Virus record (IMG/VR): IMGVR_UViG_3300030376_005973 | Location: 1 to 24,073 of that record | DNA: 24,073 nt | Direction: 5' to 3' (one strand) | Source of the DNA: a virus | Taxonomy: Duplodnaviria; Caudoviricetes | Shown: one piece after another, positions 1 to 24,073 of the stretch | How positions within the stretch are numbered: position 1 is the stretch's first letter | Layout: each line of letters starts with the position of its first letter | The notes under the pieces: generated by a model | The model's database searches: none | Told to the model about the DNA's origin: nothing | The model's input: the letters and a program-made list of their open reading frames with translations, nothing else | Made by a program: the position numbers and the translations under genes

Positions 1-221
1 GTAACAGTAAGTTTGTTAGTTTGAAAAATATCACCTGATTGCACCATATATCCACTACCAGCTTTCATATCAAGCACTTGTATTGGATTAAGGCTAGGCA
101 TAGAAATAGAATCTACATCCATTCTAGTCATACTACTTGTTATCCCTACCCCATATTCAGTTTGCGCCTGAACACCGACTATAAACTGTTTAGGGGAATG
201 GGTTTTATATACTAAAGCCAT
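1..221 (-). CDS. partial CDS, putative major tail (tube) protein
   Basis: Manually read ORF MALVYKTHSPKQFIVGVQAQTEYGVGITSSMTRMDVDS... that runs off the window end. It has a TAATG overlap with the upstream ORF and an AAGGAG SD. The call rests on its position after the adaptor and tail-completion genes and a tube-like N-terminus. Confidence 0.5.
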   Translation of the reverse strand, partial: MALVYKTHSPKQFIVGVQAQTEYGVGITSSMTRMDVDSISMPSLNPIQVLDMKAGSGYMVQSGDIFQTNKLTV

Positions 222-412
222 TATTTATCTCCTTTATTTACTTTTGGTTTTACTGACGAACTGCCTATTTCTTTCACAAATTCTTTTGCGTGTTTTGGTA
301 TTGAGCTAACTTCCAAAACATCGCCTTTGTTTAAAGAATTAAAATCTTCAATGCTAAAGCCTCTGTATGAAAAAGCATTATCCATCTTTTTGTCTATTAA
401 TTTAATTTTCAT
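221..412 (-). CDS. hypothetical protein (63 aa)
   Basis: ORF track; AGGAG SD; tightly packed in the operon. Confidence 0.6.
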   Translation of the reverse strand: MKIKLIDKKMDNAFSYRGFSIEDFNSLNKGDVLEVSSIPKHAKEFVKEIGSSSVKPKVNKGDK

Positions 413-424
413 AAATTTCTCCTA

Positions 425-880
425 TTATGCTATATTACCTTGATGTTGACATTTGTATTCCCATTGAACCACATATACACCTGATTCTGCATCAGGGTTA
501 AGTTCCGTTGTTTCAAGCCTGCAATTAAATACATTGCTTGAGTTAGTGTCTGACAATGTCATTGTTATATTGTCGTGTATTAGTGCTTCAATTCTTGATA
601 CATATCTTAAAACATGATCTAATGCAGCCTTTTTAACATTATGTTCTGCAAAATAATAAAAAACATCAATAGTGTATTCTCTAATTTCTCCTGTAACGCT
701 CAAGTCTGTTAAATCACTACCAACTGGATCAAGTCTAATAAATTGACTTCCTTCACTACCTTCTTCTCCTATATATACAGGCAAAGCTCCTTTAAATTCT
801 GCACGAAGAATATTTCTTAATTTATCAAGAATGTTTTTCCAATTATTTTCAAATGTTCCCCCTGATACTAAACTAGGCAT
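425..880 (-). CDS. putative tail completion/terminator protein
   Basis: 151 aa; N-terminal helix followed by alternating beta strands, typical of the tail-terminator fold; lies between the adaptor and the putative tube gene. Function is inferred. Confidence 0.5.
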   Translation of the reverse strand: MPSLVSGGTFENNWKNILDKLRNILRAEFKGALPVYIGEEGSEGSQFIRLDPVGSDLTDLSVTGEIREYTIDVFYYFAEHNVKKAALDHVLRYVSRIEALIHDNITMTLSDTNSSNVFNCRLETTELNPDAESGVYVVQWEYKCQHQGNIA

Positions 881-2118
881 TATTTATAGTACCTTCTAAC
901 AGGTGTTCCACTTCGTGTTAATTTAATAGACTTCATATCAGACGAGTCTACATATTCTCCTCTTCCTGTTACTTCTACTTCCCACTCGTTGGTTGCTGTA
1001 GCTACAGAAGTCTTTGTGTTTCCACCAAATCTTATCTGTAAGCCTCCTGCAAGAGCTTGAAAGTCACCATTAATTTTTTCGGCAGTAACAACTTGAGTTC
1101 CTTGTTGGTTTCCTAATTTATCCCCATTTTTAACCCAAACAGAGTAAGTAGCCGTGCCATCCATTGCACCACCATTGACAATCAAAACTCTAATAAGATC
1201 AAAAGTACCAGAATACTCACCTCTAGTATCTACAGGTCTTACAGAGCCATCTGTATAACTTACATCTCTTATAGTGCCTTGAGGTGCATCTGCTGTGTTC
1301 TGCCAAGATAGAGCCGCCTTACCTTCATTTAGTAAAGCTATATTATTATTAGCTTCTTCCATAAAGGATACAGCTAGTTCAGATGCGTGGTCTTTAGTTT
1401 TAATCATAAAAGAAGCAGCGATCAAGCCAACTGTTCTAACAACCATATAGTCGTAATTTCCAGCTTTATCTTTTAATTGGTTTTTAGGTAAAGAAGGGTC
1501 AACTCTTGAGTCAAAGTATCGGCTTGCATCTGCTGCGTATTGAGTAACCATAGTGCTAAAGTCTTCTCCTGCCTCTATTAATAGGTCATTTGGATCTGTA
1601 GAGCTATACAATAAAACCATATCATCCGAGGAACTGTAATACCAATTATATTCTTCAGTAAGCTCAAGTATCTTAGAAGCTCCTGTGCTTGTAGACCATG
1701 CAGAGATAGAGCTTCCGTCAAATCCCCTTCTTATAGTAAGTGTGTTTGAGGATTTTCCAGTTATAAGGACTTTTTCTTGATTTGAAACACCTAAATACAC
1801 AACATCTCCGACATCAAATCCGTTAGCATCAGCCAAGGTTACTGTATTAAAGTTAGTCGCATCTGCGTCAGGAGCATCGTCTAAGGCTGTGCTTGTAGTT
1901 GATGTTCCACTTGCTATTGTTGATAATGAAGTTGCTCCATTTAGTTCTCTACCATCGGAAAATAATGCAGTTACCAAGCCTGTATCATTAGCTTCGTATA
2001 TGTTTCCACTCCCCATTTGACTCCAACCATAAATAGGAGTCTTTTGGTCAAACTCATCCATTTGAGGAAATATTCTTTTTAATTCTGCATGTGTAATATA
2101 TGTTGGTGCTTGAGCCAT
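880..2118 (-). CDS. putative head-tail adaptor/neck protein with inserted beta-rich domains
   Basis: N-terminal YITHAELK and internal DASRYFDSRV resemble motifs of SPP1 gp15/Mu gp36-type adaptors. They are separated by a beta-rich insert (GFDVGDVV...LTIRRGFDGS). 412 aa. Confidence 0.55.
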   Translation of the reverse strand: MAQAPTYITHAELKRIFPQMDEFDQKTPIYGWSQMGSGNIYEANDTGLVTALFSDGRELNGATSLSTIASGTSTTSTALDDAPDADATNFNTVTLADANGFDVGDVVYLGVSNQEKVLITGKSSNTLTIRRGFDGSSISAWSTSTGASKILELTEEYNWYYSSSDDMVLLYSSTDPNDLLIEAGEDFSTMVTQYAADASRYFDSRVDPSLPKNQLKDKAGNYDYMVVRTVGLIAASFMIKTKDHASELAVSFMEEANNNIALLNEGKAALSWQNTADAPQGTIRDVSYTDGSVRPVDTRGEYSGTFDLIRVLIVNGGAMDGTATYSVWVKNGDKLGNQQGTQVVTAEKINGDFQALAGGLQIRFGGNTKTSVATATNEWEVEVTGRGEYVDSSDMKSIKLTRSGTPVRRYYK

Positions 2119-2121
2119 TAT

Positions 2122-2217
2122 TTATCTCCTCTTTCTTTTAGATCTTTTATATTTTTTAATAGATTCTCGCTTTTTCTTCTTTTCATACTTTTTTTGTTTA
2201 GCTTTTTTATTCGGCAT
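2122..2217 (-). CDS. small very basic protein (31 aa)
   Basis: Manually read MPNKKAKQKKYEKKKKRESIKKYKRSKRKRR. AAGGA SD upstream; fills the gap between two structural genes. Confidence 0.55.
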   Translation of the reverse strand: MPNKKAKQKKYEKKKKRESIKKYKRSKRKRR

Positions 2218-2228
2218 CAATCAATCCT

Positions 2229-3821
2229 TTATTTGTATGTCTTTAAAACAACACTACCATTTTTTTGACTGAATGTGTTAGCTAATATTTCTTTTACAGA
2301 ATTTATCCTTCCTGCCGCTCCCTCATTTAGCTTACCTGAAAAAGCCGAATTATAATTAACTAAATATTTAAATGAAGCATTTGCCATTCCACCACGCATA
2401 TCAAAAGCCCCTGTTTCATAGTTTATAGTACCACTAGCAGCACCTATTAAATTGCCTCTACCGTCATCGTAAACTAAATTTTTTGTACTTGGAGTGGTTC
2501 CGTATGTTATTTTATCATAAACATTTAAATCTGGCAAGTCTGCCGCTACTGCTGTTTTAGGAGTTCCTGCTAGTCTTCCCATAGCGTTGTCTCCACTAAA
2601 TAATCTAGTAGAAGCCGCTCCCCCGCTTGTTGCAGCCGTCAAAGCTATAGCAGAACTACTGGTTCTTTGTTTTGATGTAACTCTAATATCTCCTCCATTT
2701 ATAGTAACTTCAGCACCTAGCTCAAAATTGTTTTTAGATTTATCATAAAATAATGCGTCAATAGCAGCTTGAAGTTTAGATACTATCCCATTTTTTCCAC
2801 CAAACTTTGTATTGGTAGCATCAACTGCAAATGAAACTTCTTCAGCCGTAGCTCCGTCAATACTAACTTTTACATAATAAGTTGATCCTGCTGTTAAACC
2901 TGACTCTGTATTTATAGTAATTCCATTTAAACCAAATTCTTGATACCCTGGCTCATAAAACTTTAAAGCAAAAGATCCAGGAACTATACCGACATTAGCT
3001 GTTGCGGTTTGACTTCTAGCTAGTCCAAACATATTAGTTATCTTAAATCTTCCTAATGCGTCTGTTTGAGCAAGTGAAAAGGTATCATATTCGTGATATG
3101 CATTAAAAAATGCAAAATTTATAGCAGGTGTTCCGCTGTGGCTTGCAACAGCGCTTCCGTAGTGCGCTCTTGAAACTATAATATGATTGTCAGCTACAGT
3201 AGAAGATGTAGGGTTGTCATCGTATGTGCCTTCAACTCTCAATATCTCATTAGCTACCCTCAATAGGTCACCTACTCGGAATAGTTCGTGGCCAAGATTT
3301 GTTTCTATAACAATAGGGTCAGTTGTATCGTTTAACTCTTCAGAAACAACAGTTGCACCTGAAGCTGTCTTAAGATTAGATTCGCCCGCAGAAGCTGGAA
3401 CTGCATAGTTTCCAGAGTTAGTTATAGTTCCATCAAATTGAGTAGTTAAAGGATTATCACTTCCATCTACTTCTGTAGATATAACGCTTCTTACAGGTGG
3501 AGAAAAAGATTCTCCTGGTAATAACATTGTATGTAAATAATTAGTTTTTCCTGCGCCTGTTGTTTCATTAGAATAAGTTTCATATCCAGTAAGTATGTTT
3601 ATTGGGCATAACCCATCGTTTGAAACCTCAATTCTTGAAGGCATAGCTTCGTTTGTAGCGCTTGATGAAGCTGATGATATTGCAAATATTCTATTTGAAG
3701 TTCCCTTAGATACTGCGCTTTGTTTTTCTACTACTGGTTTTGACGCTACGCTGCCTCCTCTAGTTGTTGGTAGTCCTCCTGAATATTGCATGGTTGCCGG
3801 TATTGAGTCTGTTCCTGCCAT
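2229..3821 (-). CDS. virion structural/fibre-like protein (530 aa)
   Basis: G/S/T/A-rich beta-strand composition. Has a VGDLLRV..E.LRV..IVSRAHYGS..ASH module and a C-terminal DDGRGNL..GTINYETG motif of the kind seen in phage structural proteins. AAGGAG SD. Confidence 0.6.
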   Translation of the reverse strand: MAGTDSIPATMQYSGGLPTTRGGSVASKPVVEKQSAVSKGTSNRIFAISSASSSATNEAMPSRIEVSNDGLCPINILTGYETYSNETTGAGKTNYLHTMLLPGESFSPPVRSVISTEVDGSDNPLTTQFDGTITNSGNYAVPASAGESNLKTASGATVVSEELNDTTDPIVIETNLGHELFRVGDLLRVANEILRVEGTYDDNPTSSTVADNHIIVSRAHYGSAVASHSGTPAINFAFFNAYHEYDTFSLAQTDALGRFKITNMFGLARSQTATANVGIVPGSFALKFYEPGYQEFGLNGITINTESGLTAGSTYYVKVSIDGATAEEVSFAVDATNTKFGGKNGIVSKLQAAIDALFYDKSKNNFELGAEVTINGGDIRVTSKQRTSSSAIALTAATSGGAASTRLFSGDNAMGRLAGTPKTAVAADLPDLNVYDKITYGTTPSTKNLVYDDGRGNLIGAASGTINYETGAFDMRGGMANASFKYLVNYNSAFSGKLNEGAAGRINSVKEILANTFSQKNGSVVLKTYK

Positions 3822-3831
3822 AATATCTCCT

Positions 3832-4596
3832 TTATCTTAAATGATACCGAACTAAAGCATTTACGCTATAATCCGAGTTAGTTCCGTTTCCTTCTATTGT
3901 GAAGGCTAAATAATTTCCTGAATCTACATTTGCTGACTGTATGTCTAGTGGTGTCTTGTTAAATGTTTCGTACCCTCCATTAAAAAGACCGATAGATTGG
4001 TCAGCTACAACTGTAGTGCTACTCCACTCATCTACAGTTGTTGTGTCGCTTGTAGCTAAACTCAATAGATGAAAATTAATAGAATCTCCCGTTGCTGTTG
4101 TTGCTCCTACTAAAACAGTTACTGCATCTATAACTATATTTACATCTACATAATGCAGATAGTGAATCCAATCATCTCCGTTATTACTTACTGCGGGAGC
4201 TGAAGGGTTTGCCCCTGTCCCAAAAGTTACGACTGCATTTGCTCCCATTCCTGCGATAGGCACTCCAATATGTGTTCCACTATCCACATCTATGTCTTTT
4301 GATCCAAATCTTAAATATTGAGTATTTACATTAGAAAGAGTCGCCCCTGCCTTAACTGCATTTTCTGAGCCATCTACATTAAATATTTTAGTGCCTCCTG
4401 CATTTTTCACAACCATTGTTGATGAAGTATTTACCGCAGGAGTAAATTGTAGTGATTTTTGACCCAACTTAATTCCGGTGTCTGTTCCGTTGCCATCCTG
4501 AATAACGGTTCCGTTTGATGCCATACCACTATTAGAGTTGTTTAGAGTCAACAAGTCTTTATATGTGCTTGCTATTGTTTTGTCTGTCAATGCCAT
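3832..4596 (-). CDS. virion structural/fibre-like protein (254 aa)
   Basis: G/T/N-rich N-terminal shaft-like segment followed by a beta-rich C-terminal head; AGGAG SD. Confidence 0.55.
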   Translation of the reverse strand: MALTDKTIASTYKDLLTLNNSNSGMASNGTVIQDGNGTDTGIKLGQKSLQFTPAVNTSSTMVVKNAGGTKIFNVDGSENAVKAGATLSNVNTQYLRFGSKDIDVDSGTHIGVPIAGMGANAVVTFGTGANPSAPAVSNNGDDWIHYLHYVDVNIVIDAVTVLVGATTATGDSINFHLLSLATSDTTTVDEWSSTTVVADQSIGLFNGGYETFNKTPLDIQSANVDSGNYLAFTIEGNGTNSDYSVNALVRYHLR

Positions 4597-4604
4597 TTAT
4601 TCTC

Positions 4605-5567
4605 CTAACTATCTGTATGTATTGAGGCAGGTAAAGCTGTTGCCTTCATTATTATTGGTGGATAAAATCTATCAGGGTCAGTATCTTGCCTTCCACCATA
4701 TCTTATTCTAGTAGTAGTTCCACTAGTTGCAAGTGCAAGCCAATATGTATATGAGCTTCCTGCTGTCAATCCACCTGCTACAAATTTTATTGTATTGTAT
4801 CTATCATCTGTTTCATCTGCTAAATCTCCACCATAAACATAAGCCAAATCCCAAGTAGTTGAGCCATCTCCAAGTTCAGCAGTTGCTTGGTTAAATGTAG
4901 CATTGTCAGATAATGCAGAAGTTATTGATTTATTAGAGTGAAATGAATCCCTGAAATAATTAACCCCAATCTCAACATTTCCACTTGGTGGTGCCACAAA
5001 AGTAACTTTAGCATCAGCATCTACGACTGCAAGACTTGTTGTTAGATTAACATATTGTGCAGTTGTAGGGGATAAATGAGTATAGCCTAAAATCATACCT
5101 GCATAGGCACTATTAGTTGCACTAAACTCTGTTCCTGCTTTACTAGCAACAAACCTTCCTAATCCTGAATCCTGTGTTAATGTCCCCCCAACATCTAATG
5201 TAAGATTGCCTAAATTAATTGGAGCTATTGTTAAACCTGCCCCATCTATTTGAATATTTCCTATAACAATATGATTGCTTCCATCCTTATCTATAAACTG
5301 TATTACTCCATTTTCAGGCTCTAAGTCTATCCCTGCTGTAGCTATTATCTCGAGGTCGCTAGAACTTCTTGAAATTATTGTATTATTATTTAAATGTAGT
5401 TGATTATTGTCTCCAATCGTTACTTCTCCATCAACTGTATTAGAAGATAAGTTTGAGCCTTTTATTTTTCCTTCATTGTTAATAAAAATACCTGTAGCAT
5501 TATCATCAACATAGATTTGCTGAAAGTCTTTACTTAGCGGCCCTTTTATTGTTAATTGGTTGCTCAT
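4605..5567 (-). CDS. fibre-like structural protein (320 aa)
   Basis: Beta-repeat-like N-terminal half and a C-terminal beta-sandwich-like segment (GLTAGSSYTYW); ATGA overlap with the upstream gene. Confidence 0.55.
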   Translation of the reverse strand: MSNQLTIKGPLSKDFQQIYVDDNATGIFINNEGKIKGSNLSSNTVDGEVTIGDNNQLHLNNNTIISRSSSDLEIIATAGIDLEPENGVIQFIDKDGSNHIVIGNIQIDGAGLTIAPINLGNLTLDVGGTLTQDSGLGRFVASKAGTEFSATNSAYAGMILGYTHLSPTTAQYVNLTTSLAVVDADAKVTFVAPPSGNVEIGVNYFRDSFHSNKSITSALSDNATFNQATAELGDGSTTWDLAYVYGGDLADETDDRYNTIKFVAGGLTAGSSYTYWLALATSGTTTRIRYGGRQDTDPDRFYPPIIMKATALPASIHTDS

Positions 5568-5764
5568 TTTTTAAAAATCGATAACCTTTTTTCTATTTTT
5601 TTTATTTTGGGTTGCAGTTTTTCTAGTTTTAATATCTTGTTTTCTAACTCTAGCACTTTATGATCTAACTCATTAGGCTTTTCAACATATTCTAATACTT
5701 TAAACAACTTAAAGTTTTTAGCTAAAAGGTTAATAATTTTATTGATAACGAGTTTCTGTAACAT
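5564..5764 (-). CDS. hypothetical coiled-coil protein (66 aa)
   Basis: ORF track; heptad L/I pattern; translationally coupled on both sides. Confidence 0.6.
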   Translation of the reverse strand: MLQKLVINKIINLLAKNFKLFKVLEYVEKPNELDHKVLELENKILKLEKLQPKIKKIEKRLSIFKK

Positions 5765-6030
5765 TATTTGTCAGACTTTAAACCTTTAATCAGACCTCTA
5801 ACCATTGATCCGAATATATTATCTATTAAATCGATAAACCAAGGCTCTATAGTTTTATTCCAGACACCTTTAGTCCATTTAAACTTGCTTAATCCTGCTG
5901 TCATAGCAACACCAAGCTTTTCAAACCCACCTTCTACAAATGCACAAATCTTTTCATTTGGTATCTTTTTTAATATAAAAAGTAAAATTCCACCACCACC
6001 TAATCCTAATCCTAGTCCTAAAAAGTCCAT
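5764..6030 (-). CDS. membrane-associated protein, possible lysis accessory (88 aa)
   Basis: N-terminal hydrophobic Gly-rich segment (FLGLGLGLGGGGILLFIL) followed by amphipathic helices; AAGGAG SD. Confidence 0.55.
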   Translation of the reverse strand: MDFLGLGLGLGGGGILLFILKKIPNEKICAFVEGGFEKLGVAMTAGLSKFKWTKGVWNKTIEPWFIDLIDNIFGSMVRGLIKGLKSDK

Positions 6031-6031
6031 A

Positions 6032-6190
6032 TCATTCTCCTTTATTTTCTAATCTTTTAACTTTCCCACGAAGACTTCTTATTTCGTTTTCAAGTTTTCT
6101 TATTTTTAAACCAAAGCTATTTATTTTAATGTCTAATTCGCTTCTCATCATCTTTAACAACTTTTTGTCTTGCAAACTACTTCTTATCAT
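6032..6190 (-). CDS. small basic coiled-coil protein (52 aa)
   Basis: Manually read MIRSSLQDKKLLKMMRSELDIKINSFGLKIRKLENEIRSLRGKVKRLENKGE; ATGA overlap with the MscS-like gene. Confidence 0.6.
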   Translation of the reverse strand: MIRSSLQDKKLLKMMRSELDIKINSFGLKIRKLENEIRSLRGKVKRLENKGE

Positions 6191-6552
6191 TTTTCTTCCC
6201 ACTTGCTTAAATCTAGCATCTGTAATGGTCTTTCTATCGTGTGGTCTTTAAGCTTATCGTTTTGGATCTGTATCTTTGTTCCACCTTTTACAAACGGCTT
6301 TCCATTGGCAGTTCCAATATCGTAAGCAAAGAATGTTGTCTTCCAAAAACCAACCCTTATAACTCTTGCAGGGCGACCGTCTAGTATCACTACATCGTCG
6401 GTATTTAAATCCTTACCAAAAAAGATTTTTACCCCTTCAACCACGGTTTCTATAGTCGATTTAAATAATAGTAAAGCAATTCCAGATACAAACAGCCATA
6501 CCCAGTTTCCCAAGAACCCTTCTGCTTGTTTTTGTAATTCCTCTTCGTTCAT
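6187..6552 (-). CDS. truncated MscS-family (small mechanosensitive channel)-like protein
   Basis: GIALLLFKSTIETVVEGVKIFFGKDLNTDDVVILDGRPARVIRVGFWKT...KIQIQNDKL aligns by eye to MscS TM3a/TM3b plus the middle beta domain. TM1/TM2 and the C-terminal alpha/beta domain are absent. Confidence 0.6.
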   Translation of the reverse strand: MNEEELQKQAEGFLGNWVWLFVSGIALLLFKSTIETVVEGVKIFFGKDLNTDDVVILDGRPARVIRVGFWKTTFFAYDIGTANGKPFVKGGTKIQIQNDKLKDHTIERPLQMLDLSKWEEK

Positions 6553-6555
6553 TCA

Positions 6556-6702
6556 TTACTTCATTAACTTATAAATTTTTGCGCATATATATACGAATGT
6601 TGCCAACCCAACTAAAACTCTTACTAATATAGGCAACCATTCCATCCAAGTAACAACCATGCCACTTGCACCTGCTGTTACTGTTCTTAAACTATCTAGC
6701 AT
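6556..6702 (-). CDS. putative small holin (48 aa)
   Basis: Manually read MLDSLRTVTAGASGMVVTWMEWLPILVRVLVGLATFVYICAKIYKLMK: 1-2 hydrophobic helices and a basic C-tail, downstream of the lysozyme; AAGGA SD. Confidence 0.5.
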   Translation of the reverse strand: MLDSLRTVTAGASGMVVTWMEWLPILVRVLVGLATFVYICAKIYKLMK

Positions 6703-6785
6703 CAATATTCCTTGAAAATTTTGGAAGCGTAGTGCAACTAGCCGTCTTAGCCATAGAGTATGGAGAGTAAAGTAAAGAGGATGTA

Positions 6786-8000
6786 CTATACGACCACCTT
6801 GAATATCGTTTCTTTTTTATTGGTTTTTTTAGCTGATTTTGCATTATACGCCTCCAAAGTTTTATCAATATCGTAACCATTACAATTTACATTCTGCAAG
6901 TCTATTTTAATTCCATCTCGATTTCCATTATCATAAAACACATAAGCGTTTTGACTTGCTCTTCCACCGAGATTTAAAGCTTTTTCAGAGTAATCGTTTG
7001 CTCCTACCATACTTGAAGATCTGCCAAAACAATCCCCTACTCTAGCTGAATGAACATGCCCAAATATAACATAGTCTATTCTGATACCTTTCATAGAGTA
7101 TCTTCCACATATTTGGTTTATAGACTTTTCTACGCCTGCACTTATCGCTCCATGACCATGAAGCATTAAAAGGTTTTGTCCTGCTACATCTATGACTATT
7201 TCAGATGGATCGCCATCTATAAAATGTACCTTTGATTCTTTAAACAGGTACCTCAAACAAGTAAATATAGTATAATCATAATTATCTGTAGCTACTGAAT
7301 TTGACCAACCTAATTCTTTATTGGCACGCCCTTCATTTCCTACTACACTTGCAACACTTACATTAAAGCTTTTATTTAGGTCGAGTATGACTTGCTGCAT
7401 TATATCGACTGCTAAAAAGGTAGCCTTCGCCCTATTTGAAGCCTGATTAAGTAATTCATCCAGCCTTCGGTCACTATTCATTAGATCTCCAGTTAAAGCA
7501 ACCACGACTTGGCTAACTCCGTTAACCTTAAAATAAGCTGATGCCTTTTCTACAAAGTATTGGCATCGTTGCGAGGCAACTTTAAAGTCATATTTATTGT
7601 TCTGAAGTTCAACTAATTCATTAAAGTGAACATCACTAAATTGGATGACCCCAACCGCCCTTTTACTAATCTTATGACTTTTAGTGAGCTTATGTAGTCT
7701 ATTCTTTTCAAAAAGCTTTTTTAATTCTTTGCTGTATTCTTCTACAGCGTTCTCAATTCTTGCGTGTTCCCTGAAGCCCTTTCTTTCTATCCTGGTAACA
7801 TCTTGGGCTTTCTGCTTCTGTTTTCTATACCTTACATTCTCTCGGAGAAGCTCTAAATCCTCTATAGGATTAACAGTTCTATACTTGCAGCCCCTACACT
7901 CATATCTTTGCTTGTATTTGTCAAAACCACTTTTAGTTAGACCTGTATTGTAGCATCTAGGGCAAGCTAGAACCTTATTTAGGTATTCATCAGATGACAT
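6786..8000 (-). CDS. calcineurin-like metallophosphoesterase with N-terminal zinc ribbon
   Basis: Motifs SDVHF, TGDLM, GNEGR, LHGH and FGHVH; N-terminal CPRC...CRGC ribbon. Confidence 0.8.
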   Translation of the reverse strand: MSSDEYLNKVLACPRCYNTGLTKSGFDKYKQRYECRGCKYRTVNPIEDLELLRENVRYRKQKQKAQDVTRIERKGFREHARIENAVEEYSKELKKLFEKNRLHKLTKSHKISKRAVGVIQFSDVHFNELVELQNNKYDFKVASQRCQYFVEKASAYFKVNGVSQVVVALTGDLMNSDRRLDELLNQASNRAKATFLAVDIMQQVILDLNKSFNVSVASVVGNEGRANKELGWSNSVATDNYDYTIFTCLRYLFKESKVHFIDGDPSEIVIDVAGQNLLMLHGHGAISAGVEKSINQICGRYSMKGIRIDYVIFGHVHSARVGDCFGRSSSMVGANDYSEKALNLGGRASQNAYVFYDNGNRDGIKIDLQNVNCNGYDIDKTLEAYNAKSAKKTNKKETIFKVVV

Positions 8001-8030
8001 AATTTACCTTATGGCGTAGATAAAAAGCAA

Positions 8031-8435
8031 CTAAAGAGATTTTATTATTTCGGATAGTTCTTTAGCTCTGTTGGGAGTCTGCACAGCCCACTTGGAATCA
8101 AGCATCTCTTCCGATGCTTTTTCCCACTCTGCTTCTTGTAGGTACGCTATGGTTTTCTTAAATTTGCAAAATCCTCTAAAGCCTAATTGGTATGCCATAT
8201 TAAGCATAACATTTCTAACTTCTATAGGACTTGTCTTAAACCAATCAAATGTATTTTCAAAGCTTTTTTCTAATACTTCTAATTTTTCAGTAAGGATCAA
8301 CTCACATACTTCTTCAGATAAATAAAGGTCTTTAATGGCGAAGCCCACGCCTATCGTGTCTACTCCAGCCGTACACTTATATACTTTAGGCTTATATCCT
8401 TCGTGAATCTTTAATTGTTCTATTATATCTTTCAT
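8031..8435 (-). CDS. endolysin, T4-type lysozyme (GH24)
   Basis: HEGYKPKVYKCTAGVDTIGVG gives the E-x8-(D/C)-x5-T catalytic spacing; also NMAYQLG and SKWAVQTPNRA. ATG at 8435 is preferred over GTG at 8477. Confidence 0.9.
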   Translation of the reverse strand: MKDIIEQLKIHEGYKPKVYKCTAGVDTIGVGFAIKDLYLSEEVCELILTEKLEVLEKSFENTFDWFKTSPIEVRNVMLNMAYQLGFRGFCKFKKTIAYLQEAEWEKASEEMLDSKWAVQTPNRAKELSEIIKSL

Positions 8436-8466
8436 AATGTGATACTGCTCTGTCCAGTATTCGTAT

Positions 8467-8646
8467 TTATTTTGCACTCTTTTTAGATTTTTTCTTTTTA
8501 GGTTTAGGCTTAGGCTTGTCTTTTATTTCTTCCCATCCTTTATCTTTCAACCTTTGCAATTTTTTATCAGTAAGTTTTTCATCGGCAAAACCACGAATCT
8601 CGCCTCTGTCTTTAACTCTTATACCATTGTATTTAAATTTTCTCAT
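8467..8646 (-). CDS. small Lys-rich protein after the capsid gene (59 aa)
   Basis: Manually read MRKFKYNGIRVKDRGEIRGFADEKLTDKKLQRLKDKGWEEIKDKPKPKPKKKKSKKSAK; AAGGGA SD. Confidence 0.6.
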   Translation of the reverse strand: MRKFKYNGIRVKDRGEIRGFADEKLTDKKLQRLKDKGWEEIKDKPKPKPKKKKSKKSAK

Positions 8647-8663
8647 TTCTTCCCTTATGGTTT

Positions 8664-8698
8664 AAAATATAAATGGCAGGGGGTTTCCCCCCTACCAT
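8664..8698 (-). terminator. intrinsic terminator/attenuator hairpin after the major capsid gene
   Basis: Minus strand ATGGTAGGGGG-GAAA-CCCCCTGCCAT: 11-bp stem, GNRA loop, then TTATATTTT. Confidence 0.75.
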
Positions 8699-8719
8699 AT
8701 ATTTAAGCTAACTTATTTA

Positions 8720-9781
8720 TTAAGTTTTGCTATCCGTTAATGCTATAACTCTTCTGTTACCAGCCGAGTCTGCAGTTCTGCAAGTAGCACCATACAATGC
8801 GTCTGTAGAAATTAAGTCAGACATATATGTATGCTGATATGATTGCTTAACATTTGCATCTTGAATAGCCCAATATAAAGCGCTATCGTGAATTGCAAAT
8901 CCTCTCAAGTAATCATCATCAGTAGATGCACCTGTGTCAAAACCATCCCAAGCAGTAGGAATTCCTGCTCCTGCAGCAGCAGCTACAGAACCAACATCCA
9001 TAAATACGCTATTAGATGCAATAACAGGCATACCAAGCAAGCTTCCAACAACACCTTTTCCAAGTATGTTATTATCAGAAGCAATCCCACCTAGACCTTG
9101 AGTCCAAGAGTTTCCAAAATTGCTTGTATTAGCTAATGATCCATAAGCTTTAGGCCCTAGAACGATTTTCCAACCATCTGTGCTTCCAGTTTCACCAGCA
9201 ATAATTCCCATTAAAGATGCCAAGTGAGCAGGAGTTAATGCTTCTCCAACTTCAACATTCATTGTTGCGTTAGCATTTACACCATCGCCACTACCTAAAA
9301 CTGAAGTCAGCTGAGCAACAACTGTATACATTAGATGATTATCAACTGCTTTTGCAATAGCATAACCTAATTGACCAGAATATAAGCTAAACATATCATA
9401 AGCTGCTTGAGCTTTTACTGCATCTGGTAGCCATAGAGGCGCTGCATAATGCTGATCTATAATTAGTTCAGTATCAACACCTGTATCAGTTCCACTATTA
9501 TCTTGCTCTAACACTTCTGCATTTTGTGTTACAGCTTTTACTGTTGGAACACCAATATGTGGCAATCTAATTTTATCACCACCTTGCGCTTTCGCAATTC
9601 CTGAAAGATCAGTACCACATTGCGTAAGTACTGTATTTTTATTAAAAGATTCTAATATTGCCTGTCCCCATATTTCAGGTACAAATTCAAGGGCAAGTGT
9701 GTCTGCGTTAGCTCCTAAAGTAGAGGAACTGTTAACACCGCCAATCAGCATATTAGAAGCTAGAGGGTTACTTAAACTCAT
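8720..9781 (-). CDS. major capsid protein (HK97 fold)
   Basis: FVPEIWGQAILESF, GDKIRLP, GSLLGMPVIASN and DALYG motifs. Follows the scaffold, has an AGGAG SD and is followed by a terminator. Confidence 0.85.
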   Translation of the reverse strand: MSLSNPLASNMLIGGVNSSSTLGANADTLALEFVPEIWGQAILESFNKNTVLTQCGTDLSGIAKAQGGDKIRLPHIGVPTVKAVTQNAEVLEQDNSGTDTGVDTELIIDQHYAAPLWLPDAVKAQAAYDMFSLYSGQLGYAIAKAVDNHLMYTVVAQLTSVLGSGDGVNANATMNVEVGEALTPAHLASLMGIIAGETGSTDGWKIVLGPKAYGSLANTSNFGNSWTQGLGGIASDNNILGKGVVGSLLGMPVIASNSVFMDVGSVAAAAGAGIPTAWDGFDTGASTDDDYLRGFAIHDSALYWAIQDANVKQSYQHTYMSDLISTDALYGATCRTADSAGNRRVIALTDSKT

Positions 9782-9796
9782 TTTTTTCTTCTCCTA

Positions 9797-10300
9797 TTAT
9801 TTTAATTTAAACTGTTTAAGAATGCTTCCCCAATTTGCTTTTTTTTCTTCTTCTGTCATTTCTGATAGAGGCTTATTTAAAGATTCTGATCTAGCTTGTC
9901 CAGCCAATTCAGGTGCATTTGGTTTAGCATCGGTAATTTTATTTGTTACAAATTCGAGAGTTTCTAGGTCTAAACTAGCCAAGGATTCTCTGTCTTCTTC
10001 AGGATGTTTTTCCATTAATGATACTCGTCTAGATTCTTCATATTTAGTCCATTTTTTAGCTACAGATGATAAAGTTTCATTTTCGGAAGACACCTTTTCA
10101 TAAAGGGTTTTAAAATCTTCTTTTTCTGTTGCAATCTGTTTTTCAAGATTAGCTATACGAGTTTCTGCATCCTGCGCCCTTTTTCTATACTTTTTGCTTT
10201 CTGCGATTAACGCACCATCATCAGGCGAAGATGTTGGTGTTTCTTGTGTAGGTTGCTCACTTACTGTTTTGCTTACTACTGTTTGGTTTTCTTCGGACAT
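9797..10300 (-). CDS. capsid scaffolding protein
   Basis: Acidic, disordered N-terminus, ESKKYRKRAQ followed by a coiled coil; directly upstream of the capsid gene; GGAGG SD. Confidence 0.7.
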   Translation of the reverse strand: MSEENQTVVSKTVSEQPTQETPTSSPDDGALIAESKKYRKRAQDAETRIANLEKQIATEKEDFKTLYEKVSSENETLSSVAKKWTKYEESRRVSLMEKHPEEDRESLASLDLETLEFVTNKITDAKPNAPELAGQARSESLNKPLSEMTEEEKKANWGSILKQFKLK

Positions 10301-10401
10301 ACTGCCCTCCTATTATGTGTTATTCAAAATTAAAAATACTATATCTTGTATATTACATCTGCCATAACTTAATTTAGGGCAGTTGTTTATTGCAACCTTT
10401 A
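10301..10401. promoter_or_regulatory. divergent control region between capsid and terminase operons
   Basis: Candidate TTGCAA-18-TAAGTT (minus, 10395-10366) and TTGTAT-18-TAATTT (plus, 10346-10375); 8-bp inverted repeat ACTGCCCT (10301-10308)/AGGGCAGT (10376-10383). Confidence 0.4.
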
Positions 10402-11724
10402 ATGAAAAATAATTTAACAGAAGAATTAGATTTTAAGAGATCTTGGTTTGATTTTATGGGTTATAATCCTCATAAAGGTCAAGAAAAATTGCACTATCCA
10501 ACTAAAGATACGGCTCGGTTTTTTGTTATGGTGTGTGGTAGAAGGTTTGGCAAAACAACTTGTTCTGCTATGGAAGCCACATTTGTAGCATCTCAACCAA
10601 ATAAAAGAATATGGTGTGTTGGTCTATCTTACGACAAGGCAGACTTAATGTTCCGAGAAATTTGGGAAAAGATGGTAGTTGGGCATCAAAACGATATTGT
10701 AAGAGCATCTGAAAAAGAAAGATACATAAAATTTAAATGGGGAACTGTAGTTGAAGGCAAATCTGCAGATAACCCTGATTCATTAGTAGGTGAGGGCTTA
10801 GATCTACTTATTATTGATGAGGCTGCCAAAGTTAAAAGAAAGATATGGGATATGTATTTATCTCCTACTTTATCAGATAGAAAAGGAAAAGCAATATTTA
10901 TTACTACTCCTGAAGGATTTAATTGGGTTTATGATATGTTTTTGCTTGGGCAAAGAGATGAATTGTGGGAATCTCATCAAGCACCTTCTTGGGAAAATCA
11001 GTTTGCGTTCCCAGACGGAAAAAATGATTCTTTTCTTCTTGAAAGAAAAAGAAATATGGCCCAAGAGTCTTATGATCAAGAGTATGGCGCTAAGTTTACA
11101 ACATTTGCTGGGCAAGTTTATCCATTTGATCGTAATTTAGATGTAGGTTATTTTCCATATAATCCAAACTATCCTACTTTTTGTAGTATTGATTTTGGTT
11201 ACAGGATGCCAGCAGTAGGTTGGTTTCAAACGCAAATGATTAATGGGGAATGGCATATAAATGTAATTGATGAAATTATACATGAGCAAAATATTAAAAC
11301 AGATGAACTTATTAGACAAATTAAAGCAAAACCATATTATGTTAGGGCATATTATGGCGACCCCGCTGGAAAACAAGCTCAAGGCCAATCAGGTATGGGG
11401 GATATAGAAATTTTTAGACAAAATGGGATACAGATTCAAACAATAAGAGATAAAGTATCAAGAAATATAGCTTCTGGAGTTTCTCATGTAAGAAGCTTTA
11501 TAGAAAATGCGCAAGGAAAACGCTATTTACACATTAATAAAAATTGTCAAGGAATGGCAGAAGATTTAGAAAATTATCGCTATCCAGAACATGCAGAAGG
11601 AAAAGATTTAAAACAAGATCCATTAAAAGATGGTTTTCACGACCATGGATGCGATATGTTGAGATATTTTTTCATAAACAGGTTTCCAATTAAACAACAA
11701 GAATTAATAGTGAGGAAAAGATGA
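10402..11724 (+). CDS. terL: terminase large subunit
   Basis: Walker A GRRFGKT, Walker B LLIIDEAA, motif III TTP, nuclease motifs IDFG, GDPAG and DHGCDMLRY. Start is ATG 10402 or TTG 10390. Confidence 0.95.
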   Translation: MKNNLTEELDFKRSWFDFMGYNPHKGQEKLHYPTKDTARFFVMVCGRRFGKTTCSAMEATFVASQPNKRIWCVGLSYDKADLMFREIWEKMVVGHQNDIVRASEKERYIKFKWGTVVEGKSADNPDSLVGEGLDLLIIDEAAKVKRKIWDMYLSPTLSDRKGKAIFITTPEGFNWVYDMFLLGQRDELWESHQAPSWENQFAFPDGKNDSFLLERKRNMAQESYDQEYGAKFTTFAGQVYPFDRNLDVGYFPYNPNYPTFCSIDFGYRMPAVGWFQTQMINGEWHINVIDEIIHEQNIKTDELIRQIKAKPYYVRAYYGDPAGKQAQGQSGMGDIEIFRQNGIQIQTIRDKVSRNIASGVSHVRSFIENAQGKRYLHINKNCQGMAEDLENYRYPEHAEGKDLKQDPLKDGFHDHGCDMLRYFFINRFPIKQQELIVRKR

Positions 11725-13025
11725 CAGTAGAACAAATAATAAAAGATTCAGTTAAAGAGTTTAAACAAAGCCAAGCAAAATCTAGGCGTGACCACATAAG
11801 AAAACTTATAAATTATTATTGTGGATCTAACACATCTCAATATATATATCAATATTTTGATGCTAATGCTTTTAGAGAAGTTCCTTGTTACGAAGCTAAC
11901 TTTACTAAACGATTTATTAATAAAATGAGTCGTATATACACAGTAGGCGCTAACAGAAATGTAAATAGCAGATATAAAGATTTAACTGTCATGAAAGATG
12001 CAAGAATGAAGCATATTGAAAGAATGACAAGGTTAGTAGGGTCGGTAGCAACACAAATAGTTTATATAGATGGTGATATGCCGCATTTTGATTATAGACC
12101 TATTTATTATTTTGATGTTCATCTTGGGGACAATCCTTTTAAGCCTGAAGCTATTGTTTATCCTATTATTGCAAATACAGATGATGTTAGTTATACTGAA
12201 AAACTTACATATGCTTATTGGGATAAAGGAATGTATGCTTTATATGATGAAGATGGAAACATAATAGAAGAATATGAGCATGGCTACGGAGTTCTTCCAT
12301 TTGTATTTACTCACAGAGAGAATCAGCTAGACTCTTTCTTTGTAGATGGTGCAGATGACATTGTTTCTTGCAATGAGCATGTCAATATAACGATGACAGA
12401 GCTTCAATTAGGGTTAAGATTTCAAATGTTTGGTCAGCCTTATGTAACTGGGCTGCAAGCCGATAAAAGACTAGAAAGAGCAGGATCAGATACAATACTT
12501 GACTTGCCTGAAGGTTCTGTGTTTGATATAGTTTCTCCTGACGCTGATTTACAGTCAGTAATAGAAACTGTTAAGTTCCAGGTTGATTTGGTTGCGCAAA
12601 ATAACCATTTATATGTTCAATTTGCTCAAGATGGTGGTGAAGTTCCAAGTGGGATTGCATTAAAGATTAAAGATCTTGAAAGGTTTGAAGATTATCAAGA
12701 TGATTTAGAGCTTTGGAAAATGTATGAGCATGAAATGTATGAAATAGAAAAAGAAATAGCCGATTACAACAATATTAAATTACCACAAGGTTTAAAATTA
12801 GATTTTAATGAGCCAGAATATCCTAAAACAATGCAAGATCAAATTCTTTGGGATAATCACAGGCTGCAAAACAATCTTGTTACACAAGCTAAATTAATGG
12901 TAGAGTATAATGATGACTTAACTTTAAAAGAAGCGGAGGAATTAATCGTTGAAAACAAACAGAAAAACGAACAACAGTCAATCTTTGAAAGAATTCGTCA
13001 ACAAAATAAAGAGCCTCAAAGATAA
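11721..13025 (+). CDS. portal protein (SPP1 gp6-like)
   Basis: ATGA overlap with terL; YY near the N-terminus, HGYGVLPFV and SGIALKIK motifs; 434 aa. Confidence 0.85.
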   Translation: MTVEQIIKDSVKEFKQSQAKSRRDHIRKLINYYCGSNTSQYIYQYFDANAFREVPCYEANFTKRFINKMSRIYTVGANRNVNSRYKDLTVMKDARMKHIERMTRLVGSVATQIVYIDGDMPHFDYRPIYYFDVHLGDNPFKPEAIVYPIIANTDDVSYTEKLTYAYWDKGMYALYDEDGNIIEEYEHGYGVLPFVFTHRENQLDSFFVDGADDIVSCNEHVNITMTELQLGLRFQMFGQPYVTGLQADKRLERAGSDTILDLPEGSVFDIVSPDADLQSVIETVKFQVDLVAQNNHLYVQFAQDGGEVPSGIALKIKDLERFEDYQDDLELWKMYEHEMYEIEKEIADYNNIKLPQGLKLDFNEPEYPKTMQDQILWDNHRLQNNLVTQAKLMVEYNDDLTLKEAEELIVENKQKNEQQSIFERIRQQNKEPQR

Positions 13026-13197
13026 TATAAATGTTGATTTGAAGGGCGATATTGCTGAAATTATAGTAGACCCTAAAAGTTGGGCAGAGCAAGTTGCAGA
13101 AACATTACTTGCGCAAAATGCAGACAAAATAATACAAGCTAGAAAATTAGGAGAAGAATTTGGCCGCACAATACATAGTAACAAAAAGAAACTTTGA
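12949..13197 (+). CDS. hypothetical protein (82 aa)
   Basis: TTG start preceded by GGAGG; overlaps the portal 3' end and fills the gap to the next gene. Confidence 0.55.
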   Translation: MKTNRKTNNSQSLKEFVNKIKSLKDNINVDLKGDIAEIIVDPKSWAEQVAETLLAQNADKIIQARKLGEEFGRTIHSNKKKL

Positions 13198-13678
13198 TTT
13201 TAATAAGTTATTAGACAATCTTCCGAAAATCTTAAATAAAGGCACTAGGAGATTAGGAAGGTCTGCTGCTAAAGGCGCAAAAGAAAGAATTTCTAAAGGA
13301 TTAAAGCCTAGACTAAAAGCTTCTACTTTACAATTAAGAAAAGAAAGAGGAACTGGTGGTACAAAACCATTATTTGAAACAGGATCTTTGTTTAGAAGCA
13401 TAAAAGCAAATGAGAAAGGTTTTACTATGAATGAATACGGATGGTATCATGAAAAAGGATTTACTGTACAGAATGTTCCTTTAGGATTTAAAAATAAAGG
13501 CCGCAACTGGCAACAAGCCAAGCCTTTTTTTCATCCTGACAAAAAAATTAAGAAAAAAGTTCCTGCAAGACCTTTTATTTTTCCATCAGAAAAAGATATA
13601 CTAGATCCAATGAAGAAAATTTATATGGATATGTTAAAGGCTTTGTCTATAAGAATGAAAAAAGTCCGAGAAATATAA
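13160..13678 (+). CDS. phage virion morphogenesis protein (Mu gpG-like)
   Basis: LKASTL..RK...G..KPLFETGSLFRSI, YGWYHEKG and VPARPF signature; TTG start with AGGAG SD. Confidence 0.75.
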   Translation: MAAQYIVTKRNFDFNKLLDNLPKILNKGTRRLGRSAAKGAKERISKGLKPRLKASTLQLRKERGTGGTKPLFETGSLFRSIKANEKGFTMNEYGWYHEKGFTVQNVPLGFKNKGRNWQQAKPFFHPDKKIKKKVPARPFIFPSEKDILDPMKKIYMDMLKALSIRMKKVREI

Positions 13679-14199
13679 TGCCTGAAGAACTAGAGGAGAT
13701 ATTAAATGAGTCAACAGAAGAAGACGAAGGATCAATCAATTACGCAATACTCGCAACAGCTTATTTCAGTTCTATCTTTGCTGAAAGAATTGAACAAGAG
13801 ATTAGGTTACTTAGAGGAGCAGGTATGTCTGATGCAGGAATTATTACAACCCTCTCAAATGACTTATCAACAGGAGGAAGAATATTCGGAGAGTATAGTC
13901 GTTCCATTAAGCGAGGAATTGTACTTGGAATTATGCAGAGTTTTAGGGTCGGACAAGATGCCGTTTATGGGAATAGCGTAAAATTTAGATGGGTTTCCGT
14001 AGGATCTCCTAGAGTATGTAATGATTGCCAAAGTAGAATAGATACTGTTTTAACTTGGGATCAATGGCAAGAGCAAGGATTACCAGCAAGTGGTTTTTCG
14101 GTATGTAAGGAGAATTGTTTTTGTCAAATAATCCCTGAAGACATTGAAATAGACAATCCTGTTATTGTTCAGGGTTCTGGGGCGGAGTCAACTCGTTAA
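13678..14199 (+). CDS. minor head protein (SPP1 gp7/Mu gpF-like)
   Basis: C-terminal WVSVGSPRVCNDC and CKENCFC cysteine motifs; TAATG coupling. Confidence 0.7.
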   Translation: MPEELEEILNESTEEDEGSINYAILATAYFSSIFAERIEQEIRLLRGAGMSDAGIITTLSNDLSTGGRIFGEYSRSIKRGIVLGIMQSFRVGQDAVYGNSVKFRWVSVGSPRVCNDCQSRIDTVLTWDQWQEQGLPASGFSVCKENCFCQIIPEDIEIDNPVIVQGSGAESTR

Positions 14200-14308
14200 G
14201 TTGATCTTGTAAAGTTTTTATAGCTACTCTCAGTATATAGATTTCCTTCATACACCAAATTATACCATCATCTCTATCTTTATTCGTTTTCTTTTGACTT
14301 GATTTCAT
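14162..14308 (-). CDS. hypothetical protein (48 aa)
   Basis: Manually read MKSSQKKTNKDRDDGIIWCMKEIYILRVAIKTLQDQLNELTPPQNPEQ; AGAGG SD. Overlaps the terS-like stop and, convergently, the gp7-like 3' end. Confidence 0.45.
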   Translation of the reverse strand: MKSSQKKTNKDRDDGIIWCMKEIYILRVAIKTLQDQLNELTPPQNPEQ

Positions 14309-14924
14309 TAATCCAGGCCTCTTTTTGTGCGGGAGTGGGTCTTCTTGAAGGCAATGGCTCTACACCTGCATCTTTAGCCCTCTTTATCCATTTGTACCAG
14401 TCTCTACGCTTTTTATTGTATTCTTTTTTCTTACTTTCAGACTGTACTGCTTTTTTAATCTTCTTTTTTTCTTTATAAACTCGTTTTCTTTGGTCTTGAG
14501 TATCACGCTCAGGCAATTCTACTTCCATATCAGGTATTGAGCCAACTATCTCTTCAATCTCTGCATCTTCAAACTCTATCTCAGTCTTTTCTGCCTTTAA
14601 AAACTTCTCATAAGGACTATCTACCGTAATATTAACATTCTTAACCAATTTGCCACTATGTTCTAATATAAGCCTTCCTGCCTGCACATTACCTGCTTTT
14701 GCTTCTCTTATCATAGCCTGTAAAACAGCAGGCAGTTCAGATCCAAACTCTACCATATACCTATCGTATATAGCATCGACAAAGTTTGGGTTCTTGCGCC
14801 AATTATATACTACTACAGTAGATACATTAAGCTCCTTAGCTACTTCTTTAGCACTTATATCAGGCTGCAAAGCATATAGCTCAACAGCACGCATAACATC
14901 AGGCTTCTTTAATATATCACTCAT
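14280..14924 (-). CDS. helix-turn-helix protein, putative terminase small subunit (phBC6A51-type HTH)
   Basis: ISAKEVAKELNVSTVVVYNWRKNPNF HTH followed by AMIREAKAGNVQAGRLILE, typical of TerS-like proteins; basic C-terminal extension. Confidence 0.65.
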   Translation of the reverse strand: MSDILKKPDVMRAVELYALQPDISAKEVAKELNVSTVVVYNWRKNPNFVDAIYDRYMVEFGSELPAVLQAMIREAKAGNVQAGRLILEHSGKLVKNVNITVDSPYEKFLKAEKTEIEFEDAEIEEIVGSIPDMEVELPERDTQDQRKRVYKEKKKIKKAVQSESKKKEYNKKRRDWYKWIKRAKDAGVEPLPSRRPTPAQKEAWINEIKSKENE

Positions 14925-15085
14925 TAATATTTTAAGGTATGTTTAAGGTATTCTGCGATCCACCAACAACGGCCCTCCCCACTAGCTTTATGTATCGCTT
15001 CTGCATACTTCTTATAGCGAATATACGATCTAGTGCGGTTTTTAACCTCAGCCCCCTCCCTTTTAGTTGCTAAAGTTTCTTCCAT
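14924..15085 (-). CDS. hypothetical protein (53 aa)
   Basis: ATG at 15085, 9 nt after a -10 box (nearly leaderless); TAATG coupling to the terS-like gene. Confidence 0.5.
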   Translation of the reverse strand: MEETLATKREGAEVKNRTRSYIRYKKYAEAIHKASGEGRCWWIAEYLKHTLKY

Positions 15086-15094
15086 AGTAGTTTT

Positions 15095-15123
15095 AATATA
15101 CTTTATTTGGGAGTTCTTTCCAA
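15095..15123 (-). promoter_or_regulatory. sigma70-like promoter for the terS-like operon
   Basis: Minus strand TTGGAA-17 nt-TATATT. Confidence 0.5.
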
Positions 15124-15405
15124 TATTTTTTTGTGATTGTGATTTGGTAGTTCTATTTCTCTTTTTTTGAGTCACGCTATCTGAACCCAACTATAAAAAA
15201 TTATCCGCTTATGGGGGGTGCTTGTGGGCTTGTACTGCTTAGGCCTTTAGTAGTTTTTAATCCGGATGCGTGCGTAACAATAGCGGGTTAATAGTATCTA
15301 TTTTATTTAGTATGTTTTAAAAACTTGTTTTGTATATTTTATTTATTGTATTAGTCTATAGTATTAGTAGTATTAGATTTGGCTTTTTATCTGCTATTCA
15401 ATTAT

Positions 15406-15434
15406 TAGGAATATATTAAAAGATTTCGTAAATT
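15406..15434 (+). promoter_or_regulatory. candidate early promoter
   Basis: TAGGAA-17 nt-TAAATT in an AT-rich region, followed by a small GCCCA/TGGGT hairpin and the first early gene. Confidence 0.35.
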
Positions 15435-15463
15435 AGACTAGCGCCCAAATTAAGCAATGGGTT

Positions 15464-15493
15464 TAACTAAATAAAAAGGCGGGTAACCTTATG
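15464..15493 (+). repeat. start-associated repeat A, copy 1
   Basis: TAACTAAATAAAAAGGCGGGTAACCTTATG; differs from 15707-15735 by one A. Confidence 0.9.
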
Positions 15494-15709
15494 TTAAATA
15501 AAAACGAATTACAAGTAATTAAAAATAAAGATTATTGTTTCTTTGTATGTGATATATTAGACGGCTTAAAAGTTTTGTCTGGCTGGGAATATGCAGAGGA
15601 TGCGCTCGACTCTATAAGAGATGAAGAAGCAGCTTGCAAATATTACAAAAAAAATTACAAGCTTAAAGTATATACAAGAACCTATTTAAATAGTATCATT
15701 TCAAAATAA
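15491..15709 (+). CDS. hypothetical early protein (72 aa)
   Basis: ORF track; SGWEYAEDA core; preceded by repeat A. Confidence 0.7.
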   Translation: MLNKNELQVIKNKDYCFFVCDILDGLKVLSGWEYAEDALDSIRDEEAACKYYKKNYKLKVYTRTYLNSIISK

Positions 15710-15735
15710 CTAAATAAAAGGCGGGTAACCTTATG
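15707..15735 (+). repeat. start-associated repeat A, copy 2
   Basis: TAACTAAATAAAAGGCGGGTAACCTTATG. Confidence 0.9.
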
Positions 15736-16581
15736 AACTTAAAAGAGTATTACAATAAAAATAATTTACTAACAATAAACCAAGACCCAAAAACAAGCAA
15801 AGGAACCAAAGAAGGATATATAACGGCCATCATGTATTTAGCGCCTGCTTCTTTAAGTGGTCGTAATGTATGTAGCTTTTCAACTTCTGGATGTCGTGCG
15901 GTCTGTTTAAATATGGCTGGGCGGGGTCAATTTAACTACATACAACAAAGCAGATTAAATAGAACTAGATTCTTTTTAAATGAAAGAACTGCTTTCTTAA
16001 ATAACTTAGTATTAAGAGTTTCAAACTTTGTAGCCTATGCAGATAAAAAAAACTTAATTCCAGTTGTTAGATTGAATGGAACCTCAGATATTCCATTTGA
16101 GAATATCAAAATTAAATTAGATGACCTTTTACAATATAAAAGATTAAATAATGCAAAGCATAAAAAAGTATTTACGGCTTTTATACAGAAAAACGGAATT
16201 AAAAAAGGTCTTAACATCATGGATATTTTTAAACATATTCAATTTTATGATTACACAAAATATCCGCTAGAAAGACGCCCCAAAGCTATTAAACAGTTTA
16301 ACTATGATTTAACCTTTTCTAGAGCTGAAAGTAACGAAGCAGAAGCTTTGGAATATATGCGAACTTATAGCGGGCGGGCGTCTTTTGTTTTTTCGGATGC
16401 ACTCCCAAAAACTTACAAAGGATTCAAAGTAATTGATGCGGATGAAACCGACTTGCGCTTTTTAGAACCTAAAAATGTAATTACGGGTCTGATTTTCAAA
16501 GGCTCTAAAAAGACTATGAAAGAAGGAATTAATAGTGGTTTTGTAATTGAGAATAATTCACGGGATCAGATTGCAAAATAA
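15733..16581 (+). CDS. GP88-like (radical-SAM-like, Cys-cluster) phage protein
   Basis: LAPA..NVC-x6-C-x3-C..GRG, VRLNGTSDI, FYDYTK, YDLTFS and DADETDLRFL motifs, recognised by eye. Confidence 0.7.
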   Translation: MNLKEYYNKNNLLTINQDPKTSKGTKEGYITAIMYLAPASLSGRNVCSFSTSGCRAVCLNMAGRGQFNYIQQSRLNRTRFFLNERTAFLNNLVLRVSNFVAYADKKNLIPVVRLNGTSDIPFENIKIKLDDLLQYKRLNNAKHKKVFTAFIQKNGIKKGLNIMDIFKHIQFYDYTKYPLERRPKAIKQFNYDLTFSRAESNEAEALEYMRTYSGRASFVFSDALPKTYKGFKVIDADETDLRFLEPKNVITGLIFKGSKKTMKEGINSGFVIENNSRDQIAK

Positions 16582-16652
16582 AAATTCTAATGATCTAAAT
16601 TAAAAATAAAAAAATCTCAAAGTTTCACGGGATCAGATTACAAAATAAAAAT
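16557..16652 (+). repeat. 29-nt direct repeat duplicating the 3' end of the GP88-like gene
   Basis: TTCACGGGATCAGATT(G/A)CAAAATAAAAAT at 16557-16585 and 16624-16652 (1 mismatch). Confidence 0.85.
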
Positions 16653-16674
16653 AACAAAATAAGGAAGAAACAAA

Positions 16675-16842
16675 ATGAGTAGATTAAACATTAAAACAGC
16701 TTCATTAAATGAACTTAAAGCAAAATGCCTAGAATTAGAAGGTACTACATTTGGTCATAATATGATTGGTATTATTTGCAATGTAGTAGAAGAACGCTTC
16801 CCAGATGAAGCAGAGCAATTTATAAGTATTTACGGCAACTAA
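16675..16842 (+). CDS. hypothetical protein (55 aa)
   Basis: Manually read MSRLNIKTASLNELKAKCLELEGTTFGHNMIGIICNVVEERFPDEAEQFISIYGN; AAGGA SD. Confidence 0.65.
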   Translation: MSRLNIKTASLNELKAKCLELEGTTFGHNMIGIICNVVEERFPDEAEQFISIYGN

Positions 16843-16906
16843 TCGAAACGCCCGCTCTGGGCGTCTTGTGTAGGTTGGTAACCTTGCAACTGATGAGATT
16901 AACCAA
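16840..16906 (+). ncRNA. type II hammerhead ribozyme
   Basis: TAATC-GAAA-CGCCC/GGGCG-TC (cleavage after C16865)-stem I (TTGTG.AGGTT/AACCTTGCAA)-CTGATGA-GATTA. Stem II is TAATC/GATTA; pseudoknot TTGGT/ACCAA. Confidence 0.9.
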
Positions 16907-16926
16907 AATAAAAAAAGGGGTTGAAA

Positions 16927-17061
16927 ATGAATAAAAATATATTCGATAAATTTTTAGATTATTGTGATTACTTAGCGAATAATTACGGGCGTTATTTCTT
17001 GTGGGCGTCTGGTCTTTATATTTTAACTCACTTTATTATTTTACTTTTAAAAACACAATAA
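16927..17061 (+). CDS. small membrane protein (44 aa)
   Basis: Manually read MNKNIFDKFLDYCDYLANNYGRYFLWASGLYILTHFIILLLKTQ; one C-terminal TM helix; AAGGGG SD. Confidence 0.6.
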   Translation: MNKNIFDKFLDYCDYLANNYGRYFLWASGLYILTHFIILLLKTQ

Positions 17062-17073
17062 AAAAAAGGATAG

Positions 17074-17106
17074 AAAAAGGGCGCTTAATTAGCGCTCTTT
17101 TTTTTT
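17074..17106 (+). terminator. intrinsic terminator
   Basis: AAAAAGGGCGCT-TAATT-AGCGCTC followed by a long T run. Confidence 0.85.
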
Positions 17107-17192
17107 ATAAATAGTGGCTTTATAATATACTAATAAATGATGATTTTATATTATAAGCAGCATTATTATAAATAAAACAAGGAGCTATAAAA

Positions 17193-17384
17193 ATGACAAT
17201 GATGCCCGAAACAATAGAAACAAATAATAAAATCGATTATAATAACGCAGAATTTTATGATGGTGGGGATGGTGTAGAATATGAAATCTGGATATGTAAA
17301 AAAACAAATAAAAAGTTTGTTGTACCTATTGAAATTCAAAGATATTTTGAAGATGCAACAGAAATAGAAGACCAAGATTATTAA
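17193..17384 (+). CDS. small acidic protein (63 aa)
   Basis: ORF track; AAGGAG SD. Confidence 0.65.
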   Translation: MTMMPETIETNNKIDYNNAEFYDGGDGVEYEIWICKKTNKKFVVPIEIQRYFEDATEIEDQDY

Positions 17385-17402
17385 TAAATAGGGGGTTATA
17401 AA

Positions 17403-17828
17403 ATGAGGATTACAACCAATATTAATGATTTAAATTTTAAATGCTCTGATGTTGAAGATTATAAACAAGGTATTATAATAGGTAAAAAACTTATAATGAC
17501 TTGTATGTTCGGCAAAAATAAAGACGCAGTAGGTTTGGCTCATAATCAGATTAAAGGCAATAAAAATGTTTATATTGCTAGATCTAAAAATGTATTCAGA
17601 ACTTTTATAAATGCTAAAATAGTTGATGCTAGTGAAGATATTATAAAGCACGAAGAAGGTTGTATGTCTTTCCCTAATAAATGTAATAAAGTAACTAGGC
17701 ATACTTGGATTACAATTAGCCATTTAATTAAAGATGGCTATATTCAAGAAACTTTTAATGGCTTTGAAGCTTGTGTACATCAACATGAAATTGACCATTT
17801 AAATGGAATTAATATTCATAATAAATAG
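17403..17828 (+). CDS. def: peptide deformylase
   Basis: All three PDF motifs: VGLAHNQI, EGCMS and QHEIDHLNG; 141 aa. Confidence 0.92.
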   Translation: MRITTNINDLNFKCSDVEDYKQGIIIGKKLIMTCMFGKNKDAVGLAHNQIKGNKNVYIARSKNVFRTFINAKIVDASEDIIKHEEGCMSFPNKCNKVTRHTWITISHLIKDGYIQETFNGFEACVHQHEIDHLNGINIHNK

Positions 17829-17839
17829 GAGATAATAAA

Positions 17840-17998
17840 ATGAAAATATTTAAAACTGATGCAGAGCTTATAAAATACCTTAGAAGTCAAGGAGATGAAA
17901 GTTATAATGACGCTAGTGACGACTTTATATTTCAAGAAGCATTTGAGCATGGTTGGGTAGAAATGTTTGAAGGTAATTATAAAATAAAGGAGAGTTAA
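17840..17998 (+). CDS. small acidic protein (52 aa)
   Basis: Manually read MKIFKTDAELIKYLRSQGDESYNDASDDFIFQEAFEHGWVEMFEGNYKIKES; AGGAG SD. Confidence 0.65.
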   Translation: MKIFKTDAELIKYLRSQGDESYNDASDDFIFQEAFEHGWVEMFEGNYKIKES

Positions 17999-18193
17999 AT
18001 GAAAAAAGAAAAAGTTATAATTGATGTATACTATGATGAGTCGGGACACGATTTTTATAAAGTTTATTTAGATGATGGAAGTTATGATACTCCGCCTAAT
18101 AATCTTTCTGGAAACGGCTTTTTCTTATATTACGATGATATACTAGAACATTCTGATGAATGGGAAATTGTCAAAGATTATACAAGACAATAA
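17999..18193 (+). CDS. small acidic protein (64 aa)
   Basis: ORF track; AAGGAG SD. Confidence 0.65.
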   Translation: MKKEKVIIDVYYDESGHDFYKVYLDDGSYDTPPNNLSGNGFFLYYDDILEHSDEWEIVKDYTRQ

Positions 18194-18200
18194 AGAAAAA

Positions 18201-18238
18201 AAAAGACCTCTGGATTATTTAGATCTGGAGGTTTTTTT
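18201..18238 (+). terminator. intrinsic terminator
   Basis: ACCTCTGGAT/ATCTGGAGGT stem (2 G-U pairs) followed by a T run. Confidence 0.75.
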
Positions 18239-18298
18239 ATTATATTCAATTATAAGCTATGATCTGATTGTATTTTTGTGTAAATTTTATATTATAAA

Positions 18299-18324
18299 AC
18301 GGGTAAACAATAGGAGTTAAAATG
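18299..18324 (+). repeat. start-associated repeat B, copy 1
   Basis: ACGGGTAAACAATAGGAGTTAAAATG; 25/26 identical to 20613-20638. Confidence 0.9.
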
Positions 18325-18510
18325 GTTTGTATAAATGGAATTGAAGGGTATTATTTTGTTGAAGATGATTGTTTAATTTTTTATTGTTCTGATTTACAAG
18401 ATGATGTTCAAGTTTCAGATTTAACAGAACTTACTATTCATCAGTATAATGAATTAAATAATAAATTGGTTGAAACTTTTGATTATAATTTGAATGGGAG
18501 GTTTATTTAA
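18322..18510 (+). CDS. small acidic protein (62 aa)
   Basis: ORF track; TAGGAG SD. Confidence 0.65.
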   Translation: MVCINGIEGYYFVEDDCLIFYCSDLQDDVQVSDLTELTIHQYNELNNKLVETFDYNLNGRFI

Positions 18511-19151
18511 TGAAGGTAATTATTAATTGTGAAAAAATAGTAGATGTAGAATGTTTAAAGCACGCTCTGGAATTAACAGAGCAATATTGGAGGCATCCAG
18601 AAAACTCTTGGTTATACGGGTCTGGTTCGGATTTTAATTCTATTATAATTGAAGATGGAATTCCAACAGGTTATTTTCACGGGATCAAGTTTATGGATTG
18701 GGATGATACTGAAGCTATAAAAGAAAATGCCGCAATGAGTAATCCATTCACTAATGGTTCTGATTGTTGTAAACATTGGGATAAAGTTAAGCATAATTTT
18801 ATTCCTGTATTATATATTCCAAATGTAAATGCTGAATATCAAATAGCATCAATTGTTTATAAAAATGATGAGATTGAATTAATAAGAGAACAAGAGTCTG
18901 AAAAATATCCTTATGTTTATTTTATAGATGTATTTAAATGCGATATAAGGGATAATGATGAAGCTTTTGATGATGCTATGTCTGAAAGTTTTTCAGATAT
19001 ACATAATATTTTAGATTATCTGGAAAATAATTTTGACATTCCTAAAGCAATTATTAATCTATTAGAAAGCAGTAAAACATACCAGAAATTTCTACAAGAT
19101 CATAAAGAAAGATTAGATCATATTACAAACAACATTAAGGAGGAAAAATGA
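18510..19151 (+). CDS. hypothetical acidic protein (213 aa)
   Basis: ORF track; GGGAGG SD; TAATG coupling. Confidence 0.7.
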   Translation: MKVIINCEKIVDVECLKHALELTEQYWRHPENSWLYGSGSDFNSIIIEDGIPTGYFHGIKFMDWDDTEAIKENAAMSNPFTNGSDCCKHWDKVKHNFIPVLYIPNVNAEYQIASIVYKNDEIELIREQESEKYPYVYFIDVFKCDIRDNDEAFDDAMSESFSDIHNILDYLENNFDIPKAIINLLESSKTYQKFLQDHKERLDHITNNIKEEK

Positions 19152-19318
19152 AAGATTTAGTAAGAGTAGATAAAGATGCAAAACTTGTTGAGTGGTTAGA
19201 GGAAAATTTTAGCTTACACGATGTTGATATGATTTTTAATACTTTAGATGAGTTTAGAGATTTTGACACAAAGCAAGGCGAGATAACATTTTTAGATTTT
19301 ATAAATAAAAATTATTAA
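19148..19318 (+). CDS. hypothetical protein (56 aa)
   Basis: Manually read MKDLVRVDKDAKLVEWLEENFSLHDVDMIFNTLDEFRDFDTKQGEITFLDFINKNY; AAGGAGG SD; ATGA overlap. Confidence 0.65.
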   Translation: MKDLVRVDKDAKLVEWLEENFSLHDVDMIFNTLDEFRDFDTKQGEITFLDFINKNY

Positions 19319-19327
19319 GGAGGAAGA

Positions 19328-19546
19328 ATGAAAGTATTAAATTTGCCCTCTGAGCCTAGTCATATAATTAATTATGTTGATACAGAAACTTTTCAGTTTT
19401 TTATATTGTGGGTTGTTGAAAAAATGCGTATGGACGAAGAGTGTGAAGGCTATGAAGAGGAAGATATAACTAATAAATTAATTGACATAATGTTTTATGC
19501 GCATAAGCATAATAAACTATTTCAAGTATATATGGAGCAAAGATAA
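19328..19546 (+). CDS. hypothetical protein (72 aa)
   Basis: ORF track; AAGGAGG SD. Confidence 0.65.
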   Translation: MKVLNLPSEPSHIINYVDTETFQFFILWVVEKMRMDEECEGYEEEDITNKLIDIMFYAHKHNKLFQVYMEQR

Positions 19547-19812
19547 TGTGTATGGATCTTACAGAAAAAGAAAGATTAGAAATGGAAAAATATTATACTG
19601 AGCATTATGATTATTATTTTGGTAATAAAAAGTTTGTTAAAGGAGATTCAATGATAAACATAAGAATAGATTTTAAATTACAAATAGATGAAGATAAGTT
19701 TGATAAGTGGCTTAAAATTAGAGGTGTAGGGCGCAACTTTGGTAGAAATTATATTAAGGATCAGATAGAAAACAATGCAAAGAAATACATAAAGGAGATT
19801 GACTTAAAATGA
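19546..19812 (+). CDS. hypothetical protein (88 aa; possible internal start at 19651)
   Basis: ORF track; second in-frame ATG at 19651 with an AAGGAG SD. Confidence 0.6.
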   Translation: MCMDLTEKERLEMEKYYTEHYDYYFGNKKFVKGDSMINIRIDFKLQIDEDKFDKWLKIRGVGRNFGRNYIKDQIENNAKKYIKEIDLK

Positions 19813-19949
19813 AAAAAATAAATATTGATAATTTGTTAAGAGATCATACTTTTTACAAATCTATACTTACTGAAATTTATAAGTTTAATAGAAATATAAA
19901 TCGCAAAATAAAACAACACCTACAGAATGTAGACTTGGAAGATTATTAA
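19809..19949 (+). CDS. hypothetical protein (46 aa)
   Basis: Manually read MKKINIDNLLRDHTFYKSILTEIYKFNRNINRKIKQHLQNVDLEDY; ATGA overlap; AAGGAG SD. Confidence 0.55.
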   Translation: MKKINIDNLLRDHTFYKSILTEIYKFNRNINRKIKQHLQNVDLEDY

Positions 19950-19950
19950 A

Positions 19951-20133
19951 ATGATAGTAAACCATTTAACTAAAATTTGTGATAAATGTAAAAAAGTAAA
20001 TTGTAATCCAACTTACAATTGGTGGAATCAAAAAAATCCAAAAGAGGGCGGTTCTTATTGTTGGGATTGTTATCAAGAAAAAATAACAATAGAGAATATG
20101 CTTAATTTAGGCTTAATTAAGGAGTTAAAATGA
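19951..20133 (+). CDS. small zinc-finger protein (60 aa)
   Basis: CDKC...CWDC. Confidence 0.6.
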   Translation: MIVNHLTKICDKCKKVNCNPTYNWWNQKNPKEGGSYCWDCYQEKITIENMLNLGLIKELK

Positions 20134-20267
20134 GTTTTACAAAAGACGCTTTAATAGCGAAATTGCAGCATGAGATAGAAGAGTTAGAAAAGAAAATAGA
20201 GCGCCTAGAATGTTATGCTTGCGCTACACAACGACATGCATGTCATCACGATGGGGAGGAAGAATGA
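20130..20267 (+). CDS. small coiled-coil/Cys-His protein (45 aa)
   Basis: Manually read MSFTKDALIAKLQHEIEELEKKIERLECYACATQRHACHHDGEEE; AAGGAG SD. Confidence 0.6.
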   Translation: MSFTKDALIAKLQHEIEELEKKIERLECYACATQRHACHHDGEEE

Positions 20268-20620
20268 AAATAGGAAAAGTAAAAAAAACAATTGATGTTT
20301 CAGCAAATGATATTGAAGAGGCATTAGTTGGAGCATTTGAAGGTGGAAGCAATTATTGGTTGCTTAAAGTAAGGGTAAAAGATGATGATTACAAGGGTGG
20401 CGAATATGCATCTGATGTGGTTGGTTTAGGTGGAGAGCTTATATTAATCACAATGGAAGGAGAAAAGCATAAATTGACACAAGCAAAGATGGTTAAAGGA
20501 TTTCAGAAATATCTTGATAATGGTGGAATGTATTTTCCATTTGATTGTGGGGGAGCAGACGGCCGGACATATGATACGATATTACAGAATGCATTATTTG
20601 GTGAGCAAGTTTACGGATAA
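20264..20620 (+). CDS. phage hypothetical protein (118 aa)
   Basis: Start at ATG 20264 (GGGGAGG SD, ATGA overlap) rather than 20210; EGGSNYW and DTILQNALFGEQVYG motifs. Confidence 0.7.
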   Translation: MKIGKVKKTIDVSANDIEEALVGAFEGGSNYWLLKVRVKDDDYKGGEYASDVVGLGGELILITMEGEKHKLTQAKMVKGFQKYLDNGGMYFPFDCGGADGRTYDTILQNALFGEQVYG

Positions 20621-20638
20621 ACAATAGGAGTTAAAATG
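20613..20638 (+). repeat. start-associated repeat B, copy 2
   Basis: ACGGATAAACAATAGGAGTTAAAATG. Confidence 0.9.
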
Positions 20639-20794
20639 ATTAATTTAAGATTGATAGCGTTAGGCTATTTTTTATGTTTTTTAATAAATGGGTGCGATAT
20701 TGGAATTACTTCTTCAAACGAAGATTTTGAGGTTAATAGTTCTGGATTAGGATCTAGTCCTCATAACCCTATATATGTTAAAATTGTCGAATAA
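20636..20794 (+). CDS. small putative lipoprotein (52 aa)
   Basis: Manually read MINLRLIALGYFLCFLINGCDIGITSSNEDFEVNSSGLGSSPHNPIYVKIVE; signal peptide with lipobox-like INGC. Confidence 0.6.
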   Translation: MINLRLIALGYFLCFLINGCDIGITSSNEDFEVNSSGLGSSPHNPIYVKIVE

Positions 20795-20913
20795 TGATTG
20801 AATTTTTATATTTTCTGATTATGATCTTAATTGTTATTTTGATCAATTTTAGTTTAGTCTATAAAAATCAAGTTTTAATCCTTCTTTTTAAGATCCTTAA
20901 AGCTTTTAAATAA
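20794..20913 (+). CDS. possible small hydrophobic protein (39 aa)
   Basis: MIEFLYFLIMILIVILINFSLVYKNQVLILLFKILKAFK with TAATG coupling. May instead be an AT-rich non-coding tract. Confidence 0.35.
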   Translation: MIEFLYFLIMILIVILINFSLVYKNQVLILLFKILKAFK

Positions 20914-21180
20914 TACAACCTTTAGTGAGCAAAGCATAGAAGTCCCTACCCCTCAACAGAGGAGGATTTCTATGCCTAATAAAGTTACAACCTTCAGAGT
21001 CGCCTTGTGCATATTCCAGGCCATAATAAGTGACAAGGAACGGAAATTCATTTTTCATCCTTATAAATATAGATGCATCTCAAATTTCTTCAGTTTGATT
21101 GCCTATGTGCATCGAACCCCTTTTGGTATAGGCATTATAACCATTGCAGCCAAAAGATTTAAACCAAACCTGCAACGGAC
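20914..21180 (-). ncRNA. candidate structured non-coding RNA, antisense to the early region
   Basis: Directly downstream of a leftward TTGACA-18-TATATT promoter. Successive stems: CCGTTGCAG/CTGCAATGG, TGCCTAT/ATAGGCA, CCTTGT/ACAAGG and GCATAGAA/TTCTATGC. No substantial minus-strand ORF. Confidence 0.5.
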
Positions 21181-21184
21181 TATA

Positions 21185-21214
21185 AATATATGAGCCATTA
21201 TATTATAATGTCAA
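21185..21214 (-). promoter_or_regulatory. leftward sigma70-like promoter
   Basis: TTGACA (21214-21209)-18 nt-TATATT (21190-21185). Confidence 0.65.
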
Positions 21215-21228
21215 GCGAAAAAAAACAC

Positions 21229-21258
21229 TTGACATCATTACTCTTATTCAATTATATT
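21229..21258 (+). promoter_or_regulatory. rightward sigma70-like promoter of the replication operon
   Basis: TTGACA (21229-21234)-18 nt-TATATT (21253-21258). Confidence 0.7.
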
Positions 21259-21298
21259 GATTCAAACAAATGTTATTAATTTAATACAGGAGAGTTAA

Positions 21299-21907
21299 AT
21301 GCTAGTAGATAAAATATGTAATAAATATGGTTTAGATAAAGAAGCTGATTGTTGGCCACACAAACCTTCCAGGAAATGGATTTTAACGCATGATGCTATT
21401 GAGAAAATTGCTACTATTGAAAATATTACCCTAACAGAAATTAAAGTTCTTAATACTGAAAGAGATTTTGCCAGGTTTTTAATTACTATGGAAAGACAAT
21501 GGGATGTAGTTAATAGCGATGGAAACACAGATACTAATTACAAACAGATCTCAAGCATTGGCGAAGCCGACAAGTCTAATTGTACAAGCAAATATTATGG
21601 CTGCATGGCAGAAAAAAGAGGAATTGATCGTTGTGTTTTAAAGCTTATTGAGGCCTACGAATATGGGATATCTTCAGAAGTAGAGGCAGACGATTTTAAA
21701 AAAGATGAAAAGCCTATGAGCAGCTATCAGGGAACTAGAATTGTTGAAATATTAAAGTATAAAGAAGGATATGACAAGAAGGTAGTGAAGTCAATATTTA
21801 GCAACCTTAGTCACACAGAAGCGCAGGACATTATATCGCATTTTGAAACAGGAAGAATTGATGAGGCAGTAGAATCTTTTTACAATCTTAACAAAGGAGA
21901 CAAATAA
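21299..21907 (+). CDS. putative single-strand annealing/recombination protein (Rad52/Sak-like)
   Basis: SIGEA..N..YYGCMAEKRGIDRCVLKL..ISSEVEADDFK resembles SSAP cores; first gene of the replication operon. Family assignment is tentative. Confidence 0.5.
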   Translation: MLVDKICNKYGLDKEADCWPHKPSRKWILTHDAIEKIATIENITLTEIKVLNTERDFARFLITMERQWDVVNSDGNTDTNYKQISSIGEADKSNCTSKYYGCMAEKRGIDRCVLKLIEAYEYGISSEVEADDFKKDEKPMSSYQGTRIVEILKYKEGYDKKVVKSIFSNLSHTEAQDIISHFETGRIDEAVESFYNLNKGDK

Positions 21908-22329
21908 TGAGTTCATTTAAATTTAAAGTTGGAGAGCCAAGAAAGGTTGTGCTTGCATTTGATAGTCCAAAAGAAGGGACTAATTCATACGGAGCATGGT
22001 ATTTATATGGAATTAAATCAGGCATAAATGATGATGAGGATAGTTTTTTTGCAACCCCATCTCTGCACACCATGATTCAAACACTAGGTGCTGGAGAAGG
22101 AGACGATATCACTATTGAGAAGTGTGAAGAAGGCGAGATCACTTTCTTTAAAGTTAATGGTCTTACTCTTAACGAGATGAATAGTGGTGGATCTGCAGAG
22201 AGGATAAAGGAAGCATCGCCAACACCAAGAGAGGTAGACAGACTAAAAACTATAATCAAGGAACTAGAGTCAGAACTATCTGTTTATAAAAACTCTAAGG
22301 AAGCAACTGATGCAGACATACCTTTTTAA
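21907..22329 (+). CDS. putative single-stranded DNA-binding protein
   Basis: Beta-rich OB-like N-domain; C-terminus DADIPF matches the bacterial SSB acidic tip (DDDIPF). Confidence 0.6.
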   Translation: MSSFKFKVGEPRKVVLAFDSPKEGTNSYGAWYLYGIKSGINDDEDSFFATPSLHTMIQTLGAGEGDDITIEKCEEGEITFFKVNGLTLNEMNSGGSAERIKEASPTPREVDRLKTIIKELESELSVYKNSKEATDADIPF

Positions 22330-22330
22330 T

Positions 22331-22720
22331 ATGCCTAATTTTAAAAAAGTTAGTTTTGAGGAGTTTTATAGCGCCTACCCAAAAAAGGTTGGGCGTTATA
22401 CTGCTGAAAAAAGTTTTAAAAAGCTATCTATTAAAGACAAGCATGATGCCTATAGTGGACTTATAAATTATTGCAAGTTTTGGAAAGCAAGTGAAACTAA
22501 AAAGCAGTTTATCCCTAATCCATCTACCTTTATAAATCAAAAAAGATGGGAAGATGAGATAGAAGTGCCAAAAGAAAAAGTTGTTTGGGAGCTTGATTCT
22601 ACTAACAGGTTTTATAAGGGATATTGTTCTAAATGCCGTAGTTTTGAGAGCTATACTGAAATTGAAAGAAATGGTGATTCTCGTTGCTGCAAAGCAAGAA
22701 TATTGCCAAAAAGGAAATAA
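22331..22720 (+). CDS. replication protein, replisome-organizer C-terminal-like domain plus Cys motif
   Basis: FEEFYSAYPKKVG..AEKSFKKL and FIPNPSTFINQKRWEDE; C-terminal CSKC..RCC; ATG at 22331. Confidence 0.65.
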   Translation: MPNFKKVSFEEFYSAYPKKVGRYTAEKSFKKLSIKDKHDAYSGLINYCKFWKASETKKQFIPNPSTFINQKRWEDEIEVPKEKVVWELDSTNRFYKGYCSKCRSFESYTEIERNGDSRCCKARILPKRK

Positions 22721-22899
22721 TGGAAGAAAATATTAAAATAGAAGAGTTTAAAGAGTTTTTAGAAACAATAAAAGAGTCTTATAATGACGATGAGTTGGAT
22801 AGTGTTTTAAAAACTTGCATTAATGCATTATTTATTATGTATGAGCAAGGTTATGATATGCCTAAAAAAGCTTTAATTGAGTTAAAAAACTATTTATAG
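22720..22899 (+). CDS. hypothetical protein (59 aa)
   Basis: ATG at 22720 by TAATG coupling; AAGGA SD. Confidence 0.6.
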   Translation: MEENIKIEEFKEFLETIKESYNDDELDSVLKTCINALFIMYEQGYDMPKKALIELKNYL

Positions 22900-22907
22900 G
22901 AGATAAT

Positions 22908-23138
22908 GTGAAAGCTGAAGAATTTAATTTAAGAAGATTTTATGTGTGCAGATACGAAGACGGAGATGTTGAATATTGCACATTGCATACTAATCAACTT
23001 GACGCTAAAAAAAGCATAACTAGATTTAAGAGAAAGTTTGGAGTTGTTGGAAGTGTCGAGTTAAAGAAGATTAGGTTTACAAAAAAAGGATTTGTAGACC
23101 TTTTTAATAAATATTGCATACAATATAGAAAAAGATAA
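22908..23138 (+). CDS. hypothetical protein (76 aa)
   Basis: GTG start with AGGAG SD. Confidence 0.6.
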   Translation: MKAEEFNLRRFYVCRYEDGDVEYCTLHTNQLDAKKSITRFKRKFGVVGSVELKKIRFTKKGFVDLFNKYCIQYRKR

Positions 23139-23145
23139 CAGGTTT

Positions 23146-23201
23146 TCGAGGGGAGGGACTTAACTCTCTTGGTTACCCGCCAATCTAATCCTTTCCCTCG
23201 A
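23146..23201 (+). ncRNA. hairpin with loop antisense to early-gene ribosome-binding regions (candidate regulatory RNA)
   Basis: 13-bp stem TCGAGGGGAGGGA/TCCTTTCCCTCGA, with two G-U pairs that form only on the plus strand. Loop CTTAACTCTCTTGGTTACCCGCCAATCTAA is complementary to repeats A and B. Confidence 0.65.
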
Positions 23202-23207
23202 TATATT

Positions 23208-23843
23208 ATGGATAAAATTAATCTTATAAATAATGATTGTATGAATGTAATACCAGAATATGAAACAAATTATTTTGATTTGGCAATAGTTGATCCTCCA
23301 TATGGTCTTCCAGAATTTAGTGAAAACCCAGAACAAGGAACAGGGGTTTTAAAAAATAGAATATTTCAAGAAATGGATAAAAGTAAGTGGGACAAAGCTC
23401 CTGATGCTTTATATTTTAAAGAATTACTTAGGGTTTCTAAAAACCAGATCATATGGGGCGGCAATTATTTTAATTTACCGCCTACAAGAGAGATTATATG
23501 CTGGGACAAAGAACAACCTTTTCCTAATTTTAGCGCTTGGGAGTTTGCTTGGACATCTTTTAATAGGCCTGCTAAAATATTTAGAATGAATAATAGAATT
23601 AAAAACAAAATACATCCAACTGAAAAGCCTGTAAAGCTTTATAAATGGTTATTGAAGCAATATGCAAAAAGTGGTCAATTAATATTAGATACGCATTTAG
23701 GGTCTGGAAATATTGCTATAGCTTGCCACGATTATAATTGCAATTTTCTTGGCATAGAAATAAACTCAGCTTATTATAAAAAAGCATCTAAGAATTATAA
23801 AGACCATAAAAATCAAGGAAATTTATTTGAAACAAGAATGTAA
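23208..23843 (+). CDS. DNA methyltransferase (N6-adenine/N4-cytosine, beta class), orphan
   Basis: DPPY catalytic motif precedes HPTEKP and the DTHLGSG SAM-binding motif; ATG at 23208. Confidence 0.9.
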   Translation: MDKINLINNDCMNVIPEYETNYFDLAIVDPPYGLPEFSENPEQGTGVLKNRIFQEMDKSKWDKAPDALYFKELLRVSKNQIIWGGNYFNLPPTREIICWDKEQPFPNFSAWEFAWTSFNRPAKIFRMNNRIKNKIHPTEKPVKLYKWLLKQYAKSGQLILDTHLGSGNIAIACHDYNCNFLGIEINSAYYKKASKNYKDHKNQGNLFETRM

Positions 23844-24021
23844 TATATGTTGTTCTGAAATAGAAGAAGACAATGGAGATGTTATTGGTTATTTTGGAAT
23901 ATCGCCTGTTGCCTTCTGTGTTTGGTGTATGTCTTCTATGACAGATATGGTTATACAATTTCAAGGTTTTGACGATATAGATACATTACAAGAAAGAATA
24001 AAGGAGATAGAAAATGAGTGA
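23827..24021 (+). CDS. small zinc-finger protein (64 aa)
   Basis: CNIC...CVWC; TTG start with AAGGA SD. Confidence 0.6.
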   Translation: MKQECNICCSEIEEDNGDVIGYFGISPVAFCVWCMSSMTDMVIQFQGFDDIDTLQERIKEIENE

Positions 24022-24073
24022 ATTAAAAGCATTGGAAGAGTTGCTTGAAATTATTTGGGGAACTGAACCTAAA
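24014..24073 (+). CDS. partial CDS, hypothetical
   Basis: AAGGAG SD, then ATG AGT GAA TTA (MSELKALEELLEIIWGTEPK...), running off the window. Confidence 0.55.
   Translation, partial: MSELKALEELLEIIWGTEPK

Follow-up and report, generated by a model that had tools for sequence, protein, structure and literature searches.

A conserved, interrupted hairpin occupies positions 23146 to 23201 on the plus strand of the 24,073-base virus record analyzed here, the whole of which is referred to as the window. It is a real, uncatalogued family of structured RNAs of uncultured marine phages, built from an outer stem, an internal loop, an inner stem, and an apical loop and recognized by its fold, its homologues, covariation, and a G-U strand bias. 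From sequence comparisons, we lean toward the view that this candidate small RNA, borne by the replication operon, serves as an antisense RNA, preventing initiation of translation at the first gene of the operon and at several early genes. Comparative support for the predicted anti-RBS pairing is good, and support for coevolution of the loop with its putative sites is weaker.

The window is a phage fragment whose left side contains the major head protein, terminase subunit, lysozyme, and neck genes. The plus-strand early region begins at 15491 and includes GP88, peptide deformylase, and numerous small ORFs, and the replication operon begins at 21299, with an initiator gene at 22310 and a methyltransferase gene at 23208. 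Relatives were drawn from IMG/VR and marine metagenome collections, with complete genomes of 33 to 40 kb. The window terminase is at most 33% identical to those of cultured phages, no match to the hairpin is present in 50,697 phage records, and a host search over genome contigs gave one weak, unrelated match only. Searches with 43 proteins from the window and 62 from six relatives, a set that covers part of the genes of each complete genome, gave no integrase, repressor, or antirepressor. A Sigma70_r4-domain gene is located at 8069-8983 in the early or middle region of relative L028.

Several other elements were seen alongside the hairpin. A type II hammerhead ribozyme lies among the early genes at 16841-16908 on the plus strand (28.2 bits, below the gathering score, with the core motifs present), and relative L062 has one at 668-732, also on the plus strand, above the gathering score (46.5 bits). 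A 29-nt direct repeat (97%) is present at 16557-16585 and 16624-16652, at the end of the GP88 gene, and L023 has a comparable short repeat ahead of an early gene. A second conserved noncoding element of about 270 nt occupies 20905-21180 on the minus strand. It is oriented away from the replication operon and has a sigma70-like promoter at 21214-21185. It aligns across 17 loci with 76% column identity, 32 of its 61 predicted pairs change on both sides, and a pseudoknot is possible. This element overlaps a plus-strand ORF (20972) and has no Rfam, tRNA, or tmRNA match, and parts of it are also found in more distant phages that lack the small hairpin (L141, L143, L146, and L153).

The outer stem of the hairpin has 13 bp, including two G-U pairs, and joins 23146-23158 to 23189-23201 around 30 enclosed nucleotides (23159-23188). 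The first-pass annotation of this sequence had proposed this stem together with an inner stem, which was reproduced at 23169-23173/23179-23183, and all of the coordinates in its observation were correct. The plus strand folds at a minimum free energy of -23.2 kcal/mol (z, -3.69), a stability equaled by none of 200 shuffled sequences, and the reverse strand folds at -19.5. The 5' strand of the internal loop (CTTAACTCTCTT, 23159-23170, plus strand) contains the predicted anti-RBS seed, assigned by its conserved TAACTC and by its enrichment at start sites, and seed positions 23163-23168 are predicted to be unpaired. The inner stem and apical loop (GGTTACCCGCC, 23171-23181, plus strand) provide a second putative seed in the window's lineage only, as suggested by complementarity and accessibility ranking.

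Homologues were located with the upstream ORF as an anchor, the hairpin following directly after its stop codon. A syntenic hairpin was present in 52 of the 53 loci with enough sequence, duplicates included; because some contigs were retrieved more than once, the 52 correspond to 30 distinct hairpins, all of which have the four structural parts named above. In the alignment of 27 distinct rows, which was fitted to the covariance model, 96.2% of the cells were paired, compared with 59.5 to 72.3% in slid controls, and 11 of 15 pairs changed on both sides, a result reached by none of 500 shuffles. The compensatory stem changes that the first-pass annotation had proposed to look for are present. 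L025, L048, and L062 are absent from these rows because the model did not align them, as are L084, which has a different sequence at the site, and three loci with fewer than 80 nt after the stop. An alignment-free exchange of stem arms gave -13.3 kcal/mol for swapped arms and -20.0 kcal/mol for native ones. The alignment contained 25 G-U cells versus 6 A-C cells, which favors a plus-strand RNA; total energy favors the plus strand in just 17 of the 30 hairpins, the minus strand being as good or better in 13. Covariation and the G-U bias together indicate a conserved RNA structure on the plus strand.

No Rfam match was obtained for the hairpin in the window or 16 loci, and no second copy was found in four genomes. 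Model R2 detected no clear distant homologue in the distant loci, the best being L037 (20.1 bits; E, 0.25), where a larger hairpin with G-rich arms at 8291-8370 is a candidate for homology. The same model missed the divergent hairpins of L025 and L062, both of which were recovered by synteny, so calls of no detected hairpin are weak. At 1429-1520 of L084, the stem breaks off after its first bases and gives way to other structured sequence and then a new gene, resembling an insertion.

The position of the hairpin in the operon is also conserved. Upstream is an ORF of 76 amino acids (22908-23138, plus strand), whose stop lies 4 to 9 nt before the stem in 30 of 30 distinct homologues. Downstream, 6 nt after the stem, begins a gene for an N6/N4 DNA methyltransferase (23208-23843, plus strand) that has no SD sequence, and the gene in this place varies among relatives. 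An SD-less ATG is found 8 to 14 nt past the stem in 26 of 30 homologues (23202-23210 in the window), with the next ATG 8 to 32 nt past it across the homologues. Matches to a -10 element near 23073-23124, considered as a promoter for the hairpin itself, and terminator-like matches in the same interval fall within the upstream ORF and are not conserved, and a promoter of its own was rejected. An own -10 element was seen in 1 of 30 homologues, a T4 run follows the stem in only 5 of 30, and a terminator scan of the window did not call the hairpin. With neither promoter nor terminator of its own, we infer that the hairpin RNA derives from the operon transcript. The predicted driver of this operon is a sigma70-like promoter at 21229-21258 (plus strand), assigned by consensus match only (11 of 12).

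The first operon gene (21299-21907, plus strand) likely encodes a Sak-like single-stranded DNA annealing protein, an assignment that serves as a lead only. It had no Pfam or PHROG match, and it fell in the Sak cluster at 0.89, under the tool's bar. The gene in the same slot of L027 is a PHROG Sak (5e-53) and has its C-terminal 100 amino acids in common with the window gene, at 21% identity overall. A PDB profile match for the window gene (E, 0.017) was discounted because the alignment contained a true Sak. The same operon contains the replication initiation protein gene (22310-22720, plus strand; phrog_270, 7e-17).

We then compared the loop with the translation starts of the window, where the first-pass annotation had described a set of plus-strand complements that were all recovered. 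The apical-loop complement GGCGGGTAACC is located 2 nt before ATG 15491, the first early gene (15478-15488), and 2 nt before ATG 15733, a GP88 family gene (15720-15730); these are the only perfect 11-nt plus-strand complements of the hairpin in the window. The internal-loop complement AGGAGAGTTAA lies directly before ATG 17999 (17988-17998) and again at 21288-21298, the RBS of the first replication-operon gene, forming 11 bp with one G-U pair in both places. A weak, G-U-dependent site, AGGGGGTTA, precedes the peptide deformylase gene (17403) at 17390-17398 and pairs with the internal loop over 9 bp, two of them G-U. Bipartite sites, with the apical complement followed by the internal-loop complement, are found before ATG 18322 (18300-18320) and, with one extra mismatch, before ATG 20636 (20614-20634); the respective matches of 18/21 and 17/21 hold with one gap, the pairs being counted by eye. 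Before ATG 20130, GGAGTTAA (20121-20128) is a weaker site of the same motif.

An accessibility-corrected ranking of targets, which had been proposed as a check, placed the best sites at starts. In this RNAup-like calculation with opening costs, the sites at 15720 (-15.1 kcal/mol) and 15478 (-15.0 kcal/mol) ranked first and second on the plus strand, 17989 ranked fourth, and 21287 ranked sixth, with nonstart sites in third and fifth place; the deformylase site was outside the top 14. Start sites thus made up the two best and four of the six best plus-strand sites and none of the best 14 minus-strand sites. Duplexes of the conserved seed in the window are short, at 9 to 11 bp, with -6 to -9 kcal/mol after opening costs. 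In the window alone, perfect matches of at least 9 nt occurred at 4 of 25 early starts, attained by 31 of 20,000 shuffled loops, and perfect matches at 7 nt occurred at 7 of 25, attained by 589 of 20,000; other AT-rich 30-mers of the window match early starts equally well. This single-genome statistic is modest, and the comparative data therefore bear the weight.

Across relatives, the internal-loop strand UUAACUCUC is the conserved part of the loop, and 49 of the 52 hairpin loci, counting duplicates, have TAACTC in it. In 17 long loci, perfect seed matches of at least 8 nt were found at 50 of 378 early/middle starts, 1 of 108 downstream starts, and 0 of 177 late starts, with matches scored in the 22 nt before each start and genes called with a simple custom caller; in this and all other comparative counts the loci are related rather than independent. 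Each locus has one to six genes with such a match, and these are mildly enriched as first genes after a gap (17 of 50 versus 68 of 327; P = 0.046). The start motif is asymmetric, occurs in a single orientation, and is fixed to start codons. A TTRR spacer follows GGAG at 53 of 246 early/middle GGAG starts versus 2 of 91 others (P = 3e-6), indicating that the match exceeds mere likeness to an SD sequence. The corresponding count is 10 of 143 in 21 loci without a detected hairpin, where a different start caller was used.

The steadiest and most conserved predicted target is the RBS of the first operon gene, where 20 of the 21 distinct loop/RBS combinations give 8 or more contiguous pairs. This RBS is preserved in L027 although the gene there, the PHROG Sak, differs at its N terminus. 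L002 and L011, which possess a homologue of the first gene and no detected hairpin, carry other RBSs. The earlier claim that the internal loop complements early-gene starts and the start of its own operon therefore extends to the relatives, and late genes lack the match.

Covariation of the loop with the RBS, also named as a check by the first-pass annotation, is real but thin in these sequences. In L025, the seed is changed to TGTCTAACTCC and the first-gene RBS to GGAGTTAGACA; the native pairing has a predicted energy of -18.9 kcal/mol versus a mean of -8.2 for foreign pairings, and across the other 16 loci the L025 seed has a score of 0. A joint change of a single base in seed and RBS is found in L013 and L058. 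The 5' loop strand of L062 has changed to GTCAAC and faces GTTGAC with only 6 bp unless the apical loop contributes, which is worse than with all 20 foreign seeds; for the RBS of L027, 18 of 20 foreign seeds are a better fit than the native one. A permutation of native against swapped pairs gave 8 of 20,000 overall and 1,776 of 20,000, which is not significant, when L025 and L062 were left out, so that the signal rests mostly on one lineage. Target substitutions showed no G-U preference (5 G versus 9 T at two U-facing positions). A repeated palindrome, possibly a protein operator, was seen at 4917, 6245, and 12903 of L025 and at 1839 and 2642 of L062; the L025 hairpin contains a half-site of it, and one copy lies directly upstream of a seed-matched RBS.

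The match of the apical loop to the first two early genes held for the window and L023 and failed in other relatives, with an in-genome target in 2 of the 15 long loci that have a defined apical unit. L049, L032, and L053 have the identical apical loop and no matching site in upstream leaders of their own, L053 showing one 7-bp match just within a coding start. The CTACTCA apical loop of three complete genomes has one non-self match in each, no more than the control, and the L022/L028-type loop finds only one 7-bp site across all 17 long loci. Universal targeting by the apical loop was rejected, as most genomes have no targets above control. Judging from base pairing, the four common apical variants, which differ by transitions, could all pair with 5'-UGGGUAG-3' through G-U, and two rarer variants do not fit it; the apical loop may have a host RNA or a protein as its partner. 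On the 3' loop strand, ACCCC faces GGGGT sites in L024, L052, L028, and L032, and GGGGT starts are commoner in the 7 loci with this strand than in the 10 without it (mean, 2.4 versus 0.6; P = 0.003; loci not independent). We regard both the apical loop and this 3' strand as probable secondary seeds, each confined to particular lineages.

In the mechanism that we favor, the hairpin would be transcribed from the promoter at 21229-21258 and either released by processing or active from inside the long transcript. Its internal loop would then pair over the SD sequence and spacer, up to the start codon, and lower translation. As the operon transcript builds up, the loop would limit the amounts of the annealing and replication proteins by negative feedback, and early genes bearing the tag, one to six per locus, would be damped. 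The constrained apical loop, which has no target above control in most genomes, is evidence against this antisense-RNA reading and is unexplained by it. Also counting against it are the loss of significance in the permutation without L025 and L062, the poor fit of the L027 and L062 seeds to their own RBSs, the target substitutions without G-U preference, the shortness of the duplexes, and the plus-strand energy advantage in only 17 of 30 hairpins.

Other explanations were weighed against the same data. The hairpin might be a cis element, serving as a stem for processing or stability or bridging the gap so that the upstream stop lies near the SD-less downstream start, with the loop match being secondary. 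The fixed distances to the stop (30/30) and to the SD-less ATG (26/30) and the rarity of an own -10 element (1/30) agree with such a role, but the near-invariant loop strand, the early-only start match, and the joint change in L025 go unexplained and the downstream gene varies among relatives, and we consider this unlikely; a cis role can in any case coexist with the antisense-RNA explanation. An intrinsic terminator, or a chance hairpin with an incidentally SD-like loop, is hardly credible. Its place directly after a stop codon, the modest single-window statistic, and the AT-rich DNA, in which 15 of 30 homologues reach 5 or more T within some stretch of 8 nt, are what such a hairpin would offer; however, a 4-T run follows in only 5 of 30, the terminator scan was negative, and the loop is a structured one of 30 nt. 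Covariation, the enrichment by start class, and seed conservation largely refute this reading. The start motif could instead be a protein site, whether a DNA operator or the RNA site of a translational repressor, with the hairpin as an inverted operator copy or a minus-strand RNA decoy. The target substitutions without G-U preference, the palindrome half-site in the L025 hairpin, and the 13 of 30 hairpins whose minus strand folds as well or better are all in keeping with this, and Pope et al. left the partners of the start-associated sequence (SAS) motifs, protein or RNA, open (PMC3203893). It is nevertheless very unlikely: the asymmetric motif keeps a single orientation and a fixed place at start codons, a DNA operator requires no covarying stem, the excess of G-U over A-C cells points to a plus-strand RNA in which the loop is antisense rather than a mimic, and no repressor was found among the scanned proteins.

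Two further readings accept the pairing itself. In one, it is aimed at other phages, the resident RNA silencing tagged early genes of superinfecting relatives with the variable apical loop as the specificity determinant, much as the variable a' loop sets target specificity in C4 (PMC5320573). A conserved seed would match the starts of relatives like its own, and the apical loop of L049, L032, and L053 does match the two foremost early genes in both the window and L023. However, the L022/L028-type loop finds its single 7-bp site in 17 long loci, the most conserved site sits on the operon that encodes the hairpin, and the scanned proteins of the window and its relatives (43 and 62) included no integrase or repressor and hence gave no sign of a lysogenic immunity state, making this quite unlikely. 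In the other, pairing is activating or protective, shielding tagged leaders from nucleases or a repressor or keeping them open. The sequence evidence for pairing is blind to the sign of the effect, but the predicted duplex covers the SD sequence and spacer to the start codon, and bacterial small RNAs that pair in this way block 30S binding. The leaders are, moreover, AU-rich with a low opening cost, leaving little to open, and activation is very improbable.

Beyond the antisense-RNA reading itself, we tentatively raise a broader possibility, which we hold to be less probable than not: that one 55-nt RNA is the master regulator of the early-to-replication switch in a repressor-less phage. A private RBS tag would mark the promoter-proximal and other early genes, the RNA made from the replication operon would silence these genes together with the operon's own first gene, and three separate loop surfaces would be retargeted from one lineage to another. 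If true, this would constitute an RNA regulon, and start-associated sequences would gain an RNA partner. Temporal control in virulent phages is usually assigned to proteins. Few small RNAs of virulent phages have a known function (PMC4933390 and PMC8244752). The short RNA, its seed of 9 to 11 nt, and the natural variants of seed and site (L025 versus the rest) make a direct reporter test feasible without phage culture.

Among known systems, the first-pass annotation had named the C4 and P4 CI antisense RNAs as analogues. The P4 CI RNA, considered here together with C4, is a small phage RNA in a longer transcript. C4 of P1/P7 (Rfam RF01695) is likewise embedded in a longer transcript, as the hairpin would be, and in the description given in PMC5320573 its b' loop occludes the RBS while the variable a' loop binds just upstream. 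This order of an RBS seed and an upstream seed is mirrored at 18300-18320 and in L023; the RBS seed is general, and sites for the second seed are confined to the window and L023. Unlike C4, which has three stem-loops in about 77 nt (PMC5320573), the hairpin is a single interrupted one, of 47 to 63 nt from the first paired G to its partner. It also differs in having many predicted targets across the early genes, with immunity genes not found among the scanned proteins. Models of the C4 clan gave no match in the window (E up to 5) or 16 loci (E up to 1). The RNase P signature of C4 comprises a GGW 5' end and an RCCA 3' end; among the 30 homologues, 1 has the former, 1 has the latter, and 18 have U before the first G. 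By this comparison the hairpin would work like C4, but its fold, its ends, and the Rfam models place it outside the C4 family.

OppZ and CarZ represent a type of RNA from the 3' end of an operon with an intrinsic terminator. In Vibrio cholerae they are autoregulatory, operon-derived small RNAs (PMC7398697), and the hairpin resembles them in its probable derivation from an operon and in its predicted pairing with the start region of its own transcript, 20 of 21 pairs showing complementarity of 8 bp or more. In contrast to them, it lies inside the operon, lacks a terminator U-tract, holds its seed in an internal loop, is phage encoded, and matches other transcripts too, and it does not count as one of their type. 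As with sar of P22 and OOP of lambda (PMC12197685), a phage RNA would pair with phage mRNAs and, by prediction, lower expression; those RNAs are described there as antisense to one gene in temperate phages, whereas the hairpin lies apart from its putative sites and would reach many genes through short seeds. The PAK_P3 small RNAs, for which PMC4933390 reports single coding-region targets and tRNA loops, were rejected as a precedent for targeting early-gene RBSs, which that account contradicts. No precedent for a phage RNA aimed at a shared RBS tag was found in the open-access literature; motifs partly outside Rfam are described in PMC2864571 and PMC5737381, which may bear on novelty.

The closest parallel at the target side is the SAS of Cluster K mycobacteriophages (PMC3203893). 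Both are asymmetric, extended SD motifs in one orientation, a few nucleotides before the ATG of nonstructural genes only, and conserved beyond the needs of 16S pairing. The motif found here differs in sequence, visibly so from the 13-bp Cluster K consensus, belongs to another phage group, and is shorter, with fewer copies (one to six per locus at 8 nt or more). Single opposite-strand copies of SAS were noted in that study, which leaves open an RNA or protein partner; the opposite-strand copy in these phages lies within a covarying hairpin. If repression by this hairpin holds, it would answer, in at least one phage group, the question raised there of what reads an extended RBS tag.
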